From an uncultured virus (IMG/VR IMGVR_UViG_3300020572_000004) (lineage: Duplodnaviria > Heunggongvirae > Uroviricota > Caudoviricetes): a stretch of DNA of 64,000 nt. The notes below the pieces were generated by a model, which saw only the letters and a list, made by a program, of their open reading frames with translations, searched no databases and had not been told where the DNA came from. Shown piece after piece: positions 1 to 64,000 of the stretch (positions are counted from its first letter, which is position 1; every line of letters begins with the position of its first letter). The position numbers and the translations under genes are program-made. Location: IMG/VR virus record IMGVR_UViG_3300020572_000004; one strand, written 5' to 3'.

Positions 1-237
1 TTTGTAAAGGTTTTTAATATCGCTAGTCTCATTTTCAAAATCAGCAACATTCTTCTTATGGTATAGTCGCGCAACTTTACGAATTAGCGGTTTACCAATA
101 TCAAATGCTTCGGCGGCTGCACCGATGATTTCTTTAATCTGATCACGGCTGTCGTCCATCTTGGACAATTCGATACCAATCTCTTTAATGACATTAAGCA
201 TGTCAAGCTTTTGTTGTTCGTCTTCAATATCAATCAT
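1..237 (-). CDS. dsbA: T4 DsbA-like dsDNA-binding protein (3' end runs off window)
   Basis: Not in ORF track; manual translation from ATG at 237: MIDIEDEQQKLDMLNVIKEIGIELSKMDDSRDQIKEIIGAAAEAFDIGKPLIRKVARLYHKKNVADFENETSDIKNLYK. The 'IKEI..A.E.F.I.K.LIRK.ARLYHK.....F' pattern resembles T4 DsbA. Confidence 0.7.
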   Translation of the reverse strand, partial: MIDIEDEQQKLDMLNVIKEIGIELSKMDDSRDQIKEIIGAAAEAFDIGKPLIRKVARLYHKKNVADFENETSDIKNLYK

Positions 238-559
238 ATTCTGGTGTGTCGGTGTTGGGGTTTGACCGTACATGGTCTTGTATGCTTTCGATGACTGGTG
301 CGGCAGGAGTTATCGTTTGTGGAGTATCGGTAAAATATCCATACACACAAAAGCTAACCACTGCCCAAAAAGCAAGTGAATATAGAACAGTCATGACGGG
401 ACTGCTAGCGCGACGTTTGGTTTGTGCAACCATTGTCCATTGGCCTCCCTTAGACGATGGATTCATATATTGAATCCAAAGAATAATTCTGCCAGGAAGC
501 GTGAACAACTCAAAAAGGCATCCACCCTTTGCAGTCCCGTCAAGTCTGTCTTTATTCAT
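230..559 (-). CDS. hypothetical membrane protein
   Basis: ORF 230..595; ATG at 559 (MNKDRL) directly follows the upstream stop at 561; hydrophobic segment VLYSLAFWAVVSFCVYGYF. Confidence 0.55.
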   Translation of the reverse strand: MNKDRLDGTAKGGCLFELFTLPGRIILWIQYMNPSSKGGQWTMVAQTKRRASSPVMTVLYSLAFWAVVSFCVYGYFTDTPQTITPAAPVIESIQDHVRSNPNTDTPEYD

Positions 560-560
560 A

Positions 561-851
561 TTAGTCTTTGTTAGCGGCTGCACCAGCAAAATCAAAGTTC
601 AATTGATTTTCTGGAATCTCTGCGACAGCACTAGTATTGGTAGTCTCTGCAGCATTGGTTTCTTCGGGAGCGGCCTCAGGAAGGAATCCCTTAAGCTTTT
701 CAAATAAACCGCCAACGACGGTAAATTCAGCGGCTTCAAATGCACCACGGCGTGATACGGTAGCAATGATATTGACAATAAGTGCAATGTCATCAATAGT
801 AATTTGTTGCGGTGCGGCTTCAGTTTGTGTTTGTTCGTTTTCGTTACTCAT
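561..851 (-). CDS. hypothetical protein
   Basis: 96 aa ORF packed directly downstream of gp45; core IDDIALIVNIIATVSRRGAFEAAEFTVVGGLFEKL. Confidence 0.7.
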   Translation of the reverse strand: MSNENEQTQTEAAPQQITIDDIALIVNIIATVSRRGAFEAAEFTVVGGLFEKLKGFLPEAAPEETNAAETTNTSAVAEIPENQLNFDFAGAAANKD

Positions 852-859
852 AGGATTGT

Positions 860-1534
860 TTATGCGTTATAGCTGCTTGTCTTTTCAAGAGCAATGTAGT
901 AATTGATTGGCGCAGCGTTGTTGATCCAATGACTGATCAGCTTGCTGCTAATCTTAACTTCATAATCGCCTGGGATTACTTTAAGATTGGCAATAAGGAA
1001 TTGAAGATCAAAGTTATTTTTATTGTCGTTAGCGTCATCAAGAACAACCGTAAAGCTGTTGGCCGTACTGTTCTTTGGATCAATTACGCTAAGTGTAATA
1101 ACTCCAGCTTCTCCGCCAATGCTTACGATGGTATGACCAAGGACGCCTGCAGCTTTACGAATCTGTCCAAGCAGGTCGCTATCAATATTTACAATCACAT
1201 CTGCTGAAGGCATAGTGATTTTACTTTTGGGAGTGGTCAGAATGCTTTGATCCGCAAAGCGATAACTTGCTTTGGTGCGGCCACTCTTGAACACAACACT
1301 GTCTGCTGTGAAATCAAGGTCAGGATCACTCATCAATGAAAACATACTAATGAATTCATTAAGATCATAGATACCAAATGTGGTTTCAAACAGTTCAGTA
1401 ATTTCAGCGCTAGCCATAATGTTTTTAGCTTCTGAAATGGTTGAGAGTGCTTCTCCGCTTTTGACAATCAGGTTACTGTTGATTGATGCGAAGTTTTTTA
1501 GAATCTCGAGGGTTTGTGTAGATAGTTTTGTCAT
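860..1534 (-). CDS. gp45: DNA polymerase sliding clamp
   Basis: KLSTQTLEILKNFASINSNL...FGIYDLNEF...NLKVIPGDYEV...YYIALE matches T4-type gp45. Confidence 0.95.
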   Translation of the reverse strand: MTKLSTQTLEILKNFASINSNLIVKSGEALSTISEAKNIMASAEITELFETTFGIYDLNEFISMFSLMSDPDLDFTADSVVFKSGRTKASYRFADQSILTTPKSKITMPSADVIVNIDSDLLGQIRKAAGVLGHTIVSIGGEAGVITLSVIDPKNSTANSFTVVLDDANDNKNNFDLQFLIANLKVIPGDYEVKISSKLISHWINNAAPINYYIALEKTSSYNA

Positions 1535-1541
1535 ATAGTTA

Positions 1542-1570
1542 ATTATATACGGTTATGTTTAAAATGCAAA
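1542..1570 (-). promoter_or_regulatory. early-type (sigma70-like) promoter of gp45
   Basis: Minus strand TTTGCA-17 nt-TATAAT, 7 nt before the ATG. Confidence 0.65.
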
Positions 1571-1575
1571 TCTTT

Positions 1576-1899
1576 TTATTGTTTTTCTTTAGAGATGAAG
1601 TCCAATTCATAGTAGAATAGCATGCAGCAAACCGCATGTGCGGCGTGATGCAATCCGCTTTCACGATCATATGTTTCATCTTTCTTTAGTGCCCACATGT
1701 GTCGCTGTGCAGCTGCAAAGTAACGATTCTTTGCATCATGCAGAAGCTTCCAGTTGTCTACCGAATACTTGGCTGCACCAAAGGTAAGAACCATGACAGC
1801 TTCTTCCAATGCATGCGGTGGAATCAAACCATAATCAGGCTTATCGCCATCATATTTGACACCAACTGGGACGGGATTTGAGAAAGAGTGTGATATCAT
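1576..1899 (-). CDS. dATP/dGTP diphosphohydrolase-domain protein (DUF5664-like)
   Basis: GVKYDGDKPDYGLIP...VLTFGAAKYSVDNWK...AAAQRH...DRESGLHHAAHA. Start moved to ATG 1899 because a terminator hairpin occupies 1911-1945. Confidence 0.8.
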   Translation of the reverse strand: MISHSFSNPVPVGVKYDGDKPDYGLIPPHALEEAVMVLTFGAAKYSVDNWKLLHDAKNRYFAAAQRHMWALKKDETYDRESGLHHAAHAVCCMLFYYELDFISKEKQ

Positions 1900-1900
1900 A

Positions 1901-1945
1901 AAAGAAGTAAATGCAGGGGTATAGCGAAACACCATACCCCTGCAT
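1901..1945 (-). terminator. rho-independent terminator
   Basis: 12-bp inverted repeat atgcaggggtat (1911-1922) / atacccctgcat (1934-1945), followed on the minus strand by TTACTTCTTT. Confidence 0.8.
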
Positions 1946-1953
1946 ATTAGCAA

Positions 1954-2208
1954 TTAGCCGTTCTTACGTGCGGTACCCAAGCGATAGCGCTTAACGAGTT
2001 CGCCAGTGCGAGTCTTACGTGGGTTGAGGTAAACTGGATAACCCAATTCGCGCAATTGATTGACAACGCGAGCAGGGTCAGCAATACCGGCAGCACGTGC
2101 GTCTGCAACGGTAAACTCATGACCTGCTTCAAGGACCGCATAGATAGCCTCCTTTTGAGTCATGCGGGTTGCAATGCGGGCGAATTGTTGGATCTCTTTC
2201 TTAGTCAT
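1954..2208 (-). CDS. small basic winged-HTH nucleic-acid-binding protein
   Basis: TQKEAIYAVLEAGHEFTVADAR...PARVVNQLRELGYPVY...KRYRLG fits a wHTH pattern. Confidence 0.65.
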   Translation of the reverse strand: MTKKEIQQFARIATRMTQKEAIYAVLEAGHEFTVADARAAGIADPARVVNQLRELGYPVYLNPRKTRTGELVKRYRLGTARKNG

Positions 2209-2278
2209 ATTTTGTTTGTGTTTGTGTTTTGGTTTGGTCTAATGTTTACTTGGTTTAGCGTAAGACCATTGCTAAAAT

Positions 2279-3487
2279 TTAGAAAGGAACTTTTTCTGCA
2301 GCGACAGCGGATGCAGTAAGCGGCTCAGCTGGAGCAGTGATTTGATTGCTGTCAATCTTAGTGTAAAGATCGAGGAATGCTTCACGCGTTTCGTTTTCAA
2401 AGCGAGCAATGCAAAGACTGATGGCCTCAAGGCGGTTGCGGAAGATGCTGTATGCCTTGACAATGTGGCACAGACGGCGAGTACTGATAAGTTCGTCAAC
2501 GCCTTCGTCAGCGTAGGTTTTGCGGATAACCGCACTCCAGCTTACAAGCTTGTCAACAAATTCTTCGTCTGCAACGTCAAGCGCTTCCATGTGTTTGGCA
2601 ACAATGTTGCGCTCAATCTTGAATGCAGGATAAGGCTGATCAATGGTTGCCACGAAGCGTTCAATGAACGCTTCATCAATCACATTGGCAGCGCTATAGC
2701 GGCCGTCTTCACTGCCGCGGCCTTTGGTATTGGCAGTTGCAATCACGTTGAAACCTGCGGCTGGATGAATGATTTGGCCAATCTTTTTAACAAGAACAGG
2801 CTTGCCTTCAAGAACGCCTTGCAGGCACATAATCTTGTTGCTGCCACGGTCGAGTTCGTCAATCATCAAAATGCAGCCTCGTTCCATTGCCTTGATAACT
2901 GGTCCTTTATGGAAAACCGTTTCGCCGTTGATCAAGCGGAAGCCGCCAATAAGATCGTCTTCGTCAGTCTCTGGGCTGATTTGCACGCGGATGTATTCCT
3001 TCTTAAGCTTGGCGCAGGCTTGTTCGACCATCATGGTTTTGCCGTTGCCGCTCATGCCACTGATGTATAGTGGGAAAAACATGCCGCTCTCAATCACCTT
3101 CTTGACAGTCTTATATTCACCCCATTGCACAAAGGTATGGTCGACAGAAGGAATGTAAATGTCGTCATTGCTGATGCTGGTCAGCTTTGGCTGAGGCTGA
3201 GGCTTAGGAGTAGTCAGATTGAACACTGGAGCAGCTGCTGCTGGAGCGGCTGGCGTAGCAGGCTCACACATGGCATCGGTTGGTTTGGAGGCCAACACAG
3301 TAAGGTTATACAAGCCGCGCTTGACGGTACTCTTGTACTTATCGCACATCATATTGTCTTTGACTTGCTTGTAAGTCAGCCCCTGCTCACGGCCGACTTT
3401 ATACAGCTGAGCGCTGCTTACTTCCGTGATCGGGCCTGCGCCGAACAGCGCGTTGAGAGTGTTTTGGATCTTGGTTTGTGTATTCAT
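2279..3487 (-). CDS. MoxR/CobS/NirQ-type AAA+ ATPase
   Basis: Walker A GMSGNGKT, TDEDDLIGG, Walker B LMIDELD, FNVIATANTKGRG, AFIERF, ISTRRL. Confidence 0.9.
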   Translation of the reverse strand: MNTQTKIQNTLNALFGAGPITEVSSAQLYKVGREQGLTYKQVKDNMMCDKYKSTVKRGLYNLTVLASKPTDAMCEPATPAAPAAAAPVFNLTTPKPQPQPKLTSISNDDIYIPSVDHTFVQWGEYKTVKKVIESGMFFPLYISGMSGNGKTMMVEQACAKLKKEYIRVQISPETDEDDLIGGFRLINGETVFHKGPVIKAMERGCILMIDELDRGSNKIMCLQGVLEGKPVLVKKIGQIIHPAAGFNVIATANTKGRGSEDGRYSAANVIDEAFIERFVATIDQPYPAFKIERNIVAKHMEALDVADEEFVDKLVSWSAVIRKTYADEGVDELISTRRLCHIVKAYSIFRNRLEAISLCIARFENETREAFLDLYTKIDSNQITAPAEPLTASAVAAEKVPF

Positions 3488-3517
3488 AATGTAGTGGTTG
3501 TCAATTGGTACGAGATT

Positions 3518-3546
3518 ATTATAAACTAAATTCTTAGACTTGTAAA
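3518..3546 (-). promoter_or_regulatory. early-type promoter
   Basis: TTTACA-17-TATAAT upstream of the AAA ATPase. Confidence 0.8.
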
Positions 3547-3549
3547 GGA

Positions 3550-3741
3550 CTAAATGCGGTTAATAAGATTTCCACTGTTCTGAAGATATTCCAAATAAGC
3601 TTTAACCTGTGAAAGAGATTTAAATGTAGTAGAGACGGCCAACCAAGCCCCACCGCTTGTGCCGGTGTTGGCATTGCGTTTGTAGATTTGGACGCCGAGG
3701 TAGCTAGAATGCTTGGTGTATTTTGGAGTGAGAGTAATCAT
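3550..3741 (-). CDS. hypothetical 63 aa early protein
   Basis: Has its own promoter, and its leader AACCACTACATTATG is identical to that of the AAA ATPase gene. Confidence 0.65.
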   Translation of the reverse strand: MITLTPKYTKHSSYLGVQIYKRNANTGTSGGAWLAVSTTFKSLSQVKAYLEYLQNSGNLINRI

Positions 3742-3767
3742 AATGTAGTGGTTTGCCTTACAGAATT

Positions 3768-3796
3768 ATTATACACTAGATTTTGTGACTTGTAAA
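3768..3796 (-). promoter_or_regulatory. early-type promoter (near copy of 3518-3546)
   Basis: TTTACA-17-TATAAT, 250 nt from the other copy. Confidence 0.8.
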
Positions 3797-3857
3797 GGAC
3801 AAAATGAAGAATTTTTTCAGTTTTTTCTTACCATTGACAGTCAACCAGTTACGTGAA

Positions 3858-6221
3858 TTAGGCAATAATCTCTGCAAACTTGTTGAGGAATACGCGGGAC
3901 AGCTTCTTCTCGCTGGTGAATTTGGTGAATTGCTTAGCAAGGCGGTTCTGAGAAGATGCATCAGAGAAGCTTTCACTAACAACACTGCTGACAAATTCCT
4001 CGTCATCATCGTTAATGTCCAATCCGTTTTTACTATCAAAAACAAAATATGCATCATAGTTATATCCGCCTAAAATCATCATGCACTTTTCTTTGCGTGC
4101 TTCACGACTTTTCTTTTGGAACAATTCATTGGCGCTGCGCCATGGCAAGATCTCGCCATCTTTCTTTGCGGTATAGCGCAATGCAGTGATTGCAGTGCTT
4201 TTGTAGTCGCTGCGGTAATTGGCAACAAAAAATCCAATCACGGTGGTTCCACAGGTTATTCTGAGATTTTCAATCAGAGCGGCATACAATCCTTTATCAT
4301 AGCTGCGGAACATAATGTTGCGGCCGTTTACTGGAATCATGTTACCGCATTTCCATTCCGGAACGGTAGAAGCTTTACGGTATGTCTCATCGGCATTGTT
4401 GTAGTCAAAGTGAGCTTGGCATGCATCGCCATCAGTAAGGAAAATGGTATTCATCTTTTGTACATGATGGCGTGCCTTAAAGCGTTTCACAATTTCATGT
4501 GCAACAACAATTGTCTCGTTTAGGGGAGTGCCATTCATTACCTCATACTTGTTATTGCTGAAAGGCATACTGCCGTTTCCACCATGGCTGTCGGCATGCA
4601 AATAAGCCTGAGCTTTAAGTTCTTTGCATGCCAATTCAAACTTGTCACGCTTCATGGTGCTGTTGACCAATTCAAAAATGTGAGTATAGCGAAATGCAAT
4701 ATTGCTGCCAAACTTAAGATTAGGATCTGTCTCATGCTTATAATTGACTGGGCTGGTGAAGCCGTAAACTTCAAACGGAATACCTACTGCTTTGCAGAAG
4801 TACACCAGTTGCAGAGTCTGAACAATCACGCGTCCAATAGTATTGGACATGCTTCCAGAATAGTCGATGAAAAACACCATGCCATGGTTTTTAGCATCGG
4901 CCAGTTTGGTAATGCTACAGAAGATTTGATCTTCAAACTTATAGGCATGCAGGCGGTTCACGTCAATTGTACCTGTAGTACTTTGCTGTGCTCGGCTATA
5001 TTGGAATGCAGCTTTACGACGTTCAAATTCTTTGACCAACACGCTGATGTGCTTTTTAGTTGCAGACTTAAAGTCTTTCCAATCTTCTTGAACACCCGCG
5101 GCTGACATAAGCGCCACATAGCTGGTGCAGCGATGGCGTTCAGCCATAATTTCCTCAACGGGAATTACACACTTCATCATTTCCGCGGCATTAGGAGCAT
5201 TGCCAACAAGATAATCTGTAACAGTCTCTTGCATGTCATGCAGTTGCTCACCAAATGATTGCATGGTCTTGCTGGTCAATTCATCTTGAGCATTGCCATA
5301 GCCCGGCATGTTGTCAGGCACACTTTCTCCTTCGCCATCTTTATCAGCCTCGGCATTGCGGTCTTTCTTTTTAGAGTTTGCTTTTCTCTCATCGCTTTTG
5401 CCTTTTTTGTCTGAGGTTGAATCGGCCTTGTCAGAGGTTTTGCCGCCATCATCTTTGCTGTCACGATAAGTTTCTGTTCCGCCGTCTTTTTCATTGTCGG
5501 AATCTGATTGGTCTCCGTCGGTGCCATTCTCACCTTTACCAGCGTCATCGCTTTTTTGTTTGCTTTCCTTGCCGCGAGGAGTGGTTGGAGAATTTTCATC
5601 GGGGGTGTCTGGAGTTTTAGTTTCCGCCTCCTCCTCCTCCTCCTCCTCACGCTTTTCGATGCTGACCATTTCATATACGGTCTTGCAAATATCAAGTACT
5701 TCATCATAAGTTTCTGCTGCGCGGCATCGTGCATATACTGCTTCTTCAAGGTCATTCATTGGCACTTGCAGTTGAGTGCCAATTTTAGCGCGGATGTTTA
5801 AGCGGTCCGCAAAACCCAGTGTGCTCAAGTCAGTACCGTTAATTTTGAAAAAGTCTTTCTCAATAAAGTGTCGGTATCCTTCTTTGAAGCTATACACAAG
5901 GCCTGGGTAATTGTTCTGAATAAGCCGCTCAATGCGAACATCTTCTACAATGTTGCCAATATCAAATGGAACTCCTGGGAGTGCTTCATGAAAGCGGGCG
6001 ATTGCATCAGCTGGAGTATATAGCGCATGGCCAACTTCATGGCCGACCAGCAGGTCACTTACTTGCTTATTGTCAGCATTCCACATGGGCAATCCCAATA
6101 CACGTCGTTCGACATCAAAAAATGCAGTGCTGTAATTTCCAACACGAACATTAATGTTTTCTTTCGCTAGCAGCTTTGCTAGCATTTTCTGAGATTCGCG
6201 ATTTACAGTGGCGGCTTGCAT
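3858..6221 (-). CDS. CobT-like VWA-domain protein with N-terminal HExxH metallopeptidase-like region
   Basis: GHEVGHALYT...NIVEDVRIE; acidic/low-complexity linker; MIDAS FIDYSGSM, GTPL, FLTDGD. Confidence 0.85.
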   Translation of the reverse strand: MQAATVNRESQKMLAKLLAKENINVRVGNYSTAFFDVERRVLGLPMWNADNKQVSDLLVGHEVGHALYTPADAIARFHEALPGVPFDIGNIVEDVRIERLIQNNYPGLVYSFKEGYRHFIEKDFFKINGTDLSTLGFADRLNIRAKIGTQLQVPMNDLEEAVYARCRAAETYDEVLDICKTVYEMVSIEKREEEEEEEAETKTPDTPDENSPTTPRGKESKQKSDDAGKGENGTDGDQSDSDNEKDGGTETYRDSKDDGGKTSDKADSTSDKKGKSDERKANSKKKDRNAEADKDGEGESVPDNMPGYGNAQDELTSKTMQSFGEQLHDMQETVTDYLVGNAPNAAEMMKCVIPVEEIMAERHRCTSYVALMSAAGVQEDWKDFKSATKKHISVLVKEFERRKAAFQYSRAQQSTTGTIDVNRLHAYKFEDQIFCSITKLADAKNHGMVFFIDYSGSMSNTIGRVIVQTLQLVYFCKAVGIPFEVYGFTSPVNYKHETDPNLKFGSNIAFRYTHIFELVNSTMKRDKFELACKELKAQAYLHADSHGGNGSMPFSNNKYEVMNGTPLNETIVVAHEIVKRFKARHHVQKMNTIFLTDGDACQAHFDYNNADETYRKASTVPEWKCGNMIPVNGRNIMFRSYDKGLYAALIENLRITCGTTVIGFFVANYRSDYKSTAITALRYTAKKDGEILPWRSANELFQKKSREARKEKCMMILGGYNYDAYFVFDSKNGLDINDDDEEFVSSVVSESFSDASSQNRLAKQFTKFTSEKKLSRVFLNKFAEIIA

Positions 6222-6227
6222 ACAGTT

Positions 6228-6256
6228 ATTCTAACAGGTTTTTTCCGATCTGTAAA
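6228..6256 (-). promoter_or_regulatory. early-type promoter
   Basis: TTTACA-17-TAGAAT, 6 nt before the ATG at 6221. Confidence 0.75.
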
Positions 6257-6386
6257 TAGAAAAATGCTGATTATGTGAAAAAAGTTTTACAGTGACAGCA
6301 AAACCATTGATTTTCAACACTTTACGGCAAACCATGCTTTTTGGGCATTTTAACCATGTTGGATGGGTATTCTACCGTTAAAATGC

Positions 6387-6425
6387 AGAAATGCCCATTT
6401 TGCTCTAAAACGGGCAAAATGGGCA
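6387..6425 (-). terminator. terminator-like hairpin after gp46
   Basis: 12-bp stem tgcccattttgc (6392-6403) / gcaaaatgggca (6414-6425) followed by TTTCT on the minus strand. Confidence 0.6.
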
Positions 6426-6450
6426 CTGTAACCTTTTGATTTGTAATAGG

Positions 6451-8172
6451 TTACGAAATGCTTTTTATGCGAGTAAAGTTTTTATGCTTTTCAAACTCAA
6501 TCTTCTGTTCGAACTTTCCTTCCAGCAAATCTTGTTTGTGGCTAATGACAAATACGGTTGTATCAGAGTCAAGAGTATTCATAATCTTCAATAGATTGTC
6601 AATACCGTCTGGATCCAAGCTGCTATCAAATACCTCATCAAGAATAAGAAGATTGGTATTGCAACTATTTTGCATCTTTGCAATTTGTCGCCATGTAAAT
6701 AAGATAGCTAAATTTATGCGGCTCTTTTCGCCTTCACTAAAGCTAGCATAACTAAAGTCATCGCGATGGCGACTGCGGATGGTTTCATTAAAGCTTTCGT
6801 CAAGATTAAAACTCACAAAGAAGTCAAGTACTTGTAGGTATTGGTTAATGAGCTTGTTCATAACTGGCAAGTATTGCCGTATAACCTTTGTCTTGATGCC
6901 TGTATCCTTAAGAAGTTCGCCAATTACTTCATTGTAGGTGCGCTCTTCAAGTTGTGTGCTTTTATGATCGCCTAGAATATCACGGCTATCTTTAAGAGTA
7001 TCAAGTTCAGCTGTTGCACCATCAATATCAATATCACTGTGCTGCTCGTTTTTAACAGCAAGCAATGAAGATATACGCTGCTCAAAGTTGCTGATTAGTT
7101 TAAGGTTGCTGTGAATGGTGCTGTTAAGGCTATTAAGATGTTGCAGTGTCTTTTCGGTTTGTGCAAGAGCTGCAACAGTTTCGTCCAAGCTAATCTGCAG
7201 CCGTTCATAGCCTTCGTTCAATTTGTGTGCTTTACTTTTACATTGCCCAATCTTATGGTCTCGCATGCCTTCATCAATAGCTTGACTGCATGTTGGGCAA
7301 TCAGCATTGGTCTCATAGAACTTTGATTCTGATACAATCTTTTTGATGTTGTCTTTAATTTGTCTTTCATAAGACAATAGACTTGCTTTTGTTTTCTGGT
7401 CGCGTTCGCTTTTGGTTTTGGCCTTGCCAAACTCTGTGCCATACTCTTCAGCAAGCGCAGCATTGGCTTCAACTAATGTTGCAATGTGATTGCTCAATTC
7501 GGTGATTTCTTCATCATACTTAGCGGCATTGCTAGCGTTGATGTTTTTAAGATTGCTAATGTGTTTGCTTTGCAGCACAATCTTTTCTTTGGTCAAATTG
7601 TATTGATATTCAGTATCTTTAATTGTATCCTTTAGCTTCGCTTGATTTTCTTTAAGCACAACATTCATTTTGCTAAAGATACCAATATCTAGCAAGTCTT
7701 CAATAACCTCACGTCGAGCATACGTACTAAGCTGCATGAATGGTGTAAAGTTACTGCTGCCCAATACCACAACTTGATGGAAGCTTTTGTGATTCAATTT
7801 GAGAATGTTTGTCTCAAGTAGCTTTTGATAATCACGGCTGTGGCTTTCCTGATTTACTAGATTGCCATTCAACCAAATTTCAAATATGTTGGGTTTGAGA
7901 CCACGCACAATCTTATATTCACTTGGCCCAATATTGAATTCAACTTCAACCTTGCAGCCTTTGCCATTGATGCTGTTGACAAGTTGAGGTTTGTTGATAC
8001 TACGATGCGGTTTGCCAAACAAGACAAAGCTTAGTGCATCCAGCATTAGACTCTTGCCGCTGCCATTGTGGCCTACAATAAGTGTAGAGCGAATGCTGTC
8101 AAGGTCAATTTCAATTTCATTGTCTCCTACGCTAAGGAAATTTTTATATTTTAGTTTACGGAAAATAATCAT
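6451..8172 (-). CDS. gp46: recombination endonuclease subunit (Rad50/SbcC-like)
   Basis: YKNFLSVG, GHNGSGKS, CPTC zinc hook, FSEGEK, LILDEVFD, FVISH. Confidence 0.95.
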   Translation of the reverse strand: MIIFRKLKYKNFLSVGDNEIEIDLDSIRSTLIVGHNGSGKSLMLDALSFVLFGKPHRSINKPQLVNSINGKGCKVEVEFNIGPSEYKIVRGLKPNIFEIWLNGNLVNQESHSRDYQKLLETNILKLNHKSFHQVVVLGSSNFTPFMQLSTYARREVIEDLLDIGIFSKMNVVLKENQAKLKDTIKDTEYQYNLTKEKIVLQSKHISNLKNINASNAAKYDEEITELSNHIATLVEANAALAEEYGTEFGKAKTKSERDQKTKASLLSYERQIKDNIKKIVSESKFYETNADCPTCSQAIDEGMRDHKIGQCKSKAHKLNEGYERLQISLDETVAALAQTEKTLQHLNSLNSTIHSNLKLISNFEQRISSLLAVKNEQHSDIDIDGATAELDTLKDSRDILGDHKSTQLEERTYNEVIGELLKDTGIKTKVIRQYLPVMNKLINQYLQVLDFFVSFNLDESFNETIRSRHRDDFSYASFSEGEKSRINLAILFTWRQIAKMQNSCNTNLLILDEVFDSSLDPDGIDNLLKIMNTLDSDTTVFVISHKQDLLEGKFEQKIEFEKHKNFTRIKSIS

Positions 8173-9248
8173 AATGCATCGGCGTTTTGCGCTTCAATAT
8201 AGAGTTCTTGCAATTTGGTTTTGATGCGGCCTTTATCCAATTCAGTTTCAACTGCATCGACATAAGTATTTAATAGTGTGCTAGTATCGCTGACATTTAC
8301 TTCTTCATCGAGAACGTTCTCGCTATTATACTCTGCAAAATTTTCAACAATCTTTAGGTCAAATGGTTCTTGAGCGCTGATACGATCGATGTACTTGTCA
8401 AAAGCAAATGGATCTTTCTTTGCAGCAACAATTACTTTAATAAAGGTTCCATTTACTGCGCTAAAATCCATTCTGTTGATTGCCTCAACCGGTGCATCAT
8501 ATGGTGTATCATCATATACCAGTTTTTTAAACATACACAGGGCATTGCGGATTGGCAACAGCTCGCGTGTTTCAGTGTCAATCACATGCCAATACTTGGG
8601 GTCATTGCAATCTGCCCAGGTGTGTTCAAAGGCAACTCCTAAGTAATGAATATTATCGCGTTGACTCTTGGTATGATAGTGCCCACTCATTACTGTTTCA
8701 TAGCGCCCAAACAATGAAGCATCCATACCATGACTGGTAGCCGGTGCGCCTTTCATCATTTCAAATCCACTCAACTCAAGGTGACTACCAAGCCATGCCG
8801 CCGGTGCGCTCTCAATGAAGCGAATACTCTCTGCATAATTTTCTGAATTGATCCAAGGCAACAGCGCAATGTCCAATGAGCCATACGAAACAACCGTAGG
8901 CTCCATATGAACAGTAACCACTTCAGAGTACTTGCCTAATACTTCATTGAGGCTGCATAGATTGTTGGTATTTTTAAAAAACACATCATGATTGCCTGGG
9001 ATAATATCCATATGCATATCATATTCATACAGCTTATCAATAAACATAGCACGATTGCGATTCAACACTTTATAGTTGATATAGCGTCGATGATCAAAAT
9101 AGTCTCCAAGATGAAGTATCTTTTTAATGTTGTGCCTTAGGCAATACGGGAAAAATACTTCGCTATAGAATCGCTCAGCATAGTCAAGAAATATATCACT
9201 GCCGGTTTTTATGCCAGCATGGGTATCCGTGAGAACTGCAATTTTCAT
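8169..9248 (-). CDS. gp47: recombination endonuclease subunit (Mre11/SbcD-like)
   Basis: TDTHAG, HLGDYFD, PGNHD, SGHYH metallophosphoesterase motifs; adjacent to gp46. Confidence 0.95.
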   Translation of the reverse strand: MKIAVLTDTHAGIKTGSDIFLDYAERFYSEVFFPYCLRHNIKKILHLGDYFDHRRYINYKVLNRNRAMFIDKLYEYDMHMDIIPGNHDVFFKNTNNLCSLNEVLGKYSEVVTVHMEPTVVSYGSLDIALLPWINSENYAESIRFIESAPAAWLGSHLELSGFEMMKGAPATSHGMDASLFGRYETVMSGHYHTKSQRDNIHYLGVAFEHTWADCNDPKYWHVIDTETRELLPIRNALCMFKKLVYDDTPYDAPVEAINRMDFSAVNGTFIKVIVAAKKDPFAFDKYIDRISAQEPFDLKIVENFAEYNSENVLDEEVNVSDTSTLLNTYVDAVETELDKGRIKTKLQELYIEAQNADAL

Positions 9249-9249
9249 A

Positions 9250-9867
9250 TTAGGCATTTAAAAAATCTGTAAGAGGGCCTGCACTCTTCTTAACACTTGC
9301 AACTCTTTTGGGAGCAGTTTTCTTTTGAGGCAATGCTTCGCCATTTGAAGTACAGCGCTCAACATTGTAAAAAGCATCATTTTTTTGTCGAATCTTTTCA
9401 ACCATGGTTTCACCGCCATTTAATGCATCATCATCAAATTGTGCAAACATACCAATCCCACCTTTTTCAATCAAAAGTTGCTTGATTGTGGTTTGCTTTT
9501 TTTCCTTAGCAATACGTCGGAGGAAAGCAAAGTATGCAATTTGTGTAAAGTAACTAAAAGCATTGGGTGCGCCTGTGCGAGTAGTTTTAGTAACATCATA
9601 ATTCATAATTGCTTTAACGCAATTTTCTACTGCATCCATAACCATATCTTCACGGTAACTGTAATTCATGAAACTTGGGCTGCGTGCTAGGCCATTACAA
9701 ATTTTCATGAATGCTTCACCAATATCATTGGGAATGTTGGGTGGCTCGGTTCCCGCTTCTTTAGCGGTAGTCACGCTGTTTACATATGTCATAACCTCTT
9801 CACTAAATATTGCGTTATTAACATAGTCGGTACCACGACTTTTTCTTTTTGGTTTTTCAATCTGCAT
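9250..9867 (-). CDS. gp55: late-transcription sigma factor
   Basis: YVNN, FMNYSYREDMVMDAVENC, NAFSYFTQIAYFAFLRRIAKEKKQ. Confidence 0.95.
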   Translation of the reverse strand: MQIEKPKRKSRGTDYVNNAIFSEEVMTYVNSVTTAKEAGTEPPNIPNDIGEAFMKICNGLARSPSFMNYSYREDMVMDAVENCVKAIMNYDVTKTTRTGAPNAFSYFTQIAYFAFLRRIAKEKKQTTIKQLLIEKGGIGMFAQFDDDALNGGETMVEKIRQKNDAFYNVERCTSNGEALPQKKTAPKRVASVKKSAGPLTDFLNA

Positions 9868-9873
9868 AAGTAT

Positions 9874-9902
9874 ATTATAACAAAATTTAAAGTAATGTAA
9901 AC
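9874..9902 (-). promoter_or_regulatory. early-type promoter of gp55
   Basis: GTTTAC-17-TATAAT with extended TG, 6 nt before the ATG. Confidence 0.75.
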
Positions 9903-9932
9903 AACTTTTTTCTATGGAAATGCATTTTGTTA

Positions 9933-9961
9933 TTTACAAGACTATTCACTCTTGTTATAAT
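9933..9961 (+). promoter_or_regulatory. plus-strand (antisense) early-type promoter
   Basis: TTTACA-17-TATAAT with TGn extended -10; no credible plus-strand gene downstream. Confidence 0.6.
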
Positions 9962-9985
9962 ACTAATAGAACAACCGCTAAACAA

Positions 9986-10408
9986 TCAATTCTTCCATCG
10001 GTCTGCTGATCCATTCCAATCATGCTTAAATGAATCTGGAGGATCAAGGTCAGTTAAGGTTTGCTCATCGCCTTTGATTCCATTCTCATACGATTCTGTA
10101 AATAACGACGAGATTCGATCAATCACCAGTTGTTTATAATATGATTCCTTAAGAACGTCAGAAGCGAAGGATTCGCTTTCTACTGCATGCAAGTAAAGGC
10201 TCATTGGCTCACCTTCATTTTGTGGTACTGCATTCACCATACGAACGCCAATACCTTGCTGCACCTGTACTCGTACCATTTCAAGTGGACTATTAAGTAG
10301 AATCGTATCATCATACAGCTCCTGAAATTCCCCAATCAGTTGTCGACCGCTAACTGTGTTGTATACACGAATGTCTAGATGCTCGAGGGTGTCGATGGTA
10401 TTATTCAT
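9986..10408 (-). CDS. hypothetical protein, possible Sm-like fold
   Basis: Usual position between uvsW and gp55; N-terminal VSGRQLIGE...ILLNSPL beta pattern. Confidence 0.65.
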   Translation of the reverse strand: MNNTIDTLEHLDIRVYNTVSGRQLIGEFQELYDDTILLNSPLEMVRVQVQQGIGVRMVNAVPQNEGEPMSLYLHAVESESFASDVLKESYYKQLVIDRISSLFTESYENGIKGDEQTLTDLDPPDSFKHDWNGSADRWKN

Positions 10409-11904
10409 GGCAGTTCAATTTCATAAATCTTGTATTCAAAACCTTCTTTATTATATATCTTGACACGATCAATAGCATGATTCATGGTGTAGTTCTTTTT
10501 CTTCTTCCAGCTAAAGTTGTCTGATATATCATACACTGTGCATCCTCGGCCATCATCACTTTTTCGTAGTCCGCGGCCAATGCTTTGCAGTACACGTATC
10601 TGACTCTTTGTTGGTGCAGCAAAAACAATCTGGTGGAGATTGCGAATATTTATCCCTACACTAAAGGTCCCAATGCTGGCCACAATAATTGCATCTGTTT
10701 GCTGTTCAGTGATTTCTCGAATGGTTTCACGGTCTGTTGCATTAACTTCTCCGCTTACATAAAATACTTTGCGCTCAGGCGCTGCAGCTGCGCGAATAGC
10801 CTCATACAATGGTTTGCCATGTTTGGCAACCAGGTTAAACAACACCAGCGTATTACCTTTTTGATCCAATGCAAGACGAGTAATAAAAGCATTGCGACCA
10901 GCGTGACTTACAATAGCATTGATTTCAGCCTGATAGTCCAACTTACTGACAATCTTTTTCAACTCTTCAGTGTGATTCAATACAATACATTTGATTTTGA
11001 GAGCTGCAAGAGTATTGCTGTCAATCAATTCTTTTGTTGTAATAACACGATGCACAGGCCCAAAGTTGCCAACCAGCACCAATTCATTACACTGACTGTT
11101 GTCGATAGTTCCAGTTGTACCAATGCGGTAGCTTGCATTCACTAGCGCACTCATAATAGCATTAAGACTCTTTGCTTTAAATAGATGCGCTTCATCGCCT
11201 ACAACCATGCCATACTTTGCAAACCAACTCTTAGGCAATGTGATGGCGCTTTGCCATGTGGTAACTACTACGCGTGATTCAAAGTTATTTTTTTCTTTGC
11301 CACTGTAAATTTTATGAACATCAATGTCAGCATCAAAGCCATCATCTGCACTGCTATAATCTGCAAAGTCTTTTGTCAGCTGCTCAACCAAACTTGTTGT
11401 GGGAACCACAATCAATATACTATCATCATGATTATCAAGATACCAACGTATCATCATGTAGATAATTAAACTCTTGCCGCTGCCAGTTGGACTGATAACC
11501 AAACTGCGCCCTTCGCATAATGCGTGCGAGTAGGCGGCCAATTGATAGTCACGGGCCTCAATGCGGGATGCTCCACCCATTAGAGTTAGACTTTTTGCAT
11601 AGTCAACCAATCCTGTTTTATTTTGAGGAGTGCGATCACGTATATCACGATCAAGTTCTACGGTATATTTGCGAGCATCTGCAAACTTAAGCAATTCCAA
11701 CAGGAGTCCATACGGTAATGTGTGGCTACGCATATCCAAGAGTCTTACCCGCCCATCCCACATGCGATTTTTAAATGCCACCATATATTTGTAACCTTCA
11801 GCAAAAAAAGTAAAGTATTCTTGCGCTTCCATGAGTATACCATGGTCATCACTCCAAATTTTTAGAGTGCACTCATTTACTTTCTTTACGGTAATGTCAG
11901 CCAT
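10405..11904 (-). CDS. uvsW: UvsW helicase
   Basis: SPTGSGKS, VVPTTSLVEQ, DEAH, GTTGT, QSIGRGLR; start set to ATG 11904, which is preceded by AGGAG. Confidence 0.95.
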   Translation of the reverse strand: MADITVKKVNECTLKIWSDDHGILMEAQEYFTFFAEGYKYMVAFKNRMWDGRVRLLDMRSHTLPYGLLLELLKFADARKYTVELDRDIRDRTPQNKTGLVDYAKSLTLMGGASRIEARDYQLAAYSHALCEGRSLVISPTGSGKSLIIYMMIRWYLDNHDDSILIVVPTTSLVEQLTKDFADYSSADDGFDADIDVHKIYSGKEKNNFESRVVVTTWQSAITLPKSWFAKYGMVVGDEAHLFKAKSLNAIMSALVNASYRIGTTGTIDNSQCNELVLVGNFGPVHRVITTKELIDSNTLAALKIKCIVLNHTEELKKIVSKLDYQAEINAIVSHAGRNAFITRLALDQKGNTLVLFNLVAKHGKPLYEAIRAAAAPERKVFYVSGEVNATDRETIREITEQQTDAIIVASIGTFSVGINIRNLHQIVFAAPTKSQIRVLQSIGRGLRKSDDGRGCTVYDISDNFSWKKKKNYTMNHAIDRVKIYNKEGFEYKIYEIELP

Positions 11905-11905
11905 A

Positions 11906-12352
11906 TCAAACTCCTGCAGTGAATCTTCGAAAATCCAAAATATTTTTAATATGTGAGTGACGCCATTTGATGTTGTCAAGAATATCTTTAAGACTATCAA
12001 CAATAACCTGCTGATAGTCCAACTTCATGCGAAGTTTGCTAATGTCAGCATCAGTTTCATAAAAAAGATCCATATCACTTTTAAGCGGTTTGGCCATTCC
12101 AGCAAAAGGATCGTAATTCCATCCACGGCTGTCCATATCTTCTTTACTCATCTTGCCGTTATAGTATAACCATTTATCTTTTTTAAGAACAGCCATACCC
12201 AATTCACCTTTTTTAAATTGCAATTTACTTAAGCTGTATAGCTCAAGATATTTTGAGTGCAACTGAGCACTCTTCATACTAGTAACATCAAGATTAACTT
12301 CATCAATCTTGATGTCCTCAGCCCACATTTTTAATATATCATCTAGAGTCAT
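11906..12352 (-). CDS. uvsY: UvsY recombination mediator
   Basis: MWAEDIKID...LHSKYL...KWLYYNGK...IKNILDFRRFTAG. Confidence 0.92.
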   Translation of the reverse strand: MTLDDILKMWAEDIKIDEVNLDVTSMKSAQLHSKYLELYSLSKLQFKKGELGMAVLKKDKWLYYNGKMSKEDMDSRGWNYDPFAGMAKPLKSDMDLFYETDADISKLRMKLDYQQVIVDSLKDILDNIKWRHSHIKNILDFRRFTAGV

Positions 12353-12376
12353 TGTTCTAGATTGATTTATACGTTT

Positions 12377-12829
12377 TTAATCTAGGAAATCAAAGCTGTC
12401 ATATTTAAATGTCACATCAATATATGCATACTCTACATCTGTAGCCTGAGCGTTTAATTCTATACCACTGATGCTGCTAGCAAATACACTGTTAAAACTC
12501 ACACTGCGTGATACATTAAAATGACTTGTGACAAAGTTTAATACAAGACCATATGTTTCTAATGCTGCTCCTTCACTGTTGCGCTTTATCCAATTGTATA
12601 ATTCTTCATATACACCTAGCGCTTCATCAACAGCAATGCGTACGCTCAACTCTCCATACTCAAGGAATCCGCTGCTAACATAGCCTGCTTTGTTGGAGAA
12701 GTTGATAGCAACTTCACTAACGCTTATGCTTGGAAAAGAAGCTGATACTGCAAGACGCTCACACATAGAAAACTGGTCAGTATTAAACTGCATCTTAAAC
12801 CCAGTCAATGATAATAAATTGGTAGCCAT
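12377..12829 (-). CDS. gp3: tail tube terminator / tail completion protein
   Basis: NLLSLTGFK...LEYGELSVRIAVDE..YEELYNW...VTFKY; position between gp23 and uvsY. Confidence 0.75.
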   Translation of the reverse strand: MATNLLSLTGFKMQFNTDQFSMCERLAVSASFPSISVSEVAINFSNKAGYVSSGFLEYGELSVRIAVDEALGVYEELYNWIKRNSEGAALETYGLVLNFVTSHFNVSRSVSFNSVFASSISGIELNAQATDVEYAYIDVTFKYDSFDFLD

Positions 12830-12851
12830 ATTATAAGGTATTTATTAAAGT

Positions 12852-12885
12852 AAAAAAGGTGGGCAACCTTTCGATTGCCCACCTT
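12852..12885 (-). terminator. rho-independent terminator after major capsid gene
   Basis: aaggtgggcaa / ttgcccacctt stem with T-run on the minus strand. Confidence 0.85.
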
Positions 12886-12912
12886 ACGATTCCCTAAAGG
12901 GATTACTCCAAC

Positions 12913-14298
12913 TTATGAAGCGTATTGTTCAGTTGGGATATAAGATCCACCGCCGAGACCGGTAACTGTGAACTTACGGAAGTATGGGTTTTGACCATCA
13001 ACTCCAAGCGAGTCAGTTGCACCTGGCAAACATGCAAATGGGTTAGCAACGAGACCATAACGTGTCTTGAAACCAATCTTTGGTTGGAAGGTGTTAGGAT
13101 CAACGGCACGAACCATTGTCAATGGAACATATGGGCAATAGAAGATACCTGCATCATATGCATTGGTTCCACGATAACCAACAGTCACATAATCAGTGTC
13201 AGCGAATGGGTCGATGAACACCTTCATGCGTCCGTTAAGAACACCAGCAAATACGTTACCTGTGTCATCAACATTCAGGTTGGTTGAAAGCGCTGGGGAA
13301 TAGTCAAGAACACCAGCAGCTGCAAGAGCAGATGCAATGTTACTTGAGCAAATAACGATGTTACCTTTACCACGACGTGTTGCTTTTGCAATGTAGTTGG
13401 CTTCAATTTCAATTTGGAAAAGAAGTGATTTGAACTTCTCAACAGCCCAACGGCCGTCTGCATCTTCATTAATATCAAATGCACCGCTTGCAGTAGCCGA
13501 AACAGTTGCAGTACCAGCACCACCAGATGCACCAGCAAGGATTACGTTGCGAATACCACCAACTTGTGCCTTAAGATTAACAGTTTCAATAACTTCACGG
13601 TTGATTTCTGCAAGGATTTCAACAGAGAGGATATTTGCAAGTTCAGCTTCTGCATCAAGGCCGTGAACAGCCTTAAGGTCTTGAGCAAGTTCCATTGTGT
13701 ATTCTGCTTTAAGAGCGCGTGTCTTAGCAGTAACAGTGGTCTTGTCAACAGTGAAGCCCATTTGACCAAAACCAGAAGAACCGGTTGTGCGGCCAATGCT
13801 AACAGTAACAGCTGCAGTTGCACCAATACCAAAACCACCTGGGTCAGAGTAGTTACCATCAACACCATTGCCAGTAAGTGCTTCTCCTTGAGCCGTAGTA
13901 ACACTTCCAGAGAAGTTAGTTGCAGGCTTGTTGAAAAGAGCTTCAGCAGTGTTTGTGCCAGCAGCATTTTGATATTGCGAGCGCATTGCAAAGATCAAGC
14001 CAGTAGGCATGGTCATTGGTTGAACACCAGCAATGTCATAAGCAACGATGTTAGGCATTGAACGACGAACAAGGCTGATAAGAACTGGATCCCAGGTCTT
14101 AACTGCGCCAGTTCCGGCTCCAATGCTGTTTCCTTCGTTGAGGAATGATGATTGTGCATTTTCTTCGCGAAGTGCTTTCTCTTGGTTTTCAAGGAGAACT
14201 GCAGTGATTGCTTTACGATAGTTGTCCTTGAATGAAGGAGCGTCTTTGGCTTCCAAGATTGGAGCCCATTTCTTTTGTAGTTGTTCTGAATTAAACAT
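12913..14298 (-). CDS. gp23: major capsid protein
   Basis: KWAPIL, LLENQE, GVQPMTMPTGLIFAMR, RALKAEYTMELAQDLKAVHGLDAE, FQPKIGFKTRYG. Confidence 0.98.
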   Translation of the reverse strand: MFNSEQLQKKWAPILEAKDAPSFKDNYRKAITAVLLENQEKALREENAQSSFLNEGNSIGAGTGAVKTWDPVLISLVRRSMPNIVAYDIAGVQPMTMPTGLIFAMRSQYQNAAGTNTAEALFNKPATNFSGSVTTAQGEALTGNGVDGNYSDPGGFGIGATAAVTVSIGRTTGSSGFGQMGFTVDKTTVTAKTRALKAEYTMELAQDLKAVHGLDAEAELANILSVEILAEINREVIETVNLKAQVGGIRNVILAGASGGAGTATVSATASGAFDINEDADGRWAVEKFKSLLFQIEIEANYIAKATRRGKGNIVICSSNIASALAAAGVLDYSPALSTNLNVDDTGNVFAGVLNGRMKVFIDPFADTDYVTVGYRGTNAYDAGIFYCPYVPLTMVRAVDPNTFQPKIGFKTRYGLVANPFACLPGATDSLGVDGQNPYFRKFTVTGLGGGSYIPTEQYAS

Positions 14299-14343
14299 AA
14301 TAGTTATTTTCTAGGTTGTTGTTTGTTTTTTGGGAACCGTGTA

Positions 14344-15459
14344 TCAGCTAACAGTGTTTGCAGTTTGCGCATTGTTGAGGCGAGATATTGCGGTTAAATA
14401 TTGTTGCATACTTGGTGAAACTTCTTCACCAAAGGTTTCGTTTTCGATGATAGTTTCTGTACTGATGTATGAAGATTCTTCAATGGTTTCTTCTTCAACG
14501 TTTTGACGGCTATTGATATAAAACTCTTTGAGAGTTTCAATTTTCTTACGGAATGAATCTGTATCAACATATTCGACATCTTCGGATAATGCTTGCAATT
14601 TGGCAACTTGAGTATCAGCAAGGTCACGAGTAGTTTCGGCAAGAACATTTGCGCGAGACAGTGTTTCAACTTTCTCAGCAAGGCTCTCAGCAATACGCTC
14701 AAGCTTTGCAGCTTGCTCTTGAGTTTCGCTCAACTTGGTTTCCATTTCAGCAACCATATCTGTCTTACCTTCAGGTACGTCAATATAGTTTTCAACAAAT
14801 ACGCTCTTAAGAGAAGTGATAAAGTTTTCTGCAATCTCAGTACGCAATGTACTTTCAACTGCAACTTTATTGTCAGCTACCCAGCTTTCAACTGCATACG
14901 TTAAATAACCGTCGATCTTTTCGACCAAGTCTTCATGAATGCTTTCAACTTCTTCTGTCAAACGTGTTGCATATTCTTCCTTAAGTGTTGCTTCAGCTTC
15001 AGCAACTTTAGAGCGAACTGCAGTTTCAAAAATAAGCGTTGCTTTTTCTTTGAATTCTTCAGTTAGTCCAGCTTCGCTTTCAACCAATTGCGTAATGTCG
15101 CTTGAGTCAACTGCAAGTTGTTCTTTAACAACAGGAGTTTCTTCAAGTTCAACTTCTTCATTTTGCTTTTCAATAGCTGCTGAAATTTTCTTGCGGCGAT
15201 TCTTTAGATATTCGTCAGTCTCATCGGAATCACCGTCGTTATCAACGTCGTCATCTTCTTTACCAACTTTATCCATTGCTTCTTCCATTTCATCAGCATC
15301 TTCCATATCATCTTCATCTTCTTCTTCTTCCTTAACTTTAGCTTCAGCGATCTCAGTTGATTCCGCGTCCGCCTCTAAAGTTTCGTCAAGAGAAAGTAAT
15401 GTTTCTTCGCTGATATCTTCAATGATATCATCTTCAATTGTTTCTTGTTTTGTTTTCAT
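14344..15459 (-). CDS. gp22: prohead core scaffold protein
   Basis: Acidic coiled coil; LTEEFKEKATLIFETAV, KIDGYLTYAVESW, FVENYIDVPE. Confidence 0.92.
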   Translation of the reverse strand: MKTKQETIEDDIIEDISEETLLSLDETLEADAESTEIAEAKVKEEEEDEDDMEDADEMEEAMDKVGKEDDDVDNDGDSDETDEYLKNRRKKISAAIEKQNEEVELEETPVVKEQLAVDSSDITQLVESEAGLTEEFKEKATLIFETAVRSKVAEAEATLKEEYATRLTEEVESIHEDLVEKIDGYLTYAVESWVADNKVAVESTLRTEIAENFITSLKSVFVENYIDVPEGKTDMVAEMETKLSETQEQAAKLERIAESLAEKVETLSRANVLAETTRDLADTQVAKLQALSEDVEYVDTDSFRKKIETLKEFYINSRQNVEEETIEESSYISTETIIENETFGEEVSPSMQQYLTAISRLNNAQTANTVS

Positions 15460-15481
15460 GAGTTATATTACTTTATTTTGT

Positions 15482-16126
15482 TTAGAGTTTGGAGAGGAAA
15501 TCTTTGAAGATACGTTCCTGAGCTTCAGCCAATTTGGCAGAAGAGGTCTTCTTAATTTCTGTCTCATACATTTCAATTTGTTGCGGCTTAAGTAGTCCGT
15601 TATCCCAGATCCATTCTACGCCTTCCATAATGCCGTTCACAAAAGCGGACGGAGCACTTGGATCTTGCACAATATCAACTGTGGACAACACGAAGTCTTC
15701 ATTGACAACTGTTTGACCATTCTTGCTTGCAACGGTTCCCATACCACGGCTTGAAACACCCAACTGACATCCGCCTTCCAATAGTCCTTTCACAATTTTA
15801 CCCATTGGCGTATTCAGGATGAGTGCTTTTCCAACAACATCATTACCATTCCACTTGAGAGCGGTAATGCGATGCGAAACTTTATCGAGGTTAATCGCAG
15901 GGCCTTCTGGGTGATTCAATTCACCAACAGCTCGTCCACGATTAACATAGTCAGTTACATACTTTGCAACTGCTCCTTCTAAAACTGTTTTTGGATATAC
16001 ACGGCGATTGCGATTAAGCTGCTCAGCCTGCATGAATATCCCTTCAATAACATAGTTCTTACTGCCATCTGCAGCGGACTCAACTAGATAATTTAAATCC
16101 TCTAAATGTTCAGTAATTAACTTCAT
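15482..16126 (-). CDS. gp21: prohead protease
   Basis: IEGIFMQAE..NRNRRVYP, GELNHP, GVSSRGMG, DIVQDPSAPSAFV. Confidence 0.97.
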   Translation of the reverse strand: MKLITEHLEDLNYLVESAADGSKNYVIEGIFMQAEQLNRNRRVYPKTVLEGAVAKYVTDYVNRGRAVGELNHPEGPAINLDKVSHRITALKWNGNDVVGKALILNTPMGKIVKGLLEGGCQLGVSSRGMGTVASKNGQTVVNEDFVLSTVDIVQDPSAPSAFVNGIMEGVEWIWDNGLLKPQQIEMYETEIKKTSSAKLAEAQERIFKDFLSKL

Positions 16127-16152
16127 ATTGATAATAGTTTATTTATATAAAC

Positions 16153-16626
16153 TTATATTTTATCAAGCACATAGTTTAGTGCATCATAGACCTTTGGATT
16201 ACCTCCATCAGATACGCTAACATTCTTAAACTTTTTCATCAGCTTTGTGTATAGCATGCGAATTTCTTTTTCAAATTGCTTACCGTCGTCATCACGTGTA
16301 TCAATTTGAATAATGCGTGAAAGCGCACGTTTGTCTTCATCATCAAGTGCGCGGTAAATTTCGCCTTGTGCTTCACGGAATTTTGGGTCTTTACGTTCAA
16401 TTGCTAAACCATGCGCATAGTCAAACTTTTTTGTGTTTTTCACCATGGCCTCGGATACAATGCTTTCGGTAATTTTTGGTTGATCGTAAATGCTAGCACT
16501 CAATTCAATTCTTTTGATGTCAAGAACAGTCTTAACTTTATCAATGATTAGTGACTGCAACGACGATGCACTTGCAGCTGTATTACCAGATGCAATGCTT
16601 TTTATAAAATTTTTAATGTTACTCAT
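16153..16626 (-). CDS. probable prohead core protein (gp67/68 position)
   Basis: Lies between gp20 and gp21 with an upstream late promoter; N-terminal helical segment like gp67. Confidence 0.55.
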   Translation of the reverse strand: MSNIKNFIKSIASGNTAASASSLQSLIIDKVKTVLDIKRIELSASIYDQPKITESIVSEAMVKNTKKFDYAHGLAIERKDPKFREAQGEIYRALDDEDKRALSRIIQIDTRDDDGKQFEKEIRMLYTKLMKKFKNVSVSDGGNPKVYDALNYVLDKI

Positions 16627-16657
16627 ACGGTATTTATTTATATTTTTCTTTGTTTAA

Positions 16658-18205
16658 TTAAGCGCCAAAATCTGCAGTATCAGGGCCATCGCCTTCTCCA
16701 TCTGCAGGAGCCCCAGCTTCTGCTTCAGCTGCTTCAAGTTTAATTTGCTCATTCATCTTTTCAACCTCATCTTCACTCTGATTTAGAATATTTGAGCGTA
16801 CCCACTTTTCACTGTAGTATTTGCCAATCTGACCTTCAATGCTTCCCAACATTTCAAGGCGCTCTTTCATAATTTCAAAGTCCTTGAGTTCGCTAAAGAA
16901 GTTGTCTTCAATATAGTCAATGCTACTGTTTTGACGTATATGATTCCAATCATCCTGCGTAATAATTCCTTTAAGAATCAATTGAACGCGCAGCATGTCA
17001 ATAAACAATGTACTAAACTTGCGGCGAAGACGGTTGATAAACTTTTGGAATTTAACTTCTTCACGGTTAATCTCAGTGCTGCGACCAACATTAAACATGG
17101 TTTCGCTCTCAAGACGGCTTGATGGAACATTTAGTGACTTGTAAAGATTTTTCTTAAAGTAGATAACATCTTCAATTTGACTAAGGTTTTCACCACCTGG
17201 TAGTGTTGTAATTTCGGTACCTCGGCCACCTTCACGACGCGGGAGCCAAAAGTCTTCAAGCATACTCATGGTCTTGCGATCATCACGTATTTCACCAGTG
17301 TTGGCGTCATACATCAGCTTGTTGCGGTACTTGGCCATAATGCCTTGTACATATTCTTCGGCTTTACCTTTTGGAAGGTTACCAATATCAATATAGAAAA
17401 TACGGCGCTCAGGTGCGCGCGCAATACGATAGATGACCAATGCATCTTCCATCATGCGCAGTTGATTCACTAGTTTAACGGCTTTGTGCAGGTGACTGAT
17501 ACTAACTTTTCCGTTTTCATCCAATACTCCACTTGGTACATATACAATAGCATTAGGATCAATCTTTAATCCGTTCATGCCGGCATTGTTATTAAAATCA
17601 TCAGTATACAAAAAGTATTCATCAGTGATTTCGCTCGTCTTGATGCCGGTAGCTTTATCAATACGAGTACTAACTTCTTTAATCTTTTTGATCTTTAGCG
17701 GATCAATTTGTTGAATCTCTTTGATGCCTTCCTTAGGCTTTTTGGGATCCATAATCATGTAAAAATATATACGCCCATCAATATACCAACGGCGAAACAG
17801 GTCAAAGCCTGTATAAGTAAAATCTAATAGTTGAAGAATATTAGAGAATTCTTCATGAATTTTTTTCTTAATATTATCAGCTAGTTCAACATTATCAAGA
17901 ATCAAATTGACCGGTGCGCCGTCACTATCATTTACAATTGCTCCATTTACAATTTCCGTGATGGCTGCATCGCATTCAGGTTGAACTGCACTAGCACGAT
18001 AGCGTAAGATAAGATCCTTTTCGTTGTTTAGACTACCACCATCAATATCAAGAATCTGACCGTAATAACCAGCAGCACTGTTTGCAGCACTAACATATGC
18101 TGCACCTTCATTGTCAACCGGTAAAGCAAAGCTTTGCAAAGAATCTTTATCTTCTGGTGCATCTTTACTTAAGCGCTTGGTTATTTCAAATCCAAATATT
18201 TTCAT
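16658..18205 (-). CDS. gp20: portal vertex protein
   Basis: MKIFGF, RRWYIDGR, NQLRMMEDALVIYRIARAPERRIFYID, EDFWLPRREGGRGTEI. Confidence 0.97.
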   Translation of the reverse strand: MKIFGFEITKRLSKDAPEDKDSLQSFALPVDNEGAAYVSAANSAAGYYGQILDIDGGSLNNEKDLILRYRASAVQPECDAAITEIVNGAIVNDSDGAPVNLILDNVELADNIKKKIHEEFSNILQLLDFTYTGFDLFRRWYIDGRIYFYMIMDPKKPKEGIKEIQQIDPLKIKKIKEVSTRIDKATGIKTSEITDEYFLYTDDFNNNAGMNGLKIDPNAIVYVPSGVLDENGKVSISHLHKAVKLVNQLRMMEDALVIYRIARAPERRIFYIDIGNLPKGKAEEYVQGIMAKYRNKLMYDANTGEIRDDRKTMSMLEDFWLPRREGGRGTEITTLPGGENLSQIEDVIYFKKNLYKSLNVPSSRLESETMFNVGRSTEINREEVKFQKFINRLRRKFSTLFIDMLRVQLILKGIITQDDWNHIRQNSSIDYIEDNFFSELKDFEIMKERLEMLGSIEGQIGKYYSEKWVRSNILNQSEDEVEKMNEQIKLEAAEAEAGAPADGEGDGPDTADFGA

Positions 18206-18217
18206 ATAGTTTATATA

Positions 18218-18255
18218 TAATAAGAGCAGGAGCACATATATACATGCTCCTGCTC
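18218..18255 (-). terminator. terminator hairpin after tail tube gene
   Basis: gagcaggagca (18224-18234) / tgctcctgctc (18245-18255). Confidence 0.7.
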
Positions 18256-18273
18256 AGGTAAACACTTTATGGT

Positions 18274-18810
18274 TTAGATAATGTTATTTACAATATCAGT
18301 CCAGTAGTGATAATTCATTTCGACAGTGAACTCTTCAATGGCATCCGTTGTATCATAACTAAGCTCAATTTGACTTATGTTGATTGGATATGCGCCAATG
18401 AATGTGTATTCTTTCAATACGTTTTCACTGCGGTCGAGTTGTTGAACTTGCATTTGTGCCATGTAGCCTAATGAATTTCCGCCGCTGTAGGCCGATACAT
18501 TTTCGCTATGAGCATTGATGAGATTCATCCAATTTTCAAATGCAGTACGAATGGTCATATTGTTATCATTGATAACAGTAATGGTCCATGTTTCAAATGT
18601 ACGGTCACCTGCAATTTTTAATTTGCGACCGCGGAATGGTACTTCAACAGTACCAATTGTACTTGCAGGCAATCCCGCACCTTTAATCAAGAAGCTTGCT
18701 TTTTCTTGATCAAGACTAGATGCACCAGGCCATGCTAATACTACTCTAAACAAGTTTGGACGAGCTCCACCGCCTGTTAGTTTTGATTTAAAATCTTCGA
18801 TTCCAGCCAT
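18274..18810 (-). CDS. gp19: tail tube protein
   Basis: GGARPNLF, VPFRGRKLKIAGDRTFETWTITVIND, IEEFTV. Confidence 0.97.
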   Translation of the reverse strand: MAGIEDFKSKLTGGGARPNLFRVVLAWPGASSLDQEKASFLIKGAGLPASTIGTVEVPFRGRKLKIAGDRTFETWTITVINDNNMTIRTAFENWMNLINAHSENVSAYSGGNSLGYMAQMQVQQLDRSENVLKEYTFIGAYPINISQIELSYDTTDAIEEFTVEMNYHYWTDIVNNII

Positions 18811-18849
18811 ATTATTTTTCTATGTTAAATTGTTATAAGTTTATTTATA

Positions 18850-20952
18850 TTAGGCACCAACAATTGTTTTAAACTCAACACCTGTGCGAGTAGCAATAAA
18901 GTTGAGAGTAATGAAGTTGATTGAACGAGTTGGTTTGATATAAATGTCAGCAACAAAACTATTGCTATCAATTACTTGCCCAGTGTTGTTTGTAGCATCA
19001 CAAACAACGCGGAAGTCAGTGATACCACGACGACCTTGAACATCACGCAGATATGGCTCAACAATATTCTTAAATGCTGCACGTGTAAATTCATCGTTTT
19101 GTTCAAACAATTGAAATTTAGATGCGTTAGCAATTGCCTTTTCAAGTGTAATGAACAAGCGGCGAACATTGATGCGATCAAATGCACTTGGTTTTGCCAA
19201 ACGTGTTTTATCTCCATACAATACAACTCCTTGACCTGGGAATGCGCTAATTGGATTAACACCTTGAGTATACAAAGCATCACGGTCAGCTTGATTTGGA
19301 TTGTATGCAAGTTTAACTACATCTTGCAATTGACCACGGTTAAACCCAGCTGGGCTAAACCATGCATCAGCAACAGCGTCAGTATTTGCACATAAGCCAG
19401 CAACATGGCCGCAAGCAGGAATATAAAGATAATTGTCATTATACTTGTTGTACACGTAAACTGGTGAAGAATCCATTACTATGTAACTGCTAACTGGGCA
19501 ACCAGTTGTACCTAGCTTTGTTGTAATTTCGCCAAAGCGACCAGTATCAGTAGATTGACCAGTGATGGACATTGGAGCACTTATGAAACCAACGCAATCT
19601 TTTCGAGCATTCACAATAGCCGAAAGTTTAGCATCATTAGTAACTGCAGTAGCTGTTGTTTGGTGAACTTCACCAAACAGCAAACCAATGTCAACGCTTT
19701 GTGAGTCAGCAAACAAGTCGTATGCAGTAGACATACCAGTAGGAGTCATTGCAACGTTTGCACCACCAGTTAATGTAATGGTTACACCACCTGTGCTTGC
19801 TTTAGCACCAAGAGGAGTTGTAATTGCACTTAAAGCTGTAACATCAGTAACTGCAAATTCACCTTCAACAACGCCAGCAGTACCACTTGTAATACGGGAG
19901 TCTTTTAATTTATTGATATAGATGTAATTTGAAGCACGGTTAATTACCTCACGATAATAATTGGTTGCACCGTTTTCGGTTTTTGCATCGGTGAACAGTG
20001 AAAGGCCTTCATATTTTTCAAGGACTGTGCCGGCCGTACCAGTAAATGAACCGTCGCTATCAATAACAGCAACATGAATTTCATCAACAACTTTGCTCAA
20101 GTTGGTAGCTAATGTGCTCGGTGTGCTATTTGCAGTTGCAACAGCTGTAGCATATGTACTTGTACCTGGGACATATGAAAACACGCTAGCATCAGTACGT
20201 GCAGTAATACCAGTTCCACCCGCGGCCAATGCATTTGCGCGGCAAATCACAACTTTAAGTGTATTACCCAATGATCCTGCATAGCGCGCAACAATTGCAC
20301 TTTTAAGAGTATTTGTACCTGTAATAGCATCAAACACATCTTTGTTTTTAATAAGCACTGGGCTATATGCACTATAAGTAAAACCAGCATCAATGGTTGT
20401 TATATTTAATGTACAACCACTTCCAGTTCCAGATGCAACAGTTGTAGGTTTGCTACCACCAGTGGTATAACCCGAACCACCTGAAATAAGTGATACTCCA
20501 GTGACTGCCCCGCCAGCGCCAATAGTTGTGACTGTTACAGTTGCAAGATTTCCTGTAGTTCCACCTGTGATGGTAAGAATGTCGCCTACGGTATAAAGAG
20601 TACCTCCAGCAGTAGGCGCCGAATTTAATACAGTAATTACTCCAGTTGCTGTGGTTAAAAATGGTGAAGCTGCATTAACATCGGTTGTTTCAACCGAACG
20701 AGAAACTTTAAGACTGTTGCCATATTTTAGAAAGCTGGCAGCTGTGAAAAAGCTTGCTGTTTGCAATGTGTTTGTATTATTTGGCGCACCAAATAGTGTA
20801 ATAAGATCTTTTTCAGAGCTTACGTTAACCAGTTGACCCGCAGGGCCCCAGTTGAATGATCCTGCATAACCACCTAAGCTGGTAGCAAGTGAAGGTACGA
20901 TGTTTGTTAGGTCGATTTCTTTAATTTCGACGCCGGCTGATGTTAGTGCCAT
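18850..20952 (-). CDS. gp18: tail sheath protein
   Basis: SAGVEIKEIDLT, FNWGP, WFSPAGFNRG, GDKT...SAFDRINVRRLF, IKPTRSINFITLNF. Confidence 0.97.
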   Translation of the reverse strand: MALTSAGVEIKEIDLTNIVPSLATSLGGYAGSFNWGPAGQLVNVSSEKDLITLFGAPNNTNTLQTASFFTAASFLKYGNSLKVSRSVETTDVNAASPFLTTATGVITVLNSAPTAGGTLYTVGDILTITGGTTGNLATVTVTTIGAGGAVTGVSLISGGSGYTTGGSKPTTVASGTGSGCTLNITTIDAGFTYSAYSPVLIKNKDVFDAITGTNTLKSAIVARYAGSLGNTLKVVICRANALAAGGTGITARTDASVFSYVPGTSTYATAVATANSTPSTLATNLSKVVDEIHVAVIDSDGSFTGTAGTVLEKYEGLSLFTDAKTENGATNYYREVINRASNYIYINKLKDSRITSGTAGVVEGEFAVTDVTALSAITTPLGAKASTGGVTITLTGGANVAMTPTGMSTAYDLFADSQSVDIGLLFGEVHQTTATAVTNDAKLSAIVNARKDCVGFISAPMSITGQSTDTGRFGEITTKLGTTGCPVSSYIVMDSSPVYVYNKYNDNYLYIPACGHVAGLCANTDAVADAWFSPAGFNRGQLQDVVKLAYNPNQADRDALYTQGVNPISAFPGQGVVLYGDKTRLAKPSAFDRINVRRLFITLEKAIANASKFQLFEQNDEFTRAAFKNIVEPYLRDVQGRRGITDFRVVCDATNNTGQVIDSNSFVADIYIKPTRSINFITLNFIATRTGVEFKTIVGA

Positions 20953-21036
20953 ATTTTTTTATTTTCAGTTGTTGTGTTATAATAAGTTGTCATAATAAGA
21001 AGACTTTCAATAATCCTATTTATAAAATACACTGTT

Positions 21037-22425
21037 TTATAAGCCGCTCCATTCTCGGTTTTGCTCTAGGGCTTCTTCATAGTATTGAGAGCTTTCTGGA
21101 GCATCTGACACATAGTTGTTTATGATTCCAAACAGTGGAACGTCTTCGTCCATCTCTCGTATCTTTTCGCTATACAAGAGTTGCTTAAGATCAACATTAC
21201 TTATACCGCCAAATGCATCAGTGCTAACAAACCATGAAAACATTACAAGATTCATTACCAAGTCATCGTGCGTACTTCCACGCGCCGCATAGCTGTCGCC
21301 CTTTGGCTCAAAGCTGCTAAGTTCTGAAATGGTGTCTATATCACATACTTCCAGCTTACCGCTTTCAATCAAGTCTTTAAGATTACTACAGCCAATTCGT
21401 TTAACTCTTTTTGTCATTACCACGCCAATGCCGTTGCTTTTGACCGCACTTGATACAAACATATTATCATATTCATATTCATAGTATACAGCATTACAAA
21501 CAACTTGTCCAGCATCATTATTTTCAATAACCACCATTGCATTGTTATATTGCTTGGCGGCACGCACTATCAATTCTGGATATATCAGTGGACTAATTAG
21601 ATTATCACGATAAGTACACACCGTCTTGAATGGCATGGTGCTAACATCGAAAACTGTAAATGTACTATAGTCCTGCCCTCTCCCTTTGCAAACATCAACC
21701 GTCATGATATACTCATGCCCTTCAACCGGATCATCATAATAGCGTATGCCATATTGGCGCTTGCTTGGCTCAACGCCTTTTAGACCTAGTAGTGCTTCAC
21801 TGCTAATTAGAGTAGCGCTGCTGCCAATAAAGTTAACTTCAAATTCTTGGGCAAACTGCAATTCGCTGCTGTTAGCAATTGTTTGACGTTTCCATGCTTC
21901 ATCCCGCCCAGGAACATCGCTCCATTTGATTGTGAATGGTTTAAATTCGCTTGTCTTTTGTACCGCGCCTTCCCACAAGCGATAAAACATATTGCCTACG
22001 CCATTAGGTGTACTTGTGATGATCACCTTGGTATCTTTACCAGATGAAATAACAGGATAGGTACTTGTATAAAACTCATTTGCATTTTGCACGAACGCAA
22101 ATTCGTCAAGAAAAATACAGTTATGACTAATTAATCCATTTGTATAATATGCATGAGTATCTTTAACATTTAGCAAATCATAAACCGATTCATTTGCAAT
22201 TTCATTTATACTTTCTATACAGATATTTGTGTAAAGTACATCTCCAATTTGTAAAAATCTTGCAGGTATATATGTTTCACCATCATCCATTAAAAGTTCA
22301 TGATCAGGCGTGCATTTGATACTCTTATCAGCAGTACATGTAATATATAGAAGACTATCTGAAACACCCTTATTTAGTATTCCATCAAATTGCTTAAACC
22401 CTTTATGCGTTAATACCTCAATCAT
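21037..22425 (-). CDS. gp17: large terminase C-terminal part preceded by a 102 aa C-intein
   Basis: MIEVLTHKGF...KCTPDH...VYDLLNV...YYTNGLISHN|CIFLDEFAFV (Walker B), STPNG, DVCKGRGQDYS, HDDLVM nuclease motifs. Confidence 0.93.
   Translation of the reverse strand: MIEVLTHKGFKQFDGILNKGVSDSLLYITCTADKSIKCTPDHELLMDDGETYIPARFLQIGDVLYTNICIESINEIANESVYDLLNVKDTHAYYTNGLISHNCIFLDEFAFVQNANEFYTSTYPVISSGKDTKVIITSTPNGVGNMFYRLWEGAVQKTSEFKPFTIKWSDVPGRDEAWKRQTIANSSELQFAQEFEVNFIGSSATLISSEALLGLKGVEPSKRQYGIRYYDDPVEGHEYIMTVDVCKGRGQDYSTFTVFDVSTMPFKTVCTYRDNLISPLIYPELIVRAAKQYNNAMVVIENNDAGQVVCNAVYYEYEYDNMFVSSAVKSNGIGVVMTKRVKRIGCSNLKDLIESGKLEVCDIDTISELSSFEPKGDSYAARGSTHDDLVMNLVMFSWFVSTDAFGGISNVDLKQLLYSEKIREMDEDVPLFGIINNYVSDAPESSQYYEEALEQNREWSGL
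22120..22425 (-). mobile_element. C-fragment of atypically split intein (IntC, 102 aa)
   Basis: Block B TPDH, block F VYDL, block G SHN, followed by Cys+1 at 22119-22117. Confidence 0.9.
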
Positions 22426-23363
22426 TTCTTAGTTGTGTTAACCCATCCAGTTGGCGCTTCATGCGGAAAGTAATATCCTCTTTTGGATGCATCTGATGGA
22501 TCGGTGAAGTATTTCTTACCTTTATTCTTAGCAATCATTCCCTTTTTAGCAAGTGACATTTTATCTTTAGATTCTGCGCTACGTTTCATACCTCTGTGTT
22601 TTTCAGCAGTCTTACGTATCTTTTCTGGATTATGATTTATTTTTGAAACGTGGTCTGCGCTCTTTTTCATACCAGTCAATGCCTTGCTAATCTTTTCGCC
22701 AAACCCATCTGGCTTTGGCATACCTTTTAATTTTTGCGATACAATCCGGCCATTAGATTTTCTCGTTTCAGGTAAAGCTTCTATCATTTGGTTTCTTTTA
22801 TGATAAAATTCTTCGGCTGCGGATTGAATACCAGGCAATTCATACTGTATATTACCATTAGGATTGCCGCATTCATAAATTACTTTTACTCGCGCAGCGT
22901 GGGCATTGCAATCTTTAAGATAACCCAATTCATTTATTGCATCCTCTACGGTATGGAATATTCTTCCATCAGTGTGTGCTATTTTATAACCATTTCCAGT
23001 AGGCAGTCCGGTTTTTTGTTTACTTAATTTTTCACGAGTTTCTTTACTATGCGTCTTTCCGTAAAATCCATTATTTTCACCATGCAGTACACAAACGTTA
23101 CCTCCAACTGATAGATTATAAGTGTCTTCTCTTAAAGTAAAGTCACGATCAACAATTCTTTTTTCTTCAGCCTCAGCTTCTTCTTTGGTATTGTATACAG
23201 CTAAGATTTCTTTATTAAATTGGTCAACCCCATACTTCTCAACAGCTCTTCTTATCAGTTTACCCGATCCCATATATCCATCATCTATGTTACACGTAGA
23301 ATGATAACCTACATAGATTTTGCCATTAATTTTATTAGTGATTTTATAAACCGTATAATACAT
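22422..23363 (-). mobile_element. GIY-YIG homing endonuclease gene with NUMOD3-like repeats
   Basis: MYYTVYKITNKINGKIYVGYH...YMGSG...YNL; GKTHSKETREKLS and GMKRSAESKDKMS; own GAGGA RBS and TATAAATA at 23387-23394. Confidence 0.9.
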
Positions 23364-23975
23364 ATGTTCCTCGATGAGTTTACTTTTATTTATATAATCA
23401 TCTATTTTAACATAGTAAATTGCATCATTTTCATATATGCAAATTTTGGTATCACCTGTCACACAATTCATACTCAAGCCTCGAATGCTACTACCGCTAG
23501 TTGCCGCTGCAATAATTTGGCTGTTGTTGCTAAACTTGATACTACCTTTGTTCAATACCTTACACCCAGGCTGCAGGAAGAATGGCAGGTTCTCCAACAT
23601 TAGTGTAAGGCGGCTCAACATCTCACGTGCAGTTGCACCTTTGTTGGCAAGTATACCAATAGTCTTGTCAGGATTAAAGATGACATAGTGAAGGAGCCAT
23701 GCCACACTTGTTATACTTTTACCACTTTGACGACATGCTAATACTATATTGAAACGGTTATCACTAAAATGTTTTACCATATTTTCTTGATAACCACGCA
23801 GCTTAAAAGGAACAAGCCCATGATCCAAGTGAATAACCTTTACATACTGCTCACAAAAATAACCAACATCTGCCATGCAGCGCTGATATTCAACTATCTC
23901 ATGAGCGGTAAAGTTTTGCTGCACACCATCGCCCTTCACGTGTGGGTTGCCATTATAGTTAAGTCCAGAATTCAT
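22422..23975 (-). CDS. gp17: large terminase N-terminal part fused to N-intein and GIY-YIG homing endonuclease
   Basis: YNGNPHVK, LRGYQ, Walker A ACRQSGKS, ILANK, SIRGLSMN|CVTGDT (intein block A), then the endonuclease in frame. Confidence 0.92.
   Translation of the reverse strand: MNSGLNYNGNPHVKGDGVQQNFTAHEIVEYQRCMADVGYFCEQYVKVIHLDHGLVPFKLRGYQENMVKHFSDNRFNIVLACRQSGKSITSVAWLLHYVIFNPDKTIGILANKGATAREMLSRLTLMLENLPFFLQPGCKVLNKGSIKFSNNSQIIAAATSGSSIRGLSMNCVTGDTKICIYENDAIYYVKIDDYINKSKLIEEHMYYTVYKITNKINGKIYVGYHSTCNIDDGYMGSGKLIRRAVEKYGVDQFNKEILAVYNTKEEAEAEEKRIVDRDFTLREDTYNLSVGGNVCVLHGENNGFYGKTHSKETREKLSKQKTGLPTGNGYKIAHTDGRIFHTVEDAINELGYLKDCNAHAARVKVIYECGNPNGNIQYELPGIQSAAEEFYHKRNQMIEALPETRKSNGRIVSQKLKGMPKPDGFGEKISKALTGMKKSADHVSKINHNPEKIRKTAEKHRGMKRSAESKDKMSLAKKGMIAKNKGKKYFTDPSDASKRGYYFPHEAPTGWVNTTKK
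23364..23465 (-). mobile_element. N-fragment of atypically split intein (IntN, at most 34 aa)
   Basis: CVTGDTKICIYENDAIYYVKIDDYINKSKLIEEH begins where terminase similarity stops. Confidence 0.85.
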
Positions 23976-24089
23976 AATTATTGTAATACTTTTCCAAGAG
24001 ATTGCCAATCTTTAAACTTTTGACTCTTACATCTATTTATACATAAGGATTGCCGTTTGGATGACTCGACATATTTATTTATTTTTACC

Positions 24090-24118
24090 TTTACAAGTTT
24101 GCAGAACCCTGTTACAAT
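24090..24118 (+). promoter_or_regulatory. plus-strand (antisense) early-type promoter
   Basis: TTTACA-17-TACAAT with TGn extension, pointing into the 3' end of gp16. Confidence 0.55.
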
Positions 24119-24188
24119 TGATTTAGATCAAACCGCTAATGGCAATCTAATTATATATCCATTCGACCAAAGGTTCCCGAAGGGATGG

Positions 24189-24653
24189 TCAAACATCAAC
24201 TGTTGTTTCACTTTGACTTTTAAGGAACTTCTGCAATTCAGTGGTTGTTCCAACAAAGATACTGTTGTTTGTGGTATTGGAGCCAACAGTTAGACTCTTT
24301 GGAGTCGCAGGTTCAATCACAAGTTTCTTACGGTCGCGTTGCAATGTTAGCAATTGACTATTCATATCCGCAGCACTCTTAATCATTGCAGCTAGCACTT
24401 CAAATGCGCGTGGGTGTTCAGCGTCGGCCGCAAGTGCATGCATTGTTGCAATTGCTTCATCACTTGTTCCAATCAACTTTTTAATATGATCGCGTGCAAA
24501 GTTGTAGTCTTCCTCTACATCAACACTAATATCATCCGCTGATGGCAACATACTTTTGATGCTTTGCACCACAGGCTCTGCAACAACCGCTGGTAAATTG
24601 TTTTGTAGCGAATCAAGTATGTCTTGTCGTGTTTTTGTTTGTTTGAGACTCAT
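24189..24653 (-). CDS. gp16: terminase small subunit
   Basis: EDYNFAR, HPRAFEV, NNSIFVGTTTELQKFLK. Confidence 0.92.
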   Translation of the reverse strand: MSLKQTKTRQDILDSLQNNLPAVVAEPVVQSIKSMLPSADDISVDVEEDYNFARDHIKKLIGTSDEAIATMHALAADAEHPRAFEVLAAMIKSAADMNSQLLTLQRDRKKLVIEPATPKSLTVGSNTTNNSIFVGTTTELQKFLKSQSETTVDV

Positions 24654-24661
24654 ACTATAAA

Positions 24662-25429
24662 TTATTCAAACCCAAATGTAGTAACCACAGTATAATTGTC
24701 AGGTGTGTCGGTTGTCATATTGCCAAGCTTCACATTAACTTTGTCTAGTGGGAATCCGCGCGAGACTGCAGTTGTATCAAGAAAGTTTACATCAATGTTT
24801 TTGATAATACTCGATGTGTTGGTTTGACCAGCAAATTGAACTTTAAGGTTAAAGTCAAGTGTATAGACTAGAGTACGTCGACTAGTCTGATAGTCTCCTT
24901 CATAATCATCACTAAACGTTGTTCCAACTAAAGTAATAGGAACAACGGTATTTGTTCCTGGCACAGCCAAGTCAATAACAGTTATGCTATATTCAGGTGG
25001 AAATGTTGGAATGATTTGCTCAAATATTTGCAATGCATCATCCTGATTGCGTGCATATATACTAAGCTGCATACCAATTATGTATGGTACAGTTTGCCAA
25101 TAATAATTTTTTTTACCTGTTGCAGTATTGGTATTTACAATTTCCTGATTAAGCCGATTCAATTTGGATGCGCTATCATATGTTATACTTGTTATTTCAA
25201 AGCTCATGCGCGGAACCTTTATAGCAATTTCAGTTTCTTTTTGGTCAACGGTGTTTTGACGAATACGCGCAAGCCAATGTTCTTTAGGCCCATATGCAAT
25301 AGGAACTCGAGTAACTGCAGTTAGCTTACCAGCAATCAACTTGCCAGTATGAATGTTGTTAAAAAGAGTGCCAAATACTGACACAATCTTTTTTATGGTT
25401 CCATGATAGTAGTAAGAATTGTCCAACAT
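24662..25429 (-). CDS. gp15: tail sheath stabiliser/completion protein
   Basis: FGTLFNNI, VPIAYGPKE, PRMSFEI, QIFEQIIPTF. Confidence 0.93.
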   Translation of the reverse strand: MLDNSYYYHGTIKKIVSVFGTLFNNIHTGKLIAGKLTAVTRVPIAYGPKEHWLARIRQNTVDQKETEIAIKVPRMSFEITSITYDSASKLNRLNQEIVNTNTATGKKNYYWQTVPYIIGMQLSIYARNQDDALQIFEQIIPTFPPEYSITVIDLAVPGTNTVVPITLVGTTFSDDYEGDYQTSRRTLVYTLDFNLKVQFAGQTNTSSIIKNIDVNFLDTTAVSRGFPLDKVNVKLGNMTTDTPDNYTVVTTFGFE

Positions 25430-25434
25430 ATGTG

Positions 25435-26352
25435 TTATTGATCTGGTTCGCCAAATGGATTCATTTGGCTAAAGTCGATGTACGCTGCACCGTTGGTTTC
25501 AAAAACATCGTTTTGAGCATTGATGTCGTTTTCAAATGCATCTTCATCAGTACTGCTCATTGCATATACTTCTTGAATTGTAACAACATAACCGTTATCA
25601 ATGCTAGTCAGTGTATCACCTGCATCTATAATATGATAGTCGGCGTCATTCCAAGAAGGTACCCCAAGTTTGGTGCGCACTACACCGTTGCTATCTTTAT
25701 AATAACCAAGAAATTCGAGCGTTCCAGTAACGCTTGTGCCAGACAAACTAACAGTTAGCGTTTCTCCGGCTGTAAATGTTTGCCCAGCCACACTAGTTGT
25801 GCGTACGCTTTGCGCTTGGGCTGCAGTGTATTGTATAGCATCAACTTCACCAACTCCAGTATCAATGTCCTGATTGCTATATTCAAAATTCTCACATGTC
25901 AATTTGAATGTGGGAACTTGACCAGCTTGATAGAATGGTTTTTTATCTTCAACGTAACGAATCTCAAATAAGCCTTTTGTCAATGGCACATAGATAAGAT
26001 CACCTTCACGTGGGCGCGCACCACCTTCAGTAACACCATAGCGGCCAATCAACTGATTCCAACGGCGATTAGCAACAACAAAAGTAACTTGGTCTCGGAA
26101 TTCAAAACCAAACTTATTCATTAGCTTACCATCACCTTCAAAGCCATCTACGCTTTCAACATACATTTCAATTTTAAATGCACTCTCAAAACGCGAAAGC
26201 ATGTCTTCATTTAAAATGGTATCCAATTGCACCACCTTGCGTGGTATATAGTAGACATCATGTCCGTAAATGGACATTGCTTCAATTATTAAATCTTCAT
26301 AAAGGCTTTTTTCGCTACGAGTACCATGGGAAAAATATACATTGCGTGCCAT
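25435..26352 (-). CDS. gp14: neck protein
   Basis: LIIEAMSIYGHDVYYIPR, RPREGDLIYVP, DFSQMNPFGE. Confidence 0.93.
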   Translation of the reverse strand: MARNVYFSHGTRSEKSLYEDLIIEAMSIYGHDVYYIPRKVVQLDTILNEDMLSRFESAFKIEMYVESVDGFEGDGKLMNKFGFEFRDQVTFVVANRRWNQLIGRYGVTEGGARPREGDLIYVPLTKGLFEIRYVEDKKPFYQAGQVPTFKLTCENFEYSNQDIDTGVGEVDAIQYTAAQAQSVRTTSVAGQTFTAGETLTVSLSGTSVTGTLEFLGYYKDSNGVVRTKLGVPSWNDADYHIIDAGDTLTSIDNGYVVTIQEVYAMSSTDEDAFENDINAQNDVFETNGAAYIDFSQMNPFGEPDQ

Positions 26353-26389
26353 TGGAGTTATTTATAAACTTAACCGACAAAGAATTCTA

Positions 26390-27136
26390 CTAGCCGCAAT
26401 AAAAGTCAGGCGGGAATTGATAACGAGACTCAAAGTCTTCTTCAATCTTTTGGATTTCAGCCGTTGCATCATCAAATAATGCTCGGCCGTTTAGTGTAAC
26501 TCCGCCTGGCAGTTGCATACCTTCGAATTTCAACATATTCGAAGCCCATTGCTTTTTTAACAGAGCAGTAGCATAACGCTTAAGTACCATGTCATTGTAT
26601 ACATCGCCAAATGCATTGGGATCAATTGTTTGATATGCTTCAACCACAATATATTGCCCAACTTTTAGAGTAGTCTTCCAGTCATCATCAATGCTTAAGC
26701 GATTCATGTGGCGTGCAAAAGTAATTTGCTGACTAGAACCAGTAAGAATCATTTCAAGCAAACCCATATATTCTTTAGTCATCTGATAACTAATAATACT
26801 CTCAGGGCGACGAAGACCATACAGGTCATTAAGATACATCTGATACTTGACACTAAACATATCACTTGCATCGCCGCGGTTGATATTCATTACGCGTAGC
26901 ACGCAAATCAAACTGTCTGGGAGAGTAAAATAGCTGTTGTCAAAGTCGGTCTGAGTAATGACATGTTTATAGAATACTCTTGTCACACCATCATTATGGT
27001 ATTCTTGATAGAATTGAATAGCCTCATCAAGTCGGTCTTCAATCTGATCGTCATCAATGTTTATTTCAAGCACAGGAGCGCCCAATGCTCGTAGGCAATA
27101 GTCAACCAATCCTTGTCGTGTAGTAGGGCGCGCCAT
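26390..27136 (-). CDS. gp13: neck protein
   Basis: DYCLRALGAPVLEINIDDDQIEDR, KFEGMQLPGGVTLNG. Confidence 0.95.
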   Translation of the reverse strand: MARPTTRQGLVDYCLRALGAPVLEINIDDDQIEDRLDEAIQFYQEYHNDGVTRVFYKHVITQTDFDNSYFTLPDSLICVLRVMNINRGDASDMFSVKYQMYLNDLYGLRRPESIISYQMTKEYMGLLEMILTGSSQQITFARHMNRLSIDDDWKTTLKVGQYIVVEAYQTIDPNAFGDVYNDMVLKRYATALLKKQWASNMLKFEGMQLPGGVTLNGRALFDDATAEIQKIEEDFESRYQFPPDFYCG

Positions 27137-27142
27137 ATACTG

Positions 27143-27150
27143 TATTTATA
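27143..27150 (-). promoter_or_regulatory. T4-type late promoter TATAAATA (representative of many)
   Basis: TATAAATA also at 16140, 16635, 18842, 21017, 23387, 24034, 26359, 28748, 29281, 31832, 33992, 38858, 54298 and 58577; variants at 12364, 12839, 33892, 47355 and 61351. Confidence 0.85.
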
Positions 27151-27152
27151 AC

Positions 27153-27440
27153 TTATGCCCACCAGATATTCGGGACGGACTCGTCAACTGGGCGGGGATC
27201 GCCCGATGCGCTTGACCAGTGGACGAACTGCTCGCCGCCTACCGGAATCGGGATTCCGACAAGATCACGGAATAGCACCCACCACTCTCCGGCAAACTCG
27301 CCCACAACGCACAGCGCGTGTTCGTGTGACGCAAGATTGGATTGCACCTCGCCGTTATCATCAGGCGCAGCAAACCCATTGGCGATGCCGAACTGCTCGG
27401 CTATTGCTTTTGATGCGAATTTTAGAATGTAGTCGGTCAT
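27153..27440 (-). CDS. fibre-associated small protein (paralog of 29492..29872)
   Basis: DYILKF...ALCVVGE...LFRDL...WSS...VPNIWWA; ATGA-coupled to the upstream fibre gene; GC-rich. Confidence 0.75.
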   Translation of the reverse strand: MTDYILKFASKAIAEQFGIANGFAAPDDNGEVQSNLASHEHALCVVGEFAGEWWVLFRDLVGIPIPVGGEQFVHWSSASGDPRPVDESVPNIWWA

Positions 27441-36859: not shown

Positions 36860-37225
36860 TTAACTAATTCTATTCACATAACCAAATACATTAACTCCAC
36901 TTAATGTTGGTGAATTTCCATATATTGAAAATCCAGTCGTACCATCACCTTGGGCAATAAGCCCTGGGCATACTAAAACACTGCCAGCATAAGCTTCTAT
37001 AACGCCCTCAAATAATATATCTGTGGTAAAGTCTGTGCCGCCATACAACAGGTTAAACGTAACATCAGCTGATGTTGGATTGGAGGCATACAGCCAAACC
37101 TCATCTATAATACCTGAACTTGCTGGTGTAGTATGTATAGTTTGAGTGTTTGTCCCAGTGGCTGTTATAGTAATTGATTTACCGCGGGCACTTTGTGATA
37201 GGAATTGTTTTGTATAGGTTGCCAT
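36860..37225 (-). CDS. hypothetical virion-associated beta protein
   Basis: 121 aa, DEVWLYASN, VNVFGYVNRIS; located in the fibre cluster. Confidence 0.65.
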   Translation of the reverse strand: MATYTKQFLSQSARGKSITITATGTNTQTIHTTPASSGIIDEVWLYASNPTSADVTFNLLYGGTDFTTDILFEGVIEAYAGSVLVCPGLIAQGDGTTGFSIYGNSPTLSGVNVFGYVNRIS

Positions 37226-37241
37226 AAATTTATTTAGAGGG

Positions 37242-38237
37242 TTATAGGAATAAAGCTAGACCAATTATTGAACTAGCATTATCATTTATAAGATATCTAT
37301 CGTCAGCCAGTTGTCTTGTGAGAATACTAGCTGACGTAGCAGCTGTTTGGTTGGGTAATGTGTTAGAAACACCGTCGGCCGTGATGGAGCCCGTGAACGC
37401 CGGGCTGGCGAGCGGTGCCTTGAGCGCGAGCGCGTCAAACACCGCGTTGCTGGAGACCGCGTTGGCGCTGCCGTCGATGATGGTGGTTTCGACGGTGGTT
37501 TCGACGGTCGATGACACAACGCCAGCGGTGATGTTGATGCCTGTGCCTGCGGTCAGGTCTCCCGTATTTGTACCGCTTAGATTTGTTGCGCTGATCGCTC
37601 CTGTAAAAGTTGCACCACTTAGATTTGCTTTGAGATTTAACGCGGTTTGCTGCGCAGCCGATACTGGCTTGTTTGCATCGCTTGTGTTGTTGACATTGCC
37701 TAAATTGACTGCAACTGTACCACCACCATCTGGCAGTGTCCATGTACATGCAGCGGTTAATGTGGCTGGCGTTAATCGCCCAGTATTGCCGTCTTTAATC
37801 CAGCGCAGCACGCCATTTACTCTTTCAACTGCAAATACTGTTGCCGCCGCGTTTTGAAATGATGCAATATCACTGCCAGTATTGGAATTGATTTGAGCGC
37901 CGCTGCCGCTCCCACTGGTTAGCAATGCGGCAGTACCAGACACACTACGCGCTGCAAAACCATTGCTGCCATTAGTTCCGCTTGCGTCTATTGCAAATGT
38001 ACCGGTTCCACCAGTTGCTGTTGCATATATTGCTGCAGCTCCTGCAACTGTGCGAGCTGTGGTAAAATTAGCATACCCATTCCCATCACGTTTTACAATG
38101 GCATTGGGAGTTTCTACGCCTGTGCTAAATACAAAATCAAGATAATTTAAACTCTTTGCATACAGAGTCCCAGGCGCACTTAAAGACACATTAATACCAG
38201 GCGGCTGTGCGATTCTAACTGTTAAGTTGTTGTCCAT
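37242..38237 (-). CDS. tail-fibre-like protein
   Basis: IVKRDGNG, LGNVNNTSDANKPVSAAQQTAL, KAPLASPAFTG; TAATG overlap with the upstream gene. Confidence 0.7.
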   Translation of the reverse strand: MDNNLTVRIAQPPGINVSLSAPGTLYAKSLNYLDFVFSTGVETPNAIVKRDGNGYANFTTARTVAGAAAIYATATGGTGTFAIDASGTNGSNGFAARSVSGTAALLTSGSGSGAQINSNTGSDIASFQNAAATVFAVERVNGVLRWIKDGNTGRLTPATLTAACTWTLPDGGGTVAVNLGNVNNTSDANKPVSAAQQTALNLKANLSGATFTGAISATNLSGTNTGDLTAGTGINITAGVVSSTVETTVETTIIDGSANAVSSNAVFDALALKAPLASPAFTGSITADGVSNTLPNQTAATSASILTRQLADDRYLINDNASSIIGLALFL

Positions 38238-38851
38238 TATGATATGTTGTACCAATTAACTCCATTACTTTGAACTTTTACTGTTTGCCATTGCGTAAGT
38301 ATTGTTGGATTAACGGTGGCATCAACAGTACCAACTATTGTTACCACATTTGCGGTAGCATCAATTTTCTTTATTATGAAAATTTTGTTGGGTGCTGCTG
38401 CTGCAGATGGAAGAGTAATACTTATAGCATTATTTACACAATTACATAGCACAGTATTGTCTGTTACTTTAAGAGCGTAGGACGCAGTTACTGTAAATAT
38501 TTGCGCATTGAAAAGATTGCTGCTGGCGCCAGCATTAAAATCAATTTGGCCTTCAACCACTCTTGTAACTTTACCAGTTGATGTTTGCGTTATTTCTACA
38601 TCATACAAGTAACGGCCGGGTTTTATAGCCGCTGTTGTAGCAGAATCCAATGACAGCTGCAGTTGTCCAGTTGTTGGTTGTGGTATAGCCACAACAAAAT
38701 CATATGACGTACTGCTGGTGTAAGATTTACGAATCTTGCCACGCGCAGTATAACCAGTAAGATTTACATCAAATGCATCACCACTTCCTACATTAACAAC
38801 TGTAGAAAAATTTGACCCTTGATCCGCATATAAGTCTGCATACATTGCCAT
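38237..38851 (-). CDS. virion structural protein (fibre-attachment-like)
   Basis: DQGSNFS...LTGYTARGKIRKSY...GRYLYDVEI...RVVEG; own late promoter. Confidence 0.7.
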   Translation of the reverse strand: MAMYADLYADQGSNFSTVVNVGSGDAFDVNLTGYTARGKIRKSYTSSTSYDFVVAIPQPTTGQLQLSLDSATTAAIKPGRYLYDVEITQTSTGKVTRVVEGQIDFNAGASSNLFNAQIFTVTASYALKVTDNTVLCNCVNNAISITLPSAAAAPNKIFIIKKIDATANVVTIVGTVDATVNPTILTQWQTVKVQSNGVNWYNIS

Positions 38852-38879
38852 ATTCTGTATTTATAACAGAGGACTATTC

Positions 38880-39557
38880 TTATTTTAAAGTGTCTTGCAA
38901 TGATGCAGAATAGGCACACCATTCTGCATCATACTTAAGGTCAGATTTTATACCAAGCCAAGGGCCGCCTTCAGTAAAATGTAATGCCTTTGGTTTCTTT
39001 TCAGATGTTTCGGTATACCAGCCGACTAGCCAATTCCACTCATATGAAATTTCACCAATGTCAGAGTCGTCTAACCATTGGAATCGATGTAAGAAACTAG
39101 CACTCGCAGAGTTTAGCAAATCACCATCAAGAATTTTATTTTTAGGGTGAGTATTGTTCCATAAGATCAAGCTACTCCAATTTTTCCTAGGATAAACACT
39201 TTGAGGTTTATCATTCATCTTTACAGCATTGCATGGAGTATAGTCATGCTTTACAACTTGCACTGCATATTGAGGATCGCATTGATCTATTAGCTTTTGA
39301 ATATCTTCTAGGAATAAAAAGTCGCTGTCACAAAATATACTCCATCCTTTGTAATCATTTATGAATGGCACATAAAAGCGTGCATATGTGAAAGGAGTTG
39401 ATGCAAGCGGATCGCATGGGCGGTCATAGCCAACTATAGTATCAGAGTTAATTTTACTTATGGCGATAGCATTAGAACTGCTATTCTTAATGATGGAATG
39501 TTTGCATACTTGATATGCAATGTCCTGTGAGTCGTCATATCCGATGTGTATGTTCAT
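38880..39557 (-). CDS. glycosyltransferase (GT-A, GT8-like)
   Basis: IGYD...CKHSI, STPFTYARF, DSD (DxD), YPRKNWSS, EWNWL, HFTEGGPW. Confidence 0.85.
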   Translation of the reverse strand: MNIHIGYDDSQDIAYQVCKHSIIKNSSSNAIAISKINSDTIVGYDRPCDPLASTPFTYARFYVPFINDYKGWSIFCDSDFLFLEDIQKLIDQCDPQYAVQVVKHDYTPCNAVKMNDKPQSVYPRKNWSSLILWNNTHPKNKILDGDLLNSASASFLHRFQWLDDSDIGEISYEWNWLVGWYTETSEKKPKALHFTEGGPWLGIKSDLKYDAEWCAYSASLQDTLK

Positions 39558-39560
39558 ATT

Positions 39561-40112
39561 TTAATATAATTGGGTAATAGTACCAGATTTAATTAAAGTT
39601 TTATAATAAAGAACTTGTTGAAAAACTGGAGTTGTAAAATTACTAGAATCTTTTTTAACATTATCAATACTTATATTACCATTTTCATACAAGTCAAATC
39701 CACATACATTTATCTTATGAGAAGGATATCTCAATAACGCTAACAATATAGAACTGATTCCAGCATCTGGCATATATGAATTGTTTAAATTTGCAACATT
39801 ACCAAAATACTTTTTAATGTAAGACATTTCATTTTCATTTATCATTTTTAAAATTAAATTAAACTGTTCATAGCATTCAGCATCATCTGAAGATATCCAA
39901 ATGTCTAAGTTTTTTAACTCGTCAATATGATTAGATAATTTATCAGGAGACTGTGTTGAAAAGATATGCGTCTTAAGTCCAATGACATCATGGTTGTTGT
40001 CATTTGGTAAATGATTAACTCTTATAATAATGTCATGTGAATCTATAAGAGAACCTATTTTATGAGATAACAGTGAACTGCCTTTTGCAACAATACATAT
40101 GCGGCTATTCAT
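39561..40112 (-). CDS. GT29 sialyltransferase-like protein
   Basis: L-motif-like RICIVAKGSSLL...GSLIDSHDIIIRVN; S-motif-like PDAG...INVCGFD. Confidence 0.7.
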   Translation of the reverse strand: MNSRICIVAKGSSLLSHKIGSLIDSHDIIIRVNHLPNDNNHDVIGLKTHIFSTQSPDKLSNHIDELKNLDIWISSDDAECYEQFNLILKMINENEMSYIKKYFGNVANLNNSYMPDAGISSILLALLRYPSHKINVCGFDLYENGNISIDNVKKDSSNFTTPVFQQVLYYKTLIKSGTITQLY

Positions 40113-41394
40113 GTTGCGGTAAAATAAAATTTTGTTCTATTTCAGTATAAACGTTATGCGAACAACTCATTCCTACTTTTTTACTGTTAGTAATCAAGTT
40201 ATTAATATGTAAATATTCCGTTATAACTGATTTATATTTTTGAGTTTTTAGCTCAGGAGATAAATTTAAAAATTCCTGAACAAAAATTTTATCTAAAAAT
40301 GGATATCTTAATTGCACTCCATATGCACCAACTATATATTCAAATTCATTGCAAAAATGCTGAGTAATGTAAGAATAAAAATGAAATGGTTTTTGTAAAT
40401 TATAAAAATACACGCCATCTTTTTTATCATTTGACATTATTGCATCAGCACCACTTCCTGAAATAATAACATCATACCCATCTTTTTTAATAACAGATAC
40501 CAATTTAGAAAGCATAAAAACTACAACATCATGTTTATAATTTTCAAAATCTTCCATATTGTTTGAAATGTTTTTAAATTCTATCAAATCATTAACACTT
40601 TTATTTTTGTAATAGTCAATAATTTTATACGACATGTTTTGGTCTTCACACTTTTTAAGTCTGTCGTCCATTACAATTTCATTTTCTCTATTGTTTTTGA
40701 CGTAATAAAAACAGTTTTCTTTTTTATTATTTAACAAAAACCATTGAAAAATTGCTCCACTATCATGACCTGAACTTAATGGTATTGCACATTTTTCATT
40801 GCATCGTATTTTTATAGCATTTTCTAAAGCAGCGATACAATCATCGTATGTAGTTTTATATTCTTTTAAGTTAAATTTGCTATGGCTATATTCTTTTATT
40901 GATAAGTCATTTAACTTTAATTCTATAAAAGAAGAATCTTTTACTCTAATTGGATTAGCAAAACCCAAAAGTTTTAATTCAGACGCATACGTGGCAATTC
41001 CAACATTTCCATTTTCTATACTATAAAATAACGGTTTAGTTGAAAAAATATCGCTATATAGATAAATAACTTCATTGGTTTTATCCATAAGCATTATTGC
41101 ATATTCGCCGTTTATATTTTCAACGAAAGTCTTTCCATACTTTTCATATAAAGATATTACCAGTGATGTCTGATCGTCCGAAGTAGGACTATAAATTTGA
41201 CCATCAAATAAAACAGTTATATTATTATGATTTATTGGTTGAGTTATACATTTTTTTGATACATCCAATAAATTATGTATCATATTAAATCCATTTACCG
41301 TACATATATTTGTAATATCCGGTCCTCTTTTGGCGGAGAAAAAATTTAAATTTTCTACATTTAAATCTTTATCAGTAAATATAAAACTAGACAT
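40105..41394 (-). CDS. asparagine synthetase-like ATP-dependent amide ligase
   Basis: RGPD, FDGQIY, KPLFY, LSSGHDS, SGSGAD, RYPFLD; lacks the N-terminal catalytic Cys. Confidence 0.8.
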   Translation of the reverse strand: MSSFIFTDKDLNVENLNFFSAKRGPDITNICTVNGFNMIHNLLDVSKKCITQPINHNNITVLFDGQIYSPTSDDQTSLVISLYEKYGKTFVENINGEYAIMLMDKTNEVIYLYSDIFSTKPLFYSIENGNVGIATYASELKLLGFANPIRVKDSSFIELKLNDLSIKEYSHSKFNLKEYKTTYDDCIAALENAIKIRCNEKCAIPLSSGHDSGAIFQWFLLNNKKENCFYYVKNNRENEIVMDDRLKKCEDQNMSYKIIDYYKNKSVNDLIEFKNISNNMEDFENYKHDVVVFMLSKLVSVIKKDGYDVIISGSGADAIMSNDKKDGVYFYNLQKPFHFYSYITQHFCNEFEYIVGAYGVQLRYPFLDKIFVQEFLNLSPELKTQKYKSVITEYLHINNLITNSKKVGMSCSHNVYTEIEQNFILPQHE

Positions 41395-41402
41395 ATTATG
41401 AT

Positions 41403-42098
41403 TTAATCAATGTTATCGTTATAAAAATGGTAAGATTCTAATTGATGTGATAATACTTTTTCCAATTCATCTCGCCGATGATTAAAACAATCCAATTTTT
41501 TTGCTTTCATTTTTTCATCATATATTAAGTTTAAATTAAAACCAGCATTGACTATGTCAATTGATTTTTTTAACTTTTCAACAGTACCAACAAATTGGAA
41601 TTGAGACAAATCCTTAAATTGATTTAATGCGTCATACTGTGTTTCATATATGACATTTTTACAATGGGCGGTGAGAGTTACATTATCTGGATTTTTAATA
41701 TACATATCAATAAATGAATCTAAATCACCATTATATTCTTCATATATTTTATCGCATTTATTGAGTTTTTTACTTCCAATTTGATGCTGCATATACCAAA
41801 AACATTGATAAACCCGGTCTACGGGATTTTCAATTATTGTATATTTTTTAACATTTTTAAGATAATCAAATCTGTCTGGAGGAAAAACCCCAATTATTGT
41901 TTGATTTTTTTTAATAAGTTTATATGTAAACGGAGGAAGCCGCCATAAATTATTTGAAGAATTGTATTGAGATTCATCTTTTAATTTCCAACCTCCTCCA
42001 TGTACATAGAAAGTATCATTATTAATTTGTTCCTTAAGAGATTTAAAATACCTATTTGGTTGAACAACAAAACATTTATATTCATGGGCGTTTATCAT
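41403..42098 (-). CDS. sulfotransferase-like protein (divergent)
   Basis: YTIIENPVDRVYQCFWY resembles the 3'-PB motif; FVGTVEKL; no clear 5'-PSB motif. Confidence 0.45.
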   Translation of the reverse strand: MINAHEYKCFVVQPNRYFKSLKEQINNDTFYVHGGGWKLKDESQYNSSNNLWRLPPFTYKLIKKNQTIIGVFPPDRFDYLKNVKKYTIIENPVDRVYQCFWYMQHQIGSKKLNKCDKIYEEYNGDLDSFIDMYIKNPDNVTLTAHCKNVIYETQYDALNQFKDLSQFQFVGTVEKLKKSIDIVNAGFNLNLIYDEKMKAKKLDCFNHRRDELEKVLSHQLESYHFYNDNID

Positions 42099-42982
42099 AA
42101 CTCTTTATCCGATAGTAAATTTACGCTTTCTTTCCCAATTAAGGTTCCTTTGATATTACAGTTTGCGCACGCCGGCCCAACACGTTTGCCGTTTGCTAAT
42201 TGTGCACGGACCTTAACCAATTCTTCACCATACCAAATATCACTTAACGAATGAGTATTGATATTACCCAATCCTTTATGAGCTTTTTTCCAATCATTAC
42301 AACACAATAAAGCATTTCCATTCCAATCAATAATAACTTTGTAAAAAGGCAAGTAACATGGAGAATTGATGTTAAGATTTTCTTTTTGAGAATCAACATT
42401 TACTGAACCTGAGCGATTGTTAAAGTTATTGCGATTCATAAGATCTTCAGTAGTTTCCTCTGGGTTAAACCACAATTCTCTTATATCATAATTATGAAAA
42501 CCATTCTTTTCAAACAACAATGTAAAATGTTTTTTTCTTTCAGCGCCGTCGTAACAACTAACAATAACCTTGTTAAAGTTTCTTTTGATTATTTCATTGA
42601 TTGTTTTATCATTTAAAAAGTCACCATTGGTTGTCAATACCAAATGATTGTTTGGTAATGTGTCTCTTAGTGTAGAAGTCAATTCAAGAAACTTTGGATG
42701 CGTGAATGATTCACCAAAACCTGAGATATGAAAATCGCCTTCAAAGCCTTCAGCTAAACATTTATTTGCAATGTTTGTAATGGTTTCCGAGCTCATGAAT
42801 AGCTTTTGATTTGGGTAAACCGTAGAATCACCGCGAGGGCAAAATGAACATTTGCGTGTACACAACTCAGTGACGCTCAACTCAATTGTGGTTAATCCTT
42901 GCAGTTTATATAAAAAACTATCCTTTAAGCTGTTAACATAATATCGCTCATTTCTTTTATTGATGTGATACTCACCATTCAT
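42095..42982 (-). CDS. radical SAM enzyme with SPASM/twitch domain
   Basis: CTRKCSFC, GFGES, TTNG, CYLPF...IDWNGNALLCCND...GNI...CANC. Confidence 0.9.
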   Translation of the reverse strand: MNGEYHINKRNERYYVNSLKDSFLYKLQGLTTIELSVTELCTRKCSFCPRGDSTVYPNQKLFMSSETITNIANKCLAEGFEGDFHISGFGESFTHPKFLELTSTLRDTLPNNHLVLTTNGDFLNDKTINEIIKRNFNKVIVSCYDGAERKKHFTLLFEKNGFHNYDIRELWFNPEETTEDLMNRNNFNNRSGSVNVDSQKENLNINSPCYLPFYKVIIDWNGNALLCCNDWKKAHKGLGNINTHSLSDIWYGEELVKVRAQLANGKRVGPACANCNIKGTLIGKESVNLLSDKEL

Positions 42983-43002
42983 ATTATATTATATATTCCG
43001 TT

Positions 43003-43953
43003 TCATTTAAAAAGTATTTGAAAAGCTTCAATGAATTGTTTTACAATTTGACTGTTTGTATGTTCGTCTTTTCTTATATTTCCATTAGCAATCATAGCAT
43101 CAAACAACTCTTTATGATGCAATAATCTTAAACATTGATATTCAAACTGTTCTACATTATCAGCTAATAGGAAGTCGTTTTCGTTTTTGTATATAGAACC
43201 CATTGCGCTATTCCCATTTATAATGAGAGGCGTACCCATTTTCCATGCTTGATACAATCGGTTAGCTGTCTTTTGACCTAATTTTGTATCTACATTATTA
43301 CCTTTGCTTTTCAATGAAAAATAAGTAGTTCTCTTGCGCACACAAAAATAAACATCTTCATCTCCAGAGTTATGATCATTTTCAAAATCAAATCGCAAAT
43401 TCACTCCTTTGTTTTTCATGTGATCTACAAAGGAATCACTGTATATTTCATCTATAAGTGTGGTCTTTCTTCCAGTATAATGAAAAACTTTGGGTGGCCA
43501 ACTTGCTTTACATTTGGTGTAATTTAATGCCATTGGATAATGTATGTATGTTAGCGGACCACACAAAACATGTTTAAGACCAATTCCAGTGCTTTTTATT
43601 ATGTCTAGATTCAGAATGGGTTTGAATGAAGACAAATTGCATGCTGCATACAAGTCAACTCCTGGTAATTGTGGGCGGTCGGTAACGATTTGAAGCGTCT
43701 TATACTTTTTGTTGATGTCTATGCAATCATGATTATCATAATGAAATACCACAGCATCATAATGATCTAAACAATCATCAGCTGATACTAACGATACATT
43801 ATGAAAACCAAAATTTTTTAATATCCAATAATAGTAACCGGTTGCGCTATGCTTACCTTTTAAGTAGTCATATCTTTGAGGGTTATCTAAATAATTTGGT
43901 AGAGATTCATCACACAAAAATGCAATGCTTTTGTTTAAAATAGTACTTAGCAT
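43003..43953 (-). CDS. putative GT-B glycosyltransferase-like protein
   Basis: C-terminal KTANRLYQAWKMGTPLII resembles the GT-B nucleotide-sugar-binding region; island context. Confidence 0.45.
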   Translation of the reverse strand: MLSTILNKSIAFLCDESLPNYLDNPQRYDYLKGKHSATGYYYWILKNFGFHNVSLVSADDCLDHYDAVVFHYDNHDCIDINKKYKTLQIVTDRPQLPGVDLYAACNLSSFKPILNLDIIKSTGIGLKHVLCGPLTYIHYPMALNYTKCKASWPPKVFHYTGRKTTLIDEIYSDSFVDHMKNKGVNLRFDFENDHNSGDEDVYFCVRKRTTYFSLKSKGNNVDTKLGQKTANRLYQAWKMGTPLIINGNSAMGSIYKNENDFLLADNVEQFEYQCLRLLHHKELFDAMIANGNIRKDEHTNSQIVKQFIEAFQILFK

Positions 43954-44660
43954 TAATCTAAAAAAGTAACATTTTCCATTTTTTTGAGTTGGCCAAAATA
44001 AAGCAATTCGTCTAAATAATAATGAACAGCTTTGATTTTATGACTTTGATCCCAATACCAGCCGCTTTGAAAACAATCAAATCCTGTTAAAAATATTTCT
44101 GCATCTGGATAGATTTGTAAAATTTTAAAAACAGTGCGTATCCCGCACGTTGGCTCTATAATTTTTTTTAAAGATCGAACATAGTTTTTATTATGTATTT
44201 TTAATATGTTTATGCATAATTGTTCAACATCATTTAAAGAAAAGTGTATAGCTTTCTTTTTTTCAACACCAAACATATTTAAACATTCAATATGACCTTT
44301 CCAATTTTTATTGGGTATTGGAGGCAATTCATTTTTAAGCTGAAGCTGTTTGTATAAAAGAGTGTATGCATTAAAGTTATTATTAGGATCTTCTTTAATG
44401 AATTCATTTGGAAACATAAACATTAATGTATGAACTTCATCTAAAAAAGTAAATTTTAATGGCTTATTGCGAATCTTACGATCAAACCATGCAAACCATT
44501 TACTTGAATATATTGTTGTTTTACTTCCAATATATTTTTCAAATCCTCGTGTTTCAAAATTTTTGATTCTTACTACTTCATCGCATGAATCAACAAATTT
44601 TCCGTTTTCTTTTCTAATAGAACCTACACCATTACCTATGATACATATTTTTTTTAACAT
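43953..44660 (-). CDS. GT29 sialyltransferase-like protein
   Basis: KICIIGNG...GKFVDSCDEVVRI...GSKTT; PTCG...LTGFD; HYYLDE (HxxxxE VS-like). Confidence 0.75.
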   Translation of the reverse strand: MLKKICIIGNGVGSIRKENGKFVDSCDEVVRIKNFETRGFEKYIGSKTTIYSSKWFAWFDRKIRNKPLKFTFLDEVHTLMFMFPNEFIKEDPNNNFNAYTLLYKQLQLKNELPPIPNKNWKGHIECLNMFGVEKKKAIHFSLNDVEQLCINILKIHNKNYVRSLKKIIEPTCGIRTVFKILQIYPDAEIFLTGFDCFQSGWYWDQSHKIKAVHYYLDELLYFGQLKKMENVTFLD

Positions 44661-44684
44661 GAAAATTAATAAATGAGATTTTCA

Positions 44685-45401
44685 TTATATGTTGCGTGTT
44701 GCATATAATGTATGTATTTCATTTATAAAATCTGGCGCAGGTAATAGTATACTAGGCCAATATTCAAACAATTCTTCTTTGGACTTTATAGAATTTAATG
44801 TTGATGAAGGATTAAATTCTGTGATCAAATTCATAATTTCTTTAACTGTATCTGCATCATATGAAGAATCAGGCAAATCAATTTCACTTTTAAGATATTT
44901 TAAAATTTCAACTTTATGCAATTCAATTTGAGCTTTCCATACTTCTTTTATTCTAATCAAGGTATCTTCACCGCCACTTTCAAGACTATCAAATGATGGT
45001 AAGCCAAGCATACACACCATCTTAAGATCATTTAAACTTACGTTTTCATTAAAAAAGTAATCATTAAAATTATTAAATGAATCGGAATAATCAAAATTTA
45101 ATATTTCTTTATAATCTGCTTTTATTTTTTCTGCTTTATCTAAGAAATATTTTTTAACATCAAAAGTGTCATCTTCTTTTAGCGATTCAAACTTGATAAT
45201 ATCACAACCTTTAATGGTTTTTGTTTTATTATCTATATGTGAAACAAGATGAAAAACATCATTAGTTGTATCATAAAAATCTACATCTTCTACTTTGTAA
45301 AAAAACTTAGTATATACAACATCTTCTCGTTCTTTATAAGTAATACACACAGGCCCATTACATATATCTTTTTTGAAAATTTCTAAAAATGGTGTATTCA
45401 T
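44685..45401 (-). CDS. hypothetical protein
   Basis: 238 aa AT-rich ORF, first gene of the island. Confidence 0.7.
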   Translation of the reverse strand: MNTPFLEIFKKDICNGPVCITYKEREDVVYTKFFYKVEDVDFYDTTNDVFHLVSHIDNKTKTIKGCDIIKFESLKEDDTFDVKKYFLDKAEKIKADYKEILNFDYSDSFNNFNDYFFNENVSLNDLKMVCMLGLPSFDSLESGGEDTLIRIKEVWKAQIELHKVEILKYLKSEIDLPDSSYDADTVKEIMNLITEFNPSSTLNSIKSKEELFEYWPSILLPAPDFINEIHTLYATRNI

Positions 45402-45413
45402 ACTCTTTTTAAT

Positions 45414-45968
45414 TTATCCGACATTATGCCATGTTGTTGTGGCATAGCCAGTTACGGTGCTAGTGCCGCCTTTTGAAATGTTTGCGGTAAAGGTATAAGT
45501 TGTCCCGAAAAGATTATCTGTTACGGTTATTGTATATGCCACATCTCCAGCCAATCCATCAAATTGTGCGTATACTGAGCCGTCAAATCCGTTTTGAGAT
45601 AATGTTTGACCAGCTCGGCCTGTTACGCTTACGGTATAATTAGAACTTGAGCCATCAACATAAACTCTAATTGTACCGTTACTGTTATATGTACCAGCGG
45701 TTGAACTTAATACCGTTGCGGATGTTAACAGAAAATAAACTCTTTTGTAATACCAGCCAGACCCATAAAAATTACTTAACCGTATTTGCCCACTTGCAGG
45801 AACAGCAGCATTATTTGCTATACTTTTAACTACACCATTTACTGGTCCTAAGCTTGTACCAGGAGCTACTTTATGAAATGCATTGAAGCTGACATTAGAT
45901 TTTGATACTATATATTCGTCGGCAAGGTTGCCTAAAGATATTAAACCCGATGATTGAAGTTTTGACAT
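45414..45968 (-). CDS. fibre-tip-associated hypothetical protein
   Basis: LQSSGLISL...VPASGQIRLSNFYG N-terminal motif seen after S74-chaperone fibre genes. Confidence 0.6.
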   Translation of the reverse strand: MSKLQSSGLISLGNLADEYIVSKSNVSFNAFHKVAPGTSLGPVNGVVKSIANNAAVPASGQIRLSNFYGSGWYYKRVYFLLTSATVLSSTAGTYNSNGTIRVYVDGSSSNYTVSVTGRAGQTLSQNGFDGSVYAQFDGLAGDVAYTITVTDNLFGTTYTFTANISKGGTSTVTGYATTTWHNVG

Positions 45969-45980
45969 ATATTAAAGGTA

Positions 45981-47348
45981 TCATTTAACAAGAAGTTTTA
46001 ATGCGTCTACTTCAGCATGCAACTGCTCGTTGCTAACCTTAAGTTCTTTAACGCATTCAATGAGAAGTGCTACAATCCTATCATACTTAACAGCCTTACT
46101 TCCATCTTCGCGCGTAGCTACAATCTCAGGCAATACAGCTTCAACTTCTTGAGCAATTACACCAATGTCATGACCAGAGAATGCAGACTGTTGGTTATTC
46201 CAGTCAAAGGACACACCATTTATACGAGACACTTTGTCCAATGGATTTGTAATGTTTACTATGTTGTCTTTATACTTGCGGTCGGATGTACTATAAGCAA
46301 CGATGTCGCCTTTTGCATCAAGTTGATTAACTATAATATTAGCATACGATGTGGTTCCAACATGAGTTATTATATGTAAACTGCCAGCTGCATAACCGCT
46401 TATAGCGTCTCGTGCGCATTTGAGATACACCGCATTTGCTCCGAAACAATGCAATGTTATGCCAGCATCTCCGCTTGCACTTTCACTAATTAAAGCTGCA
46501 TCACCATATCCAGTTTGTGAATTTTTTGTAGATTTTAAACCACCACCTGATATTGCACCGGTTGTAACAATTGCTCCAGCACCAGCATTTAGTGCCGTTC
46601 CTACAATAGCACCAAGAGCACTAACAGTAAATTGCGGTACTGTGCCAACATTAAGTGTGCCAGCATTTAATGCACCTGTTGTAGAAATTGCTCCAGCACC
46701 AGCATTTAGTGCCGTTCCTACAATAGCACCAAGAGCACTAACAGTAAATGCCGTGTTGCTGTTTCCTATTCCAAGTGTAGCGGCATTAAGAAATCCTGAT
46801 GCAGTGATATTAGTTCCACCAATGGTGCCGCTGCTACTAATTGCTCCGCTTGTGATTGTTCCGCTAACTTTAAAATTACCACCATTTACATGTAGCAATG
46901 AATCAGGTGTAGCGGTGCCTATGCCAACATTTCCGCCAGACAATATTCGCACTCTTTCGGTTGCACTTGTCAATATGCTTATAGCACCCGCACCGTCTTG
47001 GCTTAAGCTAAACAATCCCGTTCCATTATTTGTAACGCTAAAGCTTCCGTTTGTTCCGCTAGCACGATTAATTACAACGCTATTAACATTTGAAGCACTC
47101 CCTAGATTTAAGATTGCGGCACGGCTTCCAGTGCTTGCTACTCCTACATCAACTATAGCACTACCAGTGTCAGCTACAATACTACCAATGACTAATTTTC
47201 CAGAGGTATCCCATGTAGGACTGCCAGCTTCAACGGTAAGTTTTTGAATAATACCATTTGTGCTTTTGCGCCACGTGTTGAATGTATCGGCAACAGTAAC
47301 ACCGTTGGTTGAGATGCTTGAAAATAGATTGTATTCAGAAGATTCCAT
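45981..47348 (-). CDS. fibre protein with C-terminal intramolecular chaperone (peptidase S74)
   Basis: DTFNTWRKSTN; ERVRILSGGNVGIGT; SDRKYKDNI...GVIAQEVE..LPE...VKY...KEL. Confidence 0.88.
   Translation of the reverse strand: MESSEYNLFSSISTNGVTVADTFNTWRKSTNGIIQKLTVEAGSPTWDTSGKLVIGSIVADTGSAIVDVGVASTGSRAAILNLGSASNVNSVVINRASGTNGSFSVTNNGTGLFSLSQDGAGAISILTSATERVRILSGGNVGIGTATPDSLLHVNGGNFKVSGTITSGAISSSGTIGGTNITASGFLNAATLGIGNSNTAFTVSALGAIVGTALNAGAGAISTTGALNAGTLNVGTVPQFTVSALGAIVGTALNAGAGAIVTTGAISGGGLKSTKNSQTGYGDAALISESASGDAGITLHCFGANAVYLKCARDAISGYAAGSLHIITHVGTTSYANIIVNQLDAKGDIVAYSTSDRKYKDNIVNITNPLDKVSRINGVSFDWNNQQSAFSGHDIGVIAQEVEAVLPEIVATREDGSKAVKYDRIVALLIECVKELKVSNEQLHAEVDALKLLVK
46569..46749. repeat. 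perfect 64-nt direct repeat inside fibre gene
   Basis: 46569-46632 equals 46686-46749 (117-nt period; TVSALGAIVGTALNAGAGAI). Confidence 0.9.
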
Positions 47349-47353
47349 TGTTG

Positions 47354-47581
47354 TTATTTATCTAGGAGACTTATTAGTTTATTTACAGTTTCTTGCAATT
47401 GGCGTTGTGATTCTTTAAGATGTGATACTTCTTCTTCAAGAGCATTTACCTTAATTCGTGCTTCAGCAGTTGCTTTACGCTTAGCAAGCACAGCCGCATA
47501 TGCAGAGCCATCAACATTGATGATAGCATTGCTACCTACATCGCGCTCTAATGCCGTACTATCTTTTACTTTTATCTTCAT
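47354..47581 (-). CDS. small coiled-coil hypothetical protein
   Basis: KVKDSTALERDVGSNAIIN, commonly found after VrlC-like genes. Confidence 0.7.
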   Translation of the reverse strand: MKIKVKDSTALERDVGSNAIINVDGSAYAAVLAKRKATAEARIKVNALEEEVSHLKESQRQLQETVNKLISLLDK

Positions 47582-50500
47582 ACACCAGTTGTAGCAATAG
47601 CGCGGAAATCGCGTATAGATGGAACATCATACAGGTTGTCCGATGAAAACACAATTTTAATGGTAAAGCTAATAAAATCATTTGCTGGACTTGACAGTGT
47701 ATATTCTGCTTCAGCGTATTCTTCAGAGTTGCTCGACACAGGAATTGCATTCACTGGTGATATCTTAACCCAGCTTGTCGGAGTTGCACTTGCGCCATCA
47801 TATGCTAATTTTGCATATAGTGTAATTTTTGCAGCTGCGGTTGGGCGATTTGCATTGATGTAAATATTTAACTGATCAGCTGGATTGTTAAGATTTACTG
47901 TTTTTGTTACGTAACGAGAAGTTGCAGCTCCTTTGTCGGCTGTCGTTTCGGTTGTATCGTTGTCAGCCAATGCATTGATTTCATTCTTAACAGTAAGCAA
48001 TGATACACGGTCCAAATCAATCACTGGACTTACATAATCACTTCTAGTTGACAGCACCGTTGTCATACTTGTGTTTGGTGCAGTTGAAAGATCCACCGAA
48101 AAAGCAGTTTTTAAGTCGTAATTTTCATTAGGACTAATTATGATTGGCGTTAAATTATCAAGGCGAAGTGTGTTGGTTATACCAGTGCCTTCAACAGTTA
48201 TATTCTCTTGAGCTAAATTGAATGTAGTAACTGGAACATTCAGTAGGTTAGCTGTTGCCGTTGGAGCCACGGGTGTTGTACCTGTGTTAGCAAATGTTAG
48301 CGTCGGACTTTCATTATATGCATAACCGTTGCCAGCGTTGGTCACTCTTACGCTGACAATTGATCCTGTTAATATATCAACTGTTGGCACACCTGTTGCA
48401 GCTATATCACCCGGTTTTACAGTTGACGGTGCAGCAAAAGTCATGCTTGCTCCCGCTTGAGTAAAGCCGCTACCACCCGCGCTAATTGTTACACTTTCAA
48501 CACCAGTAGAGAATGTCGGTTTAAATTGCAGTGAACCTGAACCAACAAACGCTGCGCGATTAAGCACAAACTTAAAGTCTCGTGTTTGATCTGGAGTCCA
48601 TGTACTAGCATTTTGACTCATAAACATAACACCAGCATATACATTCTTTGTAATCTTTTGAGATGTAGCAAGGTCAGTTCCACCGACGCGCGCAACATAT
48701 ATGCGGTATGCAGGATCATTTGATTTTACAACAATTGCATATTCAGCTCCAGCTTTTAGATACACAGGATCGCTAAACGTGAATCGTGTAGCTGCGCTAC
48801 CATTTTGACTGATTTGAACAACCCGTGTAGTTGTATATGCGCCGCTTCCGTCAATTGTATAAGGATTGAGCGATACCTGTGAGAATGGTACTACTTTTTG
48901 TGTAGGCGTACCATTTTCAACTGTGACAATTTCAACGGTGACTGGCAAAGTAGCGCTGGTGCTTTGGAAATACAGGTCAAGGCTTGTAACAAAAGCACCA
49001 GTTTCAATGTCACCAATCATGAAACTTTGCGCAAGTGGATCTACATACTGTACTTTAGTAACTCTACTAACAGCTCCCGATTGGTCAACTCTTGTTTGAG
49101 ATAATTGAGGAATACGAGTACTTGTTATTAGTGTTTCGTTCGTTTGAGTTAATCCATTTGCAGCATAATTTGAATCTGCATATGTCGTGATTTCGCTAGG
49201 TAGGTTACGCGAACTATCAGCTAAACGGAATGAGCGTGAACCAGTCCTAAACTTATAAACTTCATTGTTGGGAATAAGAAACACTCCTTTAATTTCACCA
49301 GCAACATTTGTTATCAGCGCTGAAGTGACAATACCAATTGTTGAAAGCGCTGTATTGGCTGGACTGATACCGTTATAAGTTTTTACTTCAGCACTATTTT
49401 TATAATCAACGATGCTATCCAATTGCATTGAGTATGCACTTATATCAATGCCGTCAAAGAATGGATATACCTTTGTATTTGGCTTAAGCCCAGTTGCGCT
49501 AAAATAAACTTTACGCGAACGAATAAATGGAATAAAAGTAACATCAACTACTCGTTCACCATTATTTTGTGTAATATCGGTAAAGTTTAATTGTGTTTGC
49601 AATCCAACTCTTGATTGTCTACCTGTTTCAGTAGTTATAACAGCTTGACGCATCACACCGTCAGGAGCACTTACCACATGCGGAGCACTCCGTGTGACTG
49701 TAGAACCGGTCCAATTTGTAGTCCATTCATTCCATATTGTACCCAACACTGCAGTATCTTTTACTGTATCATAATTTGCAGTATTGAGCGCGGCATACAC
49801 CGTAGTATTTGTTACTTCCTTCCATTCGTCGGAACCGGGTGTTAGTGTAACATTACCAACAAAGGATGCAAGATCATATGGATTTACACTTTCATATTCA
49901 GTAGCATATGATTGAGAGATTAGTGGAGTTTCGGAATATGCTAAAGTAGCAGTATTGCTGTTAATCTTAATTGAAGATAGTGTGTTGTCAACTTTTTTGA
50001 AGTCAAAGCGACGAGAAGAATACTGTGGGTATAGTATACCTTTTGTAATGTCAATTGAGGCCGCGTAAGCTTCACTGCCAATGTTTGCAGTATTGTTATT
50101 GTAGAATGAATCTACCAATATACCATTCTTAAAGCGGCTGCCAGTGCTATCAAAAATTGGCTTATCATTTGCTGATTTTTCAAGCAATGATAGTGTAGTG
50201 TAGTATTCGATATTCTTAATGCGGCTTTCCAATCCGCCAATGTCTCGCATAGTATAGCGGCGGTTATCAATATATGTTGAAACAATATCAGTAGCATTGT
50301 GTGTATATGCTGGAACCGCTAATGTATATAGAGCCATCGACTTGGGCGGTGTCTCAGGAACACGCGGATTCAATTCCGCATTCCCTTGTGTAATTTCAAA
50401 GTTTCCATTATAATCGACACACACTTTGTCAATTCTAGGCAAATAAAATTGAGCAGCCGCACTTATGCTACTATAAGGATTTAATACATCTACAACACCA

Positions 50501-52887
50501 GTGCTACCTGTAAGTATCACGGGGCGGAAATCAATACAATCAGCAAGGCGTACTCCTTTGTATGATGGTATGGTTGAATATGTTAACCCTAGTGTTTGAT
50601 TTGTTGAATTTGGTAAATAGCTGTTGACCGCAGCACACACGGTGGTATATGACGACCGCAGGAAATAGGTATACTCGAATTTTATACTTAGTCCGTCTAA
50701 GTTTTTCTTACCAATATATTTAACCTTAACGTTTGTAAAGTAATTATCACGTTGCCCATCATCACTGATAACCCAGTCAGTAAGAGGTGGGACAAATACG
50801 GGGGCAGTGCCAATAGTTATTTTTGTTAATGCAAATACTTCTGCTTTAGAAAGAGTAAATACCGTTTGCGCGTTAGTTGCAGTCATTGTTTGATTATCTG
50901 CTGTGAGTGTCTTTGTTATTGTGCCTGCGCCACCCTCAGAAAGAATACCAACAGTAACAGGTGCAATAACAGTATAGTTTGCTCCGGTCAACGCCCCGCT
51001 AGTCCAACTTAATGTTAAAACTTGTCCAGGCTGCTCGCTTGTAGTAAAATCTGTTTTTCTAACTCCATTAACAAAAAAGATTATACCGCCTGGGCTAGTA
51101 TCCGAAAATACACGACCACCACTGCAATCCACTGTAATTTGGGTAACACTAGTATTGGGGCTTGGTACCGGGCTGCTAGTATGCAGGATGTTGTATTGGA
51201 TATTAGTCAGCCTACTTACTGCATCAAACGGCAATTTGAATACTGCAGTATCATTGCTAGCAAAGGCGAGTGCTCCTCCAGTTGCAACCGTAAATTTAAC
51301 AGCTGTGCTACCAGTATTCCATACTCGTGTAATATCAGTCAAATTAAATCCTCCAGTTGCAGTTATGATGGTGTCATAAAGATACAAGCGATATGTTGAT
51401 GCGCCTTCAACTTCAACGGCTTTAATTTTGGTTGTTCCGGCTACAAAATTTAATACTTCATTGTTAGTAATTGTAATAGCCGTTGATGTAAATCCAATAG
51501 TATTTGCACCAACTGATGTAATTACAACTCCGGTTGTCATCGGACCAGAAGTTGATCCATACATAGTCATACCAACTGTTATGCCAGTTGTGTTGGGTAG
51601 CGAAATTGACGTGACAGTGCTTGTGAGTGATCCATCATATGTTTTAGTTAGTCCAACTCTGTATGTACTACTGATCTCTGTGATGATGGGCAAGTATGAA
51701 CCAGACTCAAAAGATCCAATCACATAGTTTCCAATATTCGCATATGTATTGGCTGGTGTCAATGGTGAAAGTGTGCGTGCCTTGGGAGCATTCAATTCGT
51801 TCTTGTCGAGTGGTGCAACGCGGTAGCCATACACATAGGCAACCGACGGATCAATACCCAAGCTGTAGCGCGTTTGTGCGTCAGCTATGCTAGCTGGCAA
51901 GTCGCCTGCACTAATACTATAACCAGCTTTATCCAATTCAGAGCTAACATAACGGCCATAGTTGCTGCCATTGTTATACAATTCGCGAATGTGAGCCCTA
52001 AACGGATTGAGTGTATAACTTCCGCTTTCTTCATATGTGCGTTGTGCAAGTTGACGGTCTAGATCGCTATAACGATCGCGCATTGCTACCGCAGGTACGC
52101 TATTAACAACTGTCAACAGAGAAATTTTATCTGATGTGTTGGCTGCACTCCCGTCCGCTTCAAAGGTTAATGTCAAATCTACAGCATAACGATCAGCGCC
52201 AGGAGCATTATAATTGGGAGTACCATTTGCATTGTCTGTTAATGATGCATCAGTTGTATAGTCAACAAATGTTTCAGCTACGTAAAGGTAAGCTTTACCG
52301 TTTACACTAGCATCTTTAGTATCTAGCGTAAAGAAAACACTTTGTGCATCAGTTGCAACAAAACTTCCTTTTGTGAAGAATACTCCTTTTGAAAGAAATA
52401 TGCCAGCTGCATAACCGGTTGCTGTCACAGCAACATTCAATGCATTGTTTGTGCTTAAAGCATTGCTGATAGAGTATGCTGCAACTACACCACCGGTTGC
52501 GCTATTATTGTATCTTAAGAATATGCGGTATGCACCGCTTACGCCTAAACTTTTTACACCCAATATACTTGCAGCTAATCCATTAAAAGGGAGTATGTTA
52601 GTTGATGCAAGGATTGCGGTTGATACATTAGTACCAGTAACCGTAGCATCAATGTATTGAATGGTTTGGTCATATGTACAACTGCCACCAATAACTGCAG
52701 CTCCATCCTTCCATACGCTCAGACCAAATTTATTGATTTGGTTTTGCAGTATGCTCTGCATCTGATTCAATTCACGAACCTGAACACTGTATCCTGCTTT
52801 AAACAAGATACGCAAATAATTTTTTGCATCTACATTCGAAGCCGTAAAATCATCGCGGTATATATTGTTGTCTGTTGTAATTGGCAT
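47578..52887 (-). CDS. VrlC/DUF4815-like large virion structural protein
   Basis: ILFKAGYSVQVRELNQMQSILQNQI, APGADRY, RTYEESG, NRRYTMRDIG, DPLAQSF, SQNASTW. Confidence 0.88.
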   Translation of the reverse strand: MPITTDNNIYRDDFTASNVDAKNYLRILFKAGYSVQVRELNQMQSILQNQINKFGLSVWKDGAAVIGGSCTYDQTIQYIDATVTGTNVSTAILASTNILPFNGLAASILGVKSLGVSGAYRIFLRYNNSATGGVVAAYSISNALSTNNALNVAVTATGYAAGIFLSKGVFFTKGSFVATDAQSVFFTLDTKDASVNGKAYLYVAETFVDYTTDASLTDNANGTPNYNAPGADRYAVDLTLTFEADGSAANTSDKISLLTVVNSVPAVAMRDRYSDLDRQLAQRTYEESGSYTLNPFRAHIRELYNNGSNYGRYVSSELDKAGYSISAGDLPASIADAQTRYSLGIDPSVAYVYGYRVAPLDKNELNAPKARTLSPLTPANTYANIGNYVIGSFESGSYLPIITEISSTYRVGLTKTYDGSLTSTVTSISLPNTTGITVGMTMYGSTSGPMTTGVVITSVGANTIGFTSTAITITNNEVLNFVAGTTKIKAVEVEGASTYRLYLYDTIITATGGFNLTDITRVWNTGSTAVKFTVATGGALAFASNDTAVFKLPFDAVSRLTNIQYNILHTSSPVPSPNTSVTQITVDCSGGRVFSDTSPGGIIFFVNGVRKTDFTTSEQPGQVLTLSWTSGALTGANYTVIAPVTVGILSEGGAGTITKTLTADNQTMTATNAQTVFTLSKAEVFALTKITIGTAPVFVPPLTDWVISDDGQRDNYFTNVKVKYIGKKNLDGLSIKFEYTYFLRSSYTTVCAAVNSYLPNSTNQTLGLTYSTIPSYKGVRLADCIDFRPVILTGSTGVVDVLNPYSSISAAAQFYLPRIDKVCVDYNGNFEITQGNAELNPRVPETPPKSMALYTLAVPAYTHNATDIVSTYIDNRRYTMRDIGGLESRIKNIEYYTTLSLLEKSANDKPIFDSTGSRFKNGILVDSFYNNNTANIGSEAYAASIDITKGILYPQYSSRRFDFKKVDNTLSSIKINSNTATLAYSETPLISQSYATEYESVNPYDLASFVGNVTLTPGSDEWKEVTNTTVYAALNTANYDTVKDTAVLGTIWNEWTTNWTGSTVTRSAPHVVSAPDGVMRQAVITTETGRQSRVGLQTQLNFTDITQNNGERVVDVTFIPFIRSRKVYFSATGLKPNTKVYPFFDGIDISAYSMQLDSIVDYKNSAEVKTYNGISPANTALSTIGIVTSALITNVAGEIKGVFLIPNNEVYKFRTGSRSFRLADSSRNLPSEITTYADSNYAANGLTQTNETLITSTRIPQLSQTRVDQSGAVSRVTKVQYVDPLAQSFMIGDIETGAFVTSLDLYFQSTSATLPVTVEIVTVENGTPTQKVVPFSQVSLNPYTIDGSGAYTTTRVVQISQNGSAATRFTFSDPVYLKAGAEYAIVVKSNDPAYRIYVARVGGTDLATSQKITKNVYAGVMFMSQNASTWTPDQTRDFKFVLNRAAFVGSGSLQFKPTFSTGVESVTISAGGSGFTQAGASMTFAAPSTVKPGDIAATGVPTVDILTGSIVSVRVTNAGNGYAYNESPTLTFANTGTTPVAPTATANLLNVPVTTFNLAQENITVEGTGITNTLRLDNLTPIIISPNENYDLKTAFSVDLSTAPNTSMTTVLSTRSDYVSPVIDLDRVSLLTVKNEINALADNDTTETTADKGAATSRYVTKTVNLNNPADQLNIYINANRPTAAAKITLYAKLAYDGASATPTSWVKISPVNAIPVSSNSEEYAEAEYTLSSPANDFISFTIKIVFSSDNLYDVPSIRDFRAIATTGV

Positions 52888-54278
52888 TAGAATTGAATGA
52901 TTATTTTGATTTTTTCAGTTTGACCAGCACTACGTGTAATTTTTTTGCGATTCTCAACAAATACAACTTCTCCAACGGTACGTGCAAATATACCATCTCC
53001 ACCAGTAATGCCATTAAAGTTTGATGTACATTCTGAAGCATTAACCGCGGTGTATGTATAATTGGTAGATCCTGTGGTTGATAAACGGAAAGTAGTGCTT
53101 GCAGCTAGTTCTTTAAAGCCTGAAGTGTAATTTTGGTGGAAATATAAAGTATTTCCAACAACTGCATCAGCAACTGCAAATGGTACTCCACTGGCATCAG
53201 TTATCAAAGCATTAGCGTCAGTAATAGAAGGAACACTATGACCAGTTGGTAAAGTAAGTGATCGCAATGCATTTGCAGTTGTAGCCGTTGTGTTCGGATT
53301 GCGAACAATCGAAACTTGACGATATGGAGTATAAAAGTTATCTGAGCTGATACCATCAGGCAAATCAACAGATACACCAGCATACCAAGATGGCATAACA
53401 GCAGCTGGGATATGACCATATCCTAAACGTGGTGCAATGACCGGAACAACAATTGCGCCAGTGCCTGTAGCATGAGTAACTTCTACAGATGCAACCTGCA
53501 ATCCTTTTGGCCAGTTAGCTAAAGTGAGGCTGTGTATAACTCCAGTAATAACTCCGCCTACAACTGTAGCTGTCAACGTTTGAGTATATGTTGTGGTTCC
53601 GACGGCATCGCTTCCTCGTAATGTTACTACTGGAGCCGTTCCAGTATATCCAGATCCGCCATTCACCACGTGAAACACTGGGCTGCATAGTCCGCCGTAA
53701 GCTGTACTGTTTGCCAACGGAGTACTAGTCAATGGCGTCTGACTTACCTCAATAAATTGATCAGTTATGAATGCCGTTCCAAGCTGACTTACAGGTTGCA
53801 CCAAAATCCAAACATAATTATCACCACCTTGGGCTGGAGCATATGTAGATGTATCGGATGGTGGGCTGGCGGTAAGACCTCCGGAATTGTTAGCTAAGCA
53901 AAGATACATACCAGTTGGCGTTGTTGCATAACATGGCAACAGGTTTCCAGTTGCATAAAAGCAACCGCTGTCATAACTATTATATGCTTTATATCTGTTA
54001 CCGCTAGCATATGGTACGTTTGGAATTACTAGTGTTGTATTGCTAGCTCCAAGTTTGCTAAATGTGGCAACATTATTCAACACTTCTAACGCATCGCTAA
54101 ATGATCCAACTGGAGCAGCAACGTTATAACCAGAAGCATCTTCTGTTACAGCACCTGCATTAGGCCATTTGTCAGATTTGCCAATTCCCAAGTAATAGTT
54201 ATTGGTGACTCCGGCTATATCGTTTAAAAATAATTTTGCACTATTTCTGCGAAAGTTGTCTGTAATAATTGCTGACAT
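52887..54278 (-). CDS. gp8: baseplate wedge subunit
   Basis: MSAIITDNFR, YLCLANN, YRQVSIVRNP, ENRKKITRSAGQTEKIKIIIQF. Confidence 0.88.
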   Translation of the reverse strand: MSAIITDNFRRNSAKLFLNDIAGVTNNYYLGIGKSDKWPNAGAVTEDASGYNVAAPVGSFSDALEVLNNVATFSKLGASNTTLVIPNVPYASGNRYKAYNSYDSGCFYATGNLLPCYATTPTGMYLCLANNSGGLTASPPSDTSTYAPAQGGDNYVWILVQPVSQLGTAFITDQFIEVSQTPLTSTPLANSTAYGGLCSPVFHVVNGGSGYTGTAPVVTLRGSDAVGTTTYTQTLTATVVGGVITGVIHSLTLANWPKGLQVASVEVTHATGTGAIVVPVIAPRLGYGHIPAAVMPSWYAGVSVDLPDGISSDNFYTPYRQVSIVRNPNTTATTANALRSLTLPTGHSVPSITDANALITDASGVPFAVADAVVGNTLYFHQNYTSGFKELAASTTFRLSTTGSTNYTYTAVNASECTSNFNGITGGDGIFARTVGEVVFVENRKKITRSAGQTEKIKIIIQF

Positions 54279-54300
54279 ATTTTATATTATTTGAATCTAT

Positions 54301-56256
54301 TTATACGAGTGGATAGTTGGCTATTAACTCAGTTTGTGTGGTTGCACTACCAGAGCCGCTTCTTACAATGGAAGATACATTCAACATCTTATAAGCATAA
54401 GAATGTAGATAATTAAATGCTCCATTGGTAATTGTAAGAACGTCGCCAACTTTATAATTAAAACCTAAAGTATTCAATGGTGTTGATATAGAAGTAATTC
54501 CTCCATTGTTATCAACCGCAGTTATGTTTAATGCGAAATTACTTCCAGATCCACCAGTTGTAACTTTACCAGTACCAACAATATATCCAACACCTGCATT
54601 AAGAATGGTAACGCTTGCAACGGGCCCTGCAGCTCCACTTCCAATAACAGAAGAAACTATAACTGTTGCAAGACCTGAATTGATCATTGAAGAAATTGTT
54701 CTGTCACTACCCAAAAAGCCATCGCCCAAACATGATGGGTCTCTAAACTTTATTCCATTAAGATCATACTCTTGGCTAACTAGCTGTCTTTCACTATATT
54801 CCGAAGACATAATGAGTTGAAAGATCATGATTACTTCACGCGATAATGCTATACTGCCTTCAGCGAATAATACAGTAAAGATGTATTCAAGATCACTAAT
54901 CGACAACCAGCCCGGTTGGTATTTTGGTGTATGACGTTGATATGTATCTGTTGGATTTAAAGCGCCCAACCAACTATAACGATCTTGTGGGTTTGGCAAT
55001 TGGTATGAAATAAACGAATCCCAAACATTAAGACTTTGTATTTCCAATAGTAGCGAAGTAAATAGTTTTAAACCAGCTGGATGAACAAATTTTAAAAATG
55101 CATTACGCCATACAGTTGCATCGCTGTTGGATTGTATGTCATATGAATAGTTTTGCCAATAGTTGCTATCCTGAATCTTATAAGAGTCTGAAGCAAATCC
55201 TTTATGATCTTCATATACATATTCTGGACCGCTTTGCAATTGCCAAATTATACTATGCCCAGGTAAACTGCCGTCATCAACACATTTGTAAACAGTGCGA
55301 TTTGGAAAGGTTCCTGTTCGTGCATAAAGATTGCCATTTGTTGGTTGTGTAGCTGCAGCATCTCCATCAACAAAATTTAAAAATGGAACACCTACTGTTG
55401 ACGATAACTTGGGAGCCCAAACAGCTCCTTGATTTGTGGGAGGCGCTAGTAGATTGGCACCAGTGATTTGCGTGCTATACCAATAGCCAGCGGTTGCACC
55501 AACACCTCCACGCAATATCCATGCCGCGTATTGCTCATCATAATATAACGCGTACGGTTGCTGTAATAAATTCGTTAGTGTGCCAGTACTGGTGTATGCA
55601 AGTCGTCCATTATAAAACCCAGCATACGTTAGTGTTGGAAAGTTTATAACAACACCTTCACTAGTAAGGACTGGGTCTAATGTTATTACTGTGGTATCAT
55701 TTAATGTTAATAGCGAATCGTTACTGTCGGCAATTATTAGATTTTCAAAGCCACTGTTATTGATAGTAATGGTGTCAGCTACTCCATTGACTGGAGCCGC
55801 CGTCAATTCTAATGGTGGCACATCATATGGATCCCAATTGATCTTACCGCTTGAAGGTGTAAACAGGTATTCTTTAGGATAAAAGATTGAAACGGTTTCA
55901 TTTAAGAATATCTTAAAGAATGCAGTTATACTATCTTCACTACCGCGCGTATTGTAATACTTTACAATAATTTTATACAATGAGACTTTATCTAAAGAAG
56001 TACTGTTGGGTATATTGTTTGCAATAAGATTGCCTATGCTATCAAGATAGTTATTGCTTACAACATCAATATCTTTATCTGTAATTATGCTGCCGATTTC
56101 AGCCGAAGGCAATCCATGAGTATTGATGTAGTTATAATACTCTTGAATAAATGCAATGATATTTGCTGCACCAGATTGTATATTGTCAGGAAACAATGAT
56201 TGTGTACGTACACTTTCAAGATTTCGTGGGCGGCCGTCTGCAATACTTAATAACAT
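54301..56256 (-). CDS. gp7: baseplate wedge initiator-like protein
   Basis: FIQEYY, YNTRGSEDSITAFFKIF, IQDSNYWQNYSY, FVHPAGLKLF. Confidence 0.7.
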   Translation of the reverse strand: MLLSIADGRPRNLESVRTQSLFPDNIQSGAANIIAFIQEYYNYINTHGLPSAEIGSIITDKDIDVVSNNYLDSIGNLIANNIPNSTSLDKVSLYKIIVKYYNTRGSEDSITAFFKIFLNETVSIFYPKEYLFTPSSGKINWDPYDVPPLELTAAPVNGVADTITINNSGFENLIIADSNDSLLTLNDTTVITLDPVLTSEGVVINFPTLTYAGFYNGRLAYTSTGTLTNLLQQPYALYYDEQYAAWILRGGVGATAGYWYSTQITGANLLAPPTNQGAVWAPKLSSTVGVPFLNFVDGDAAATQPTNGNLYARTGTFPNRTVYKCVDDGSLPGHSIIWQLQSGPEYVYEDHKGFASDSYKIQDSNYWQNYSYDIQSNSDATVWRNAFLKFVHPAGLKLFTSLLLEIQSLNVWDSFISYQLPNPQDRYSWLGALNPTDTYQRHTPKYQPGWLSISDLEYIFTVLFAEGSIALSREVIMIFQLIMSSEYSERQLVSQEYDLNGIKFRDPSCLGDGFLGSDRTISSMINSGLATVIVSSVIGSGAAGPVASVTILNAGVGYIVGTGKVTTGGSGSNFALNITAVDNNGGITSISTPLNTLGFNYKVGDVLTITNGAFNYLHSYAYKMLNVSSIVRSGSGSATTQTELIANYPLV

Positions 56257-56261
56257 AAGAT

Positions 56262-58124
56262 TTAGCGATCTCGTTTAAATGTGTTGTAGTCAACTGAGCG
56301 ACTGCTTCCACCAATTGCAATGCTGTCAACTTCTCCGCTAACATTTACCAAATTCATATCAATTCTTATAAGTTGGTTTTTCTTAGGAGCAATATCGTTG
56401 CTTGCAGGCAATAAGTTTAGTGTGATTGTTAATGGCTCTCCGCCATCAACATACAATTCAGCCAATTCAACTTTTCCAGTAACAAGGTTGATACGACCAA
56501 CATCGCTGTTTATTTTTACTCGCTCACCGGCAGCGCCCAAATAATAAACGTACAATCTGTGATATGTTGGGTCACCAGCTATAGCTTCATCACCATAATA
56601 ACACTGTGTTGCATTGATATTAAAAGATGAAGAAGAAATTATAACATAACCATCTTCATCATTAGTTAAGGCTGTGCCATAGTATATAGTATTCGCTGAC
56701 TGATTTTGCGGATCCACCACAAAAGATTTGGATACATATACACGCACCAAACTGTTTAAAATTGCAGGACTATATGTATCAATAGTTTTTAACAATGATG
56801 AATGTCGGAATACACCATCAAATGACTCAAGGTATGCAACACCAAAACCATTAACCGCTGTGTATATTTTTCCTTCAAGCTCACCTTTTGAAAGATTTGT
56901 TTTGGTATTGTTATATTTGAACAACACGTCCAAGCTTAAGTTGATATATTCAGGATCTACAAACTCAGGAGTAATACTCAATACCTTTTTGTATTTAACA
57001 ATGTTGAGTATTTCTGCTTTCTGTGTAGCTGTTAAATACAATGCATCTTTTGGTTTTACACAAATGAAAGCTTTACCATATTGAGGAGGGTCATTATCTT
57101 CACCGCCCCATACAGCTATACTTTGGGTTGATGGAAATTTAGCAGTAATAATTGTTTTGTAGTCATCCGCTGTTACTGCACGGTTTTGACTGACAAATGA
57201 ATTGGGCGCATTGAATCGAATACTTTCAATATCTTCTTTACTGTTACCACCTGCTGCGGAGCTAACAGTAATTATAGGAAGTATGCTGGTTGCACCAGAC
57301 GGCAAGGTGCCTATGTACTGAAATGAATTTGCGCCGTTGCTATCGACACCAGCGGTTGTTAGATATTCAAATTCAATTATGCTTAAATTGTTAGGGCGTT
57401 TTCCAAAAATATTATTACCAAACTCTATTTGATATTTGCCATAAACATTTTCGTTAAGAAGATAAATTTGGCTATCGCCATTTATACTTCCTATGCTTAC
57501 TTCAGTAAAAGGAGTATAGATGTCAGCAGTTTGTTGGCTGCTGCTGTTGTATACTCTAACAATAAGTGTACTAATATCAACATTTTCATCATCAATTTGA
57601 TATGTTAATTTTTCGGATACATTATTAACCTGAAAACGTTTAGTCTCAATACTACCTTGTTGAACTTTAATTGTTTCGGTATATAAATTTTGCCCAGAGT
57701 CTTTGTTTATAACCAATTCATCGAGGTTTAGAAACACATAAGTTTTTCCATTGATACTTGTTTTAAAATTGCTTCCGCGTGGTAAAGTAATGGCTGATCG
57801 CCCGTCACCAACAAATGAAACATTTATTGAAGCAGAAGCACTAGCTTTACTGCGAGGAATATAGCCAACAAGTTTTGCATTTGAAACTACACTGCTGCGC
57901 AATTGGGCGCTGTCAATAAATGTTTCATTTAGTGCCATATGCGCCAAAATTGCATTATAGTGTGTGTTGTATGCTAATACATCTAGCAGTTGGTTTAATC
58001 CGCTGCCAGCATAATTCCAATCACTAAATGGTGAATCGCTTGTTGTAAAATAATCAATTAGATTTTGTTTGATTGCATCAAAATCCAATTCGGTTACATT
58101 TAGTGTTTGTCTAGAAATTGACAT
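56262..58124 (-). CDS. gp6: baseplate wedge subunit
   Basis: ELDFDAIK, LLDVLAYNTHYNA, QNRAVTADDY, VWGGEDN. Confidence 0.95.
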   Translation of the reverse strand: MSISRQTLNVTELDFDAIKQNLIDYFTTSDSPFSDWNYAGSGLNQLLDVLAYNTHYNAILAHMALNETFIDSAQLRSSVVSNAKLVGYIPRSKASASASINVSFVGDGRSAITLPRGSNFKTSINGKTYVFLNLDELVINKDSGQNLYTETIKVQQGSIETKRFQVNNVSEKLTYQIDDENVDISTLIVRVYNSSSQQTADIYTPFTEVSIGSINGDSQIYLLNENVYGKYQIEFGNNIFGKRPNNLSIIEFEYLTTAGVDSNGANSFQYIGTLPSGATSILPIITVSSAAGGNSKEDIESIRFNAPNSFVSQNRAVTADDYKTIITAKFPSTQSIAVWGGEDNDPPQYGKAFICVKPKDALYLTATQKAEILNIVKYKKVLSITPEFVDPEYINLSLDVLFKYNNTKTNLSKGELEGKIYTAVNGFGVAYLESFDGVFRHSSLLKTIDTYSPAILNSLVRVYVSKSFVVDPQNQSANTIYYGTALTNDEDGYVIISSSSFNINATQCYYGDEAIAGDPTYHRLYVYYLGAAGERVKINSDVGRINLVTGKVELAELYVDGGEPLTITLNLLPASNDIAPKKNQLIRIDMNLVNVSGEVDSIAIGGSSRSVDYNTFKRDR

Positions 58125-58131
58125 ATATTGA

Positions 58132-58569
58132 TTATCTTAAACGGGTTAAATAAAATTGAACTTCTTCTTCTTGATCGTATAGTACAACAAATCCTATGGT
58201 TATGCGGTATGCATTGTTGTCGCTATCATCATATATTTGAACGGTCACATTGTTTATTCTTGGTTCAAACTGACCAAGGCATCGCAAGATTTCATCCTTT
58301 AACGAAAGAGCAGTAAAAATACTAGCTGGCTCAAACAGTAAAGCGCGAACACCACTTCCAATTTCAGGATGAAACGGATGATCATAAAAACTTGTCAGGA
58401 CTATATTTTTTATGCTGTTCTTTACAGCATCAATATCTGTAATTGGCCTGATATCTTTAAGAACCGGATGAACGATAAATGATAAATCTAAATCGGAATA
58501 TATGTACTTCTTTGCAACATTACTTGAAGTGATGGTTGAAGAATTGTAATCCGATAAGATATTACTCAT
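58132..58569 (-). CDS. gp25: baseplate wedge subunit
   Basis: YSDLDLSF, AVKNSIKNIVLT...PFHPEIGS, FEPRI. Confidence 0.93.
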   Translation of the reverse strand: MSNILSDYNSSTITSSNVAKKYIYSDLDLSFIVHPVLKDIRPITDIDAVKNSIKNIVLTSFYDHPFHPEIGSGVRALLFEPASIFTALSLKDEILRCLGQFEPRINNVTVQIYDDSDNNAYRITIGFVVLYDQEEEVQFYLTRLR

Positions 58570-58584
58570 TACATTCTATTTATA

Positions 58585-60561
58585 TCAAAGCGTCTTGCCT
58601 GCTTTTGGCGCACCGCTTACAACACGAACTTGGATTGGTACAGCATATGATGGTTTTGTTTTTCCACCAGTATTGATGCCTTTATTTTGAATTGATTTGT
58701 ATAGAGACAGATTGGAGCCGCAATAATAATCAATCACATTGTTTGACATACCGCCAGTGTCATGAACGGTTACGCGCCCACTCCCAACGGGTGTTTGATC
58801 TTCGGCATAACGTATTTCAAGAACAGTTTTACCAGTCCAATAGTTGGATGCCACACTAACTCCTTCCACCAGAGTTGCACCATATGCTCCTTTGCTTTGA
58901 CTAAAACCTTCATATCCACCAACTCCACTATCAGCTTTAATCTGATCCTGTGCGGTAGTCTTATCTATGGCAGCAGATCCATACACTGTCATATACATAG
59001 TTATCCATTCTCCAGTAGCTGCAGAATTACGCGCGTAATAAGAACGAATTGCATTGGTATTGCGTGTTATTTCATTTTCAATTGCAGCGCTCCGCCCTTT
59101 ATAATCAAGTTTTGTTGCAGCGTCCCATTCAGGATGTTTACTCAATTCGTCTGATACCAATTTAAGATATGTTGCTTTATATTCAAGGTCTTTACCATCA
59201 TCGGTTGTTCGACTAATATTATCATGATATGAATATGCAAGCGTGTTTAATACTGCTAGCATGCGTATGTAATTTTGCAAATCTGTGCCACCTAATGCTG
59301 CTACTCTTTGAGGGTCTTTATCAAGATATTCTTTTAATTGGAAGATAAATGCATCATACTCATCTTTAGGTTTAGGATCATAAGAAGCATTTGCTACTGG
59401 AGATATGACACCTCCTACAGCTGGTGGAGGATTTGCTAATGGTATGTTTGTAGGGTTGGGAACGGATGCGCCTCCTGGTAAATAGTTAGCGGTTTGACAA
59501 ACATCAAGATTGTTTAAATTATTGAGTATATCTGATAGCCCAGAGACATCAGAAAAGTTGTTTACTATGGCATTAATTTTATTTACCAATGCTATTCCAG
59601 TCAATCCTTGCGATGCAAGCAATGCTTCAATAAGAGTTTCGGGTTTAGTCTTTTTGGGATTTGCTAGATCAGCTATTTTTTTGATAGCATCATATTTTTT
59701 TGCAAGAGCATCAAGTTGTAATAGTAAAGAAGTGGCTGTTGGATTATTGAGTACCAATTCTGTAGCTTTCTTGATACCCATTTCCATCAAGCGATGTGGC
59801 AAATTCTTAGCACAATCTGCTAAACTTTGTACCTGATTAACAAGTTGCAAGTCGTTTACATTAAAAGTATCAAGTATTGAAACGTCCGATACACCGTACC
59901 CAAGCGCATTTGATTTTGATTCAAAAGTTGAAATGCTATCAGAAAAATCTGCGCGCATAACGGTAAGAGTGTATGTTGATGCGCTGACGCCATCTTCAGC
60001 AGTACATGTAATTACCAATATGTTTGTACCAATAATAAGATTTAATGCTATACTAGATGCTCCTGAGGTTACATCACTTCCTTCTACATCAATCTTTGAA
60101 TTGGCAGACGTGCTAGTTGGAGTGATAGCCAATGTAGTAGTTTCGGTTGATACATCAACGCTGTATGAATTGTTTTCAGCAGAAAAGGCTGGAGATAATT
60201 GTCCAGCTGATAAACCGATTGCTGATAATGAACTGACCGTTGACGCTGCAGCCCGTATAACATTAACGGTATATGTTTTTGTAGTTGCATCTTCTGCGGT
60301 AACAACTATTGTAAAAACATTACTGCCTACATTTATAAAAGTTGCCGCACTAGCTGATCCTGAAGTTACGCTAACACCATTAACTTTAACTGTAGCTAAT
60401 CCAGTATCCGCTACGGTTGGTGTTACTGTTCGTGTAGGAGTTTCATATGCTGTGTATGGCATATAAACTGTATATGCCGTTGTGGATGCATTAAAAGGAA
60501 AAGGAGTTAAAGCTCCAGCGCTTGTGGTTAAAGCCGAAAGATTTGCATTGGATGATGGCAT
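58585..60561 (-). CDS. cadherin-like beta-sandwich repeats + C-terminal 3D-domain-like protein
   Basis: Two repeats ending VTAEDATTKTYTVNVIR / CTAEDGVSASTYTLTVMR; C-terminal MTVYG...VASN...VHDTGG...IDYY. Confidence 0.65.
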   Translation of the reverse strand: MPSSNANLSALTTSAGALTPFPFNASTTAYTVYMPYTAYETPTRTVTPTVADTGLATVKVNGVSVTSGSASAATFINVGSNVFTIVVTAEDATTKTYTVNVIRAAASTVSSLSAIGLSAGQLSPAFSAENNSYSVDVSTETTTLAITPTSTSANSKIDVEGSDVTSGASSIALNLIIGTNILVITCTAEDGVSASTYTLTVMRADFSDSISTFESKSNALGYGVSDVSILDTFNVNDLQLVNQVQSLADCAKNLPHRLMEMGIKKATELVLNNPTATSLLLQLDALAKKYDAIKKIADLANPKKTKPETLIEALLASQGLTGIALVNKINAIVNNFSDVSGLSDILNNLNNLDVCQTANYLPGGASVPNPTNIPLANPPPAVGGVISPVANASYDPKPKDEYDAFIFQLKEYLDKDPQRVAALGGTDLQNYIRMLAVLNTLAYSYHDNISRTTDDGKDLEYKATYLKLVSDELSKHPEWDAATKLDYKGRSAAIENEITRNTNAIRSYYARNSAATGEWITMYMTVYGSAAIDKTTAQDQIKADSGVGGYEGFSQSKGAYGATLVEGVSVASNYWTGKTVLEIRYAEDQTPVGSGRVTVHDTGGMSNNVIDYYCGSNLSLYKSIQNKGINTGGKTKPSYAVPIQVRVVSGAPKAGKTL

Positions 60562-60562
60562 A

Positions 60563-61345
60563 TTAGTTTAGTTTAATTTTATTACCTATGATTACCACAT
60601 CACGGATGCTTACAACATTAATACCTTTTCCTCTGATACTTGTAGTGCTTTCTGAAGAGTATTTCGCGCCAGCAGTTGATGTTACACTTATTCCTTTTGC
60701 ATTGATACTTGTTGTACCGCTTGATGCAATTTCAATGGTTGCCGCAACAGTTATACTTTTGCCAGTTGATACTGTTTTATTTTCGCCAAGAACAGTTGTT
60801 AAGTTCATACCGTGAACCGTACTTGTATTGGTGCTATACACATCAGTCTTACTTTCTCCACCAACATAAAGAGTATATTTGCCGCTTGCATGCAATGAAT
60901 AGTCATCATGCACCGTTACTTTGGCGCCAGCACCAATGTTCATTGCATATTCATCAGATATTTCCATTACATATTGACCACCAACTTTAGTACGGCGTGT
61001 TCCTTTTACAGTTTCATTATAGTCTCCATTGATTTCAACATTATAATTTCCATTCACGACAGTATTGCAATTGCCAAGCACTGTTATATTAACATTTCCT
61101 TCAACCGTAATGTTGTCTTCACCATGAACAACTTTATAACCATTGCCATATACAGTAATGGTACGATCACCAGTGGGGTTAATCTCTTCACGTGTACCAC
61201 TCTTATGTTGTCTTAGCAAACGCTCGTGACCAAGAGTATCATCAACTTCAAAAACGTGGCCACTGCGTGTTTGAGTAACGTTATTGAATGGATATACAGC
61301 ACCATCGGTTGGTAAAGATGCACTCCATGTTTCATTGTTTGCCAT
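60563..61345 (-). CDS. gp5: gp5 C-terminal beta-helix needle protein
   Basis: YPFNNVTQTRSGHVFEVDDTLGHER...HKSGT, followed by VxG repeats. Confidence 0.88.
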   Translation of the reverse strand: MANNETWSASLPTDGAVYPFNNVTQTRSGHVFEVDDTLGHERLLRQHKSGTREEINPTGDRTITVYGNGYKVVHGEDNITVEGNVNITVLGNCNTVVNGNYNVEINGDYNETVKGTRRTKVGGQYVMEISDEYAMNIGAGAKVTVHDDYSLHASGKYTLYVGGESKTDVYSTNTSTVHGMNLTTVLGENKTVSTGKSITVAATIEIASSGTTSINAKGISVTSTAGAKYSSESTTSIRGKGINVVSIRDVVIIGNKIKLN

Positions 61346-61356
61346 AATTGTATTTA

Positions 61357-62361
61357 TTAAGCAATTATGGTACAAGTACTACGAACAACAGATAAACTAC
61401 GCGTCTTTGCATAACAACCATTTCCTTCACGACTGCCAGCAGCATTTGTATTTCCTTCAATGGTATTAAATTTACCGTTAGCATCGCTATCACTTGTAGC
61501 TATACCAATATGACTAAATGAAAATATAACAAGATCACCAGCATACACCTTAGATGGATTTGTTGTCAATCTAACAGCATTGCTTTTGCTGCGTGCCCAT
61601 GCTTCATAGCCACCACCTTTAAATGCAGCCGCGCTTTTTGGGCGATCTGCTTCACTAAATACACCACTCTGTTGCACACACCAACTAACAAATGCTGCGC
61701 ACCATGGAGCTCGTGCATTGTAGCCATCAGAATAATCTGTAGCTTTCCACATCTCAGCTATCCCAGGTCCTTGATTTTGACTAACCTCGTATGTGTTGCC
61801 TACTTTACTTTGAGCGGCTTGAATAATTTTTGTTTTAGCTGCACTGTTTACTACAATAGGAGTTTGTGGATTTTCAAGTGTTGAGCATGGGCTACCAGTG
61901 CCTACTGCACATCCTCCAAAATTTTGCGCGCCGCTAGCTTGAGTTGCATAGCCAGCACTAGTTCCAGAATATATTCCTGCACCGCTTGGAGTATCACTGC
62001 CAGCTCTATATGGAAATACTCCATGCGGGTCACCAAACCCTTGCCCAACCGTACCTAAGCCATTATCATAACCAACAGCACTTGGTATACTGCCAGTTAC
62101 AACTGGATCCTGCAATTCTAATCCATCTCTAAAGAAACCAAATACCCATGACCCTGGGACAAGACCAGTAGCACTTTGCCCAACGCCGCTTACGCATGGA
62201 CTTGTTACTGGCATAATGCATGTAGCCCATGGAAGATCTTCTTTAGGCAATTCGGATGTGTCATCAGTATGATACCCAAGGCATCGCACTCGCACACGAC
62301 CTTGCTGTAAAGGATCGCTTACATCTTCAACTACAGCAGTAAACCAATTGCTAATATTCAT
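61357..62361 (-). CDS. gp5: gp5 N-terminal OB-fold fused to a CHAP peptidoglycan hydrolase
   Basis: WFTAVVEDVSDP..GRVRVRCLGYH...LPWA...GSWVFGFFRDG; PWCAAFVSW...GDLVIF...HIGI...TIEGNT. Confidence 0.88.
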   Translation of the reverse strand: MNISNWFTAVVEDVSDPLQQGRVRVRCLGYHTDDTSELPKEDLPWATCIMPVTSPCVSGVGQSATGLVPGSWVFGFFRDGLELQDPVVTGSIPSAVGYDNGLGTVGQGFGDPHGVFPYRAGSDTPSGAGIYSGTSAGYATQASGAQNFGGCAVGTGSPCSTLENPQTPIVVNSAAKTKIIQAAQSKVGNTYEVSQNQGPGIAEMWKATDYSDGYNARAPWCAAFVSWCVQQSGVFSEADRPKSAAAFKGGGYEAWARSKSNAVRLTTNPSKVYAGDLVIFSFSHIGIATSDSDANGKFNTIEGNTNAAGSREGNGCYAKTRSLSVVRSTCTIIA

Positions 62362-63761
62362 TATGCACTATCTTTAATTATTTTTAAACGTGAAGTATAT
62401 ACGCCTTCTTTAAATGAATGAACGGCTACCGCTACCAAATATTCGCCACTAAGAGACAGATCCAATTCTTCAGTATTGGACTTGTTGATATTTGTATTGT
62501 ATTCCGTAGGATCACTACTCTTAGGAACTTCTATTTTAATTTTACGCCCAGGATTAAGTCGAAAGTCGCCATACACTTCAATTTCATGATTCATACTTTC
62601 AAGATTTGCTAAGTATGATTTGGCACGCCCAATATTCTCTGCCAGCGGTCCACTTGAATTGGGAGCGCCATTACTGTTTGCATCGGTGTTTACTGACAAC
62701 AAACTGCGACTAGCATCTGGGCTACCTGTTAAGTTTGCGCCTGGGCTAGTCTTTCCTTTTGAAAAAAAATTCATGGCTTGCCCATATGTAGTATTCGCAA
62801 GCAATCTATTTTTTGCAACTGTATCATCTTTGCTATAATCAAATATCTTACTAATAAAACTTTTCTTAGCATAATCGGTGACATCGGTACGATTTGCAAA
62901 TCCACCTTCAGTAGCCTGCTTGAGCTTGTCCAACTTGATATTGCTTTTCATGTTGAGCACTCTACTCATTGATTCAGCATATGACTCTGGTGTTGCTGCA
63001 GTATTTTTTAAAAACTGATGATAGCGGTATGTTGAATATAATGGTCCTTTGAGTAGCGTTGTTAGCGAACTGATCAACACAACTCCACTTGATATGGTAA
63101 CATACACAAAGAATGGCGCACCATTAACATCATATGCTTTTTTACGCAACCATTCAACCGCTTTAAGTGGGCTTTGAATTGTTAGTATGCCATCAAATGC
63201 TGTACTGCATGAGCCGCGCACAATTACTTTAGTTACATTCAAATCATTTTCAAAAATCTTTCGTATATTTTCTGCTACGTTACCTTTGACGCTTCTGCTA
63301 ATTCGTTTAAGCATGCTTAGGTATCCATAGTCGCTAACAGCAATCAAATTGTATTCTTGTGTACCTATATTGGTAACAGTCTTTTCATAATTTGGATATT
63401 CCTTTACAATAAAATTGATTTCAACATCGCGTTGTGATGTATTTGCAGGATCTCGTTTTTGTTGAGCAACATCAACTTTTTGCAATTTTACATTTATAAT
63501 TTCCTGCCCACTAATTGCAAAATCTTCAAAGAAATTGATTGTATCTCTTATGCGTGCATTAAAAACTACCACTGGAGAAAACAATTCTTCTGTGATGGTA
63601 AAGGCAGTAATTATAGTTTGTATGTCACGCACTTCCCCTTTGGAATTTTGTATGCTTAACGACTTGACAGTATATGCAGATGGTATAAGAGCAACATTAC
63701 CATCCGCGCCAATTCCCTTGGGAGTATTTCTTGACACCGGCGAATTTAAACTATTAGCCAT
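62361..63761 (-). CDS. baseplate hub-like protein (gp27 position)
   Basis: Lies between gp53 and gp5; ITEELFSP, YGDFRLNPG, LSGEYLV...H.F...IKDS. Confidence 0.7.
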   Translation of the reverse strand: MANSLNSPVSRNTPKGIGADGNVALIPSAYTVKSLSIQNSKGEVRDIQTIITAFTITEELFSPVVVFNARIRDTINFFEDFAISGQEIINVKLQKVDVAQQKRDPANTSQRDVEINFIVKEYPNYEKTVTNIGTQEYNLIAVSDYGYLSMLKRISRSVKGNVAENIRKIFENDLNVTKVIVRGSCSTAFDGILTIQSPLKAVEWLRKKAYDVNGAPFFVYVTISSGVVLISSLTTLLKGPLYSTYRYHQFLKNTAATPESYAESMSRVLNMKSNIKLDKLKQATEGGFANRTDVTDYAKKSFISKIFDYSKDDTVAKNRLLANTTYGQAMNFFSKGKTSPGANLTGSPDASRSLLSVNTDANSNGAPNSSGPLAENIGRAKSYLANLESMNHEIEVYGDFRLNPGRKIKIEVPKSSDPTEYNTNINKSNTEELDLSLSGEYLVAVAVHSFKEGVYTSRLKIIKDSA

Positions 63762-63767
63762 AACAAA

Positions 63768-64000
63768 TTAAGAGTTTAAAAGTGTAAAATATGTTCTGGT
63801 GAAGTCCCGCACTATATCGGGTCTGACAACTTTTATCTTTCTTTTGGTGTCGTTCTCAAGCTGTTCTTTTTCATAATTACTAATACTTGGATTACCAATA
63901 AATTTAGTGCTAACTATTGGGGTTCCGGTGCCATACCTAAGTATTGTGGTTGTGCAAACAGGAGGATCGCTACCAATACATACTGTAGTACTGCTGAGCT
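63768..64000 (-). CDS. gp53: baseplate wedge gp53, 3' end only
   Basis: Manual translation ends SNYEKEQLENDTKRKIKVVRPDIVRDFTRTYFTLLNS*, typical of the gp53 C-terminus. Confidence 0.7.
   Translation of the reverse strand, partial: LSSTTVCIGSDPPVCTTTILRYGTGTPIVSTKFIGNPSISNYEKEQLENDTKRKIKVVRPDIVRDFTRTYFTLLNS

Follow-up and report, generated by a model that had tools for sequence, protein, structure and literature searches.

Homing endonucleases (HEs) that provide their own promoters are textbook T4 biology. The locus described here raises the question of what becomes of such a promoter when the nuclease gene is read as part of an essential gene. In the window (the whole 64,000-nt stretch of DNA that was analysed, from an uncultured T4-like phage), the DNA-packaging gene TerL is cut by a two-piece intein that is fused to a selfish nuclease. 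A preliminary description of this DNA proposed that the codons at the end of the N-intein conceal a late promoter and a ribosome-binding site (RBS), from which the nuclease would be made as a free protein in addition to the fusion. We therefore ask whether the nuclease has a promoter of its own at this place, and which products would be made from it.

Results

A split-intein TerL gene with an in-frame endonuclease

In our ORF reading of the window, a 528-codon open frame on the minus strand (24008-22422) runs without a stop across TerL-N, the N-intein (IntN) and the endonuclease, the HE frame being continuous with the two preceding parts in the same reading frame (Table 1). The ORF opens with TTG at 24008, while the ATG at 23975 is the start that aligns with the starts of relatives. 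Where the intein is inserted, two alleles without an intein (L003 and L004) run straight through as ...SSIRGLSMN-V-IFLDEFAF. For the length of the N-intein core, AceL-TerL (25 aa) and Cat-TerL (30 aa) served as analogues, with their lengths taken from PMC11766414; in relatives with a stop codon after the N-intein, the end falls 2-6 codons past INK. A phmmer search of the 34-aa N-part against PDB gave no meaningful match. The C-intein (IntC) matches PDB 6DSL chain B, 'Consensus engineered intein CatC', over residues 2-101 (E 3.7e-10), carries block B TxxH as CTPDHE, and ends in HN followed by Cys+1 (...SHN, then C); Cys1 is also present in IntN, and trans-splicing by the two intein halves is predicted. 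A blastn search against named phages returned distant TerL and HE pieces only, and no annotated twin was found among them. Among 41 distinct related TerL-HE junctions, the frame is open in 28, with many linker lengths, and the nuclease is unfused in the other 13; because related junctions are not phylogenetically independent, these counts, as well as those given below, overstate the number of independent events.

Table 1 Features of the split TerL locus, in the order in which they are read on the minus strand
Feature	Position in window	Strand	Basis or remark
TATAAATA late-promoter box upstream of TerL	24034..24041	-	intergenic
TerL N-extein, ends ...SSIRGLSMN	23466..23975	-	Terminase_6N, Pfam PF03237
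N-intein core, 25 aa, CVTGDTKICIYENDAIYYVKIDDYI	23391..23465	-	starts at Cys after SMN
Internal TATAAATA, putative gp55-type late promoter	23387..23394	-	Y24 (3rd base)-I25-N26-K27 (1st base) of N-intein
Conserved 18-nt block AAAAGTAAACTCATCGAG, linker codons KSKLIE	23370..23387	-	antisense-like copy of Walker-B codons
Transcription start, predicted	23381	-	six nt after last A of box
GAGGA, Shine-Dalgarno-like; RBS function doubtful	23368..23372	-	not conserved
GIY-YIG / NUMOD3 HE frame, 313 aa from ATG 23363	22422..23363	-	PF01541, PF19835, PF07460
ATGA, overlap of HE stop and IntC start	22422..22425	-	ORF reading
C-intein, 102 aa including Met, ends ...GLISHN	22120..22425	-	PDB 6DSL chain B match; boundary set by intein-less alleles
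TerL C-extein, CIFLDEFAF..., Terminase_6N C-part and Terminase_6C	21037..22119	-	Pfam
Walker-B codons L-D-E-F-A-F, CTTGACGAATTTGCGTTC, partner of antisense-like block	22093..22110	-	intein-less alleles

A late-promoter box inside the N-intein codons

The three motifs pointed out in the preliminary description are all present in the open TerL frame, where the minus strand has GAT TAT ATA AAT AAA AGT AAA CTC ATC GAG GAA CAT ATG: TATAAATA at 23394-23387, GAGGA at 23372-23368 and ATG at 23363-23361. In the window as a whole, TATAAATA occurs 15 times against 7.25 expected (sd 2.56), a number reached or exceeded in 2 of 100 shuffles, and all 15 copies are on the minus, coding strand. Minus-strand ORFs cover 60,960 of the 64,000 bases, and it is in the remaining 3,040 non-coding bases that 12 of the copies lie, with 2 more overlapping a stop codon and a single one inside an ORF. 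That single copy is the internal box at 23394-23387, and the other 14 stand ahead of gene starts; for 55 other 8-mers with this base composition, the averages are 4.29 copies inside ORFs and 0.85 outside. The distance from box to gene start, 6 to 105 nt for the other 14 boxes, is 23 nt to the internal ATG. The window also encodes a homologue of the late sigma factor gp55 (9250-9867; phrog_234, E 1.3e-46) and a gp45 clamp (860-1534; phrog_223, E 2.7e-67).

A T4 review (PMC2988020) puts the late box roughly one helical turn ahead of the start, the first T being at -13, and has an AT-rich segment just downstream of the box as a criterion for a late promoter. Behind the internal box, the next ten bases are AAAGTAAACT, eight of which are A or T, and placing the first T at -13 puts the predicted +1 at 23381. 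The same review cautions that some listed late boxes lack proven in vivo activity. TerL has a late box of its own about 650 nt upstream (24041-24034), from which the TTG is 25 nt and the ATG at 23975 is 58 nt away, and an internal promoter would therefore not be required for expression.

Conservation of the box in relatives

In 24 of the 41 junctions (17/28 fused, 7/13 unfused), the 90 nt upstream of the HE contain an exact copy of the box, and in 34/41 a relaxed form (ATAAATA/CTAAATA) is present; the background in the same loci is 23 copies per 146,321 nt (0.014 per 90 nt). Relatives with a stop codon behind the N-intein are among those that keep the box. As counter-evidence, the exact box is absent from 17/41 junctions and even the relaxed form from 7/41. 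Conservation reaches 90% or more at 6 of the 8 box positions in a 29-row alignment (A2). The clade of the window reads the box as xxT-ATA-AAT-A and the L097 clade as AAG-TAT-AAA-TAC, and the box persists despite 1-nt indels in the unfused relatives L107, L108, L111 and L137; ATA makes up only 41% of the Ile codons in these ORFs. Because the box is kept across reading registers and 1-nt indels, its conservation is at the level of the nucleotides and not of the protein. Both the statistics within the window and the conservation in relatives thus give good support to the late-promoter reading, and we treat the box as a putative promoter in what follows. As a separate observation, the box overlaps a conserved Walker-B-like block, described below, and may owe part of its conservation to this overlap.

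Start sites and overlaps of the nuclease gene

Of the 28 fused junctions, 26 have an internal ATG no more than 12 codons from the GIY strand, as compared with 22.7% of control windows, and 23 have one no more than 3 codons away. All 13 unfused relatives start at the same HE position, and HE homologues of free-standing size have their first Met at the position of ATG 23363. In one relative, L086, the position of the HE ATG of its near-twin L085 is occupied by ACG, but the frame is still fused. The earlier proposal of a nuclease made in both a free and a fused form is plausible in view of the in-frame fusion, which 28/41 junctions keep, and of the enrichment of ATG. The ATGA overlap through which IntC-TerL-C was proposed to be supplied is present in the window and retained in 23/40 related junctions, and translational coupling across it is predicted.

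The part of the proposal that is not supported is the use of GAGGA as an RBS. The GAGG lies 5 nt before ATG 23363. Shine-Dalgarno (SD) motifs are found at few of the gene starts of this phage (4-mer at 4/57, 5-mer at 1/57), and an SD-like 5-mer precedes 53/1574 ATGs on the minus strand versus 1/57 real gene starts; as an RBS, GAGGA is not beyond chance. GAGG was not found in the close relatives L083 and L084, nor in L087. The near-absence of SD motifs also counts against a ribosome start at the internal ATG, and a literature search on leaderless late mRNAs in T4-like phages yielded no match.

A block resembling an inverted copy of the Walker-B codons

The box is followed by a conserved block that resembles an antisense copy of the TerL Walker-B codons, which are located 1.3 kb downstream; this is a new observation. 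The block agrees with the reverse complement of the local Walker-B at 12-13/18 positions in the window and at 15-16/18 in eight relatives. Its mean identity is 11.9/18 versus 9.5 for shuffled Walker-B, and at least 13/18 is reached in 14/39 loci versus 0.36% of shuffles, with the proviso that loci of shared descent do not count as independent. In eight loci, none of about 180 random same-locus 36-mers matches as well, and a repeat search lists the block/Walker-B pair independently in L097, L114 and L120. Over 42 nt, the window matches the inverted empty site of L003, a putative homing site, at 27 positions (0/300 shuffles) and that of L004 at 25 (10/300 shuffles). Matches within a locus exceed those between loci, the observed sum being reached in 1/5000 permutations of a scheme that ignores relatedness. 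The 18-mer match in the window itself is less distinctive, since 13/18 is reached by 110/300 shuffles, and covariation is partial, with exceptions at the DEA locus, the DEH locus, one DEM locus and one DEV locus.

The homing site that the block is proposed to mimic is the Walker-B region on both sides of the place where the intein is inserted, and the mimic would track Walker-B codon changes lineage by lineage. The GAG of GAGGA is part of the same conserved block, which gives these bases another likely origin. We also considered whether the block pairs with the Walker-B codons over a long range in RNA: across 24 loci, the mismatches display no G.U bias (28 G.U, 39 A.C, 46 other mismatches), and the block of the L097 clade is upstream of the box and hence outside any late-promoter transcript. 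On both grounds, pairing was rejected as the main reading.

The block may be a putative operator of the I-TevI kind. A composite in which 23394-23353, from the internal box to the first codons of the nuclease, is at once a late promoter, the end of the N-intein with its linker and a mimic, in inverted orientation, of the TerL homing site, such that the nuclease binds the mimic and shuts the promoter, is tentative and, in our estimate, rather unlikely. Were it true, the free nuclease or the excised IntN-HE/IntC complex would be the binder, and the output of the nuclease and of the TerL C-half would be tied to splicing.

Discussion

We favor a model in which the internal box is a working gp55-dependent late promoter of the HE cassette, with free HE made from ATG 23363 and IntC-TerL-C produced via ATGA, and we consider this model probable. 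In the model, an HE cassette has lodged in an atypically split TerL intein, and the internal box belongs to this cassette. Because the N-intein lacks a stop, the former 5' leader of the HE would be read as the linker NKSKLIEEH, and TerL-N-IntN-HE would be translated as one chain from the transcript of the TerL promoter. The internal promoter would generate a second late transcript from about 23381, on which initiation at ATG 23363 would give free endonuclease and the ATGA overlap would also give IntC-TerL-C; the genes downstream of IntC-TerL-C would probably be expressed from this transcript too. GAGGA is probably dispensable as an RBS. A hairpin that hides the RBS would not be needed because the host gene is itself late; its absence fits a late host gene and may explain how the stop codon could be lost. 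The locus bears on the balance of one half of the split terminase with the other, and a change in their ratio, as had been suggested, would be a possible effect of the second transcript.

In a rival reading, the promoter is real and the internal ATG is unused. The HE would then exist only as the TerL-N-IntN-HE fusion and be released as IntN-HE after trans-splicing, while the promoter would boost IntC-TerL-C and the downstream late genes. Such a reading accommodates the in-frame fusion in 28/41 junctions across many linker lengths, the fusion that outlives the loss of ATG to ACG in L086, the lack of an SD habit in this phage together with the unconserved GAGG, and precedents in T4, where HE regions contain promoters that serve genes downstream (PMC2988022). 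We nevertheless regard it as unlikely in view of the position of the internal ATG, which is close to the GIY strand in nearly all fused junctions as opposed to the control windows, and of the 13/13 unfused relatives and the free-standing homologues that begin at the same Met. It is very improbable, in turn, that there is no promoter at all and that chance or protein constraint makes the I-N-K codons at the N-intein end spell TATAAATA, even though I-N-K is conserved in many relatives, the region is AT-rich, and ATA and AAT are common codons (41% and 82%). The 8-mer is kept in another register (as K-Y-K-Y in L097) and across frame-shifting indels, a survival for which a protein-level account of the box was rejected, and it is otherwise avoided inside the ORFs of the window (1 versus 4.29 expected). 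Moreover, a review (PMC11766414) describes AceL-TerL as functional with an IntN of 25 aa, which argues that residues past position 25 are not needed for splicing.

The inverted block invites the further reading that the stretch from 23394 to about 23353 is mainly a putative protein-binding site, a mimic of the TerL homing site that would serve autorepression or as a second target, and that the box is conserved as its part and not, or not only, as a promoter. The block/Walker-B identities and the matches to the empty sites are in line with this, as is the operator of I-TevI, which overlaps a late promoter and has 15/20 nt in common with the homing site (PMC2988022). Set against these are the modest 18-mer match in the window, the partial covariation and the relatedness of the loci. 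In addition, the box flanks opposite sides of the block in the clade of the window and in the L097 clade, and a box on either side is easier to reconcile with a separable promoter than with one single site; we judge the binding-site reading to be improbable. Least credible is a switch of the I-TevI or Aeh1 mobE type, in which a hairpin would hide the RBS of the HE in read-through transcripts and the embedded late promoter would free it. This is the usual device in fractured genes (15/16 HE 5' UTRs; PMC2677866), it is visible in HE relatives outside TerL (L148, L151 and L158), and the MFE fold of the window leader does pair ACUAUGUU with AACAUAUGU across the start codon. It is largely refuted by the absence of a consensus hairpin at the junction (0 conserved pairs by RNAalifold in a 29-row alignment) and by the ordinary stability of the leader (-13.5 kcal/mol, z -1.09), with 25/200 shuffles folding at least as well; ribosomes translating the fused frame would also melt such a stem.

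That TATAAATA precedes the nuclease of split-intein fractured genes has been known since 2009 (PMC2677866). Added here is a putative promoter within translated codons of an essential gene that is kept in many diverged uncultured phages, whether the nuclease is fused or not. No description of the fused or promoter-in-codon layout was found in the split-intein, TerL and HE literature searched, a body of work that has the primary AceL-TerL and GOS-TerL papers outside it. The inverted Walker-B-like block makes autoregulation like that of I-TevI testable for an intein-borne nuclease, and natural fusions of IntN to a cargo could be of use to protein engineers, who already employ the AceL-, GOS- and Cat-TerL inteins.

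The fractured genes of Dassa, London, Stoddard, Schueler-Furman and Pietrokovski (2009; PMC2677866), including the gp17 'Terminase' locus, have the same order on one strand, N-enzyme plus IntN, HE, and IntC plus C-enzyme. Common to them and the window are a GIY-YIG HE gene between the halves, an HE end that overlaps the start of the C-half, and TATAAATA just upstream of the HE start; ten of their HE 5' UTR hairpins contain this sequence. The fractured-gene terminase intein has, as in the window, an unusual split point and a long C-part. In fractured genes, IntN ends at a stop, and a non-coding stretch of 27-51 bases comes next, in which a hairpin is usual, whereas the locus in the window has no stop, a leader translated as a linker, a promoter in codons and no hairpin, a comparison that covers the leaders of loci other than Terminase. 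AceL-TerL, GOS-TerL and Cat-TerL (PDB 6DSL) resemble the intein of the window in that they divide a phage TerL with an N-piece that is short and a C-piece that measures about 100 aa. Their IntN of 25-37 aa ends at a stop (PMC11766414), while the N-piece of the window continues into a 313-aa nuclease, a difference seen at the level of the intein pieces rather than of gene maps.

The HEs of T4 introns are equipped with middle or late promoters of their own (PMC2988022). Among these, I-TevI of the T4 td intron is, like the nuclease of the window, a GIY-YIG enzyme with its own late promoter immediately upstream. Its promoter-overlapping lookalike of the homing site is an autorepression operator, and the 42-nt stretch in the window that resembles the inverted TerL empty site (27/42) may have such a role. 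I-TevI differs in that it resides in a group I intron of an early/middle host gene with an RBS-sequestering hairpin, whereas the window has an intein in a late host gene and no hairpin. In the split nrdA of Aeromonas phage Aeh1, mobE likewise is an HE gene that splits an essential gene and has a late promoter before its own start (cited in PMC2677866 and PMC2988022); unlike in the window, the enzyme is of the HNH type, there is no intein, and a hairpin that contains the promoter sequesters the RBS. The locus in the window is a variation on this known theme of fractured genes and T4 HE promoters.

Results

At the boundary between TerL-IntN and the homing endonuclease, the minus strand reads GAT TAT ATA AAT AAA AGT AAA CTC ATC GAG GAA CAT ATG, and the late-promoter box, GAGGA and ATG pointed out in the preliminary description are all present where it placed them, in the open TerL frame and within a single ORF. 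According to Pfam, this ORF carries Terminase_6N at its front and GIY-YIG, SegE_GIY-YIG and NUMOD3 after the internal ATG; it overlaps the next ORF by ATGA. All genes of the window lie on the minus strand and form a block of T4-like structural genes. Two close relatives have intein-less alleles (L003, L004) with the sequence ...SSIRGLSMN-V-IFLDEFAF; the corresponding stretches of the window are ...SSIRGLSMN/CVTGD... and ...GLISHN/CIFLDEFAF, which places the intein just ahead of the Walker-B motif. IntC aligns with the 'Consensus engineered intein CatC' (PDB 6DSL, chain B; E 3.7e-10), and the intein belongs to the atypically split TerL inteins of the AceL/GOS/Cat type.

Coordinates of features at the TerL locus and of related sites (window positions unless L012, a relative, is named)
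Feature	Position	Strand	Remark
TerL's own late box	24041-24034	minus	TATAAATA
ORF with TerL-N, IntN and nuclease	24008-22422	minus	528 codons
IntN start	23465	minus	Cys
Late-promoter box	23394-23387	minus	TATAAATA, exact match
Conserved block, 18 nt after box	23387-23370	minus	AAAAGTAAACTCATCGAG, codons KSKLIE; resembles reverse complement of Walker-B codons
GAGGA	23372-23368	minus	SD-like
Internal nuclease ATG	23363-23361	minus	in frame with TerL-N
Next ORF	22425-21037	minus	intein splicing domain, remainder of Terminase_6N, Terminase_6C (Pfam)
IntC, 102 aa	22425-22120	minus	alignment to 6DSL chain B
Walker-B codons L-D-E-F-A-F, C-extein	22110-22093	minus	1.3 kb downstream of block
Short-gap boxes, gap 6	26352, 27136, 28741, 29274, 38851		
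Short-gap box, gap 7	58569		
Short-gap box, gap 8	16626		
L012 extra ORFs	2669-3364, 3297-3968, 3950-5077		

The window encodes a homologue of the late sigma factor gp55 (phrog_234, E 1.3e-46) as well as a gp45 clamp. It contains 15 copies of the T4-type box TATAAATA versus 7.25 expected, all on the minus strand, with none on the whole non-coding + strand versus ~3.6 expected per strand from shuffles. Although minus-strand ORFs take up 60,960 of the window's 64,000 bases, the remaining 3,040 non-coding bases contain 12 of the copies and a further two overlap a stop codon; the sole copy inside an ORF is the junction box, 23 nt ahead of the gene-sized nuclease frame. For comparison, the 55 further 8-mers with this base composition occur on average 4.29 times within ORFs and 0.85 times elsewhere; the phage thus places the box before genes and avoids it within them. 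In T4 late promoters, the 8-bp box precedes the start by about one helical turn, with its first T at -13 (PMC2988020, accessible text); by this rule, transcription from the junction box would start at 23381, the position proposed previously. Seven of the 15 boxes end just 6-8 nt before an ATG, and with +1 at 6 nt past the box, as assumed here, late mRNAs from these would be leaderless or nearly so; a literature search with all terms combined returned no paper on leaderless late mRNAs in T4-like phages.

A scan with IntC-TerL-C as query recovered the same phage twice (L001, L010), the same layout in L002 (97%), L012 (92%) and L057 (73%), and many intein-less TerL genes. Fusion, box and ATG are retained in all four distinct same-layout sequences, in L057 despite a nearby 3-nt indel and many synonymous changes. 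A search with the nuclease protein gave 1280 matches at E 0.001 or better, the best 120 of which are mostly 500-548 aa long with Terminase_6N and thus fusions, while forms of 300-385 aa among the same 120 begin with Met immediately before the YYTVYK strand. The nuclease profile (alignment A1) yielded 80 loci, 58 with TerL-N upstream and 54 with IntC downstream too. Once identical junctions were removed, 41 were left: 28 are open in frame for >100 codons upstream (fused), 13 are unfused by this criterion, and L128 is a 29th open junction, at 82 codons. At 24 of the 41 (17 fused, seven not), the 90 nt preceding the nuclease strand contain an exact TATAAATA, against 23 copies elsewhere on the same strand in 146,321 nt of the same loci (0.014 per 90 nt), and ATAAATA or CTAAATA is present at 34, counts that are descriptive and not probabilities because related junctions are non-independent.

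Twenty-nine of the 41 junctions were aligned, leaving out 12 with too divergent linkers (L095, L097, L098, L103, L105, L114, L117, L118, L121, L122, L124, L128); in this alignment, conservation is 90% or higher at six of the box's eight positions. The box is read as xxT-ATA-AAT-A (x-I-N-K) in the window's clade and as AAG-TAT-AAA-TAC (K-Y-K-Y) in the L097 clade; just 41% of the Ile codons of these ORFs are ATA; and the unfused L107, L108, L111 and L137 have 1-nt indels and stops after the box. The variant AATAAATA in L108 and L111, A at -13, is the commonest deviation among T4 late boxes (PMC2988020, accessible text). Judged from sequence, the box is conserved at the nucleotide rather than the protein level. 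Two relatives carry further inteins: in L012 (92-96%), a second split intein and a second GIY-YIG-like ORF lie further along TerL (2669-5077), besides the studied intein, and in L057 (73%) a 961-codon open frame (1119-4004) includes an additional intein, inserted at the Walker-A site (GK/C...SHN/S), and a different frame holds an HNH-like ORF (1480-2376).

The ATG stands <=12 codons before the GIY strand at 26 of 28 fused junctions (<=3 codons at 23) versus a control rate of 22.7% in 12-codon windows of the same ORFs, and this retention supports an internal nuclease start that is still in use. L086 has ACG (1501-1503) in place of the ATG of its near-twin L085, with the fusion frame still open; it could be a natural variant with the nuclease possibly made solely as a fusion, or a sequencing error. 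The proposal that GAGGA is the nuclease's ribosome-binding site is not supported: SD-like 4-mers occur in only four of 57 window genes and a 5-mer in one, GAGG is absent at the junctions of L083, L084 and L087, and its GAG falls in the conserved Walker-B-like block. The nuclease stop and IntC start overlap as ATGA at 23 of the 40 junctions that include IntC, with other small overlaps at six more by a crude script test; in agreement with the window, such overlaps also occur in the fractured genes of 2009 (PMC2677866, accessible text).

The block matches the window's own inverted Walker-B 18-mer at 12 of 18 positions, or 13 of 18 when any 18-nt stretch at the start of the C-extein may be chosen. 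Matches reach 15-16 of 18 in eight loci (L087, L090, L091, L097, L102, L104, L114, L120), a level that 0 of ~180 36-mers drawn at random from the respective locus attain. Averaged across 39 loci, the match is 11.9 of 18 versus 9.5 for shuffled Walker-B, and 14 loci have >=13, a level reached by 0.36% of shuffles. A repeat search listed the pair independently in L097 (22 nt, 86%), L120 (22 nt, 82%) and L114 (20 nt, 90%); chance pairs of like size occur in every locus, and the weight lies in recurrence at the same place. The block has the matching triplet for extein DEM (L114), DEV (L116, L125) and DET (L108), with no matching covariation in L110, L111, L137 and four DEA loci. Own-locus matches exceed cross-locus ones (1/5000 permutations, in a test that ignores relatedness). 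A 42-nt stretch of the window, beginning at the box and reaching the fourth codon of the nuclease, matches the inverted empty site of L003 at 27 of 42 positions (0/300 shuffles) and that of L004 at 25 of 42 (10/300).

Discussion

Altogether, box counts, box placement and conservation at relatives' junctions make the late-promoter reading well supported by sequence, though unproven. Because of the ATGA overlap, transcription from the internal box would also include IntC-TerL-C, which might shift the ratio of the two TerL halves, and dual expression of free and fused nuclease with coupling to IntC-TerL-C is plausible.

Two roles for the block can be considered. Pairing of its RNA with the Walker-B codons is unlikely, because mismatches have no G.U preference (28 G.U versus 39 A.C) and in the L097 clade the block precedes the box. 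By analogy to I-TevI, the operator of which overlaps its own late promoter, shares 15/20 nt with the homing site and mediates autorepression (PMC2988022, accessible text), the block region might instead act as an autorepression operator, a role we regard as possible but rather improbable.

The accessible text on the published fractured genes describes hairpins in 15 of 16 nuclease leaders, ten with TATAAATA inside (PMC2677866), an arrangement as in Aeh1 mobE and T4 I-TevI (PMC2677866, PMC2988022). A hairpin hiding the ribosome-binding site is very unlikely at the window's junction: RNAalifold predicted no conserved base pairs at the nuclease leader across the 29 aligned junctions, and the fold of the window sequence itself does not stand out (-13.5 kcal/mol, z -1.09; 25/200 shuffles at least as stable). 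Among nuclease relatives outside TerL, L148, L151 and L158 show, in the ~50 nt before the nuclease ATG, evident stem-loops that run up to the start codon and represent the classical RBS-hiding hairpin, and an exact TATAAATA lies upstream in four of 16 such loci. We suggest that the hairpin delays nuclease synthesis in host genes of early or middle expression; because TerL, with a late box of its own, is itself late, no delay would be needed, and if read-through ribosomes no longer had to be blocked, loss of the stop codon would have become possible.

Self-promoted homing endonucleases, TATAAATA before nucleases in split inteins, an oddly split terminase intein and the IntC overlap are in print. 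In the literature searched, which did not extend to the original descriptions of AceL-TerL and GOS-TerL or to the supplements of 2009, we found no promoter in translated N-intein codons, in-frame IntN-nuclease fusion or Walker-B-like block. Inteins of the AceL/GOS/Cat type have an IntN of 25-37 aa and an IntC of 104-115 aa (PMC11766414), whereas the window's short N-piece lacks a stop and continues directly into a 313-aa nuclease. Unlike in most of the fractured genes, Aeh1 mobE and T4 I-TevI, no leader hairpin is predicted for the window's nuclease; I-TevI provides the closest precedent for a homing-site-like sequence overlapping a nuclease's own promoter.
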